Shown in pieces: positions 1 to 64,000 of a stretch of DNA of 64,000 nucleotides. Each line of letters opens with the position of its first letter. The first letter of the stretch is position 1. A program made the position numbers and the translations under genes. Below the pieces are notes generated by a model, which did no database searches, was not told the DNA's origin, and worked only from the letters and a program-made list of their open reading frames with translations. This DNA comes from Neoechinorhynchus agilis (Eukaryota; Animalia; Acanthocephala), in the NCBI GenBank assembly GCA_051530055.1, contig CM121342.1, positions 716,797 to 780,796 of the forward strand. Reading direction: 5' to 3'.

Positions 1-345
1 CAGCACAAGGTGGATTTTGAAAAAACGGCATTCCTAACCAGCGAACCGGATCTAATAAGAAGACTGATTCTTGAGGCCATTCACATCCGGGGAAGTCCAA
101 CGATGGAAGGCAACAAATCAAACTTTACTCTGGTGCAACAAAAGTTGCGTAGCATGACGAGCAAATTAGTCGGCAACAAACCGCAAGAGGTGTGTGTGGA
201 TCGAACCCCCACACTTCGGGTATTAGCAAACCCGCGGATCTGAGCTACATCCAAACGCGACCGACTGTGCATGCTGTTTATATTGTCTCCGCTTTAGATA
301 GAGACTGAAGAGGCAAGGAAAACCGTGCGAAATATTTCTCAAATA
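1..345 (+). mobile_element. 3' end of a Penelope-like element (GIY-YIG C-terminal tail plus pseudo-LTR)
   Basis: QHKVDFEKTAFLTSEPDL...GNKSNFTL aligns with the tail of the Penelope element at 50.5-50.7 kb (QHSVGFKKAKFIHEEADL...GNKSNFTL). The pLTR motif gggtattagc..cccgcggatctgagc is shared with 52215-52250. Confidence 0.8.
301..340 (+). ncRNA. Minimal type I hammerhead ribozyme in Penelope pLTR
   Basis: GAGA (stem I) - CTGAAGA - G - GCAAGG/CCGTGC (stem II) - GAAA - TAT - T17 - TCTC (stem I). Stem III is the palindromic tetramer ATAT. Confidence 0.7.
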
Positions 346-976
346 AATGAGTAACGGCAACACCGCTGACAGGATTCGCCAACGTACAATCAAATCCACC
401 TCGAGGACAATGATATATGACAATAAAAACGTAATGTTTCTCTGATAAAAACAACAACAAAAAACTAAGAGCTAAAGCAGGATTTGGTCCATAATGTTGA
501 CAAATGCAATGTTTCTAAACAAACGCTGAAAGAATACGTGTAATCAAGCGAGAGTTTTGATTGTTGACGTGTACATTTTTAGGCATTACAAAACATAAAT
601 ATTATTGGGGATTATTGTTAAGGCGAGCCTCGTAAGGGTTTCATCAACATTTTTTGCATGCTAGTTGCTATACCCGAACTTAACCTTTACGAGGTTCGTA
701 GAGAACTTCAATAAACTCTTCATTGCGAATGAAGATTTCTAAACAATAATCCTCAATAATATTTATCCCGTTAACTTCTAACATATCGACATTTACACCA
801 AAAAAATTAAAGATTACATTCTCGTTGGTTAGAGATTTGTTGTTATTTAGGTCGCTTGTCGACGACACCCGAGAAGAGAGATCATTAAAGACGAATTCAC
901 TAAAGTCGACTGCTTGAAGTGATAATGAATGATTCGATCAGTCGAATTGTACGTTTTGAGGTTATTGCCATTTTAG

Positions 977-2310
977 ATGGATTTCCTCGAAACGATGCGC
1001 CAATCCTATATGAAGGACTGTGAAAAAAGGTCATGGACTCAACGGGATAATTCAATTGAAATTGGTGGAAGCGTTTTTCTATTATCAATGGAAACCAATT
1101 TTGTTTCTGCATTTGGATCGCGTTTCACCGTTCGTGACATATTGCATATTTTACGGACATCCGATGAAAACCAAGGAGATTATGAGAAGATTGCTCGTTC
1201 GTCGGATCACTCAGTTATTGCAAATCGTGCAGAACGGAAAATGTTAATCGATTATTTTATCGGACGAATCGATGTTTTACCTTCGAAGCATTTGCTTTCA
1301 AGAAAGAGAAGTCTGCCAGAATTAAAAGTACCAAGGCTAAGAGCTGCGAACGCTCTTGAGTCAGAACAGAAAATCGAATTTGAACGCATTTACAATCCCA
1401 TGACTTATTGGATGCGTAGAGTATTGGAGACTCACATTCCTAAAAATTGTCAACTTGATTTTTCGTCAAATCAATTTAGCCAAGACGGCGAATACGACTG
1501 TCTGATGGCTCAAAATGAAGACTTAAGTGAAGATATTGTCAACATTGCTGAATTTGTGCGGAAACGAACTACTAAACAGGATAATAAACCACTCAAGCCT
1601 TATAGTCGATATAGTCAAGAAAAGGTTGACCCACGAACGGCTGATGATCCAGCGATCAATGAAGCCATTCGTCTAAGTCGCATGCAAGAAAGTCAGGAAT
1701 TCGTTAACCCTCTTCGTTCAGACCCAATTACGTTCAATAACGATATAGCAATCATTAGCTGTCTCATGATGATTACTATGTTTCTAAAGATACTCCGATT
1801 CCAAGGGACCTCACTAAAATTCCAATTATAATCATTCCGGTAGTCAAAAGTTCAATCTTAAGTATGTTCAACGCAAAAGATGTTCTTGGCGATTGTTTTT
1901 TTGTGCCTAATGAAGTAAAGTTGAGACAAGGAACCGCAATAACTGATGACGTTTTGATTACTCGCAAAAATCCTGATCGGCGTGAGGTCAACTATTTGCT
2001 GACCGGTAATCTAAGAGCCCTAAAGCGAGTCGATTGGGAGTTTCGTGTTGTAGCGATGTTCTGTATTGATGCTGATTGGCAATTTAGGGACTTTCCGTGG
2101 CCGAAAGTTGATCATGAAGTATTTAAGCGGGTGAAACCGTTCTATTTCAAATTTAAATCTGATCCAATTCCAAAACGGATAGCTGCACTAAAAGCAAAAA
2201 TCATTCAAGTCGACCGGGACAATCGAATTTATGACAAATTCGATATAAATGAGTTTTGGAAAAGTATTCGAGAACATATCGTACAAACTAAGCCGTATCT
2301 CATCAAATGA
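977..2310 (+). CDS. CDC73: Parafibromin / PAF1 complex subunit CDC73 (one small intron or frame change at ~1700-1790)
   Basis: N-terminus MDFLETMRQ...RAERKMLIDYF matches CDC73_N. C-terminus PIIIIP...SMFNAKD, RVVAMF..ADWQFRDFPW, EFWKSI matches CDC73_C. The frames can be joined by a short GT-AG intron such as 1761-1789. Confidence 0.9.
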
Positions 2311-5300
2311 TTGTAAAAATTTGCACTCATTATCTAAAAATAAATTCAAACTACTCCATACGTTTTCTCAAATGCCATTTCCTTAACGATAAGCAAAGGA
2401 GCGCAGATATACGATCGCCTGAAAAAAGCTTTTGGTTGGCAGTGCAGTCGGACTATGGCTTTAACGCAGTATTTTTTGATTGGAGAATTTACTCATTTTC
2501 AATGATAACCTTTCAACGTTGTTTGCAATTCTCTAAGCTTCACTAACATGATCACGTACCCTTTTATGGTTAAATTAGGTAAGTTTTATATTTGGTTTGT
2601 AAGTAACCGCTCTGAGATTCGTGATTTAGGCGGTGTGAGTTTAGAAACAAGCTTAAAAGGATAGCATTTGTTAGAAATACAATCGAGGATAGGTAGATGT
2701 TTGAAGACTGCCTTAAAACTAGTAGGCGCCAGTTGAGCAATAATAGAGATATAAGATATTTGAGACCTCGAAGCACAACGTGGCCAGTTGAAGTTTAAAA
2801 AAGAAAACCAAATATCTTACTTAACATTCGGAATTTTTTGTTCGAGCTCATAGAAGAAATCGGAAGATTCACGAGCGAAAATCAACCATAACTTAATTCA
2901 TATACATTTGTCTATCATTATATTTATTTCTGATGTTTAATGTGAAAAATCCTGCATTTAGGCGTACAAATCTAGGCACGGAATTGTAAGCGATATTTAA
3001 TATTGGGGAGGCCGAAGTCCAACAATGTGTAATAAAAACAGCAATCAACTAATAAAATGGTCAAAATAACAACATTCAACCCGAATCTTAGTTCCATCAA
3101 GTGCTAAAAAGTTCCACGTTATGTGCAAATGTTTAGTAATGCGATCGATTATAGGCTGTTGGATCAGACCATTCGACCAAGTAAAGAGCTAGTGCTGTAA
3201 AACTTCTAGAAATTGCGTTCCGATGCCTCCCGGTAGTTCAGCGCTTCGTCGATATTATGATGCCTAAGTTAGCGACAGATTTCATCCTTTAAAGAGTTGA
3301 CTCAAAGTGTGACCACTTGAGACGCGACAGATTTTTAAAAGATTCTACTGTTATTAAATGTTCACGATTTTCGCCGAAATAATGCATCTTTCGTGCGATG
3401 AGTTCTGAATTTCTCCTAATAGATCGATGCAATTTGATTGTTTTTCACATATTTCATTTATTTCTAAAGAATTCATACCTCTAGACGAATAGGAAATTTA
3501 TTCGTAAGGAGGCTTGCGCATAATAGTGGGGGCTAATATTCGAATGTCAGTAATCGATCCACTTCGATGTTTTCCTCGTGGCCCACGCAAGGAATTTGGC
3601 CCAATCATAAAGGAAATTAAATAAAGCACCAAGGAGGCGACCCAGGAATGGCAGGCGCTGTTCGTTGGAATTCCAGACTAATTTCGTTACCTTAGAATTG
3701 TACCTTTGTTAAAAGCGCGATATGCGTTAAAACGAGCAATTTTAAGCAATCTTTTTAGTTTATTCAGATCGTCTTTAATAGTTAACTTAGTAATGAACGT
3801 ATAACTTAGAATGTCGATTTTATTGAAGGTGGTAGGGGTCCCTTGATCTAAGAGTTAGAAGTAAAAAAGAAGCGATAATGTTGATATGGCCTCGACGTAG
3901 TTCTCAAACCCGCGTTGGCTATCGCAAAAATAGCCAAAAAAGTTCAAGCTTAGTTCATGAGGAAGAGATCCATATTCATTATGATGAAGCTGAATCTCGT
4001 GAGGGTGAGTGTGTTAAACTTCCGGTCATTGAGCTGGTAAACAACATCGATCCTTTCATAATTCCAAGAGTACCACCGGATATAACAGGCTGTTCACCGC
4101 CCTTTACGTCCGTGCTTCTATAATTACCCCTTCCTCATTTTCATCCCCTATCCAATAGATTAAAGACCCACTCTAAAATAGGATTAACTCATTTGAATTC
4201 CAAAGGAAAATCTTAAAAATAATCACCCTCCCTCGTATCACCGACATCAAAAGCACATTTTTAAATAAATTTCATACCACGTTTGCCTTCAACGGCGCTG
4301 AGGAAAAAATTATTCAGTACTATGCTTAAAAATAGATATTCTATTTGATGATTTTTCTCGAAAAGTAACTTTTCTCATGTTAAATCCTCGACGCGCGTGC
4401 AATACTTTGCTCAACCACAAAGCAGAGGACTGTTTTCCCACTAAGTCACTTCTAAGGAATTCCGCAACTCGTTACATGATTACAACCTTTATGTCAAAAG
4501 CGCACCCGCTGGCGACATTATACTTCATTTTGCATCAACAGTTTAAGATGCCTTTTGTGTGCTTAAAATCATTGTAAATCAGCTTGTCTTAAAGCCAAAT
4601 CTAATAAACAAAATGTTGCAACTGTAGACAAAATCACCCCGCTTACCCTCGAATATGTCCGTCGGCTAAAAAATACTACGAATACGGACTGTCTAAGGCG
4701 ATAAAGGAATTTTTACAACCATGATCTATTTGCAAATTCACTTTCTAACCTTCGAATAATAAAGGATTCCTTCTCTACAAGAAAGGAAGTCTCAAACATC
4801 CCTTCATCTCCTTCTATAATTAAAGCAACATTCCCTCCCCCGAATATAGCATGGAATAAGGCGGCACCTGACATTGTAAATAACAACTCACTAAGCTCTC
4901 GCACGCAAGGTCTCTTTTTTTTATTAAAACCAAGATGAAAAGCCTCCTTTTTTGGGACACGGATTTTATTATAGCAGAATTTAATAGCAAATATCTCAGG
5001 AGTTTTAGACCCTTTTTAACAACCATTTACTACACCTACCAAAATTCCCATCCTTTCATAATTATACTTACTCTTTAGACGGATTTTTCCTAAAGAAAGT
5101 TTTACCCATGATCTGTTTCTCATATAAAGGTATAAATATCAGGGATAAAATTAATTTAAACGAAACATATATAAATCTCTTCGCCTGTCTCATATCAAAA
5201 AATCTGTCATCATCTTCGAAGGTCTCCTGCACCCTTTTGAAACTCCTGGAAACCATCTTCGATTACACCATGATTATTTTCTAAGATATGTTTTATTATA

Positions 5301-8300
5301 CTTCAGCATGCGAACCTGAACCAAGGTGCCTACTTTGCGACGGAACTCACGTCAAACCGAAGTACTCCAATAATTTTGCCATTAAATGTACGAATGGTTT
5401 TGCTTGTTTCAATCATACGAAAAACTATTTTGAAGAAAGCCTGGAGATAATGTATTTTTAACAGCAGCAAATAACTTTAGCACTAAATTGTAAAGACCTT
5501 TAGAGTTTGTTGAAGAAATTAAGTCAAATGAAACGTTAATGTAATCGTTCTGGTGAAAAGCCAAAGCTATAAAACCTTTTGCATAAATGCAAGAATTGGT
5601 GTTTGGAAATATGAATTCATTTCCTTCAGGATGTCGATGCTTCGCGGTTACATTGACATCTTCAATGTCCATTTTCATCCCGAATTGTGGAATTGAGACA
5701 AACAAAAATCTTCATCGATGGATATAAAAAAAATTTTCTTTTATTTTTTCGGTGCCCTCTGAAGCGTCCGAGCGGACACTGTACTCGTCATTGGGCTTTG
5801 GCCTGAGGCCGGAACTTACTGTAAATTGTTTCGAGATAGAAGTGAAAGTTAGAAAGCTGTTTTTCGCAGTGAGAGTTCGTTAGCGAAAATCGATGCTCTT
5901 TTGATGTTCTTTGAGAACTGAGCCTTACCTTAACTCACGGAGAAAAACTTTTTGCGCTCTTCGCTATCTATGATCTCGTCAATAAACACCTTACCTTGAA
6001 AGTTGCGGCGAATCCAATCGAATACAAGGCTCTTTGAATCTTTGCTAAAAACCAAAGTGAGTAAAATGTAAATATCGTTAAAATAAATCGTGCATTCATA
6101 TATTAACTTCATTGAGGTTAAGTCAAGAATTTCCATCGCAAACTCTACTTATTGTACAACGCCTATGCTTTTTCGAGGCAATAAGAGTTAACGATATTTT
6201 TCAGGTCATTTCAGGTCAATGGTCTTTCAAGGAAAATAACTAAAAGATTGCTTTTTCAGACACATCAGAATATTTCATGACGGAACACCAACGCTTGAAA
6301 GGGCTTTTTCTACAGTCGTTGGACAGCATTTTATTAAAAATCAATAGAGACGTCTTGTTCGAAGAATGATATTATGGATGAGCAATAAAAAGGTTTTTCC
6401 AAAAACAATATCTGGGAAATATTATTGCTACCATCAAAATTCGCATTCGATGCCCTACCGTGTTGAATGGAAGTTTCGAGCATCGCCGTGTCCTTATTTA
6501 TTGGCAATACTTAAAGTAAGGTCAAGTAATTTAAAAATTAAATTTTATTAGAACCGTTAGAAAATCTTGTGTCCCCTTATCACAGATATTGCAACTATTT
6601 TATTTTTTGGAAGTCGGGTCAGCCGGTAACTTTTATTCAGTATCTATGTGTTGCCTTTTTACGGTTGATATCAGTGGGCTGTGTTCCCGAGGAAAATTAT
6701 CAGCCGCGAAAAAGGCTACACATAGATATTTAATTTTATATTTTAGCACTGATTTTGATCACGACTTTTTAAAAAGAAACAAATCCACAGATGAATTTAT
6801 TTACTTTTAAAAATAATTTCAATTTTCTATGGTCTTTATCATAAGCACTTACTTTGAATGACTACACTCGTAGAGATCAATAAATCGTTGTTTAACAATC
6901 TCGTTTCACTTTATTCGATTAGAAAATAGTTTTACGAGGTCAAGTTTAATTCGACAAAATAGAATTTCCATATCTGATGCTTGATTTGAAGAATGCTTCA
7001 TGTTTACTTCTATCGAATCGTTCACGAAGTTAACTGAACTGCAAAGCTGTACCATAAATCAGTCAATCGCTTTGGCTTGATTCGGAAAGGATTTCCGATA
7101 AGTAAATTTGGAATATCAAGCATTTGCGCACTCGTAAATATTTATAAATCGTATCAAAGAGTCGTTTTAGAGATTCGTTGCAACTTTTGCGTTTCTTAAA
7201 TCAGATGTCGCTGTCCTGAGTTATAACGACGAACTACTGTTCATCAAAACCGTTTCGGTATAATTAAGAAGGAATCGAAATTTCAGCTCCGACGTTGAAC
7301 CGAATTAAGATTCTTTATAAAAACTCAGTCTACTCGGCTTTCAAGTACAATAGAATTGAACTCACTTCAGCTCGATCGTTGAACTAATCGTGATCGTACA
7401 AAAAAGATAGACTCTCTCTGATATTTTCATTTACAACGTATGCACTGTCCTCGGTCTCGTGAGGGACATCCATTTCATTGATCGATGTTACATGTTTAAA
7501 TAGTTCACTAAGTTCGTATTCTTTTGTAAGATCCGAATCCTTTTAATCTTTTAATATCTCCTTACAAATGTGTGAGCAATAATTGAGGCAATTCGTTAAT
7601 GCATAGACCGTAGGATCATTCAAATTTATATCATTAATGTTTACTTTGCACTGAATTTTGCATTGTCGGTGCAATCGCGTTTGGCCAGCATTATCTCTTT
7701 TCGAAAGCTTCCAAATCGATTGGATTTTAGTGGTAATCAGGTCGTTAATTCTTGGTACACTGTTAAAATTTACTGATTCGGAATTCGCGTTTGGCATTTC
7801 AGATGTATTACTCACCGTCGGTTTCGCATCCTCGATTTAGCAACGACCTTATCGCTGGGCAGCAAGCTGAGATCTTTTTCAAATATGTTCACGTTTTGAT
7901 CATCGGATAATTCATTGACGTCAGAATGAACTTCCTCAGATTCCAGGCTTTTTTGAGCTTGTGAGCAACAGATTTACCCATAACCGTCTTTGTAGAATTA
8001 GCTTCAGCTTGAATTAATTTACTACCGATTTGCTTATGAAAATCAAATTTTTCAGATCGGTCACTTAATTTTTCGTCTAATGATTTTTTGAGTTGATTTG
8101 TGCTTTTCTGATTTGTTACTTTATCCGAAAAAATTGATCCGATGAATTTCCTTATCGTCCTGGTCCAACTTTTTGAGGAAGATGCTCTTTTTTCTACTTT
8201 AATTACCATTTGCTCTCCTTCTCCATTTATTAACGTCTGAATTTCAGGAAATGACAATTCGTTCATGGTCGAAGGTTCAGATTCGATCTAGACATCGTTC

Positions 8301-9009
8301 TCCGTGTTTATTAATTGATAAATATACCAGATCTGATTGCTTGACGATGGAAGTTGAGGTTTTATGACCACGACAACAATTGATTGCGAAAACATTTTTA
8401 TTGGACGTATAAATATTTTGATTACACATATTTGAGTTTTGGTAAACACAAAATTAATCGATTTTCTGCGGAAAATACCAAATATAAAAGAGCGCCTATA
8501 AAAAATTAATCGTGTACCATCTTCAATTAAATCGCAGTTATAGGCTCATGGAGAAATTATGACTGATATTTAAGCTCGTAATATCGATAGAAAAAATTCT
8601 TAATTAATATTAAATAATGCAAAATACTGTAATGAGCACCGTGTATGTCAAAATGAAAGCATTAAAGTCACATCGTTTGCTTACAGCATTTAGAAAAAAT
8701 TATTCGATTTCATCATCTTCGATGTTTCACTTCAACATCATAATTATGTCTTTATTTTGCTCGTCTTCAAATAACCGTGTATTTATAATTCATACAAAAT
8801 TTACAACCTCAATATCTTTTAAAATGCAGTTTAACAACACATTTTATTTATTTTGTTTAAGAAGAGCGCCCGTGTACCTCTGGGTCCTTGTGATCACTTT
8901 AGAGTTGATGAGGGATCCGGTGTGGATGACGGATCCGGAGGGTGACGGTCGACGACGACGAGAGGTTATATAATAGAGCAAAAACTTATTGCAAACTAGT
9001 TTTTTGAAA

Positions 9010-9265
9010 TATTATGGAAAGCCTCCTTTCCCAACACCCTCATGTTTTATTCCAGATTTATTATCGAACGGAAAATGGGTGTTTTATTTATTTCTTGCTT
9101 CAGATTTTCGACGCCTTGCGTCTTCGTCAGGAAGTTTTTCTTGCCCTCCTCTGATTCCTTTTCAGATAACCGAAGAAAAGCTTCCTGACGAAGACGCAAG
9201 GCGTCGAAAATTTGAAGCAAGAAATAAATAAAACACCCATTTTCCGTTCGATAATAAATCTGGAA
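9010..9265. repeat. Palindromic hammerhead-bearing element, copy A, flanked by ttttttgaaa direct repeats
   Basis: Arms 9049-9135 and ~9176-9265 are reverse complements. Highly similar to 52391-52691. The 10-bp direct repeat lies at 9000-9009 and 9269-9278. Confidence 0.9.
9180..9218 (+). ncRNA. Minimal type I hammerhead ribozyme (intact core)
   Basis: GCTTC - CTGACGA - A - GACGC aag GCGTC - GAAA - ATT - T - GAAGC: 5-bp stem I, 5-bp stem II, palindromic AATT stem III. Confidence 0.8.
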
Positions 9266-9770
9266 TTTTTTTTTGAAAAGAATTTCAATAGAAAATTTCA
9301 AACCATGAACCTCGACGGGCAAAATTATGAAAATGATAGTAATATAAAGCTATGAAATGCGCGAATTGAAGAATTATTTTTACGGGCTTAGCCTCTCGTT
9401 TCTCCTTACTTCTTAACAACGGGCGGTGTTTTTCTTGTTAGACAATTCGCCCACTACAGACTCAGGAGAGGACTTTAACCGTTTTAAATCTTAATCTGCC
9501 GTTGCGCTTCCACGGCGTTTCGAACCAATTTTAAGATCGATTTAAAATGTCGTTTAACCATCGGGATCTCCTGAAATGTTTTTGTCCTTTCGATTTAAGA
9601 CTGGGACTTGGGTAACATTAAGTTCTTCCAGATCAAACACCGAGGAAACCTTAATTCAAACATGTCGATATGATTCGGTTGGTTTTATTCAAAACTTTTA
9701 GTTGTTGGGTTGTTATATTCAGCGGAAAAGGTAAAAAATTATACCAAAGAATGGAGGAAAAGGTACTTTT

Positions 9771-9991
9771 TTGGTGGTTTTACCACCCTGGATTTAAATT
9801 CACTAATTTATTTCCACGATATCTCACTTGTCGGATAATTCCGACATTTTCTCAAGGAATTTAAGTTTTTAAATATGTACTTACATATTTACAAACTTAC
9901 AAACCTCAAGAAAATGTCGGAATTATCCGACAAGTGAGATATCGTGGAAATAAATTAGTGAACTTAAATCAGGGGTGGTAAAACTACCAAA
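9771..9991. mobile_element. MITE-like element with ~80-bp terminal inverted repeats
   Basis: ttggtggttttaccaccc...ccgacattttct is mirrored by agaaaatgtcgg...ggggtggtaaaactaccaa. A related copy lies at 27630-27820. Confidence 0.75.
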
Positions 9992-10088
9992 ACAAACTTT
10001 TATTTATAAGTACAAGATTGATTGCTGTTCAATTTCATGGCTAAAATTTCCTTTTTATACAGTCAATGTTCGGTTTTTAGGTACCAAA

Positions 10089-10757
10089 TGAGCATTGAAG
10101 TAAACTCGAATATCGAAGGAAGGGGTTCTGCACCATTCGTTGAGAATTGTCCGCCTGTTGTAGTTCTTAGAGTAAAATCTCAAGAAAAAGCGAATAGATT
10201 AAAAAATGAAATGGGAAAAAGCTTAAACGGTGAATCTAAAATAGACATCAAAGTGGAAAATCAAAGGCTGAAAGTCAGAATTGAGAATGAGGAAATATGT
10301 GATGCGCAGATCCAAAAGTTGGCATCAAAGGTTGAGCTCTACACTACCGAGGATTTGAAGAGTCTTTACAAAGCCAAAGACGTTCATCACGTCGCTGTAG
10401 ATGGTTCAAATTCAACTGTGAATGCATGTAAGTGTCGCTTGTTATCTTTTTTTGGGAATTGAATTCGGTTTAAGTAACGAAACCGGTTGCCCAATTGATT
10501 GCCGATGGAGATGAGAGCGAAGATTCTTTTGATGATGATGTATGGAAGGAAGTTCTTAAATATTTAAGGTGAATTGAAAAGCATTTATAAATCGTGCAAT
10601 CGATTTTTAGTGAGGATGTTCTTGCAAGCGAAGTCCGGTATTCTCTATTCGACGCATCGGGTAATGTGGTCCAATCTAATAATGTTGTTTCTGATTCAAC
10701 AAAAAGTTTAAAATCAAATGCTGGAAAATATGAAGATGATATTAATTCTTGTGAATG
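10089..10757 (+). CDS. Three-exon gene of unknown function
   Basis: Phase-consistent GT-AG introns at 10428-10474 and ~10569-10610 join MSIEVNSN...NA/LTKPVAQ...YL/SEDVLASE...NSCE*. No family recognised. Confidence 0.55.
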
Positions 10758-12115
10758 AAGTACAAATAGGCGATCAAAAGGATATTTATTGAGTTTTAAA
10801 GTTAAAGACAAATTGTTAGAAGAAAATACGTCGATGTCTGACGGAAAAGTTATAAATTCCTTCCGGTAGAAACAAACATCAATCGTTTAATCTTCAAACG
10901 TTCTAGAAAGCCTTTGTACTTAGGTATTTTGAAAGAATCGATTGTATGCGTATAATATCAGAATCGTCAAATGCGGAAAAAATGAGAATATACCTTTTCA
11001 GTAACCTTATCATTGAAATGATTTTCAATTTAAGTTTTAATGCCGTTTTTACCCTAAAAGTATTTTCTAATATTTCCAGGGATCTCAGTTAAGACCTGGA
11101 GATAATTTTCAATCACAACAAAGGTATGCGTAGAAACGTTGTTTAAATATAGCATCGTTTCATCAGAAGTGTTTGTGTTTTTAAATGTCGCAAAAATTAA
11201 AATAATTTATTATTTCCGATATTTCAGCGCAATATCGTGTATTTATCAAAGTCGCAAAACACATCATTCACACTGTACTTAAATTCAGTTTGAAATCCGC
11301 CTTATTCCCCAACCTACTGTTTCAACCTGGCGAATAAATATGGCCTCCATAATAACGCGCGATCCCATTTGGATTCACTTCGCGGGTCTTGACCGGTTCG
11401 AAACGTTTTTAATAAAAAAAATTACTTACTGGGTGAAGACCTAAATAACACTTCTAATCATATACCCCAGTACCTCTTCACATATCGTCATCTTTTCATC
11501 AGCGTCAAGGATGGCGTTGTTGCGTGAGCTTATTGTTACGGTACATAATTCTTTTAACTTTTCCAATTGCCTTACAATCTGCACTTAAACAAATGATTAA
11601 CGTGAATTTATTATCCGTTTCCGGTAGCTTCACCATCTGTCTGGTTTTCAGGTCTATTTAATACGTTACAATGAGCATCGAAGAATCGGATTGCTGCAGA
11701 GCCCAAAATCCCGAGGTTGTCAGGATGGACATCATGCAGTCGGTAGAAATATTCGGCCAAAGATTGCGGTCTGATCGGGCTTATTTTCCCGTCTGGGTTA
11801 AGCAACATTTCTGACTAAGAATCTCACTCACGAATCGAGCACCTGCCTCACGAGGCGTTTCCTCTTCAGCACTTTGAAGCATGGTAGTGTTCTCTTGCTT
11901 ATAACTGTATTGAGCGACCTGGTCGTCTCCTATACGATAGTAAAGAGCCATCTTCACACCATTAGCAATGCAGGCGTCACTTAGCAACTCAAGCCGTTTC
12001 AGATTAGCATAAAAGCATCTAGATTTCAGAGTGAGAAACGTTATTAATAAGGTTGACAGCTCCGGCATCACTGTGAATGAATATTTTGTTTTTGAAACCA
12101 GATGTAGAGATTTTT

Positions 12116-13218
12116 CGCGCTTAAATTAATTTCTTCACTTTAACATTCAGAGCACCGGGCAGAAATCACATTGCGTCAACACCGATTACAGCTATCGCAA
12201 TGCTTTGTTTTAAATAAACAGTTGGATTCCCCTTGTCCATACCAGTTCTAGGCCAGCTGTTTAACGCTGATCGGATCCCCGCGCAAGAAGCGAGCGTACC
12301 CGTTTGGATACGTCGAACAAACGCGGAGCGTAGCTATCGCTGCCCACAGTACGCAGCACCAAGTTCCGTCCTCGAAATCGACTCTTTCGCAAGAGCAAAT
12401 AACTGAGACAGATCCAAGAGTCGACAACATACTGCTTCTCGCGACAGCCCGGCCAGCTCAGCTTGTAGAGCCAATCCTTTTTCCGAAGTTACGGATCTAA
12501 TTTGCCGACTTTCCTTGCCTACGTTTCCCTATCGACTAGAGGCTACTCACCTTGGAGACCTGCTGCGGAAATCAGTACGAACAGGTACGGTCTGAATATT
12601 CTCGCACCCAGATTTTCAAGGACAATACGAAGCGCTCGGTACATCGCAGGAATCGCGCTGCATTACGGAACGTGTACTCTATCAACAGACGATCTAATTC
12701 CAGGGATAAAGTTCCTAACAAAGAAGAGAAAACTCTTCCCCAGACTTCGTATAGTTATTCTCTGGGATTGCTCGTGTCACCACTTATGCTGAACATCATC
12801 TGCCCAAGAAGAACATCTGAATAGATCAAGCATAAATCGCATCCTGGCTCGGGAATATTAACCCGATTTCCTTTCGATTGTATTGCGCAATGCAACACGC
12901 TTAATCACGAATTTGCACGTTTTCTTAGGATCGGCTGATCCATGTCCAAATGTTGTTCACGTGGAACCTTTCTCCACTTCAGTCTTCAATGCTCTCATTT
13001 GAATACTTGCTACTACCACCAAGATCTGCACTAGCGGCGGTTCCACTCCACCTCACGGTGCAAGTTTCAATACCACCGCATACGCCCTTCTACACGTCAA
13101 GTCATTTGTACATTTGTGTCTGGCATCGACGGTCAAGCATGGATATACGTCTCCAGCGCCATCCATTTTTAGGGCCAGTCGATTCGGTAGGTGAGTTTTA
13201 CACACTCCTTAGTGGTAT
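12116..13218 (-). rRNA. Isolated ~1.1-kb internal fragment of 28S (LSU) rRNA, probably a pseudogenic copy
   Basis: Reverse complements of conserved LSU blocks in the expected order: ttcttcactttaacattcagagcaccgggcagaaatcacattgcg, ttccgaagttacggatc, ccttggagacctgctgcgg, gggaatattaacccgatt, ctactaccaccaagatctgcac, cagcgccatccattt. No 18S or 5.8S nearby. Confidence 0.92.
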
Positions 13219-14594
13219 CTCATGGTGCTTTTGTCCGGGCCTTGAATGTTAAAGTGAAGAAACTCATTGAAGCGCGAGTAAACGGCGTTAGTAACCATTG
13301 TAATACTGCGATAACTTGAGATGCATTAAATAATGGTGTGATTTCTGCGTACTTTTCAGAACTCGGGATTCCTAGCTTATTGCAAGAAAGTCCCACTTTT
13401 AGTAGTATACGTTGAAAATGATTATACTAGTCATCTAAAGCGATGGGAATGAGTAGTGACAAGTCGGATGAGAATACTCTTCTTAAATTCATTAAAATCT
13501 TGACTATCCATATTGTACGGGGGATTTAAAACCATCATAGATGATTTTAGTGATAGATCAACATATAGTACTTTCTTGATGATAAAAATTTTTCAGATAG
13601 TTCTTTTCAAGAAGCATCCACAAATAAGAATAGATAGTGCCAATTTGTTAAGTTCACCTGAAATTTTTAGCTTACATCCCATCAATTATGCGAATGCGCT
13701 CTCGGTTTTTGAAACTTATGTAATTTTTAGAAAAAAGTTTTGTAGTGTTTTAAAGAGCATTTTAGCGTGGTTAAGTTGTTCCATTTCGGTATCCTTTTAT
13801 ATTAAGTATAAAATCATAGAATTAACATCGTCAAGTTTACAATTATATCAAAACTGTTTTCTGAGTATCATCGTTGCTTATAATTTTGCTTTTTGATCGA
13901 TGACCGTGATATACTTCCAATCCAAACTTTTAATGTCCATTGATTTGCTAAATTCGGATAGCTCACCGAACCGTATCATTTTCGTTGTAAATGACAACTT
14001 GATCTTCCTCGTGCCTGAATTTCATACTTCCTCTTTCGATTAGCCACACAAACGTTCTGATTTAGAGGTATTTACCAAAGGAATATTTGACAAAGTACGC
14101 AAAGAGTGATAATGTTTTTAAATGTACTTTAAATTTCGCTTTTTCTGTAGACAAAAAATATGATTTAAAATTCTGAATAATTCTTCTAATCTTAAGTTAC
14201 AAGTCGGAATATCACATGATGACACTTGACAATAACTGGAAAATGAACCCAAATTTAATAGAATTCTTAAATCGGAAACCAAGAATTTACTACATATGAA
14301 AGAGGTCTTTTTATAAGATATGCATTTACAATCAACATTGTTGAATTTAGAAGTCCGATTAATCATTAAGGAAGACCAAGAACAAGTGCTTACAATTTAA
14401 CTAAGATAAATCACGTTAACAAATTCTGTGAATATTTAATTGCCCATAGTGCATTTCGTCATTGGTTCTAACTAAAATACCCAGTTGATCTTGAATACTA
14501 CGGGTTCGTTGAGGAATACCGCGGTTATCGACGAATAAATTGTTACCAGGGCAACAAGAATTTCTGAAGTGTTGACAGCCTTGTAAATCAGCGA

Positions 14595-14993
14595 ATGGGC
14601 GAAGCAGACAAACCCGTCGATCTACCGATATCGGAAGAGAAAGATCGCTCACCTATAAAAATTCTCAAACGACAATATACACTCATTGAGCGACCAAATG
14701 AGAACGATGCTATTTGTCCAATCTGTCATTCAAAACTGCGATTTCACTGCCCAGATTGCGTTCATTCACATTTCCATTCAACCACAAATGCCGGACTCTC
14801 TCAATGTGAAATAGAAACAGGAAATTGCAGTCATTCATTCCATCGGCACTGCATTCGAAGGTGGCTTAGACAAAGGAGAAGATGCCCTCTTTGCCAAGCA
14901 TCGTGGCCTAGGGAACACGGCGGCCGTTTTCAAGCTGGGAGCGGCGACCTTAGTTTTTGGTTCTCCGATGATTCTTTGGCTGATGTACCTTAA
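14595..14993 (+). CDS. RBX1/RBX2/APC11-family RING-H2 protein, intronless
   Basis: CPIC...CPDC...GNCSHSFHRHCIRRWL...CPLCQASW matches the cullin/APC RING-H2 pattern. The exact orthologue cannot be assigned by eye. Confidence 0.85.
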   Translation: MGEADKPVDLPISEEKDRSPIKILKRQYTLIERPNENDAICPICHSKLRFHCPDCVHSHFHSTTNAGLSQCEIETGNCSHSFHRHCIRRWLRQRRRCPLCQASWPREHGGRFQAGSGDLSFWFSDDSLADVP

Positions 14994-16002
14994 TAATTAT
15001 GTATTTTTGAGAAAAAGATTTAACTTTTGTCTTGATAACATAAATCATATTTAAGCGAAAAGACTAACATTGTGCTTAGCTTCTTCAATTTTTCCAAGTA
15101 GTGCTTCCAATATTGGAATTAGATTAAGAGGTTTTGCTTGGGTAACGACAGTAAAGATTTCCTAACGATCTTTTCTCGACGCTTATGCGATCATACTGAT
15201 TTTCAAAGTTTTTTGATACTAACAACTCGATCAACTGTCATACGCTTGTTTTGCAAACAACCGAAAAAAGGACAAGATTGTGCAGAAGTATCGGATTTAA
15301 TAAATTCTTTTATTTTTTACGCCATAAACAATCATGAATAGTTAAACTATAAACTGGCGGCTACTGTGAAGTAGAAAATCGATTTTGATGGAGATGATCT
15401 CCTAGGCTGCATGTCATGTGCCTTACGATGATCGATTTGACGACCATTTAAGCTTTTAGCGTGAACAATTTAAAAGTCATTTTTATATATGCGACGAAAA
15501 ATTAAGAACGAATAAATTTGTATTGCTAATCATTTGACTGAATTTCGAGAGCCGTCATATCTAAAAACAAAAATGCAATAATGAGTGTTTTGTGAAATGT
15601 CGAAATGCGTGTATGTCCACCGGATTTTTTCGCTGATAAATCATCACTCGGATCATAACAATCAGCGGCAAGCACGAAATTTGGAACTTAAAGTAGGTAG
15701 GCAATCGAATTCGATTGTGTTTGATAAAACTACAATATGAGCACCAAGTGACGGATATATTTTCTTCAGTTTGAATTGCGAAAAAAACCTCTTTGATATT
15801 GAGTTTAATGGATCCTATTGCTTCAACAAAGGGAAATTTATTAAGTCGGCAAACACGAAGTCTTGTCCGATGTTCAATTGCGAATTTTTGCTCAGAGATC
15901 ACAACTCATTAAAAAATAGGAAAACCTGCGCATCGGTTTCCATTTGAAATCCAGAAACCATCGCGATCATGAAAAGAGAGTTCATTACGGATCATAGTTA
16001 GA

Positions 16003-16661
16003 TTAATTTGAATTCAATGCATTCTTTATGTCATTTTCCAGGGATCTCACCCTTTCCCCATGATGCCAGTACTCCATCAATCGTCCATCTCGGCCAATCA
16101 GATATTTCCAATAGTTCCACTGAGGAGCACTTGCTTCTTCTATTTTGTCAATATTTTTGATTTCAACAAAGAGGGGTTGGTCAAACCTTCTAAAAATCTC
16201 CACAAATTGGATTGATTGTCTCCCCTAAGCACGTTCACTTTGGCAAGTACAGGGAAATTCACTTCAAAATGCGATTGAACAAATTTTTGAATATCCGCAT
16301 CGGACTGCAAAACAGCGATTTTTTATCTATTATAAACACTACTTACACTGAACTCTTGTTGACCGAATTGGTTGCAAGGAAAAGCGAGAACTGTGAAATT
16401 GTCTTTTGCATATTTGGCTTGCAAAGGCACTAAAGACTCATAGTTGTCGTCAACGTACCGGCAATAACTTGCAACGTTTACAATAAGAAGAACCTTATTG
16501 GATTTTCTTAAATTGAGATGACTTCGATTTAAATAGATGCTTACATATCCACGATACTGCTCAAGGGAAAACTCGTTTCCATGGGCGTCCTTTACAGTAT
16601 AATCAAAAACTGATTTTGTATAAGCGAGAGACGCTATTCCGAGTAACAGGATGCAAAGCAT
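16003..16661 (-). CDS. GPX7: Cys-type glutathione peroxidase, GPX7/8-like with signal peptide, 4 exons
   Basis: Motifs NVASYC, LAFPCNQFGQQE, VNFPVLAKV, PQWNYWKYLIGRDG. Three short GT-AG introns restore the frame. The active-site codon is TGC. Confidence 0.88.
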
Positions 16662-17137
16662 TCGTGCGCGTGCTTCTTGCAGTTCAGTGTATATTCCACG
16701 TTGTCTGCTTTGGCAAGCAGCAAGAAGGAAATTCTGCATTATGTGATTCTGGTAAGAATCGGATACATTCACCGGTAAAAAAAAGATAACAACTATCATG
16801 ACAACTCGTACCGAAGCACATTTCGACGTTCACTTTAAGTTCCTACATCATATTGGCAATTCGTGGATGGAAAATTTGCCACAATTAACCACCAAATTTA
16901 AATAGAAAATACAGAAAAGTTCTTCCTTAATTTTCACATTCAATGCACGGCTCGCAAATATCTAAAAAAAATCGAAACACTAAACTCGTAATTCTGATTA
17001 GAATCGAATTTTAGCCAGAGAACGTTTACTTAACGATTATGACTTCGTTGAAAAATCGCTCGCCCCGGTCAAAACAGGTTTTTTAATTCGGAAATAAAAA
17101 AGGTAAAGTGAATTACTCTTAATTAAATGTTGAGATG

Positions 17138-17237
17138 GCCATTATTACATGGCTGATCATTTTCCATGGGCACACAGAACATCAATGCGAGCCAGGGAAG
17201 CGCATCCTAAGGAAAATGATCAGCCACGTAATGATGG
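17138..17237. repeat. Short 27-bp inverted repeat (hairpin element)
   Basis: ccattattacatggctgatcattttcc ... ggaaaatgatcagccacgtaatgatgg with a ~45-nt spacer. Confidence 0.6.
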
Positions 17238-17529
17238 TAAATTCAATACTTAATAAAAAGTAACCGGCTAGCCAGACGTAAGGCAAAAATTACTCTTAGT
17301 TGACATGCGAACACGCAATTATTAGCTGATATTAAAATTCTTATAACCTTTCAATATGGTTTGACGTATTTTGTTCGGCAACGAAGGACTAAAAAGATTT
17401 GCATTTTATATTTGAGTTTAGAATCTAAGAAGCGTGATTTATAATGTGGAAATTAGTTTTTGACCAAAAATAAGAAATTCTTGAGAGAAACATCTCGATT
17501 TTTTAATTCCTCAGTTTTTGTCAGGAATT

Positions 17530-18900
17530 TTAAAATTGTGATATGGACAACTGATAATTTCTTAATATAAACCGCCTTTCCCGCAAAATTCTTGTAATCT
17601 CATTAAGTGCTTCAATAGAAGGAAATTCAAGAAAATAAATCATGAGCGACCAGACGTATTTTTCATACTTTCTAATACTTAAAACCGAAATTATCTTTGT
17701 TTCCTTCCGGTTTCGCCCTCTTAAACAAAAAAAATAAGTGCCACCAAAATCAGCACGGTGTTGAAAAGTCTCTTGATGATTCGAAATGGCCGAGAAATGC
17801 TCTAATTGACTGTAAGCTTGCCAATGTTGGGCGATTCTCTTCTTAATGTCTTGCATCGTTCGCTCGAAATTCACTCTATCACACTGTTCACAGTGCATTC
17901 TGTAGATCCCATGAGTCGGCTCAGTATTACCTTTCCTCTTGCATGTGTTTCTAAGGACGATTCCTTTATTATTATAGAGTCGAATTCCAGTCTTCTTACT
18001 CATAATGGAGTAAATCATGTGATTATGCTCATAATTGATGAAATGCATTCTTATGAAGCATACAGATTCTCCAGACGATTTGTTTTGTTTTGTGGTCGGT
18101 GGTTACAGCTTTTTATTCAACGACCTATTATCCAATGAGATATCCCGTCATTTTCAACTTGACTATTTTGTCCCTTTCCTTACTCCACGTAACTCGAGTG
18201 GACGAGGTCAGGGAGTCTCTTCTGAAATACGAAGTGACCGTACAGATATTATGTCTCACCGATGGATAATTAGACCACTTTGGTGGTCCCCATGGCACGT
18301 TTGGCTTACGAATTAAAGCAGTGGTTAATTTTCCTTGCATTGGAAGATTAAGCAGAAAGTCCAGAAACGAAATCTCACCATTGTCATTCTCTCTCGATTG
18401 ACTGTGCGCTGTATGTGTTATTTTACACGACTATGAAGTTCCAAGAAAATGGACTCATAATCGTGCATGTAGATGCCGTCCAAGGTCGGAGCAAGCGGCG
18501 AGCCCATGGCTACAAATCTTAGAAATAACCCTCAAATTCAAAGAAAGTTATACTCGTGCACCACTGGATTAGGGAAAACCCGGGTACCGAGGTCCAAACG
18601 TTGTTCGCTGCAATGCTTAGTAAGATAGCAAATAATTCAATCGTTTTGGTCAAAGGGACATTGGTTAACAGAACGTTCACATCGGCCGTAAACATTCTGT
18701 AGAGTTTAACGTTAACTTCCTTGGTCTCATTCGCAAACGTAGGTCCATCCTTGATGTGCGAAGCGGAAGTTGTTAAAATTAATGTTAATAAAACACTGAT
18801 CCTTTTGGATTAGGCGATGATTAAAACACATATAACTGGTTTTAATGGGATGGTATTGAAGGATGGGCTTGTGAATCTTCGGGCTGTGTCCAACACAATG
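17530..18900 (-). mobile_element. Degenerate Penelope-like retroelement (RT + GIY-YIG), interrupted on the right by the non-LTR element
   Basis: GIYRMHCEQC...KKRIAQH...SAISNHQE (GIY-YIG). SPKIHKP, SHIKDGPTFA, FTADV and GEISFLDFLL parallel the element at 50.3-52.4 kb. Stops and frameshifts present. Confidence 0.8.
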
Positions 18901-18992
18901 GAAATAAACAAAGCTAATTTTAGCTTAAAATTACTATCCAGCGACGTAAAAAATCAATGGAAAACGCAAGCGCTGAGGGTGCGAGCGGCTAA

Positions 18993-20291
18993 ATGGCCCA
19001 AAGGTTATCAATGTTTTCGCAACCTGTTGTTGCGGCGGAGGGTGGCAAACGGCCACCCAATACTCTGAAAATACCTATATCGTCTTCAACAAGAGAGCTA
19101 TTGCTCTCTAAACCAAACAACCCAAGCAGCTCTCACGAGGAACTTATCTTCCTGGAGGCACCATTGAAGAAGAAATCCAATGTTATTACTCTAAAAGCTA
19201 ATCCCACTCTACCACGTGAAGAACTATTCAAACGCTTCCTTTCCCCTTGGCTTAAAACGCTGAACGACGACATCATAAGAATCAACTCTACTACATACTT
19301 CGCAGGTCAATTAAAAATATACTTCAATGGTAATCTTCATCTAAGCAACTTTCACAAGTTCATCGAAACGAATTGTGACACGTCCGGAGTTCATCCTGAA
19401 ATTGACACTGCAGATAAAAAATCGTTCGAGAACAAATTTGGATGCGAGATACTATTCTTCCTCAAATCGGCTCGTACAGCCAAGTTTATTCCCAAGGCGG
19501 TAGTAAAAGCTCCGGCCGACCGAAGGGACGCACTGATAAAGGAGAGATGTTGCTTCCAGGGGATGGAAGTTAATTTTTCAATGAATGATATTTCAAGATT
19601 AGACGACTTTACGTTTCCACGGTGCAGCATTTGGCAATCCTGGGGACATTGGTCCCAAAGATGCCCCACTAAAAAGTCCGTTTGTGCGTTTTGTGCGCGG
19701 AACCACCATTCGTCAACTTGCCCGAAGGACTTAAAATGTTGCGCTAACTGTAAAAAGGAAGGACATTGTGCTTTCTCGAAATCATGTCCAATTTTCAAAC
19801 AATATCTCAATTGGGCTCAAAGGACATACACAAATAACAGTGCTAAATCAGTACGTCCGGCTCCAAGTAAGATAGCAGCCCATGAATCTGCTCCCCCACC
19901 GCCGAACAAATGGCCCTCTGAGCGAACGTCCCCGGACGAAGTTTCTATCGACGAAAAACTTCGTCACTTTTCGGATAAGATCATGCAGATGGTAGATCTC
20001 CGAATAAATATGGCTATACAAGGAATCGAGAAAAGATTGGCCTCTCATCTGGATGCCCTAATGGCTACTATAACATCACGTTTGGACAACTTGTTTCCTC
20101 ACGGATCTATAGACAGCCCGATTTCTTGCAAACGTGTTCGTAAAGCGTCTCCTGTCAATCCGAACCTATCCAACTCAGATGTTGAGATGCACGAGAACGA
20201 ACTCTTCGTTCGGGATATTATCCAAGAACAATCTCAGGTTTGTGAAACGGGAGTTCACAAACTTATTCAAGAATGCTCAGTACGGAGTTAA
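18993..20291 (+). CDS. Non-LTR retrotransposon ORF1 (gag-like, three zinc knuckles), module 1
   Basis: CSIWQSWGHWSQRC, CAFCARNHHSSTC, CANCKKEGHCAFSKSC, followed by a predicted coiled-coil region. Confidence 0.85.
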   Translation: MAQRLSMFSQPVVAAEGGKRPPNTLKIPISSSTRELLLSKPNNPSSSHEELIFLEAPLKKKSNVITLKANPTLPREELFKRFLSPWLKTLNDDIIRINSTTYFAGQLKIYFNGNLHLSNFHKFIETNCDTSGVHPEIDTADKKSFENKFGCEILFFLKSARTAKFIPKAVVKAPADRRDALIKERCCFQGMEVNFSMNDISRLDDFTFPRCSIWQSWGHWSQRCPTKKSVCAFCARNHHSSTCPKDLKCCANCKKEGHCAFSKSCPIFKQYLNWAQRTYTNNSAKSVRPAPSKIAAHESAPPPPNKWPSERTSPDEVSIDEKLRHFSDKIMQMVDLRINMAIQGIEKRLASHLDALMATITSRLDNLFPHGSIDSPISCKRVRKASPVNPNLSNSDVEMHENELFVRDIIQEQSQVCETGVHKLIQECSVRS

Positions 20292-22689
20292 GGATCGTGC
20301 AGTGGAACTCTGGCGGACGGGTTAGTATCCATAAACTGCTCTCAGAGGCCTGGCGGTGCAGCATCATCTTTATTCAGGAGTCCAAGTCTGTCTATAATGT
20401 TCACGACCTACCTCAAGGTCTAAGCTCACTGACCGAACAATTTGTCTTATTCTGTACCCCTCCTCATTCGCCCAATTCCCAAGGTCTACTGTCTTTTTTC
20501 CTGCCTTCTCTCGGTCCCACACAGATCACATCGTTTTCCTCCGATGATCTGTCTTATTCAATTTTTTCAGTTTGTATTAAAGGCTCTAAACTTCTGTTAG
20601 CTAACATCTATGTCCGGCCCCATAAGATACATCTCCCTCGCAATAAGTCCATTTTGAAGAACATCTTAGGGTCAGGTATTGACTTTTGTTTTGGCGACTT
20701 TAATGATCCTTCGCAGAAATGGATCAATTCTATTATTCGTTCTGGAGAATCCCACAACCTCATTACGCCCGATTATCCTACTTTTACTGACGGATCTTCA
20801 TCCTCGTACCTGGATCTGTGTATATACCGAAAAAGTGGCTTCTACAAACCTATTTTAATTTCTCAATCCTCTGTATTCCAAGTCGCTGGACACGACGTTT
20901 TAACTTGGGAGCTCGACAAGAACGTTCTGTTATCGCGAAAGTTCAAATTGGGATGGTTAAATGTTAGTCTCTTTAATGCTGCTACCCGCTTTTATCTCTC
21001 TGGGTCAAAATCCACCGAGCTTAAAGATATTAACAATTTTTTGGCTGACACTAGTAACAATTTCCTTACCACAGTTAGGAGATCAGTAGGAGTACCTCGG
21101 AAATCCAACCTATTATCCCTTTATGGTAGGGAACTCTTTAAAGCTAAGGCAGCGGGCGACACTAGATCCTGTAAGTTTTGGTCATCTCTTTACTGGCCGT
21201 GCAAGGTCAGATTCCAGATCGCCCAAGATCGCAAAATGATCAGCAAGTATCTACCCCATTCATCGGAATGGTGGAGAGTTGTAAACCGGAAACGCTCCTT
21301 CCCTGGAAAAGGGCAGCTGCAGCCTGGATTAGATCTTCAGGCTTTGATACAGTCATCAGGGCGCTTTGTTCCGAACACTCGAATGAGGCCAGTCCGATCC
21401 CCATAGCCAGTAACTTCATACTTCCCAAACCACGGAGAATTGATCTCACCAAAAAGGATTTTTTACAGTGGTGGACCTCTAAGAACCTCACCTCATGCAA
21501 CGGCTCTTCAGCCTGTTTTAAAGCAACCAACGTTTTGAGCAGGGATAACATAGCATCCTTGGCCAGTGTCATGCTACTAGCCTCTCCTGAAGAATGGTCA
21601 GAAATTAATATTTCAAAAAGGATTTTCCTACGCAAGGGTAAGGTTCGATCAATATCTTCTTCGGAAAATGTGAGACCAATCTCTATCCAAAACTCTTTGG
21701 TTTCCATCTATGAGAGAGTCTTGGCAAAGCGGATTGTCGAGTTCTCCTGTGAGCATGATCTCATCGATAGACGATGCCATGGTTTCGTTCCCGGCAGATC
21801 AGTTCATTCCGCTATGAACGAAATTATACGTAATTTTGGACAGAACCGTCGTGCCATGAATATCTTGATTTCGTTTGATATCAGCAAGGCATTTGACAAT
21901 ATTAATATCGATTTTATCCTAAATATCTTACGCTTTTTTAACTTTCCTTTCAATTACATAGCTAGGGTTCACAATACCCTGAAGTCCAAACGGTTTTTCT
22001 TCTCGGATGATCCCGCTCGCTTGGTTTACTATCAGGTTAAAGGAGTTCCCCAAGGCTCTCCTTTATCACCGATTCTCTTCTGCTTAGCCTCCCAATATAT
22101 TGTTCAAAACTGTAAAATCTGTCGTTCAATCACCATGTACGCGGACGACCTCACCGTGGTTATAAAAGAGGGCAACTATGTACAAGCTCAAAAGAAGCTT
22201 GCAGCAGTTCTCAATTTCCTAAAAGAAAAACTTCCACACATGGGGCTTGCACTAAATAATAATAAGACCAAGTTTTTAATAAAATCAAAATCCGTCGTTG
22301 GTAAGCGACACATTAGAGACTTTGTCAAGAGGTTTTTCGCCCTTGATTTTTTCCCGGTTTTTCATAGACTCAACATTCTGGGTTTTACCCTCAGTAGTAA
22401 TCTGTCATTCTCGGCTGACCTGAATAAGATGAAACGACTCTTCAAATGTGCTAATGCCAAAGCAAAGCGTGCTGCCCGACTAGGCCTCAATCTTAAGTCT
22501 AGCAAATCTATATGGAACGCGTGGGCCATATCTGGTCTAGTCTTCTATTCTAGAGGACGACCGCCCGAACAACGCCAGAGCTTCCGATGCACCTTCCTGA
22601 GACTCTGCTCCACTCTCCCTTTCGCATGGGCAAACACCGTCGACTGGACCGCCAAAGTGGATAAATGGACAGCCATCGGCAATGATTGA
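20273..22689 (+). CDS. Non-LTR ORF2 (APE endonuclease + reverse transcriptase), module 1, with a 1-nt frameshift at ~21300
   Basis: APE motifs QWN, IQES, GDFN. RT motifs RPISI, HGFVPGRS, DISKAFD, GVPQGSPLSP, YADD. The frame switch KRSF/PWK aligns with module 2 RYIPWK. Confidence 0.9.
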
Positions 22690-22733
22690 AACGTTTGATT
22701 GACTCAGTCTTTCTCACATGGTCCTTTGCGAAT

Positions 22734-24249
22734 ATGCGCACCAATGTTTTGGCGGAGGGTGGCAAACGGCCACCCACTTCCCTGAGAATTCCCGTACCTC
22801 CGGAGGTTCGGAGTAGTATTCTCAAAGACATGAAGCGCGACAAACAGCCATCAATCACTGATTCAGGATCGAATCCCACTTCTCAGTTCCTGTTGGAAGG
22901 GTCCCTTTCTGATGAAATCCCCCAACAGCTGACATCTTCATTCAAAACTCAACGCGAGTACCTAGCCCTTCCGGTCAAGAGATGGCCGTATATACTCACA
23001 ATCAAGTCAAATCCGATTATGCCTAAGGACGTAATCTACAACCAAAGCGTTGCTCCGTGGACGCGCTCATTCCATAACGATGGAGTTAAACGAATTGATC
23101 GTATTACTTATTTCGGAGGTATTCTGAGAGTGTACCTAACGGACAGTATTTGGTTATCCAACTTGAAGGACTTTGTTAAATCCAAGCTTCCCAGGGATGT
23201 CTTCTCGGTGGAAGAGATTACTCAAAGGGTACAGTTCATGGCTAACGGTCTACAGCCCAATTTAGCTGCTGAAGACAAAGTAGAGTTCGAAAAACTTTTC
23301 AACGTGAAGATAAAATTTTTCCTCAACTCCAGAAGGTCTGGCACTCCTATCTCGATAGCGATGGTGGAAGGATCCAGGCAAGTTAGGGATGACCTCTGTA
23401 AAAAAATGCACTGTGCCTTTAATTGTTTTGCGATTCGATTCACACAGAAATCGGGAAGCCATCAAGATGACTATATTTTTCCTCACTGCAACCTTTGCCA
23501 CAAATGGGGACACTGGGTTCAACATTGCCCCAATCCGGATTCCCCGAAATGTGTTCACTGTGCTGAGACAGGTCATTCTGCTCAAAATTGCCCAAACAAG
23601 TCAATCAAAAGATGTGTCAATTGCAATGGACAACACTCTGTATTTTACAAAGGATGTCCTGAATTCAAGAAGTATTGGAATTGGGCTCAAAACGGGCAGC
23701 CCTTTGCTAAAAAAAGCGATAGCGCCGGGTGGAGACCGGCTGTCGCAGCAAACTCGTTCGCAGTGCCTCTTCATAGAGCAACCCCCTTTTCAAAAGATAA
23801 CGATCTTGAAGAGCTCGGACTCTAAAGACTCGCATCGCTTACCTCCATCGCAGTTGGTTACCATGGAAATTCTGGAGGAACGTTTAGAGGAGTCTTGTAA
23901 CAAACTTCTAACGGTCATGCAGGCGCGCTTCACTGAGGCCATCGTGGCTTTTGAGAGGAAGCTGAGTACACTCATTGGGAACTTGGTCAATCTTCCTGAT
24001 TTGATTTCATCGAGTTTACCTAGTCAACGTGGTGCAAAGCTAAAAAGAGCGAATGCGACGGAAAAAAACTCTCATGGGGCCAAGAAACTCAATGTCGATT
24101 CTAGTATAAACCACTCAGATATCGAGGACGTCGTCATGGAAGTCGAAGAAACCGACTCTGAATATGTTAACAGGATCATTAACACTCAATCCTCGCTCAT
24201 TAACAACGGAACTGCGGCCCTAATATCAGATGAAGTCGCCAGAATATGA
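22734..24249 (+). CDS. Non-LTR ORF1 (gag-like, three zinc knuckles), module 2, with a 1-nt frameshift at ~23785
   Basis: CNLCHKWGHWVQHC, CVHCAETGHSAQNC, CVNCNGQHSVFYKGC. The C-terminal half continues in the 23389 frame and parallels module 1. Confidence 0.85.
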
Positions 24250-24255
24250 TAACTC

Positions 24256-26723
24256 GAAGGCACAGGTAATGGTGGGGATCTCCGGGTGCTGCAATGGAAT
24301 TTTGGAGGGGCGGCCAATCTTACCAGGCTCGCTCGGTTCACACCAGGCGTTTCCATCATCCTACTGCAGGAAACGAAAAGTATTCACACTCTACACCAAC
24401 TTTATAACTATCTACCTCATCTTAACTGTTCAATGTTCTCCTCTTTTATTACTGGCCCATTCAGTCCCGCCTCACAAGGTCTTATTTCAATTTTTCATTC
24501 CTCCTTAAATCCCCAACTTATAGCCTCCTACACCTCACCGGAAATGTCGTACTCACTTTTTAAATTTCTCTTTAATCGGAAGTACCTCTCGATTGTTAAT
24601 TTGTACATCAGACCGGGTTTTATTCATCGTCCATATATCAAAAACAAAATCAAATGGCTTCTCAATGCCAATATCGACTTTGTTGTGGGGGATTTTAACG
24701 ACCCATCTTTAAAATGGTCCAGAGCCATTGTCAACGCAGTCAAACTTCTTTACTCTCTAACCCTCCCGAATACTCCGTCTTTCCACAATCTCGTATTAAA
24801 TACACACTCGTTCTTAGATCTGATAATCTTTAAGAGATATCTTAACTTTTCAATTCAATTCGATCGTCAGGTGTCTCTCTTTGACCTCCTAGGGCATGAT
24901 ATCCTTATCTGGTCATTCGGTCCTATGAATGCACTCCGCAAATCATATCACATTTCTCCACTCAACGTGGCCTTTTTCCGTCTAATCAGCCAAATCGCTC
25001 TATCTTCGAGCACCTTACAATCTAATCGGTCATCCATTTTACCGTCTGTCAATAACATCCTCAATTTGGTTGCTAATACCTTTCTGTTTCGAACGGTAAA
25101 GGTTTTCTCTCGTCCTTACGAAAGTCGCTCTCTTCGCTTTCTCAGACGCCAACTTTTTCTGGCCAAACGTTCTGGAGACGTACTTCTCACGAAAATCTTA
25201 TCTAGTCATTATTGGGCAGCCCAATGTCGACAGAGGATGCAACAGAAAGCAAATCTTCTTAATAGCCTGAAACCCTTTTCCTCACATTGGTGGAACACTT
25301 TTCAAAGGAAGAGATACATACCATGGAAATCGAAAATCTCCGGCTGGTTAAAATCAACGTCTATAGACGATATTTTGGGAACCATTTTTGCTTTTCATTC
25401 AGAGGGCTCTGTCAAGGATGCTTTACCCGTGACAATCTTTCGACGGGTCTTTGCCGGTCGTGTAGATATTTTATTAAGTGACATCCTAAAAGTATGGTCC
25501 GACAATCCGAAATTGGCATCCTCCAACTCAAGCTCAGGCACCAAAATCTTTACTTTACTTCCCCGGGACTGCATCCTAAGGCTGGCCGAATTAATGCTGA
25601 ACTGCTCCCCTTATGCTTGGAGAGAGATTAATGTGGCTCGGCGTATTTTTCTTATTAAAAATGGGAAAAAGTCAGTCTCTCAGCCTAAGGATCTCCGCCC
25701 AATTTCCCTACAGAACCCCTTTGTGACCATTTACAAACGAGCCTTAGCACTTCGCTTGAGAGCCTTTATAACAGAAAATAGCTGCATATCGACTAATTGC
25801 CACGGTTTTCAAAAGGGGAAATCCGTACACTCTGCTTTAACCAATATTTACGATAACTTCACTAACACCAATCTACCCTTGAAAGCCATAATGGCTGTTG
25901 ATCTATCTCAAGCGTTCGACAAGATATCTTTGTCTTTTATTATGGAGATATTAGAATTTTTTAGCGTCCCTCATAATTTGATCTCCCGAATTCACAATAT
26001 TCTTTTTACCAAGTCCTTCTTTTACGAGGATGATGCTTCGAAATCAACCTATTACATGACCACGGGTGTCCCACAAGGTTCACCGCTTTCCCCGATCCTG
26101 TTTCTACTTGCTTCGCAGTATATAGTTAAAAATTTCAAAACCCGTAATGTTTCTATAACCTGTTATGCGGATGACTTAACTTTCGTATTCTCTGCGCACA
26201 GAGCTTTCAAACTCAAAAGTTTGATTGAGCAGTGCATCCACTACCTCAATGTAGTCTTACCTCGTATGAATTTATCCCTCAATCCCTCCAAATCGTTCTG
26301 TATCTTCAAGGTTCGCTCAGGTAAACTTCGAAGGGATCTCAAATCTTTTTTTAACAATCTAATGAACCCCTTGAATCAGAAGCGAGCGGATAATGCCAAT
26401 ACTCCACTAAAATTACGCATTCTTGGACATACGTTAACGGTCAATCTGTCACCCAGAACCGATATCAATAAGTTGAAAAGGTTGCTAAAAGTGGGCAAAA
26501 AAATGGCCAACCGAGCGATGAAACTAGGCCTGAACTCGTTACAAGCGCAAGCTATTTGGAAAACCTGGTGTATCCCCGGCCTTGTCTTCTTTTCCAGAGG
26601 TCGCCCCCCGAACATAAGGCCTCCTTTATAGACGCCTTCACCCAGCACCTAGATTCCCTCCCATTTTCCTGGGCCGGAGACTTAAAGTTCTGTGAACCCA
26701 GAATTGGGCGATGGACAACATGA
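24256..26723 (+). CDS. Non-LTR ORF2 (APE + RT), module 2; true C-terminus reached via a 1-nt shift in the C6 run at 26604-26609
   Basis: QWN, LQET, GDFN, RPISL, HGFQKGKS, DLSQAFD, GVPQGSPLSP, YADD. The shifted tail PPEHKASF..LPFSWA..RWT aligns with module 1 PPEQRQSF..LPFAWA..KWT. Confidence 0.9.
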
Positions 26724-26811
26724 CAGGTATTCTCTCACCAAACCGTTAATCTGTTCGATAAATAAGTCACGATTGCGCTCTAAAACCATGATAAATAAAT
26801 ATATATGGGCC

Positions 26812-26915
26812 CCGAACTTGGGGTATAGCGATCCCGCGAATCAGAGCAATAGAATACATAAAATGTAACAACTTTTTAAATATGAGGCGAGGTTACCTCG
26901 CGAAATATTTCACTT
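26812..26915 (+). mobile_element. Degenerate Penelope pseudo-LTR with eroded hammerhead
   Basis: acttggggtatagcgatcccgcgaatcagagc resembles the pLTR motif at 207-245 and 52215-52250. ATGAG-GCGAGG tta CCTCGC-GAAATATTTC retains stem II and the tail but not CTG. Confidence 0.6.
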
Positions 26916-27629
26916 AAATAGATTAGGTTACGCCCGGGATTATGTTCAGGAAAATTATAACTTGACTATCCCGAAGAATTTTTTGTCTATAATTTGAGAA
27001 CATTATGACATTATTATTCACGCTCATTCAGTTTAATTCGTTCGCTTAAATAAAATGTTGCAAGTTGTAATATCAAAAATGCCATCTATATCAACGCCGT
27101 AAACACGAACCATTTAACATATTTTAAGCTTATCAGAAACAAAGCTTTGACAAAAATAAATAAATACCTTTGTTCGCTTTTCGTTATTATGTGCTATGGT
27201 TGAAATTTGCAAATGTCTCAAGAGCGGACTACGTCTCATCGAATAATGTAGGGGATTAAGGCAAATTCTTCGCTATTGTGGAATATGTCTTTGAAAAGTG
27301 ATCAATCGCTGTTCAATCTTGAAATTATTGTCAAAACATTATTCTTTATTGGGATTATACTCAGGAGTAAAGTAATGAAGTTTTTAATGTATTATTACCA
27401 AAAATGAACATTTTAATCGTCAAAAGTGAGTGATGAAGATATTATAGTTAAACTCGCGCAATTAGCGGAATAGGCTCCGTTTCAATATGTTCGCCTTTAC
27501 TAAGATGTTTGAAATCGTCCGTTTTTTGCTGCTCTATTTAATTCATCTCTCAGTTTCAAAACATTTATTTAGTTTTAAAGAATATCGAATTGGAAGAAAA
27601 GAGTTTCAGCTCACCGAGGTATTTTCGTT

Positions 27630-27820
27630 TGGTAGTTTTACCACCCCGGATTTATGTTCACTAATTTATTTCCACGATATCTCACTTGTCGGATAATTCC
27701 GACATTTTCTTGAGGTTTGTCATTGTTTCGCAAGTTTGTGTAGAAGCGCCAAACTTTCGAAACAATGACAAACCCACGGGAAAATGTCGGAATTGTCCGA
27801 CGTGTAATATCGTGGAACTT
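27630..27820. mobile_element. Second copy of the 9771-9991 MITE family (different interior, truncated right TIR)
   Basis: Near-identical ~75-bp left TIR. Internal inverted repeat ttgtcattgtttcg/cgaaacaatgacaa. Confidence 0.7.
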
Positions 27821-28195
27821 CCAAAAGAAAGTATCTTTTCCTCTGAAAATCCAAGACATTACCGAGATATATTATTGCAACTTAAAGTATTTAAAAATCA
27901 AACTAATTTCTATAACCGTGTCCGTAGTTCTCGTGCATCTCTAAGAAGAATGCAAAATGCTCAAGAATAATTTGATACTCCGCTTTGTAGATAAACTAAA
28001 AATGTTACACAAATAAAGTTTGCTTATAATATCGAATTTTCTGTTTTTTTAACAAGTTGCCGTAAAGTTACCTGAGCTTTCATCTTCAAACAGCATGCCG
28101 AAACGTTGAATATTTGCACATCTATGAACTCATGCCCGATCAATTGTTATTTTCATCTTTTGTACATTTGAACAACCATTACTTTAAATGGGATT

Positions 28196-28390
28196 ATTGT
28201 TTAGATCTACACCCGCGGTAAATGATTACTTCGATTAAAGACGTTCTGCGAACCTCGTCGGGTTCATCATCAGTTTGTTTGTTCATCGATAGCGTCTATT
28301 ACTAACAAACTGATGATGAACCCGACGAGATTCGCCGAACGTCTTTAATCGAAATAATCACTTATTGAGGGTGTGGACCTAAACAATAAT
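28196..28390. repeat. Palindromic element with ~85-bp arms; single-arm relatives at ~39950-40062, ~44053-44134 and ~11430-11480
   Basis: attattgtttt...gggttcatcatcagtttgtt is mirrored by aacaaactgatgatgaaccc...aaacaataat. Confidence 0.8.
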
Positions 28391-28557
28391 TTCAATCACA
28401 TTCCCCGGTACCTCACATATCGACATTACTTTAAATGTATAGGAATTAAGTTCTAAAAATGTAGCAATGACCAATCTTCATTCTTATGTAGAAAACCATT
28501 TTTATCTCTCATTTCGGAGTGTATATGCTCTCCATATGCGTGTATATGCGAAATAGA

Positions 28558-30000
28558 TTAGCTTTTTCTTAGAGTAAGAGCCAGAGTAAGAATGATAATA
28601 AACAGCACAATGATCGCTACGATTGCAAGAATGATCTTCTTTTTCCTTGCAGAACTCTAAAAACAAAACATTAGCAATATTTTAATTCAATGATCTTACC
28701 TGATATTGTACAGCCTGAGTAAGCTCTGTATCTGCGGCTTCAACCCGTTCTTGAGCAGCGTCCAATGATCTTTCGATTGAATCTATATAAAGGAGAAATA
28801 AGGAGATTTTAAACGGGAAATCTTTTTTTCTTGATGACTAGACAAAAGAACCACATGAAACATATTATATGAATAGATTTATAGGCTAATTACATTTCTT
28901 TCAAAAGTTATTTGGAAGGACTTAAACGATGACGACTAACTGAAGTTTCACATAAAACGCAATTTTAGAATTTACTTTATATCGTACATAATTAATTTCT
29001 GTTTCACATCTACCAAATTATCCAGAATGGTTTCTAAAGACCTTCAGAACATCAGTCTCCAAGATTTTTCGACAGACTGTTATAGGCTACTTTTGACAAA
29101 ATTGACTAAAAATTAAATTTGACAAAAAACAAATTGAGAAAATGATTGCGCTTTACATCATCCCTCTGATTAATAAAATCTTTGGTTGAGATTTACTAAA
29201 TTATTCCAAATTTTTCGAAGGTCTATTCTACCGCGCCGGCTCATTTAAGTTTGAACAAACATTACTCTAGAACAAAGATTAATTCTGATTAACACTAAGA
29301 ACTAATTTCAAGCAAAACCGCCTACACTTACCCACAATATATCCTTGTTCGTGTAAAAGAGAACCAACATCCTTAAAGATTTGATTAATACCAACAATAT
29401 CGCTTTCAAGTTTTCGAATTTGACTTTCTCGTTCTCTCATCAAATCCACACTGATGTCTCGTTCAACTTGCAGGAGTTGCTGTTGGCGATCACCTCCAAA
29501 GCCGTGGAAATCTTCAGCTTCACCAGTAAGCGAATCTCCTCTCACTGCGGCACGAATCCGCTCGAGACTTGCCTTTTCTCTTTCCGCTCCTAATTTTTGT
29601 GCAGATTGAAATCGAGTCATCACAGCCATGTAATCCCTTGCCAAATTCTCCTTCATTTCATGTTGCTTTGCCCTCTCCGTGACTGAACTCGCCTTAATCA
29701 AAACTAAATTTTGAAGGGCTTCATTCGATTCCTTTGCGACTTCATTCGTATTTCTTTGCAGTTGATGACTTTAAAAGGTTCACGTTTATTTGGACGTTTC
29801 GATTAAGCCCTAACTCACAAAGTATGCCGCAGACTCTCACTATCAGTTTCGGTGCCGATTTGTCCAACAAGACGTTCGATCTGATTAACATTATTGGTAA
29901 GTTTCTGAAGATACCCCATGACGGTATTGTACAATTGCTCAAAGCTTTGAGCTCCACTTGATTGGAAACTCATTTCGTCCCCAGATCTAAAAGATGACAT
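28558..30000 (-). CDS. STX12: Syntaxin-7/12-like endosomal Qa-SNARE, 4 exons
   Basis: Habc region, SNARE motif RERESQIRKLESDIVGINQIFKDVGSLLHEQG..VDSIE and C-terminal TM IILAIVAIIVLFIIIL. GT-AG introns include 29769-29818. STX7 versus STX12 is not resolvable. Confidence 0.85.
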
Positions 30001-30133
30001 CTGAATATGCCGTTTGAGCGTGAAAGGTTTTAGCACGTATAACAAAAGACGATGTTTGTAAAGAGACTTTTTGTGAGGAGCACACTACATGAGTCACACG
30101 CGCATTCGAAGAACTTAAAGCGGCTCGACGCGC

Positions 30134-31807
30134 TCAATTTACACCATCGTCATCGTGAAGTAAACGATTGAACTCGTTGAAGGCAAGCTCGAGGTCGAAT
30201 TGCATGTTACGGTTTTGTTCGTCTGTTAGTTCGTCCGCCGCGTCCATCTCAACCAATACGCAAAGCCTGAACGGTATCAAAGGGCATAATCGAAGGTATT
30301 TTCTGCCAATAAGCATATTAGGAAATTCGAAGTCTAATTTTAAATTCAGAAAAAAAGAGATTAAGCATTTTTGTACAAACGTACTCGTATACCGATCTAT
30401 TCTCTTGTACTTTAAAATTACTTGAATTCTTCGAAGAGAAAAAGGGTGTAAACGATCGTATGTTAAAACTATGATAAATCGAGGTAAAACGAACACCGTA
30501 TCCCTCTATCTCCGCTCCTTTTTCCATGCTGTCCAATTTTCTCGGATATCAAGAAAAGAAATGAACCTGAAGAAAGACCCAACCTCACTAACTCTTCTGC
30601 AAAGAATATCCGCCAACTTTACCGACCCAACCGGACTCGTAATCTACTTCAAAATAAACAATATACCTCATTGAACAACTCTGAACTCAAATGTTTATGA
30701 GTACCTAAAGGTACATGGGTCTTATTCTTCTTTGTGCATTAACAAATAAAACGTGTTATTATTAGATGAAGGAAATAAAGGTTAATAAAATCAATGGTAA
30801 AAATACGAATAGTTTAAGTAAATCATAAGAAGTTAGTACGATTTTTCTATCGTAACGCGTTTAGTATTTAAATAAATATAAAGTGATCCTTCCCGATGTG
30901 ATAGTCAGCAACGAGTAATGAAGCCTTATGAGAATTGTGATCGTGTTTAAACGTAATAATTAAAATGAGATCGATCAAAACAGAAAAATAATCTTCTAGG
31001 GGCTACCATTAAACAAGTTAAAAATGTTTAGAAAAAAATAGAATCATCACTATTTTTTAAAAATAATAATTTTGTTACCATTTATGCAGCTTTTCTTTGC
31101 CGATATAGGAGCTCGGTACAATAGATAACCGATTAAGTATCTCAAGAAGATCCCGGACGTCTTGTTGAATCATATCATTCGACCGGACATTGAGTTTCAG
31201 TTTATCCATTAAAGTGATGAAGATCTAAAAGTATATAATATAAAAAAATTGCGAAGGTTCTGAGTCCGAATACCGAAACGATATCAGCGATGGCTTTACT
31301 AGTGTTACATTTATCATTGTTCTTAATAGTGATAGGTTTTCCTTCAGAGATACGTTCAAGCGCTAAAGGACAGTTCAATCGGTACTTCTTAACGAATTCA
31401 TCGATTCCACGGAATCCACCAACACCCTGTTCCGCCTGCTTTAATGCTGCTCTATATTGGGTCAAAAGTCGAGAGCACGCACTCGTGTACCTGAAAACAA
31501 AAGACCGTTAATCCACAAGGGACATCTTTTATGAACGTACTCTTTTGGTTCAACGCAGTCTTTTATATATGCTTTCTCTAGTGCTTGAAGACTTACGATC
31601 AATGAGTAAAGGTCAGCGAGATTATCGTATCTAAAGTCAAAACAAATTTAAACCTGACCCACATTTCAAACACTAACCTCTCACGTTCTCTATGAGTAGA
31701 ACACAATTTGACCTCCTTTCCGTTGAAACAAACAAAAACTTAAGCTTACCAATGAGAAATAAACTTACCTCAAATAACTCAGGGCGATCACCGTAACGAT
31801 TACTCAT
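30134..31807 (-). CDS. VPS28: ESCRT-I subunit VPS28, multi-exon
   Basis: [64 protein letters not shown], and final exon [28 protein letters not shown]. Canonical splice sites. Confidence 0.93.
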
Positions 31808-32429
31808 CGAAAATCGGGCAGACGAACGAGAATAGCCTCGAATCAATTTTTAGTCCTTTCGATTCTTCCGTCTCTAACTCGACTATGCAGCTTTATTTAA
31901 CTGTATTCGGTTCGTTTGAGTTTACAAACTCCGCCAAGTACGGTTCCAAGCCCGGTTGAAAAAGGAGGAAAGTTAGCGTCAGGAAGGACATCCGGCTGTA
32001 AAATTCTTGCCAAATTTTGACCCAAATGACAACCGAATCAACCAAAGGACTAAGGCGATGCTACGCGCAAGTTCTTCGCGCCGGCACCGCAATTGCATAA
32101 ATCAGCTTTTAAGTCACTTAAAAAAGGATTTGCATTATAGATTTTTTTTAATATAAACGTGCTTAATTTTTGAAAATTACGTTTCTAATTAATAATACTG
32201 AATATTTTTTTAAAAACATATCGCTTATTTTACTATTTCGCTTTTCATTCCTGTAAACATCCCGACATTGCCAAAAATATTTTTCCATTTAGTGAACTCC
32301 GTTTATGTTTTATTGACTACTGTCAAGTTTTACAATAATTTAAAAAATTTATTAACAAATATGTTAACTCTGTTTAAAGAAATCATAAATTTATTTGTAT
32401 ACAATTTATCTATGCATTGTTTACAACCT

Positions 32430-32565
32430 CTCCGCTTCTATTCATTGGCGCTGGCCAAAATGCTGGCCGCATTGCCCCGCTGCATTGCAATCCTTATTTT
32501 TTTTGAGCTAGGAACGATGTCGATCTTGGCTCTCCAGTCGCCGCGTTGATTCGTTTTCCCAAAGG
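32430..32565 (-). mobile_element. 3' fragment of a CRE-like (RLE) non-LTR element
   Basis: TGEPRSTSFL...IAMQRGNAASIL is the typical C-terminal motif of this group. Confidence 0.6.
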
Positions 32566-33559
32566 GGACAAAATGGTAGTTTTAGATTAAGCGTAATTCT
32601 TCATTAGTTTTGAAGAGCACGATTTATCTTGCGAAAATTAAGGTTAGAAATGAAATTCGCGACTTAAATGTAATTACTTATAAAAGTCAGAAGTGCTAAG
32701 CGCTCATGCAAACAATAACCACCAATTCGCCCACCATAACGTACTTTCCAACCCAACCGGATATTCTCAGACGAACGGACATCCTTCCGACCAGATATTA
32801 CCACCCGAACGGACTTCATCCGAGCGGATAGTCCCACCCGAACGGATAGGAACAACTGTGAAAGTTTAATAGCCAAAAAGTAAATTCTTACAATGTCAAT
32901 AAAAATCAACAACCTTGCGAATAATTTTTTATCATTTCTGATTGAATTGCGTCTAACCAAAACATATCATTGCGATTTTTCTTCACCCAGATTATGAGCG
33001 ATTTCACTAACATTGTTTACCGCGCTTTTATTTACATTCAAATACACTCAAAATATAATCGGCCAGTCACATACAAACAATAAAATAACATGTTAACTGA
33101 AACAAACGCTGAACTTATTTTAGCAGTGCGGTTTGATGGATTATAAAAAAATTGAAACCCGTTTACAATTAAACGTATTTTGTCTATCAGAAATCGGGAA
33201 AAAAGGTGAGGTTACGAGAAATCGGTTTTTATTTTAGCATCTGTCCGAGCATTCAGGATCATTTATGTTTCACTTTTTTATTAGAAATTTAAAAAATATC
33301 AGCGCGAAATGAACGTTGAAGACGATACCTGATTCCGTTAATACCGCATGTACAGATTTGAATTAGGTTTTTGATCGAAAATAAACTTACGTTTGACCAT
33401 AATAACAAAATCATGCTCATAGCTAATGCCATAAATGAAGGATGCGGTAGAGGAACTGCCGAATTATCTATTTTTTACTTTATTCGTACTTTGAGCAGAA
33501 TTTAAATGAAACGGCGAAATGGTATTGTATTGATTTAAAAATCATATTATTTACTTAGC

Positions 33560-35130
33560 CGCCTAACATCTATCTGTTCTTAATCTTCGATTGTCCTGGT
33601 GTATCGGTAGAAAGGACGGATGCAGCCTTCCCTCGTTGCACAGCCAAACTTATGTTTTATTTAGTGATTCGTCTCAATCTCTTAGAAGCAGCGGTTCCTG
33701 CTCCCCTGGTTTAATGGAAGCGAATTTTATGTTACTAGTTGCGAATGGCACCCCAGAGAAGGCATTTTCCTTCTCGCAACGGGAATACTGTGACACCGTC
33801 CGGTCTACGGCTATCGAGTCGGCAAAGATTGCTTGGCTCTAGGATGTTGGGTACATTCCCAGTATTCAGGACACGACTAAGATTTGTGTTCACTTCGACG
33901 TGCCGTGAGCAAATTCCGCCTGATTGCCGACAGACGAGACCATGGCTTCCCGACGGATCCACAGTCGCTCCGCAACGGCAGCGATAAGTGCACATCGGTA
34001 CCCCAACTCTCAAGGACACTGCAATCCTTACTGTCTCGTCGGAGAGAGGGGTACTCACAGAAGCGATTGGGATAGCGTTGAGCCAAGCACCCGATTCTCT
34101 TGTAGAGGCTGCCGCCAATCGAGTTCGGTTCACCAGGTCACGAGAATCTGAAATTAAAGAGTTATGAATTCTCGCTATCAGGGGTGATTCCTAAACTGAT
34201 TGTTCGCAACCATTGACGGATACCTGCTCGCTACCTGAATCTCCACGTCAAATATTAATAGCCTCCACGATATCTCCCCCCAAAGCGTAATTTTCGCCAA
34301 GAACGGATTGAACTATTTTGCGGCTTGCTTCATAAGATCCCAAATAAGCTGGCAGAGAAATATCGGCTGCTTTTCGGATACCCAAACCGCCGGACGGCAC
34401 AGGCAAGGACGCTTCCGACAGCTGAGTATTTAAAATTTTCTCGAGTAAGGCTGCTTATCCTTATGTCTAAAAAAGGTGCTGTGCGAAGCTTATGCAATAA
34501 TTTTGGAATGAAGAGGGTGTTCCTGATCAGGAGCAGAGCCTCGTATGAAGGTAATTCATCAACTCGTTCCCACCGCACCGAAAGTTGCACTTGAAGATTG
34601 GCAATCTCTGTTTTCAACATTATAACCAAAAATGCAACTTCCTATAAGGCTCAACCGGTCTAAAGTTATAAATTCTATCGCGGGTGCCAGGTTCTGAAAA
34701 TCTTCCACGATAGTTCGCAAGTTCATCACTAAAATCTCGAATTTCGCAGCATTCGATTCAATGGAAAAATTTCACCGTCTCCTTCACGAGTGTCTCCAAA
34801 TCGCGCGGTACAACAGAGGGGTTACCTCCGATCGTGGCATCGTGCAGATACCAGCCGTTAAAGCTTAACTGGAGAGAGTGCACGACGGGACTGACTTCGA
34901 GTGAGAAGGCTATTGAGCCCAAAGAATCCCCTTGTTGAACTCCCTTTTCTGACCCCAAAACGTGGTTATTGAAGAACAAGGGAGTTGAAATCCCATAGGC
35001 ATTAATGAAATAGCGAAATGCTTCCGGTACGTGATCTTTAACTACTTCGAGCAAATCTGCTCGGTGAACTGTGTTGAATGCACTTTTGAAATCACATTTC
35101 AAGATCACGCACGGCTTTCCCCAAAATCCA
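33560..35130 (-). mobile_element. Degenerate CRE-like non-LTR retrotransposon (RT + zinc finger + restriction-like endonuclease)
   Basis: DFKSAFNTV, GVQQGDSLG, WYLHD (from YLDD), ESGAWLNAIP, CRCG...HGLVC, RPDG...GKCLLW, ISLAVQRG. Multiple frameshifts. Confidence 0.85.
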
Positions 35131-35939
35131 ATTTACAACTGGGTTTGATATTTTTACTGGTGTTTTTTCCCGATAAACATCTTTATACATTTCCATTTTC
35201 ATTGATTATTTTCGCTAAACTATATTATAAAATTTTATTGTGGTTTATTTTATAAACACCTTTTACGGAACTTAATGCTATTTTTTCATTACTATATATT
35301 TCGATCAATTAACCCAGCCATCGAGGAAACCCCGAAAGGGGAAAATGCGAGAAAGTTGTTGTATATTTCGATAAATTAGAGAGCATTTGTTTGTATTTTT
35401 AGTGATACTGTAAAAATTTAAGTCTTATCTGAATCAAGGATAGCGATACAATCGATTTCAACTTTTAATGTGACATTTTATTATGTTTCCCTGAAAAGAT
35501 TTAAATTACAGCGTTTCGGAGTAAAATTGCGACAGTTTATCGATACTTCAAAGCTGTAAAAAATCAACTAAAAATTATTAACAAATCATTGAGTAACCGT
35601 TCACTAAATGAGCTTCAATGCTTGAAAGCATTTGTTGTATAAATAAAATATATGACACGGATTACACACTAATTGAAGTTTGGCCAATAGAAAAAAGAGT
35701 GCAGCATTAACATATAAACGTTTAGAGCGAATGCATGTGATGTTGGCGAGAATTTTTCCCAAATAAGCAGTGATATATTATTGCTTAAAAGCTAGAATTT
35801 CAGCATCAATTTTCGAAGGAATATATTAAGAGTTCCAGATTTTAAATCCGGATTTCTGGTCTTCTTGGTTATAATCATTCGTCTTAAACGCCTCAGATTT
35901 TGCTAATATGGAATCTTATCTGATTTAGAATTTGACCAT

Positions 35940-36330
35940 GATAGCCATTCCTTCGTGAAGAGAGTTTATATCATTGTCACAAATCTTGGTGGGCATCCAA
36001 AGCGATACAAAACTTTCCAAAGGGTGGCACGGTGTCAAAGGTCTGGGATATCAAACGTGGTCATAAGGAGAGGTCGTTACTGTCCTTTACTTGAAGCTGA
36101 CGGGCGTAGTTGAAAACTATAAAGTGGAAAAACACCGTACCATGGTAAAGATCGCAGCGATAAGTATTCGAACTCTTCTGGGCTAGAAGGACACGGTACG
36201 TCCAGCCTGAAGAACTGCTCTTGTGAAAAAAGAACTCCAGAAATGTGGCATTGACAACGCCGCTCTCAGCAAGGCTCGACTCCCAGGCAATGGTAGAAAC
36301 CAAGAATTCGGTTCTGGATACACGTTCTTT
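35940..36330 (-). mobile_element. Degenerate RTE-clade LINE reverse transcriptase fragment
   Basis: ARQLQVK...FDTV..LWKVLYRFGCPPRFVTMI..HEGM resembles the RTE RT consensus ARQLQEK..KAFDTV..LWKIL.KFGCP. Confidence 0.65.
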
Positions 36331-37499
36331 TGGAAAGGAGAAAGCAGAGTTGAGAATCAATGGTGTGGAACTCACCGTCAAAACGAAACTAGTTGAGTAC
36401 CACGGTTCTGCATCCTGCCAGTGAAATACTCATGTACATACGCATCCCCCTTCCACTCATCCGACTGTGATCCCTGCCTAAGCATCAAACATCGGCGCGA
36501 CTGACGACGTCAACAGATCTTTTATAAAATCTCTTCGGCAAATACTGATATCGATCCTTTGGTGATTTTAACGGTCGTATCGGCAATGACCATGAACTAT
36601 GGACCAAAGACCTGGGAAAGTGTAATTCAAACGAGTTGCTGTTATAGGTGCTGTGTACAGAATTCGGGATGTCTATTTTCAAATACGTACTTCCGACTGA
36701 AATCCAGATTCAAGACGACTTGAATGCAGCCTAAGTCCAAAAGCACTGGTACTAAATTGACAAGACGTACTCATCACCGGGACGACTAGAGAAATCGATG
36801 ACGGTTGCACGGACCACAGGCAGCTTTTCTCGAAGCTCAAACTCCAATTGAAGATGAAGTATCTGAAGACGGTTTCATGAAGAAGATGGAACATAGCAAG
36901 AATGAGCGACTCAGCAACGGCACAAGTATTCCCGAAGGGAGTCGACCAACATCTACGGGATTCCACTGCAAAACGGATTCCTGGTCTCAAAAAAAGAGAA
37001 AGCAACCTGATTGGTTAACGCTCAGTAAACAAAAGCGAAAATCTAGAATTGCCTCTGAAAACGATATTCGATCCATACCGAAGAAAAAACAATTTTGAAA
37101 AGCGAAAGCACACGCATTCACCACATTCAAAATGAATGGTGGGTCATGAAGTTCGAAGAACTCCAACAACATTATGACGACCACCCTAGTAAAGGGCGCT
37201 TACGGCACAACGGGCCGGACTAACCACTTCTCCTAAACGCACCTCCGATGATTCTAGATCACAGTTGAGGACCCACACCAGTGCCACTTTAGCCTACTAA
37301 TGTTCAGGGTTTCTAACAGATTTGTCCGTCAACCGCAGCGGCGAAACTCAGAGGTAAGGGGATTGGATTTCTGACACCTACAATAAGCATTCACGGCGAT
37401 AAAACGAAAGTCCTTGGTCCCTTGCCAAGGCAAGCTTAAACACAAACAACCCCAGTAAATGTAACAATAATTCTTGAAAATATCCCGTATCCGAAATTC

Positions 37500-37904
37500 T
37501 CAATAATTGTCAGTTTGTTTTAATGACTTAAGTTCCGACCTTAAGGCATCTGAAGTTCTTAGCAAAAACTCAATATATTTCGCAGTATTGGCTATGTGTT
37601 CTTCAGTCCTTTTGATCTGCTTCCCAAGATTCCCGCATGATCGGCACTCCGATAATTCATTTGTTAAACAAGTTTGTCCTGATCTGAAGCCATCATTCTT
37701 CTCAACGCAGTCGTTAACAAGCTGTTCGTGATCAGCAAAACTCTGAAAATTATGTTCGTCGGCATCATGCGTGCAGAGTTCCGATATTGAATCACATTCG
37801 TTGTTTTTTCGTTTTGTATAATTGATGCCACCAATACTTAATGATTCCTTATCTTGAATCTTTTGAGAGAACGACCACGTTTCTACCATCTTACTAATAC
37901 ACAT
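37500..37904 (-). CDS. 134-aa hypothetical protein with C-terminal coiled-coil tendency
   Basis: Open frame from ATG, 128 nt downstream of the EMC7 stop. No family recognised. Confidence 0.35.
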   Translation of the reverse strand: MCISKMVETWSFSQKIQDKESLSIGGINYTKRKNNECDSISELCTHDADEHNFQSFADHEQLVNDCVEKNDGFRSGQTCLTNELSECRSCGNLGKQIKRTEEHIANTAKYIEFLLRTSDALRSELKSLKQTDNY

Positions 37905-38032
37905 TTTAAAGAATCTAGATCGAAGATTCCGTTTCTATGGCAACGGATTTAAAACTGTACGATTTCCAATCAAAATTCATTAGGGACTTTAAGTCCATTC
38001 CTGGCAAATAAGATTTATTATGAACAAAAAGA

Positions 38033-38728
38033 TCAATTCGGTTTCGATTTTTTAGAACTTCCATGTCGCCGTCGAACATCTTCGTTACCACCGAACCAAT
38101 TAGAGACGATTTCACTCAGATCGGGAACATCACCTCTTGGCTGAAGAAGATTTCCCGCACTTTGAAGATCTTCTTTGACCTGTGGATCGCCCTCAATTAG
38201 TTTTGGAAGCAAAACAAGGATTATGACAGGCACAACCATCATCAAAACCATTGGATTCATCAAGATTTCACGCAACGCAAATCTGTTTAGAGGCTTTTGT
38301 TCGTATTGAATGAGTTGAGCACTTTTAAAATCAAACACGACAGGATAAGGAAGGTTAAGGTCGCCGCCATAAAGGTCCTGTTGAAGAATATTTGCTCTTC
38401 GTACTCTATATTTTCCTCGAGTTGAAATGTCAACCCGAATAGGCTGAAAATGAACATCAGGGTGCATTAGACGTACAATGTGACTCCCGTGAGAAACTCG
38501 TGTAGCTACAAAGCGACCGTTTCGGTCGAAATGAGCTATTCGGTGGTTGTCGTCGATTGAAATCCAAGCGTTAAGCAAAACATCAGCATTTGGACACGGT
38601 AATACACTACCTTCGATCGAGAACAACGCAGGCTGTCGATTCTCCTGCCGGCATAATCCGAAAATAAAGACCAACGTAAAAATTGGCAATATGCTTTTCA
38701 TTAACAAAATCGAAGACTTCATATACAA
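38033..38728 (-). CDS. EMC7: ER membrane protein complex subunit 7, intronless
   Basis: Signal peptide, FSIEG, FQPIRVDISTRGKYRVRR, LPYP, LMNPMVLMMVVP...LLPK and PDLSE, all typical of EMC7. Confidence 0.92.
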   Translation of the reverse strand: MYMKSSILLMKSILPIFTLVFIFGLCRQENRQPALFSIEGSVLPCPNADVLLNAWISIDDNHRIAHFDRNGRFVATRVSHGSHIVRLMHPDVHFQPIRVDISTRGKYRVRRANILQQDLYGGDLNLPYPVVFDFKSAQLIQYEQKPLNRFALREILMNPMVLMMVVPVIILVLLPKLIEGDPQVKEDLQSAGNLLQPRGDVPDLSEIVSNWFGGNEDVRRRHGSSKKSKPN

Positions 38729-39460
38729 TCGTCAAAATTTTGTAGTTAATTTCTTTCGTATTGAAAGCGCTGGTTTGAAATTCAATCTAAATGTACACAA
38801 ACTGACGTCAACAATTTTGATACCTCAGTGTTTTGAAGATTAAATTGTGAAATTTTGACTGAACGCCTTTAGCGATGTTACTTGAAAATTTGTTCAAGTG
38901 TGTTTTTGTCCTCCTAGATCCTTCGAAATATCGGACTTGATAATTTTCTCGAATATCTACGCCATAAATACTTTTTCTTAAGAAAGTTGCTCTATTCGCT
39001 GATTGTGCAGGTTCGACCATACATGTCAAAAAAACTAAATGTCCAATGACGTCGAATTCTAGCCGCAATTCGGAAAATAGTATTCCTTCCACAAACAACA
39101 ATGAACAATTCAATCTTCAAACAGTCTTATAAACTTTGATAATTGTTTAAAGATTGAATTGTTCATATCGGAAAATAACCTTGATAAGGGAACAATATTG
39201 GTCCGAAATATCGAATTCAATAAATTCAAAATTTTCTGTCATATAAAAGCAGACTGATAATTTTCATTACATCGACGTCCTAAATATTGATGATTTAGAA
39301 TTGAAGCTAAGGCTAGTAGCGCTTTCTAGCCCCTTCTTCGTAGAAAATGCATCTACAACTTAGTTCTTAGTCAATTTACACTTTAATCCTCTTTAGAGAC
39401 ACCTAAATTGAATTGTTCAGATACTTTCAAAAGTGGCGATTTTAAACATCGTAGTACAAT

Positions 39461-39941
39461 TAGAATATTTTGCGACTGTATAATTTAAGATCACGGATGA
39501 GGCGAGGCTTCCTCGAAAAATATTTTAGTTCAATAATTCCGTTCAGAAGCAAATATTGTGCTACATTTTAGTTATTTTTCACATTTTTTCATTAGTTTTA
39601 AAATTCTAAATTTGTATTTATTGAAGTTCTAGTGATCATAATTCCGGATAAAACTATGTTTTATTGAATTAGAATATTTTAGGACTGTCTTATTTAAAAT
39701 GAATGATGGGGGATTCCTCGCGGAATATTTTAATTCAATAATTCCGTTCAGAAGCAAATTTGAAATTTTAAAGTATATAAGAATTATATATCCTTATTTA
39801 TGCTGTGTTACTTTCTTTTCACATTTTTTCATTAAATTAAGACATGGAATTGACATGGATTTTTTACAGTTTTAAAATTCTAAATTTGTATTTATTGAAG
39901 TTCTGGTGATCATAATCACGGATAAAACTATATTTTATTGA
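39461..39941 (+). repeat. Tandem two-unit repeat (~210 and ~270 nt), each unit with an eroded hammerhead-like motif
   Basis: Units start agaatattttgcgactgt and agaatattttaggactgt and share caataattccgttcagaagcaaat and ttgtatttattgaagttct. cGGATGAG-GCGAGG ctt CCTCG-AAAAATATTTT lies at 39494-39526. Confidence 0.6.
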
Positions 39942-41613
39942 AAATATCGATATGTGAGGTACCGGGGAATGTGATTGAAATTATTGTTTAGGTCCACACC
40001 CTCGATAAATGATTATTTATTAAAAACGTTCGCGAATCCCGTCGGGTTCATCATCAGTTCTAATTGAAATATTTCTTGAGCAAGGATTATGATCATTAGT
40101 GCTGCAATTCTATCATCCCGAGGGATTTTCTCTCCGTTATTTTATTTATGTACATATCAAAATTTACCAAAAATACTCTCCGTTCTTTTTTATTTTGTCT
40201 TTTGTATTTAAAAAGTATTTAAAGAAAACCCTGTCGTTTTTACACTTTAAGCACGAAAAACGAAGGAAAATCTACAACGTGCAACCTAGAAATATTCGCT
40301 ATCAATCTTTCAAAGTCTAACTAGGAAGTGTTTTGGCCATTAATAATATTTGAACCGTGAAGGAAATGAGTTTCATACATTCTGTAAGACCTTGTTATTC
40401 TATAAATAGTTTCAACAATTCAGACTTGCAATGTATCAGTGTGGAAATTAAAGCGATGATCAAACGCCTCCATTTTTGCAAATAAGTGCAACGAAAGGAT
40501 GTTAAATGATTTAAAAATAAACCAGAAACTTACGACCTAGTTTTTCGAAATTCGTCGCTCATTGCATTGCTATGCGGAAAATGCCCTTTATCCAAAACAA
40601 CGAATCTGGAACCAGGAACTTTATCTTGTAATTTACAGTTGGTTTGTTCCTTGTCTTGGTAGGAAAACTCGAACCCCTTACTCCGATTCCAGTGATTGTT
40701 CTGGATAAGCAACGTTTTATGTTATAGACGGTACTTCATAATGACGACAATTTTAAAATGCTGACGAATTTATGGACGTCTCGCAAACTGCTAGCTGATT
40801 CGTCATTTGGCATATTCACTTCCTTATCTGAAGCAATAGCAGACTGCTCTTTCTTGAAGTTTGTCGATGTCTCATTCATGATTTTCGAAACTTTTACTGG
40901 AAACGTCTGCAGCAGTCTACGTTGCTTTGAAACATCCTTGTTGGAATCTTGAATACTGCCTGCAATTGACTTTAAAATGGGGTGTTTTCAATGTTATCCG
41001 TCACTGTAGTCAACAAAGCATTTCGATGTGTTTCAATTATGGATTCATTGCAATTTCAACAATTCCTTCGAATATATCGGAATCTTGATGGTTTCTGAGA
41101 TGGAAAACCCTGATTTAGGCTGTTCTTTATCATGAATATTCATAACATTTTGATCTCAGTCCTCGAATTGATACCTTTATTTGATTCCAAACAAAAACCC
41201 ACTGTGTTGTGTTTTATGTGGTCCAAAATATTTATGGCCTTTCGCTGTTTCCGCATACCTTTGTGAACTAATAACGACCCCGGTTGAATTTTCACACTTT
41301 GTATGAAAAACCCATTCCTTTTAAGGCGAAAGTCCCGCCTCCTCCTGATGATCCTGAGGAATGTACAAAACTCATAACCGTATGATTCACGGTTTTGAGT
41401 GTCTCTCACCCAGATCGGTGGGTTGTGTGCCCAAGGACAGCTGTGTAAGTTATGTTCACTTCAACACTTAAAAAAAGTAACCGGCTAGCCAGACATAAAA
41501 AACATCGCGTTTGATTCCAAAGTACATTCTGATTAATTATCTTTCGAGCTGGTATTTAATTTTAAGTCTTTTTGTTTTAGAACTGAACGTATTTGTTACC
41601 ATTTAACATCAAA

Positions 41614-43765
41614 ATGGATCTCCGTGAACAATTCATGCAATTTCAGTCGGAATTTAGCCGACTTGTAATGGACAGAAGCGCAAATCCGCTCATTAACAAG
41701 AATCTACCATCACTACCGGATGGAATTAGTGATCGATTCAAGCGGTTGATTGAATATACCATTGGACAAGGAAAGTGTTTTAGATCGATCCTTTTTCTTC
41801 GAATATTTGAACACCTCCGTGAATATAATAGCAAACTAAAGGATGAGAAATATATAAGTCAGCCTTTACGCTTTTAAGCGAAAATGAATTGTACGTTTTG
41901 GAATGTTTTCTCATTTGTTCTTACCAACAAAACATACGCGATTTCGTGCATTTTTATTTGCCAATATTTAAGTTTCATTCCTGGAAGTTATCTAAGAGCC
42001 TTTTTATTATTTGTAGTAAATATCAAAGAAAATAGCAGCCCTTTCCAAAATTTTTCTCTAATAATTCGGCTTCATAGAAAAACGCTGCAAATTAGCTATT
42101 AACGTGAATCTTAAAAATTTATAAAGATTTACTTTGGATCGAGACGGCTAAGCGGAGAAAATGGCACAAAAATGTTTACAAAAAATCATTGGCCAGTCGA
42201 TGTAGCATAGAATTTAAAGGTTTTGGTTTTTGTAGCCGGAGCATGTAACCTTCCTTTATTTCCTTTTTAACCAACTCGTATCGCTTTTAAATAAAACGAT
42301 GGATTCTGGCGATCGCATGGTCTATCGAGGTGATCCAAGCAGCGCTTCTTATCGCAGATGATCTGATGGACCAATCATCGCTAAGACGAAATAAACCATG
42401 CTGGCACTTGGTTTGTGGAGATAATCCTCTAGCTGCTGTCAATGATGCGTTTTATCTCATATTTTTGATATTTTGCCTTTTCGATAAGCTTAAGATTGAA
42501 GAAGGTGTCGAGGCTGGATTTAATGACCACGTTTACATTCAAATTGTACGCCTGTTCCACGAAATGTTATATTTTACAACCGTCGGTCAAGCAATGGACA
42601 TGGACTCCTTTAAATTCAACGAAAAATCCTTTACGGAAGTAAACCATCTACTGGACACTTACAAGAGGATTTGTGAGTACAAAACCACCTTTTATGCTCG
42701 ACCAGATTTTGTTTCGCTTTTCCAAATGCATTCTTTTTTCTCTTTTGGATTCATACAATTTACGCCTACCGAAAATCTCTAGAAATTGTGCTATTTAGAA
42801 TAAAACAAAAATCATCAAGTATTTATGTTATATTCTTGTTGTGCAGATCAAACCCCGAGAACTATTCTTATTACTTAATATTTCGTAGACATAATCCACC
42901 TCTTCAGACATTGCTTGTAATTTTTTAACTCACATATTTAAAAACTTGCAAACAATGTCTGACGAGGTGGATTTTGTCCACGAAATATTGATATTTATGT
43001 TATGATACGGTTGACATTTTATTTATACGGCTATCCAATAAGTAGACTGGTTTAAGACTTCAATGCACCATGTAAGGGATCGGTTATTTAGAGCTAATGT
43101 TGATCCTTCTGTAGCCTGGCTTCGGACACACCTCAATCTGTTAGTCATTTGTACCGAGCATGCAAGTGGCTTATTTATCATTAGGTTATTGAAGGCCGTC
43201 ATGATCGACTTCCATTTATCCATCGCATTTTCCTTCGGAATCCTTCTAAAATCTGATCATTTACACGATAACGTTTCCAGTTAAAGCAGCCATCATCGCA
43301 GTGTCTACCGAAACACCGATATTTTCAATTGCCTTTGAAAAGTTCACTTGTGATATAGGTCGTCTCTTCCAAATGATGGATGATATGAAAGATTGGGTAG
43401 GTGGATCAAGCGGTAAGACTCATGGAGTTGATATCCGGGAAGGAAAGTTGACTTGGCCGCTAATAAGTGTTATTTCAAGCAAACTAGACTTTGAAGATCG
43501 TCAAAAACTGATTCAAAATTATGGGAAGGAGAATGAGACAAGTGTAGGCATAGTCATTGGGCTCTATGAAAAGAACGAAATTCTAAAGAAATTTCACTCG
43601 GAAGTAAAATCGTTATGTCGCAATGTGAAACTTGTTGTCAGTAAAGAGTTGCCCTTGGAGTTTGACAAGATTGCACGAATGATTTTATTTGAGCTTACCA
43701 ATATGGGGCAAAAAGATGGAATTATTAGTGACCTCAGTTTGGTCGATCTGTATAATGGAGAATAA
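41614..43765 (+). CDS. FPPS-like trans-isoprenyl diphosphate synthase, 3 exons with atypical junctions
   Basis: GKCFR, AWSIEVIQA..IADDLMD..LRRNKPCW, AVNDA, GQAMDM, YKTTFY, GRLFQMMDDMKD, DIREGKLTWP match the FPPS motifs. Confidence 0.85.
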
Positions 43766-44614
43766 ATAATGAAGCGGTGATTTTTTAATAGCCGCGATAC
43801 AACATTATAATTTACCGAAAAGTGAAGCATTAAAAAGTTACTCAACGCTCGAAAATCGTGATGATAACAAACAGAAGACTATCTTAAGCGAACGATTAGT
43901 GACAAAATGAAACTGTCTTATAGGAAAATCCTAACCAATACGACGTGAGCATATTTTACCCAATATATGCAATTTAGTCAGCAATGCGGTCACTTTAAGT
44001 TTAAAAAATTAATTTTTTGTCGTATAAAACTTTTAGGAAAATACCGTTAAGAATTATTGTTTAGGTATACACCCGCAATAAATGATTATTTCGATTAAAG
44101 ACGTTTCGAACCTTGTCGGGTTCATAATTAGTTCTAAAATACAAATGAATGAGTAATTACTTCGCTCTCACACGCGCTTATGGTTGATTGTGTTGTTTCA
44201 TTTTTAGCTGTTCAGACAGAGCTCAGCAAACTTTTGAAGTACTGAATATTGACAACTTTCAGATGCATCTCCACCTACAAGTAAATTAAACATCTTATTC
44301 ACAAAGACTCTCCAGCTTTCCTTTTAGGACTTTCGATTAATATGTGCAAATGCGTAAATGTTTTATTGATTGAACGATTGATAATAGCGGCTTGCTCAGG
44401 CCCTCCTCCAAATTGCCCTAGTTAACTCCCTGTTAATCATCCAAAAAAGTCCTTGCAATAAACAAGGTTATAAAGGTACTGATTAATGAAAATCATTTGA
44501 CTAGGAATAAAACTGCTGAATTATATTGAGCTCCACTTGTGCTCCATTTTAACTTTTTCGTTTTTCGAGTCAAGCTCGTTAAAAAATTAAGCCAAATAAG
44601 CGGGAAGCGATTTG

Positions 44615-44715
44615 TATCGCGAAATTCTAAGAGATTGAGACGAATCACTGCCGATCCGAGATCAGGAGCATTCGTCCTACAAAACATAAGTCTATCTGTG
44701 CAACGAGGGAACATC
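44615..44715 (+). mobile_element. CRE-like element C-terminal fragment (also at 56316-56416)
   Basis: KRLRRITADPRSGAFVLQNISLSVQRGN. Nucleotide match to 33640-33690 on the minus strand. Confidence 0.6.
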
Positions 44716-45021
44716 AGAGAAGTGATATGACCACTTAAACTCTGATGGAACTTTAAGAGTTCGTACTTCTCTCTGGATCCTCAGATACATCCAGGAGGTT
44801 TCATCCCGCGAGTTTTCGAATCGTTGATCGTTTTCACGAAAAATATATTCGTTTGATATTATTTTTATACGAATGCTTTTGAAAATGTCGGATTTTTTGT
44901 ATCTCATTTTTGAGACAGCAATACAAATTATCCCGAAACTCGAACTTTCATGGCGCTTCTTTTGCTGAAAAATGTCTTTGATATGTGAATCTGTTGAACT
45001 TTTTGGCATACTGTACATAAC

Positions 45022-45093
45022 GGGAGTGTAGCTCAGTGGTAGAGCATTCGACTGCAGATCGAGAGGTCCCCGGTTCAATCCCGGGCGCTCCCT
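45022..45093 (+). tRNA. tRNA-Cys(GCA)
   Basis: 72-nt cloverleaf: GGGAGTG/CGCTCCC acceptor stem, TAGCTCAGTGGTAGAGC D-arm, CTGCAGA anticodon loop, GGTTCAATCC T-arm. Confidence 0.97.
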
Positions 45094-47984
45094 TTCAAAA
45101 CGACCATTTCCACCAAATTTTATAACAAACATTCAAGCACAAAGCAAGTTGAGATTTTTTCGAAATTCGCATTCCATAAGAGAACACCGGAGATCGGATT
45201 TTTGATGCTGCCAGAGATCATCCCATTGAAGGTAATCCTGATAACAATTTTTAAACTTTAGGTATTTTTCTCGAATTGATTTATTCACCTTTCAATTTTT
45301 GGATTATGCTGCCAAATGTAAGAAATTATAAAACTCGAACACGGCTGAGCTCATCTTAAAGCACACTTATAAAATTTTTATCTTACATTTAAAGAAGTAA
45401 AGTGACGTAGTAAAGGCGAAATGCTTCTGAATGCGTTTACAAGATTGAACCGAAAACATCGATTAACATTTCCCAATTGGGTTTAAATTTTTTATTCCGA
45501 AGATCGTTCTGTCGATGTAAACGACCTTTTCTCTAAAGTTTTATTGTGCTGTTGTTTGTTTATGTTGCTGGCAAATTCTGAAATTAAATAATAGAGCAAA
45601 ATGAAATACTTTTAGTTGCAATTTGATAGCGCAAGGATTAATTTGTATTAAATTTCCGACACGTATAAATATATCGTTTTTCTTCGAAAATGTCTTAATT
45701 CCATTATTCACGATTGAATGTTCTTTATACGGCAGAAAAAGGTCGAACATCTCATATTTCAGGCAATCGAACATTAAAAACTTTGAGTTTTTCGAGTTTA
45801 GAATCTAAGAAGCGTGAGTTATTGATGTAGAAATTAGTTTTTGATCGACAGTAAGAATCTCTTCACGGAAACATTTCGATTTTCGTTAAATTTTTTGTCG
45901 ACAAGTTATTCTTTTTAATGTCTGAGAACGTCAAAGACACCAAATCTTTTATAAAATTTAAATTTATAAAAGAAGGTCAGGCTGATCTAAGAAAGGTGAT
46001 AACTCTTTAACTTGGTTCAAGTTATATTTTCTTTTAAATGTGTATAACGGGCGAGTTTCTACCCAAATAACAATGCAGCAGAAAGCATGTTTTAAATAAG
46101 GTCGGCTCTCAAAGTAATCTTCAACCTTCGACAATAATCAAAAATTGACCTCTGCGCTTTTTTTAATAAATTTCATGGGCGCAAAAAAGTTGTTTTGATC
46201 TTCATCGGGCCTTCGTTATTCACCGGTATTTTTTACTTTGAACTGCAATGAGAGAAGCTCTCTACTTCGCGTTAATGTGATTTTAGTTCTATATTTCGTT
46301 AGACGTTCTACAGAAAAACTTTTTGTCAAGTGATGCCAAGTCTTGAAATGTCATGGAACCCACAAATGCGACGGTAAACGAACAAATAAAGTGGAGTAGC
46401 AAAAATAGGTAATGTTATCAACGTTCTCTAAATTCGACTTACTTCTTTTGCTAACTGCAAAGAAAAAAATAATCATTCGCACACTTTTAATCTATTTCTT
46501 TAATGAGTGTTCGGACTTGTAGACGGCATAGCAATTGGAGCATCCGCTTTTGCATGATATCCCACAACTTTACAAAAGCTGGGAGTGAATTTGCCGTCCG
46601 GTTGAAGTGAAACTTCGATTAGAATGTCCACGAATTCCCATCCACCGGCTAAAAGCTAAACTAAACGTCTGAGGTGTAATGAAAGCGTTATTGACATACC
46701 CGAGCTACCATTGGGAGCTTTCTTCTATTAATTGGAAAATCGACGATATAATCGTTTAAAACCAGTGAATCGCTTTTCGATCTGTTTAAGGCTTCACAAA
46801 TATCACTCTTGAGCAACTCAATGCAACGTTGAACATAGGAAAAGTCAAAACGGCTAAGGCAAGGTATTGGCATTTTACGGCGTGTGATGATTATGGATAT
46901 CGCAACAAATCTATACACCGATTTCGGGAAAGGCAAAAACAACCTAAACGATTATACGATGTTGCCAAAGGAAGGTAATAATCGAGCGGCCCAGAAAACA
47001 CGTTGATTGTTTTCTGGCCAAAAACAGTGTAAATATTCGGTAAATGAACGGCTTGTATTGCCATTGAATGATTTTTTTAATTGACTTTGTCAATAGTCCA
47101 AATGATTTATTTTTCGATAAAAAATTGGCAAGTATTTCCGTAATGCCCATTTTAAGAATTGGAAATTTAGGAAGCGGAAATAGATATCTCGATCAGCGAT
47201 GCACTAAAGTTACCACAGTTTTTAGTAATCCAAAATGACATAGAACAAGAAGAGAAGTGTTTAAGCAAACACGATCATAGTTTTAGTAAATATGATTTCA
47301 TGTTTTTTCCCGTTATTTGTTTATACCGCCAGAAATTATTTTGAAAAATCACAGTTAAGGACATAATCTTGACAGTTTCTCTGTAACACTCACTAAATTA
47401 TATAATTAAACAGCGACGTAGAAATAAGTTGATATTTGGACCATAATAAAGACGAATACTCCAATAAATATCTAACCCCGCTTTGCGTTGAATTGTTTCA
47501 TATTCTTGCTCCGTAGAAGGATGAATTTTATGAAATCATCCAAAACTTTATGTGAATTAAAACAAAACCCAAAATGAGGACGATGTTTGCCAATCTTTCA
47601 ATTCGGTCAACACCACAATTTGGGAAAATGAAAGCCGCTGAACCATGCAACTCAAGTATCTAGTGAAACTGATGGGTTTTTCATTGTTCCGTCGTTGCAG
47701 ATCCAAAAAAAGTTAGTTGGTTGTTTTTTCCGCTCTTTCAGCAGCAAACAGATGTTCAATTGTTGTTGGAATTCTGAGGAATTTAAGACTTAAACTGAAA
47801 GATGTGTATAGCAGATTAGATTGCCCAATGAAAAAGTCGAAAACACAGTAAAGTTTAGCGAAGAAAAGATAAATGGCTTGTCGTTTATTAAAAAAGACGT
47901 TCTATTGATTCAGATTTAGGACAACCCTTCTTCGGCTTTATTAGTTTTCCTTCTTGGCATGAAGCCAGATCGATATCTTACATC

Positions 47985-48125
47985 AAGGAAGTGATTGAAT
48001 CACTTAGACACTGATGCATAGTGTAAGGAGTTTACACATCCCCTCCGGATTCTCAGATACCACCCGAGGAGGATGGACTCATTAGTGAGTTTCCTCCCTT
48101 CAGCGGTATTTCGTCCCCTAAATCT
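47985..48125 (-). repeat. Dispersed repeat with hammerhead core strands in non-circular order and a 3' aagtgat/atcactt hairpin
   Basis: Homologous to 59192-59320 (+). Degenerate copies at ~41325-41400 (+), 44730-44815 (-), 56431-56516 (-) and 58888-58950 (-). Confidence 0.75.
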
Positions 48126-48303
48126 GCGATGATACCTTTAATTTCGTTCTCTTTCAATATTTAAAATAGAGGAAAAAGGAAAAAATCTGAGTAAGGGATG
48201 TTCGATCACTTAGTTTTAGAATGCTCAAATGCTTCCAAATAAATAGGGAAATAATGAAGTATTAAATAATTTGTTGTATTTTCCAATAAGAAACGTGATT
48301 TGC

Positions 48304-49788
48304 TCACAAGCTCTGTGAATCCGAAAGTTTTCTTAATTCCACTTCCATGGTCCTTTCCTGTGTAAATTCCCGTTCGAGTTCCTCAATTGATTTGTTCTTT
48401 GTTTCGGGCATCTTGAGATACAGAAGCACTAAGCTAATGAATATTATCCCTGCAAAGAGAGCGAAAACGTATCCTCGGAGATATCGATTGATCGCAGGAA
48501 AGAATAGGCACAGTAGAATGTTTCCAATGTAGTTTGCACACAACGAAACGCTCAGGGCTGCGTCTCTCGCATCGGCTCCGAATACTTCGCATGCGTAGAT
48601 GTAGGGAATTGGGCCAAGGCCAATCGCGAAACAGACAATAAAGAAGATGGTGCACGCCACCGCCGCCCATGCGATTGCTGGACTTTGCCAATTTGAATTT
48701 AACTCTATTAACGTTATCAATGCGATGAAATTTACAATCATCATCGTCATTGGGTACAACAATAGTGGACGGCGTCCGAAACGTTCAATGAGCGGCATAA
48801 CCAAGATGGTCACTCCCACGTTGATGAGTCCAGTGCAGACTGTTGAATATGGAAGCCAGAATTCGGTTATTCCAGCCGTTTCGAAAATCTGCGTGGAATA
48901 AAAAAATACGGCGTTGATACCGCAAAGTGCTTGAACGAACATGAGCACCATCGTTGTTATGAACTGCCATCGAAGTCGTTTCGCTGTAAACAATTTGAAT
49001 ACAGATATAGTTTCACCAGTTGTATTGTCATTTTGTTCAACCAAGAGTTGTCGAAGTTCTACATTTACTTCCTCTTCTGTCCTTCGAAGTCTACTCAATG
49101 ACCGACGTGCCTTTGATTCGTCTCTGTAAATGGCTAGAATTTGACTTGGACTGTCTTCCATTAAATTTGGTGTAAGAAAAAATGCTAACAATGATGTCAA
49201 TGATCCAAGGGCAAGTCCAATTGACCATACTGAATCTCGTCCGAAGAAAATGGGCGTTCCGATTATTTGAGCCACGAGGATTCCAATAGTTATGAATAAT
49301 TGGTGCATTGTTCCGGTCTTTCCTCGCAAAGATTGTGGACTGATTTCGTTTAAGTAGGGTGGCACAATGACGCATGCCATTCCACCTTGAAGTCCATTAA
49401 GAAACCTGCAATAGTAAAAAATAAGAGGAATTTTTCGGTACTGAGAGAAGATCATTGTTCCACTATAAATTATTGCCATTGTGTAATTAACATAAAACAT
49501 CCTTTTGCGATTGAAGAAGCTGGAGCATTTGAACCAAATTGATCCAGTAAAAGCGCCGATCAAGTTTCCGATCACAAATAGAGTTTGACTGATTCCACTT
49601 ACAAAGACCCTTTTAAATTCCGAGTCGTTTTCATTTTTCGTTGAATCAAGGAATGAATCGATGATTTTTGAATACTGATTAGGCCCACCTATTCCGTAAC
49701 CAAACATAAAAGATGCTGACATAGTAGCGATTAAACAACTTGTTAGCAAACGACATGTCCATATCGATTGAGAGGAGATAAACGGCAT
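48304..49788 (-). CDS. Facilitated glucose transporter (SLC2A/GLUT, MFS sugar porter), intronless, 494 aa
   Basis: FMFGYGIG, YLNEISPQSLRG, HQLFITIGIL, QALCGINAVFFYS, ERFGRRPL, GLGPIP, PETKNKS; 12 hydrophobic segments. Confidence 0.95.
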   Translation of the reverse strand: MPFISSQSIWTCRLLTSCLIATMSASFMFGYGIGGPNQYSKIIDSFLDSTKNENDSEFKRVFVSGISQTLFVIGNLIGAFTGSIWFKCSSFFNRKRMFYVNYTMAIIYSGTMIFSQYRKIPLIFYYCRFLNGLQGGMACVIVPPYLNEISPQSLRGKTGTMHQLFITIGILVAQIIGTPIFFGRDSVWSIGLALGSLTSLLAFFLTPNLMEDSPSQILAIYRDESKARRSLSRLRRTEEEVNVELRQLLVEQNDNTTGETISVFKLFTAKRLRWQFITTMVLMFVQALCGINAVFFYSTQIFETAGITEFWLPYSTVCTGLINVGVTILVMPLIERFGRRPLLLYPMTMMIVNFIALITLIELNSNWQSPAIAWAAVACTIFFIVCFAIGLGPIPYIYACEVFGADARDAALSVSLCANYIGNILLCLFFPAINRYLRGYVFALFAGIIFISLVLLYLKMPETKNKSIEELEREFTQERTMEVELRKLSDSQSL

Positions 49789-50344
49789 GTGAGAGAGCGA
49801 ATGATTTTACACTCTCGACTCGTTATCGCCTCCTTTTATACCCACGACGTTTTCAAACACAACGAAATGTAGTTGAGTAAATCGGTCGAAAACAAAAATG
49901 CATTCAATGGCAAGGTTGTTAAGGTTGTTTAGGTCGTTCAAGTCAACAAATGAAGTGTTTTTCCCATTCTAAAGTAAAATTCAAACATGAAACGTAAATG
50001 TTGAGCTTTAAGCGTGCACAAGAAATCAAAAATTCTAACTCTGGATTTTCTTGGCCGTCGTTCTGGCATCAATAATCGCCTGAAACATATTTCAAATTTA
50101 CTAAAGCTAAATTTGGGAATAACTAATCTCTTTTGTCTTTATTCAAACCATCTTCGATATCCCTTACTGAAGTCTAGCTGAAACTTGATTCGCTCTTTGA
50201 ATAATTTACTTTGACGCTCCTTCTTGGGAGCAGTTTCAAACGCAACATACTTAATATATCATAGAGAATTGTCGTCGGAGCGAATTTAATCGTTTTTTGG
50301 CGACTAGTTCCCCTGGGATAAGTTTGCATTGACATAATTATTAT

Positions 50345-50388
50345 TAGAAATATTTCGTGAACGTTGTGTTCACCTCTTCAGTCTTGTC
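50345..50388 (-). ncRNA. Minimal hammerhead in the 3' pLTR (sense to the ORF)
   Basis: AGA-CTGAAGA-G-GTGAAC acaac GTTCAC-GAAA-TAT-T-TCT. Confidence 0.65.
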
Positions 50389-52280
50389 TAAAAATACACA
50401 CACTGAGTGTTAGGCTTTTCAACTCGGATCCGCGGGTCCGCTATGCCCGATTACGACGTTGGTTTCGTGCGTACTCTCTGCGTTTCGATATCGATTTTTG
50501 GTTTTTGTTTTTGGTTGTTTATCTATCAAGACGGGCAATGCTAGGGTGAAATTTGATTTGTTCCCCCCATTGTTGGATTATTATCGATTTGGATGGCTTC
50601 CAATACCAATCTCCTTGCTTAGATCAGCTTCCTCGTGAATGAATTTTGCTTTTTTAAAACCTACTGAGTGCTGTGTCTTTTCTTGGTGATTGGAGATAGC
50701 CGAGACCGCATCAAACTTTCTGCATGCTTGTTTGTGCTGCTGTACTCTCTTTTTTAGACCCTGCTTCGTCTGTCCTATGTATGAGAGACTGCACTTGTTG
50801 CATGGGATTTTATATACTCCTTGATCTGTATTTCTTACATTCCTCTTTTTTAGGATCCCGGTTATGGTAGGACCTTTCCTGCTTCTGATTCTAACTCTGA
50901 GCAATGATTTGTGCAGGCAGTTTAGTATTTTGTATGAGGCATCACTGACGAAGTTGAAGAGGAGATATTTGATTGTGTTTTGTGTGCTTTGTGTTTTTTC
51001 TTCGATGGCGTTGCGAGACCGATTTGGGGATAGCCTCGTGCCTGGAGAGAGTATTCTATGTTCTTTTTCTCTAACTTGAAGTCCTTAGTCGATATTATTC
51101 TCCTCGCTCATGTAAAATAGGATATCACTGTGGCTAGCTTGTACTTGATGGGCTGGTGGCTCGTCCAATTAGGTGGTCCCCAGGTCCTATACATGGATGG
51201 AGTTCTTCGGACCATAACATCCAGGAAAGGTATGCCCCGTCCACTTCCTGGGTAACAGACCACTGTATGTGGCTGTCAGCGGTGTTAAGGTCTGTGTGCA
51301 ATTGGTCAGTCTTCAGCTCTTGATCCGTTACTATGAACGTGTCATCGACATATCTGACCCACCGCTTGATATACTTGTGCTTAGATGTGAAGGTATCTTC
51401 CCATCTCCGCATGTATAGATCTGCCAGGGTGGGTGCCAATGGGGATCCCATTGCATTGATCGTAGTACATTTGTTCAAACTCGAAAGCCGTCCTACGTGT
51501 GCACCACTCTATCAGTGTTGACCATGTCTTTTGATCGAGGCTTGGCTCCAGACATTTCTCTTCCAATATTTGGCTGCCAAGGCGATGGTTTCTTTTAATG
51601 GTATGTCGGTGAATAATGAATGGACGTCTGCTGTGAAGAGTCGTTCTGTGTTGTACCGTTCGTTCTTGATCATCGTGGCAAATGAAGGACCATCCGCAAT
51701 GTAAGACGGAGCTGTGGATAAGGCATCGCGAATTAACGAGTTGATTTTCTTGGCTAGTTTGTGGTTGAATGAATTGTAACTGTAAATTATTGGTCTCCAT
51801 TCCAGGCTAGGCTTATGTATATTGGGAGACATATAATAAAGCACTTGGGCCGTAGTTGACCTCGTTTGTTGGTAAAATGTCTCAGATACTTTGGAAGCTC
51901 TTATCAATTGCTTCAATAACGAGTTCAAGCTTGTTTCTCTCTTTTTTGTGGATCTTGTTCCAGTTTGGCGAATTTATCACTGTTTAGGAGGGTCATGACT
52001 GCGTTCCTGTAGACTACCTGATCAACCGCCACAGTGGCTCGCCCCTTGTCTGCTTTGAAAATGACTGTATTGGTTAGTTTTTTCAGATTCTTAAGAATGG
52101 CATAGTCCCTATCATTGTTCCTTGAGTTGTCGTATCTGGCGTGTGAGTCATATGTAGCCATGTTGCAGGTTATCGATATCCAAACGCAGGGAGTAAGCAC
52201 GAAACCAACGTCGTAATCGGGCATAGCGGACCCGCGGATCCGAGCTAAAAGGCCTAACACTCAGTGTGTGTGTATTTTTA

Positions 52281-52325
52281 GACAAGACTGAAGAGGTGAA
52301 CACAACGTTCACGAAATATTTCTAA
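52281..52325 (+). ncRNA. Minimal hammerhead in the inverted 5' pLTR
   Basis: Same motif as 50345-50388 on the opposite strand; core at 52288-52294, GAAA at 52313-52316. Confidence 0.65.
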
Positions 52326-52390
52326 TATTAATTATGTCAATGCAAACTTATCCGGGAGTAACTAGTCGCCAAAAAACGATACTTAATATA

Positions 52391-52691
52391 TTATGGAAAG
52401 CCTCTTTTCCCAACACCCTCATGTTTTATTCCAGATTTATTATCGAACGGAAAATGGGTGTTTTGTTTATTTATTGCTTCAAATTTTCGACGCCTTGCGT
52501 CTTCGCCAGGAAGCTTTTCTTCGGTTATCTGAAAAGGAATCAGAAGAGGGAGCTGACGGACAGCGTTGCCCTCCTCTGATTCCCTTTCAGATAACCGAAG
52601 GAAAGCTTCCTGACGAAGACGCAAGGCGTCGAAAATTTGAAGTAAGAAATAAATAAAACACCCATTTTCCGTTCGATAATAAATCTGGAAT
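52391..52691. repeat. Palindromic hammerhead-bearing element, copy B, flanked by 12-bp direct repeats atacttaatata
   Basis: ~125-bp arms with a ~20-nt loop. Direct repeats at 52379-52390 and 52690-52701. Confidence 0.92.
52605..52643 (+). ncRNA. Minimal type I hammerhead ribozyme (intact core)
   Basis: GCTTC-CTGACGA-A-GACGC aag GCGTC-GAAA-ATT-T-GAAGT. Confidence 0.8.
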
Positions 52692-53074
52692 ACTTAATAT
52701 AATTTTAACGACTTATTGAGAGCAAGACTAACTTTCACAATTAATAAATTGAACCGCCGGCATGAATATTTATATGAACGTTCTTAAACAATGCTCCAAA
52801 TAATGACGAATTGGGTTGTAGCTTTGAATTGCAATCAAATTCAGCTAGTTTATTTCGTTCTTTGAATTTCAATCGTTTTTGCAGTCCTTACCTGCTGTCG
52901 AGGTCATGCGGAGATTTGATAAATAGCATTTTTAAGAATATTTCCCCCTTCTAGAAACTTGAATTTTTCGCTATGCCGTTTCATTATTAGAAACAATTAG
53001 ATTTATGGTGTGAGCTAATCACTGGCAGAAAATATTTATTAAAGCTGTCAGATGCTGCGTTTGCAACCTATGAA

Positions 53075-53710
53075 GAAACTAATCTTCAAATTCCCCTACT
53101 TTGCTGTCGATGTGGGTCTTTGATCGATGCTTTCGGGCGACACGGTCTCGTTTGCCGAAAGTCAGGAGGAAGGGTCACACGCCATTCTGAGATCAATATC
53201 GTAATTTCTCGGGCGTTGAGAACGGCGAACTTCCCCGACATCTTGGAACCCGTCCATCTTTGCCGACTGGGCGGTCTTCGACCTGACGGAATTTCGGTCT
53301 TTCCGTGGCGGGAGGGCAAATGCCTTCTATGGGCGCCCTCGCAGTAGCAACATACCGTAATCTCGAAATCGCCGGTGGTGCAGCCAATGCAGCGGAAGGG
53401 CGGAAGGGCGGAAGGTACGAAAATATAGGGATTTAGCAAGGGCCCACTATTTTGTCCCCTTCGGAGTAGAGACGCATGGAGCGCGTGACAGCTCGGCACT
53501 CACTGTGCTCCAGGATCTCGAAGAAATTCAGAGAAACGACCGGCGACGCACGGGCAAGTGCATTCCTGCGACAAAATTTCTCGCTTGCAGTACAATGATG
53601 CAATGCTGCTAGCGTGATGGCGACAGCCGAGGAGGGAGAGAAGCGCCAATTTTGCGGACGGCGGTGATTGCACGTTTTGTACTTTATTATGTTCTACAAA
53701 TAAAAATAAA
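53075..53710 (+). mobile_element. 5'-truncated CRE-like element (zinc finger + RLE + A-rich tail)
   Basis: HGLVCRKSGG..RHSEIN...RPDGISVFPWREGKCLLW, VETHGA, and an aaataaaaataaaa tail. Confidence 0.8.
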
Positions 53711-55924
53711 ATTTAATTAATTCCGTTCAAACGTAAAACATTGTTAAATTTGACCACAAAATCTGATAATGTTTTCGGCTCTTGAATTTTCAATCATTAG
53801 TTTTATTTGTGTAATAGACTATTAACACTCAGAAAAAAAATCCCAAAAAGTACGGTGATTCTAACTTTGCTTTTCAATCATGAACTTGTGAAATTATTTA
53901 CGTTGTGTTCGTTTTGCCATTTTTGCATAAGATTTTGTCGTCGCGATTTGATTTAACATAAAAGCACTGATAACTTGCAAGGTTGTTGATGTTAGTCTTT
54001 TAGACTGAAAAACATGAAATTCACAGGTGGAGCAGCAAAGTTCGACAATGAAAAAGGCATTATTTCAATTATTAAAAGAAAAAAATATAGCCACAACCCC
54101 GCAGCTTCAGTTAAATTCGACCGCCCGATTCATTCCATAATTTTATTTGTTATTAAAGCGTTTCGAGAGCCGTTTAATCACTAATATTAATAAGCGATAA
54201 GCTCCTAGCAGCTATTTAGCGAAACATATTTGTATTATCCGATAAAACTGGTAGTCAACCCATTAAATAATATCTAGAATTTACAAAGGAACTTTAATAG
54301 CAATAGTGAGATTTAAGCTCTGAAGGAATGTCAATACAATATTGAAATTCGCATTTTATAACTGATAGACACATTAATCTTCATTTCTGCAACAATTCGG
54401 TTTAGCCTTTATCGTTCATCTAAGCATCTGTTCGATATTATTTCATGATTAACTGCACTACATGCTACCAGATGCAAATGAGTTCGATATTTTTTATCCT
54501 AAATAGTGTTTCGAGTTTTAATTCGTACTTCTAAAGATGCATAGAATCATCAGACAAACGCTACCCAGATTCACGACTGTTGTATGAGAACTTGTTGGAA
54601 AATATAAAAAGATCGGCAGATTATTTGTTTACCTTTTCTTTCCATAACTGACAAAAATAGATGAATTTTGTTGTATTTGTTCAAACACAGGTTGAACGCC
54701 TAGACACTCTCGTTGTTGTTCATTCTTAGGCCTATAGACGAATAATGAATTAGAATATGGACCGAAGCTTGCTCGAATTGTTGCCTCAATATCAAAATGG
54801 AGTGCATGTGCTATTGGCTACGTATTATACAGCACCAAATCGATGTTTCTTTGTATCCTGCGGTCCTTGAACTGATTGAAGGGTGTTGAACGATGTCTTT
54901 ACAAGTGGTTTATTGGGTGATCTTTAACTAACCGAACTGTATTTCCATTGTCCTGTAGCTTTCTGAACGTTTCCTTGGATTGTGACTTTGCTACATTATT
55001 TATCTACTACTTTTGTTTTTAAAATCTTTCTTCTGTCCGTTGGATTTATGACTTTGAAAAGATTGGTAATTGATTTCTTCATAAAATAATTAACTCCAAT
55101 CACATTATTTTGAACATATACAAACAAAAATTCTAGTTAGCGGAGGAGGCAATATGATATAAATTGGAATTAGTTAAAACATATTTAGCTAAAGGAAGTC
55201 ACGACGAAAGCATAATGCCCCCTGGGCCCAGTTCTGACATAAGGTCAGATTCAAATCATGAATCGATTCCTTAACATTTAAAAAATTTACTCGATGGACA
55301 AAAATGCTACGGGAGTTTCCACAGATAGTTTCAGCTCCATCGATCATACTCTGTGATTGGCTTTATTTCTATATCTCGTTCAATGGAGGTTATACTGCGG
55401 ATTCGACATGAGTAAGGAGACCTTCGAGAGAAATTTTCAAATTGTATGTAACTATCTTCGAGAATTTTAATAAACCATTCCTCCACTCTAAGGTCAATAA
55501 ACGCAACCATTGTGCGGAACTTGTTAGGGAATACCCGTTTATTGCTATAGTAGCATAGCCGATGATTTTCCGTTGGATTTAGATAATCTTGGAAATATTT
55601 CCTAGTAAAATTCTGAATGCGAATATTTTCCAATTTTTCCCAGTGAATTCTTATGAGAATATTCAACTTCGGAGTGGAGCGTTTTACGAAATGGGCTGAT
55701 TGATCTTTTGAGAGAATGGTCGAAGAATCCCTAACCGGAAAACACTCACCCAATTGCGATTAGGGGGAAAACCAATCTTCCATAATTCATTGATCTGCGG
55801 CTCAACTATATTAGACTACATAAGAGGAACGCCTAGATCGTCCGGGTGGAATTGGCCAACCTATTATCTGTAAGCTTTGGCATCCGCCTGGTTTCCGCCA
55901 TGATGATGAATAAAAGACGCTCAG

Positions 55925-58016
55925 CAGCAAACTTTTGAAGTACTGAATATTGACAACTTTCAGATGCATCTCCACCTACAAGTAAATTAAACATCTTATT
56001 CACAAAGACTCTCCAGCTTTCCTTTTAGGACTTTCGATTAATATGTGCAAATGCGTAAATGTTTTATTGATTGAACGATTGATAATAGCGGCTTGCTCAG
56101 GCCCTCCTACAAATTGTCCTAGTTAACTCCCTGTTAATCATCCAAAAAAGTCCTTGCAATAAACAAGGTTATAAAGGTACTGATTAATGAAAATCATTTG
56201 ACTAGGAATAAAACTGCTGAATTATATTGAGCTCCACTTGTGCTCCATTTTAACTTTTTCGTTTTTCGAGTCAAGCTCGTTAAAAAATTAAGCCAAATAA
56301 GCGGGAAGCGATTTGTATCGCGAAATTCTAAGAGATTGAGACGAATCACTGCCGATCCGAGATCAGGAGCATTCGTCCTACAAAACATAAGTCTATCTGT
56401 GCAACGAGGGAACATCAGAGAAGTGATATGACCACTTAAACTCTGATGGAACTTTAAGAGTTCGTACTTCTCTCTGGATCCTCAGATACATCCAGGAGGT
56501 TTCATCCCGCGAGTTTTCGAATCGTTGATCGTTTTCACGAAAAATATATTCGTTTGATATTATTTTTATACGAATGCTTTTGAAAATGTCGGATTTTTTG
56601 TATCTCATTTTTGAGACAGCAATACAAATTATCCCGAAACTCGAACTTTCATGGCGCTTCTTTTGCTGAAAAATGTCTTTGATATGTGAATCTGTTGAAC
56701 TTTTTGGCATACTGTACATAACGGGAGTGTAGCTCAGTGGTAGAGCATTCGACTGCAGATCGAGAGGTCCCCGGTTCAATCCCGGGCGCTCCCTTTCAAA
56801 ACGACCATTTCCACCAAATTTTATAACAAACATTCAAGCACAAAGCAAGTTGAGATTTTTTCGAAATTCGCATTCCATAAGAGAACACCGGAGATCGGAT
56901 TTTTGATGCTGCCAGAGATCATCCCATTGAAGGTAATCCTGATAACAATTTTTAAACTTTAGGTATTTTTCTCGAATTGATTTATTCACCTTTCAATTTT
57001 TGGATTATGCTGCCAAATGTAAGAAATTATAAAACTCGAACACGGCTGAGCTCATCTTAAAGCACACTTATAAAATTTTTATCTTACATTTAAAGAAGTA
57101 AAGTGACGTAGTAAAGGCGAAATGCTTCTGAATGCGTTTACAAGATTGAACCGAAAACATCGATTAACATTTCCCAATTGGGTTTAAATTTTTTATTCCG
57201 AAGATCGTTCTGTCGATGTAAACGACCTTTTCTCTAAAGTTTTATTGTGCTGTTGTTTGTTTATGTTGCTGGCAAATTCTGAAATTAAATAATAGAGCAA
57301 AATGAAATACTTTTAGTTGCAATTTGATAGCGCGAGGTTTAATTTGTATTAAATTTCCGACACGTATAAATATATCGTTTTTCTTTGAAAATGTCTTAAT
57401 TCCATTATTCACGATTGAATGTTCTTTATACGGCAGAAAAAGGTCGAACATCTCATATTTCAGGCAATCGAACATTAAAAACTTTGAGTTTTTCGAGTTT
57501 AGAATCTAAGAAGCGTGAGTTATTGATGTAGAAATTAGTTTTTGATCGACAGTAAGAATCTCTTCACGGAAACATTTCGATTTTCGTTAAATTTTTTGTC
57601 GACAAGTTATTCTTTTTAATGTCTGAGAACGTCAAAGACACCAAATCTTTTATAAAATTTAAATTTATAAAAGAAGGTCAGGCTGATCTAAGAAAGGTGA
57701 TAACTCTTTAACTTGGTTCAAGTTATATTTTCTTTTAAATGTGTATAACGGGCGAGTTTCTACCTAAATAACAATGCAGCAGAAAGCATGTTTTAAATAA
57801 GGTCGGCTCTCAAAGTAATCTTCGACAATAATCAAAAATTGACCTCTACGCTTTTTTTAATTAATTTCATGGGCGCAAAAAAGTTGTTTTGATCTTCATT
57901 GGGCATTCGTTATTCACCGATATTTTTTGCTTTGAACTGCAATGAGAAAAGCTCTCTACTTCGCGTTAATGTGATTTTAGTTCTATATTTCGTTAGACGT
58001 CCTACAGAAAAACTTT
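55925..58016 (+). repeat. ~2.1-kb segmental duplication, copy B
   Basis: Near-identical to 44224-46322. Confidence 0.95.
56723..56794 (+). tRNA. tRNA-Cys(GCA), duplicate
   Basis: Identical to 45022-45093. Confidence 0.97.
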
Positions 58017-58329
58017 CTGCAAATTTTCGAAATATCGTAGGACCCACAAATGCGACGGAAAAGCTAAAACGGCTAAGGCAAAGTATTGGCATTTTACGCT
58101 CATTGCAACAACCAGGTAGTCGATTTCGTCTAGAGGTAAAAGCAACCTAAACGGTTGTAGGAAGTTGGTTATAAAACACGTTGAATGGTGCGATTAAATA
58201 GTTTTTTGATTGACCTGGGCAAGAGTAAAGTATTGGCGAGTGTATGTATTCCGCTCATTTTTAAACATACGAACATAAGAAATTTTGAAAAATGTAAAGT
58301 AAGATATTTTATCACTTCGTCAAAATCAA

Positions 58330-58771
58330 TCAATTTGCACACTTGAGGGCTGTATTAACAACATTTCGTAGCTCGGTTTTTTGTTCATCGCTCAATTTCA
58401 TTTTCCTGATCCGATTACGCAAAGCATTCGGATTTGAGACTGGAAACCGTTTCACGTACTTCTTCAAATGAGTTGTAATTTGAGCACTGCAAGCACTCAA
58501 CAACTCGCTTTCCCTCTGCGGACAAAGGCGTTCAATTCTATGTAAAACGTTTAGCGCAACCTTAATATCTGATCGCACAATAACGATTTTCTTGTTCACT
58601 TGTCGAACCGAGGATTTCAACTTGCGAAACTGCTCCTCGGAGGCTCGAATCATGATTGTGCACTTCTTGAAGCTTAGACATTGCACAGTGACCAAAACTT
58701 GGTTTTGGGATAGTCTACGCGATCTTTTCCTTGGGTTTTTAATGCTGCGTTCATCTAAAATGAAAGCACGG
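58330..58771 (-). pseudogene. Internally deleted copy of the HMG-box-like gene
   Basis: Shares the N-terminal KPRKRSRR and the C-terminal EEQFRKL...ALKCAN with 62139-62795 but lacks most of the HMG-like segment. Confidence 0.65.
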
Positions 58772-61700
58772 CTTACATAAGACCAAATGTTCAACCATAG
58801 AACGGCTTCAAAGAAACAGAGACCATCTCTTGTTCAAGTGTGAATCGTGTGGCATTGAAATACACATCAAATAGATATTTTTGATCAGGGAAGTGATTGA
58901 ATCACTTAGACTATGAAACATACGGTTATGAGTTTGTACGTTCCTCCATATCCACTAATTCTGTAGTTGTGTCGACGTGGTCTAGTGAACTTGAGCCCTG
59001 AATCCCTGTTTAAGTGGGTCAAAGAGTTCATATTTTAAGATTGCATTATTCGTGTTTGTATCTTGCGTAAAATTTATAAGAATTTATTGATTCTTATATT
59101 TCGAAACAGCCTTGTGCCTTTATCAATATTGTTTTGCAGGTTTGTTGCGTCGGAGTTCAGAATCTATTATCGCCGATGACTCGTAACGAAAGGGGACGAA
59201 ATACCGCTGAAAGGAATAAAGTCACTGATGAGTTCCGCTTCTTCGGGAAATGTCTGAGGTTGTGAAAGGATATACAAACTCGTAACCGTATACATCAGAG
59301 TCTAAGTGATTCAATCACTTCTTTTGCCCAGATCGGTGGGATTTGTGCCCAACAAGGAGAAACCCGAGAAAAGGAATGTTCTAACACTTAATTTTAGCTT
59401 TGTTAATTAGTATTAGATGATAAAAATATTGCTTAATACGTTGACCTTTTAAAACTGTCGAAGTAGATAAACTTGCAACGATCTAGGCGAATTGTGTGCG
59501 ATCCATATTCACATTGAAGCGGTTGTTTTGCTGTAGTGTAAAAAAATTGAGTTTGATAAGTAATAAGTTAAAAGCGCTGCGCGCCAATGAAAATGCGCAA
59601 GTTTTCTAATAAAATTAATTAGAAGACTAGCGATGAGACCAAAATTACAGTGTAATCGATGACTTCGCATAAAGACGGTGATTTCCCGATAATTTATTCA
59701 CTGGAATATCCTGTTCGAAACTAGTTTATTACCTAATATGAATGCAAAATTCAATACGTCAAAAAGTTGATTCTCGTAACGCATAATTTATTGCGGTCTG
59801 GAATTTTACTTAGATAGAAATTTAGACAAGTATTTTAAGTGTTTCTCAAATACTTTCATCTTTATCATTTTTGGTGCATAAAAACAAGCATTTATTTCAC
59901 TTGTTTTATTATGTTTCTCTAAAAAATGTACACAATTCAAAGTGTGACATCTTCTCGTCAAGTTTCTCTTTTAGGATTCATCGATTCTAAATTTATTTGC
60001 ATGCCTTTTGAAATTACCGTTTGAATAAAAATGAAAAAGCATATAAAACCTAGAATGCAAAATCAGATTAATAATGTTTTAAATCGAGTTGAAATTTTTG
60101 CGGTTTATTTTTGCTTAAAACTCATCGTTGCTGTTTAACACTTCTCACATTCTTAATAATTTCACATCCTAACCTTCAAAAATGCTTTATGATGAGATTA
60201 TCTTTACGGAATATCGTTTGTGCATTTCCTAATCCTCAACCATCCTCTTCAGCTTTAATTTCTTTTATCTGTGAAGATCGCTTTCTTTGCAAGGTTGGAC
60301 TTAGGTTTGGCCTAAGCACAGAAGTTTTAAAAAATTTATAACAAAGAAACCAAGAAATGACTTTAATAAAAAAACACGATATGTAAATGGTATCAAAAGG
60401 TTATAAAAATAAACAGTAGTTGAAAAATATTTTAAGAATAGAAAGAAAGACGAAAAATATACTAAGATTAAATTGTTTAAATGATGATTTTACAATTTGC
60501 CTATGCACTAACAAATGATGTTGGTATTCTCCCGTAAAGAATTCTACTCTTTTTTGGCCTTTTCAGATTGCTGAACTCGATGGACATCATACAAATTCGA
60601 TTAAATCTATCTTAAAAATCCAAATCGAGATCGGTGTGTACTACGTGCAGGGTGGAGACTTAGCGTCAGCAAGTGTCTTACAATTTCTCTATGGCATCTT
60701 CTTGCTTACGAATTCGAGCTTGCGCCGTCTTTTTAAAGGCAGAACTTTTCCATTCTCCTGGAATTTATAATATTTTGTCTTATTGAGAAATGAGTAGCTG
60801 ATGAAAATTTACACATTTTCTTTCTAATTTTTGGATAATTATTTTATTATTGACTCCCTTTTTCATCCTCAATAATCTTTAACTATCCAAACAATTATTT
60901 TTGAAAATGAATTGACGTGTTCTCTAATGCGTGACGGTATTGATCAAAGCTAGGAAATATTCGATAATGAGCAACGCGGGAGTTATTAAGGTGCGCAAAA
61001 CATAGTTTTATCGATTGTCACGCTATCTAAAGCTTTAGTGAATTGAAAGCAAGAACACCTATGGGTTAAGCTTTTTTACAGATTTCAATAGACCGACAAT
61101 TACAAGTCCAGAAAATTGTCGAGGATTCCTTTCCTGAAAATAATAATATTTTGACATTAAGATATTGTAAATGAAAGTATTTCATATGAGAAGGGTACTT
61201 TTTATTTCTTTTATTGTATTCGGGCGAATGAAATTATTAACTGTCCTGGCGCAACTTTACTCTTAACGTCCCCGCGATATTAATGGGTTTATTGTAAATT
61301 ATCGGCAACTACAATGGCAACCCTCTGATTTAAAGGTGAACGTCGAGATAATAAATTTCACTTAGGATTCGGGGAAAGGAAAATATTAAAAGTCATCGAA
61401 CTATTGAGTTACGTGAATTACTGACATTAGTCAATTTATCATAATGGATATTAAGGGTAATTTTACGACAAACTCCTTAATAAGTTTTTTCGTATTTAAT
61501 GTCTTAATTCTCGTTTTTCGGAGAGACACAACTATGACTTGGTATGATGAAATTTTTGGCGAACGGTTGCTCAGAAAATACACCTGCAAACGTGTAACTA
61601 ATCATTTACTTTGTCAATATGTACAATGATGTAGATTAGCAATGTTCATCGATTGATTTCACGGACAGCTCCAACTCTAGCAAACGGTAGAACCTTTGCT

Positions 61701-62138
61701 TATTCCAAGGTATTGTTCATTTTTACTATCGAAAAATATTTGTTGAGACTGTGAAAGTAATTCTAAATCTATGGAAAATAACTGCATAAAATGAAAGATA
61801 AAAACAGAGTAAACGATAACGTCTAAATTGTTAAACCGAGATAAAATGATATTTTCCTTCTTGTACTTCTCGTTCACCTGAAAATTATTCCAAGAGGTAG
61901 TTAAAAGGGATTAAAAAAATTTACTTACAGTGCTCATGGGAAACTTCCTCTTTACATACTAAAATTATTAACATTAGTAATTAAGTGCAAAAAGAAATTT
62001 GAGCATAGCTTCGAAATTAAAAGAAAATTGAATCTTCGACTAATTTATTTAAATTTGAAGTTTTCAATTCACACCATGCACAAACAATAGAATTTAAAAA
62101 TTCGCGGAACTTCACAGTTAACCGTGCTTTCATTTTAG

Positions 62139-62795
62139 ATGAACGCAGCATTAAAAAAACCAAGGAAAAGATCCCGTAGAATATCCCCAAAGCCAAGTTT
62201 TGGTCACTATGCAATGTCCAAGCTTCAAGAAGTGCACAATCATGATTCGAACCTCCAATTTTCAGAAATTCACCAGAAACTTTATTCTACATGGAAAGAT
62301 TTGCCTGGCGAAGAAAAGGACAAATTTATTGCAAGTGAAGCATTAAATCCGAAGTATCAAACAAAAATGACGATAATTACAGAATATGTCGAGAAGATAA
62401 ATTTTCCAAGAGCAAAGGTCGCTCCTCTGATGCCCAATTTTATTAATGTTTTCAGTGAAAGTTTTGTAAAAACGGACCATGAGCGAGAGGAGCAGTTTCG
62501 CAAGTTGAAATCCTCGGTTCGACAAGTGAACAAGAAAATCGTTATTGTGCAATCAGATATTGAGGTTGCGCTAAACGTTTTGCATAGAATTGAACGCCTT
62601 TGTCCGCAGAGGGAAAGCGAGTTGTTGAGTGCTTGCAGTGCTCAAATTACAACTCATTTGAAGAAGTACGTGAAACGGTTTCCAGTCTCAAATCCGAATG
62701 CTTTGCGTAATCGGATCAGGAAAATGAAATTGAGCGATGAACAAAAAACCGAGCTACGAAATGTTGTTAATACAGCCCTCAAGTGTGCAAATTGA
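62139..62795 (+). CDS. HMG-box-like protein (218 aa; may be an internal or last exon)
   Basis: PKPSFGHYAMSKLQEV...NLQFSEIHQKLYSTWKDLPGEEKDKF follows the HMG-box pattern (F..Y, SEI...W..L...EK..F/Y). Confidence 0.6.
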   Translation: MNAALKKPRKRSRRISPKPSFGHYAMSKLQEVHNHDSNLQFSEIHQKLYSTWKDLPGEEKDKFIASEALNPKYQTKMTIITEYVEKINFPRAKVAPLMPNFINVFSESFVKTDHEREEQFRKLKSSVRQVNKKIVIVQSDIEVALNVLHRIERLCPQRESELLSACSAQITTHLKKYVKRFPVSNPNALRNRIRKMKLSDEQKTELRNVVNTALKCAN

Positions 62796-63869
62796 TTGAT
62801 TTTGACGAAGTGATAAAATATCTTACTTTACATTTTTCAAAATTTCTTATGTTCGTATGTTTAAAAATGAGCGGAATACATACACTCGCCAATACTTTAC
62901 TCTTGCCCAGGTCAATCAAAAAAACTATTTAATCGCACCATTCAACGTGTTTTATAACCAACTTCCTACAACCGTTTAGGTTGCTTTTACCTCTAGACGA
63001 AATCGACTACCTGGTTGTTGCAATGAGCGTAAAATGCCAATACTTTGCCTTAGCCGTTTTAGCTTTTCCGTCGCATTTGTGGGTCCTACGATATTTCGAA
63101 AATTTGCAGAAAGTTTTTCTGTAGGACGTCTAACGAAATATAGAACTAAAATCACATTAACGCGAAGTAGAGAGCTTTTCTCATTGCAGTTCAAAGCAAA
63201 AAATATCGGTGAATAACGAATGCCCAATGAAGATCAAAACAACTTTTTTGCGCCCATGAAATTAATTAAAAAAAGCGTAGAGGTCAATTTTTGATTATTG
63301 TCGAAGATTACTTTGAGAGCCGACCTTATTTAAAACATGCTTTCTGCTGCATTGTTATTTAGGTAGAAACTCGCCCGTTATACACATTTAAAAGAAAATA
63401 TAACTTGAACCAAGTTAAAGAGTTATCACCTTTCTTAGATCAGCCTGACCTTCTTTTATAAATTTAAATTTTATAAAAGATTTGGTGTCTTTGACGTTCT
63501 CAGACATAAAAAAGGATAACTTGTCGACATAAAAAATTTAACGAAAATCGAAATGTTTCCCTGAAGAGATTCTTACTGTCGATCAAAAACTAATTTCTAC
63601 ATCAATAACTCACGCTTCTTAGATTCTAAACTCGAAAAACTCAAAGTTTTTAATGTTCGATTGCCTGAAATATGAGATGTTCGACCTTTTCTGCCGTATA
63701 AAGAACATTTAACCGTGAATAATGGAATTAAGACATTTTCAAAGAAAAACGATATATTTATACGTGTCGGAAATTTAATACAAATTAATCCTTGCGCTAT
63801 CAAATTGCAACTAAAAGTGAGTAATAAATTTTTTTTAGGCAGTATTGTTTTCTATTTGGTTACTTTTCT

Positions 63870-64000
63870 TTACATTCACCACCTCCCACTAAATTCCAGC
63901 TTTTGTCCTTCCTCGACCGTCGCCATCACGCTGGCAGCATTGCCCCGTTGTACTGCCAGCGAGATATTTTGTCGAAGAAATAAGCCTGCTCTTGAGTCTC
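63870..64000 (-). mobile_element. 3' end of a CRE-like element running off the window
   Basis: FLRQNISLAVQRGNAASVMAT. Confidence 0.75.

Follow-up and report, generated by a model that had tools for sequence, protein, structure and literature searches.

Two hammerhead-bearing foldbacks of Neoechinorhynchus agilis as highly probable products of PLE integration

The DNA analysed was a 64-kb stretch of the genome of the acanthocephalan Neoechinorhynchus agilis, referred to here as the window; a flanking sugar transporter gene assigns it to chromosome CM121342.1 of assembly GCA_051530055.1. It contains two foldbacks of one family, F5, designated hairpin A and hairpin B, and a coding Penelope-like element (PLE), PLE#1, which lies directly left of hairpin A. 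Both foldbacks are flanked by target site duplications (TSDs). The features of hairpin A are:

52379..52390: left TSD, ATACTTAATATA, which doubles as the right TSD of the adjacent PLE#1
52391..52427, minus strand: tail, 37 nt, found on the left arm only in both copies; in the sense direction it reads ...CUGGAAU-AAAACAUGAGGGUGUUGGGAAAAGAGGCUUUCCAUAA
52428..52550, minus strand: left arm, an inverted, 5′-truncated copy of a PLE 3′ terminal region
52476..52514, minus strand: left-arm hammerhead, with A6 changed to G (CUGGCGA), a change private to this arm
52551..52568: spacer at the tip, 18 nt
52569..52691, plus strand: right arm in sense orientation, ending ...CUGGAAU, without a tail
52605..52643, plus strand: right-arm hammerhead motif, an intact minimal type I motif with a predicted cut at 52638/52639
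52690..52701: right TSD

Those of hairpin B are:

9000..9009: left TSD, TTTTTTGAAA, 10 bp
9010..9048, minus strand: one-sided tail, ~38 nt
9049..9142, minus strand: left arm, truncated ~30 nt earlier than that of hairpin A
9097-9135, minus strand: left-arm hammerhead, defective, with U16.1 changed to C and a G to A change in the outer helix I pair
9143..9266, plus strand: right arm, with an intact hammerhead motif at 9180-9218 and a predicted cut after 9213
9269..9278: right TSD, TTTTTTGAAA

The order of elements is the same in both copies: TSD, one-sided tail of 37-38 nt, arm, spacer, inverted arm and TSD. The arms of the hairpin A inverted repeat (52427-52550 and 52569-52692, 124 nt, with 18 nt between them) are 94% complementary, and those of hairpin B (9049-9142 and 9173-9266, 94 nt, with 30 nt between them) are 98% complementary. 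RNA folding of the entire hairpin A yielded a single hairpin of -207.8 kcal/mol (z = -26). Copies A and B can be aligned over their full length with a single interruption, a central gap of 46 nt. The four F5 arms stop at four distinct internal positions (~96, 124, ~127 and at least 124-142 nt), which fits independent truncation. The spacer of hairpin A is probably a continuation of the right arm in the 5′ direction, because the TTG ahead of CCCTCC is also present in copy B. No third F5 copy was found elsewhere within the window, and F5 copies were absent from a further 64 kb around three N. agilis genes (L002 and L003, 43 kb; L004, 21 kb), which brings the sampled DNA to 128 kb.

A sequence-only reading of the locus had described a foldback of ~300 bp encoding a minimal type I hammerhead on the plus strand, and a second copy with an identical plus-strand ribozyme. 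Both descriptions were borne out, with the motif at 52605-52643 in a foldback whose arms are 94% complementary, and at 9180-9218 within the foldback at 9010-9266. The cuts predicted at that stage, after 52638 and after 9213, agree in position with the motif that we found. The left arms do encode the same ribozyme on the minus strand, as had been stated, with lesions that differ between copies (CUGGCGA in A; in B, U16.1 to C and a second change, in helix I). Each lesion is private to its arm. The earlier proposal that both arms go back to a sequence with an intact ribozyme is supported. The TSDs are also real: ACTTAATATA, 10-12 bp with ambiguous edges, in hairpin A and TTTTTTGAAA, 10 bp, in hairpin B.

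Two parts of the same description needed correction. The element had been called a palindrome; its arms are inverted, but it is not symmetrical, as both copies have a unique extension of 37-38 nt (52391-52427; 9010-9048) at the left end only, inside the left TSD. The repeat begins 37-38 nt inside the left end, after this unique tail, so the inverted repeats do not reach the termini. The element had also been said to have no ORF. Mechanical frames of 77-87 aa do cross the hairpin, but they are interrupted by the 46-nt gap of copy B and there is thus no conserved ORF. An RT or GIY-YIG ORF is present in neither F5 copy; both are truncated.

In both copies the plus-strand motif reads GCUUC-CUGACGA-A-GACGC-aag-GCGUC-GAAA-AUU-U/GAAG(U/C), where the first oblique marks the predicted cut. 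The catalytic boxes CUGACGA ... GAAA and U17 are present at both sites (52605-52643 and 9180-9218). Helix I and helix II are each of 5 bp, an extra unpaired A stands between A9 and G10.1, and a G...C pair closes helix II; G10.1-C11.1 is G-C in 17 of 20 distinct N. agilis hammerheads. Helix III is not closed, and its palindromic positions A15.1 A15.2 U16.2 U16.1 read AAUU in F5 and AUAU in the other families. The published hallmarks of PLE minimal hammerheads are CUGANGA and GAAA boxes, an extra nucleotide between A9 and G10.1, G10.1-C11.1, palindromic positions 15.1-16.1, no loop 3 and a helix I of 4-5 bp (Cervera & de la Pena 2014, PMC4209133). All of them are present in F5, with U at H17. 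F5 differs in its helix II, which has 5 bp where those of Schistosoma typically have 7-8 bp, and among the seven N. agilis families in the sampled DNA it diverges most. We found no published report of PLE minimal hammerheads in Acanthocephala, and the host lineage is new.

A minimal hammerhead descriptor matched only the two F5 sites in the window, and matched nothing in 300 simulated 64-kb windows with dinucleotide statistics matched to those of the real window. When the descriptor was relaxed, the matches in the window were the two F5 sites and the two arms of PLE#1 only, with none in 200 simulations. The Rfam hammerhead models (types I, II, III, HH9 and HH10) gave nothing at the gathering threshold or at E <= 10. 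This was expected, because the models want a closed helix III and the F5 ribozyme is without one. Rfam matches of miRNA hairpins to the palindrome were rejected as spurious. Exact-pattern scans of metagenome contigs and viral contigs for the F5 ribozyme returned nothing.

Covariation was assessed on 11 hammerheads from six families other than F5, aligned by plain MAFFT (alignment A5). Of the cells of this alignment 77.7% pair, compared with 54.3% after shuffling, and the covariation score was 0.607, against 0.173 when shuffled; none of 500 shuffles reached it, and slid registers of A5 scored 0.007-0.155. Helix II is changed on both sides at five of six pairs across families. A model-fitted alignment (A6), which leans towards the structure, scored 0.623 against 0.156 shuffled, again with none of 500 shuffles reaching its score. 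Because MAFFT aligned the F5 ribozyme in a different register from that of the other families, F5 was aligned by covariance model. Model R1, trained without F5, finds 24 sites in the 128 kb and recovers both F5 right arms at full length and in the correct register, with modest scores (19.0 bits, E 0.02, for hairpin B; 17.9 bits, E 0.04, for hairpin A). Helix I of F5 (GCUUC/GAAGC) is a fully compensated substitute for its counterpart in the other families. Helix I and helix II make up the minimum-energy fold (-10.4 kcal/mol) of the 39-mer in isolation and of a single arm. The predicted homodimer fold was a domain-swapped duplex, not a hammerhead dimer; it was set aside as uninformative, because helix III would comprise just four A-U pairs. 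Dimeric variants of minimal hammerheads were reportedly described by Lunse, Weinberg and Breaker in 2017. The sequence hallmarks and the covariation support the view, already put forward in the sequence-only reading, that the F5 motif is a genuine PLE-type minimal hammerhead which would need to dimerise.

Translation of the open frames of the window revealed PLE remnants, with motifs such as AMGSPLAPTLADLYM...RYVDDTF and GVYKIPCNKCSLSYIGQT. Pfam gave weak matches to RVT_1 and GIY-YIG on these remnants, and homologues of PLE#1 have an architecture of RVT_1 with a C-terminal GIY-YIG domain. PLE#1 is arranged as follows:

50247..50258: left TSD, ATACTTAATATA, 12 bp
50259..50288, minus strand: tail, 30 nt, on one side, shared with the L004 copy of family F1, to which PLE#1 belongs
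50289..52171, minus strand: long arm, 1883 nt, with the 3′ region and a hammerhead at 50348-50384
50584 to ~52163, minus strand: frameshifted ORF with PLE RT motifs and a GIY-YIG endonuclease
52172..52380, plus strand: short inverted arm, 209 nt, with a hammerhead at 52285-52323

The inverted repeat of PLE#1 (50289-50495 against 52172-52380) is 92-96% complementary, and the hammerhead in both arms reads AGA-CUGAAGA-G-GUGAAC-acaac-GUUCAC-GAAA-UAU-U/UCU. PLE#1 shares the plan of the rod-like F5 element, save that one of its arms is long enough to retain the ORF.

The 12-mer ATACTTAATATA is present three times, at 50247, 52379 and 52690. PLE#1 and hairpin A therefore share one target, the duplication of which was made twice. 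Arm divergence is similar in the two elements (4-8% in PLE#1, 6% in hairpin A). This may reflect re-cutting beside an existing PLE end, in accord with a report that PLE endonucleases favour PLE termini (Frangieh et al. 2024, PMC11167929).

Inverted hammerhead pairs were found in about nine insertions in the 128 kb, with the F5 copies and PLE#1 included (arms and spacers in nt):

Window, copy A, family F5: arms 123 / 124; spacer 18; tail left, 37 nt; TSD ACTTAATATA
Window, copy B, family F5: arms 94 / 94 (+30); spacer 30; tail left, 38 nt; TSD TTTTTTGAAA
Window, PLE#1, family F1: arms 1883 / 209; tail 30 nt; TSD ATACTTAATATA
L004, 9051-11294, family F1: arms short ~145 / long; tail 30 nt; TSD TTTCATTTTATG
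L004, 12782-13033 (duplicated at 17841), family F4: arms 109 / 109; spacer 11; tail right, ~25 nt; TSD ACATTGCAAATT
L004, 19491-19942, family F3: arms ~142 / ~144; spacer 139; tail right, 27 nt; TSD TGATCGAATT
L004, 15854-16130, family F2: 61-nt repeat, 84%; spacer 115
L003, 9391-9610, F3-like: arms 88 / 88; spacer 22; tail left, 22 nt; TSD GAAAATAGAAATT
Window, 42832-42991, family F7: arms 52 / 52; spacer 9; no tail; TSD TATTTATGTTAT

Eight of the nine insertions carry a tail at one end and none at the other. TSDs of 10-13 bp were likewise identified in eight of the nine, none being read for the insertion at L004 15854-16130. An ORF-bearing copy with a hammerhead in its 3′ terminal region was shown for family F1; no ORF-bearing F5 copy was found in the 128 kb examined. 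As the same shape occurs in many PLE families and in an ORF-bearing copy, these results indicate that the foldback shape is made at integration. No orthologous locus offered an empty site for comparison, the flanking sugar transporter having 55% identity to its nearest relative. The LINE ORF1 protein of the window is not on record in the protein collection, and a search with the LINE RT protein gave two foreign matches only, indicating that the TE genes of N. agilis are largely unannotated.

In the F7 insertion the right arm stops exactly at hammerhead H17 (42989); GA and the TSD come next. The left arm extends 45 nt further, reaching the normal end of the family. This single arm end is possibly the footprint of ribozyme cleavage in vivo.

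We consider it highly probable that hairpins A and B are integration products of the N. agilis PLE family F5 in which both halves were heavily 5′-truncated. An inverted, 5′-truncated copy together with a tail of 30-40 bp at one end is a signature of PLEs (Craig et al. 2021, PMC8557442). In work with a purified PLE protein, the two target strands were each cut and extended, and reverse transcription began at two internal sites on the RNA, the tail being the interval between them (Frangieh et al. 2024, PMC11167929). By analogy with this published biochemistry, obtained in vitro with a lizard PLE, F5 would likewise use priming from both strands and two start sites. The GIY-YIG endonuclease would nick both strands of an AT-rich target with a stagger of ~10-12 bp, and either nick would prime reverse transcription on the same kind of PLE RNA. 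One cDNA would begin at the proximal internal start site and give the arm ending ...CUGGAAU, and the other would begin 37-38 nt further downstream, at the distal site, and give the arm with the tail. Both cDNAs would halt after ~95-140 nt, their 3′ ends would be joined head to head, and filling in of the staggered nicks would yield the TSD. The stretch copied would be the PLE 3′/pLTR terminal region, with the minimal type I hammerhead ~54 nt from its end; as this stretch contains the hammerhead, the product carries the ribozyme once per strand. The presumed task of the ribozyme in the parent element is to process multimeric PLE transcripts, either by dimerising, with the help of protein, or both. 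In the foldback copies it would be without a role.

The F5 copies resemble canonical PLE insertions: inverted, 5′-truncated copies stand head to head, the target is AT-rich and duplicated, the tail is confined to one end, and a hammerhead is found close to the 3′ end. The motif at the end of the F5 tail is similar to that in the tails of other PLE families of N. agilis. They differ in that the halves are cut to ~95-140 nt, with neither an ORF nor a direct pLTR left, and in N. agilis the TSD is consistently ~10-13 bp. Measured from the predicted F5 cut, the proximal end is 54 nt away and the distal end ~92 nt away, a geometry similar to that of the anole PLE (~85-92 nt). The earlier suggestion that the element is retroelement-derived and made by PLE machinery is thus upheld by the TSDs, by the lack of inverted repeats at the termini and by PLE#1, which has the same layout. 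LINE-1 twin priming, described by Ostertag and Kazazian in 2001, is said to involve priming by both target strands on one RNA, resulting in inverted, 5′-truncated halves and a TSD. L1 differs from F5 in that it inverts adjacent segments, not two copies of one 3′ end, and its product has neither tail nor ribozyme. In Schistosoma, dual minimal hammerheads ~100-700 bp apart on opposite strands have been ascribed to truncated PLEs (PMC4209133), and PLEs make up ~15% of the TE content in the only other acanthocephalan analysed (PMC7943196).

The state of the ribozyme in the foldbacks was examined by comparing the four F5 arms. All ten variable sites are private to one arm. Four of these changes lie in 156 ribozyme positions and six in the 313 remaining arm positions, indicating no purifying selection on the ribozyme. 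Transitions account for nine of the ten changes; ADAR-type editing was considered as the source of this bias and dropped, the sites being too few. A transcript of either strand contains one sense ribozyme and one antisense copy, and the ribozyme fold of -10.4 kcal/mol competes with a 124-bp hairpin of -208 kcal/mol. The ribozyme is therefore probably not functional in the foldback copies, as there is no constraint, no same-sense partner and a competing long hairpin. The pattern of changes suggests that the foldback ribozymes have been decaying neutrally since insertion.

Alternatively, F5 might be a distinct non-autonomous hairpin retroelement, the foldback being copied whole by PLE RT in trans, in the manner of SINEs and LINEs, and perhaps acting as a source of dsRNA/siRNA. 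Non-autonomous PLE derivatives are known, including the Chlamys non-autonomous elements (Craig et al. 2021, PMC8557442), and retrozymes have been described as PLE derivatives (bioRxiv 10.64898/2026.07.22.740005). Hairpins A and B are of one family, carry their tails to the same side of the spacer and are a single central gap apart, and the 128 kb held no F5 copy with an ORF. Two observations sit less easily with PLE integration: the F5 arms are all short (~95-140 nt), which also fits a short non-autonomous template RNA, and the single central 46-nt gap also fits a deletion in a hairpin-shaped master. However, any two independently truncated foldbacks align with one central gap, and the left arms share no substitutions against the right arms, the variants all being private. 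Foldbacks with arms of 52-144 nt and spacers of 9-139 nt occur in at least four other PLE families, besides the ORF-bearing copy, and a perfect RNA hairpin of 124 bp would be a poor template for RT. We therefore regard copying of the hairpin as a unit as unlikely. Equally doubtful is an extension of this idea, in which F5 has been freed from a coding master, transcripts of the foldback are retro-copied whole by PLE enzymes acting in trans, and the same transcripts feed anti-PLE RNAi. If this were true, F5 would be a hairpin-shaped, ribozyme-bearing non-autonomous retroelement. That the foldback is a source of dsRNA/siRNA is plausible.

The sequence-only reading had likened the element to viroids and retrozymes. 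In such an element, ribozymes of both polarities would turn rolling-circle transcripts into circular RNAs. In a formal sense each strand does have one hammerhead inside a rod-like fold, and in this the element is like Avsunviroidae and viroid-like satellite RNAs, in which hammerhead sequences of both polarities face each other. The latter are RNA replicons whose plus and minus ribozymes are distinct and under selection, whereas F5 is a DNA insertion with one sequence and its complement: the minus ribozyme is the reverse complement of the plus ribozyme across the whole arm, both minus copies are inactivated by changes, the ribozyme is unconstrained, and A and B are genomic insertions with TSDs. 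Animal retrozymes have related type I hammerheads of PLE pLTR origin (bioRxiv 10.64898/2026.07.22.740005), and the non-LTR retrozymes of animals, as described in Cervera & de la Pena 2020 (cited in Craig et al. 2021, PMC8557442) and in the preprint of Li, Clavereau & Pollet 2026, are like F5 in being short and non-coding, in their type I hammerhead and PLE pLTR origin, and in their presumed mobilisation by PLE RT. Retrozymes, however, are direct tandem repeats in which two same-sense ribozymes excise a circularising unit. The F5 repeat is single and inverted, so that excision of a retrozyme-type unit is impossible; in the absence of tandem repeats no unit-length RNA can be excised, and each transcript contains a lone sense ribozyme, without the same-sense partner that a minimal hammerhead requires. 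The paired polarities reflect one sequence copied in inverted orientation at integration, with the same plan in PLE#1 and in about seven other insertions, of other PLE families. A viroid- or retrozyme-like replicon is accordingly very improbable. Just as improbable is a MITE or foldback DNA transposon with a chance likeness to a hammerhead, or a palindromic artefact of assembly, for which the long inverted repeats and the near-constant TSD length (10-13 bp in eight of nine insertions) might speak. The one-sided tail means that the termini are not inverted repeats, the arms resemble the 3′ end of an RT/GIY-YIG element, and the ribozyme motif covaries and is far too specific to be a chance match. 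Arms that are 2-6% diverged and flanked by TSDs are also not expected of an assembly artefact.

Hairpins A and B thus have the ordinary structure of a head-to-head, doubly truncated PLE insertion, and are not a viroid-like replicon. The finding adds Acanthocephala to the hosts of PLE minimal hammerheads, and the set of integration products fits the model of PLE integration with both-strand priming and two start sites, hitherto supported mainly in vitro. For genome scans, it means that hammerheads of both polarities in a rod are the expected look of a doubly truncated PLE insertion, and that scoring such an element as viroid-like is warranted only if the two ribozymes differ in sequence or if tandem units exist. 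The 12-bp target present three times and the arm that ends at the cut site could inform the mechanism of PLEs if they prove recurrent genome-wide.

The 12-mer ATACTTAATATA borders not only hairpin A, the foldback of family F5 with a hammerhead in each arm, but also PLE#1, the adjoining ORF-bearing Penelope-like element (PLE) of family F1, and so occurs three times in the window. These occurrences are listed here with another foldback, of family F7.

50247-50258, 52379-52390 and 52690-52701: the 12-mer ATACTTAATATA
42832-42991: F7 PLE foldback, with arms of 52 nt, a spacer of 9 nt and the target-site duplication TATTTATGTTAT

With three occurrences of the 12-mer, the duplication was therefore made twice, and one target site has been hit either by two integrations of PLEs of different families or by one compound event. 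At the F7 foldback, the last position of the right arm is exactly the cut-site nucleotide (H17) of its own hammerhead, at 42989, and the left arm extends 45 nt more, reaching the usual F7 3′ end. The right arm may, in this single case, be cDNA primed on ribozyme-cleaved RNA.

Further PLE copies and their neighbours in the window are as follows.

1-417 (+): 3′ end of an F6 PLE, the remainder lying beyond the left window edge
17533-18809 (-): older PLE remnant, with the GIY-YIG motif 'GIYRMHCEQC' and reverse transcriptase (RT) motif 3
18993-26631: two LINE-like elements adjoining the older remnant, with RVT_1 Pfam matches and a CCHC knuckle

The coding sequence of the F6 copy is C-terminal and endonuclease-like. 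Its hammerhead lies at 300-341 and has one mismatch in helix II, and its terminal motif, ...GGACAATGATAT, is similar to the PLE#1 tail, the one-sided extension between an arm and the target-site duplication. No recognisable hammerhead was found in the older remnant. Read by eye, the N-termini of the LINE-like elements are AP-endonuclease-like. An unrelated small inverted repeat downstream of the remnant (17113-17263; arms of 58 nt, 79% complementary, gap of 35 nt) also lacks a hammerhead. At another N. agilis locus (L004, 9753-10528), a 237-nt stretch from inside the endonuclease-coding region of the F1 copy around protein P0123 is repeated in tandem several times (3-4 copies), and the annotated 411-aa 'hypothetical protein' there is made up of these repeats.

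Among the four aligned F5 arms, 9 of the 10 private substitutions were transitions; ten sites are too few to tell whether this reflects the usual mutational bias, errors of the RT or editing of dsRNA.

Outside the PLEs, an isolated 28S rRNA fragment (12239-13017, minus strand; Rfam LSU model positions 1456-2120, 289 and 56 bits) lies in non-rDNA surroundings about 3 kb from hairpin B, the other F5 foldback, and may be an rDNA pseudogene or a retro-copied fragment. Two identical plus-strand tRNA genes (45022-45093 and 56723-56794) are apparently tRNA-Cys, since the anticodon loop of both reads GCA. They lie within a duplicated segment, its copies about 11.7 kb apart, in which the surrounding mechanical ORFs are likewise duplicated. 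Another block is also present in duplicate, near 58 kb and 62-63 kb.

Across the window and three further N. agilis loci (L002-L004), all eight tail-bearing insertions surveyed had the tail on a single arm, never on both. If each strand picked its start site independently, half of the insertions would be expected to have either no tail or two. The two priming events at PLE integration therefore look coupled.
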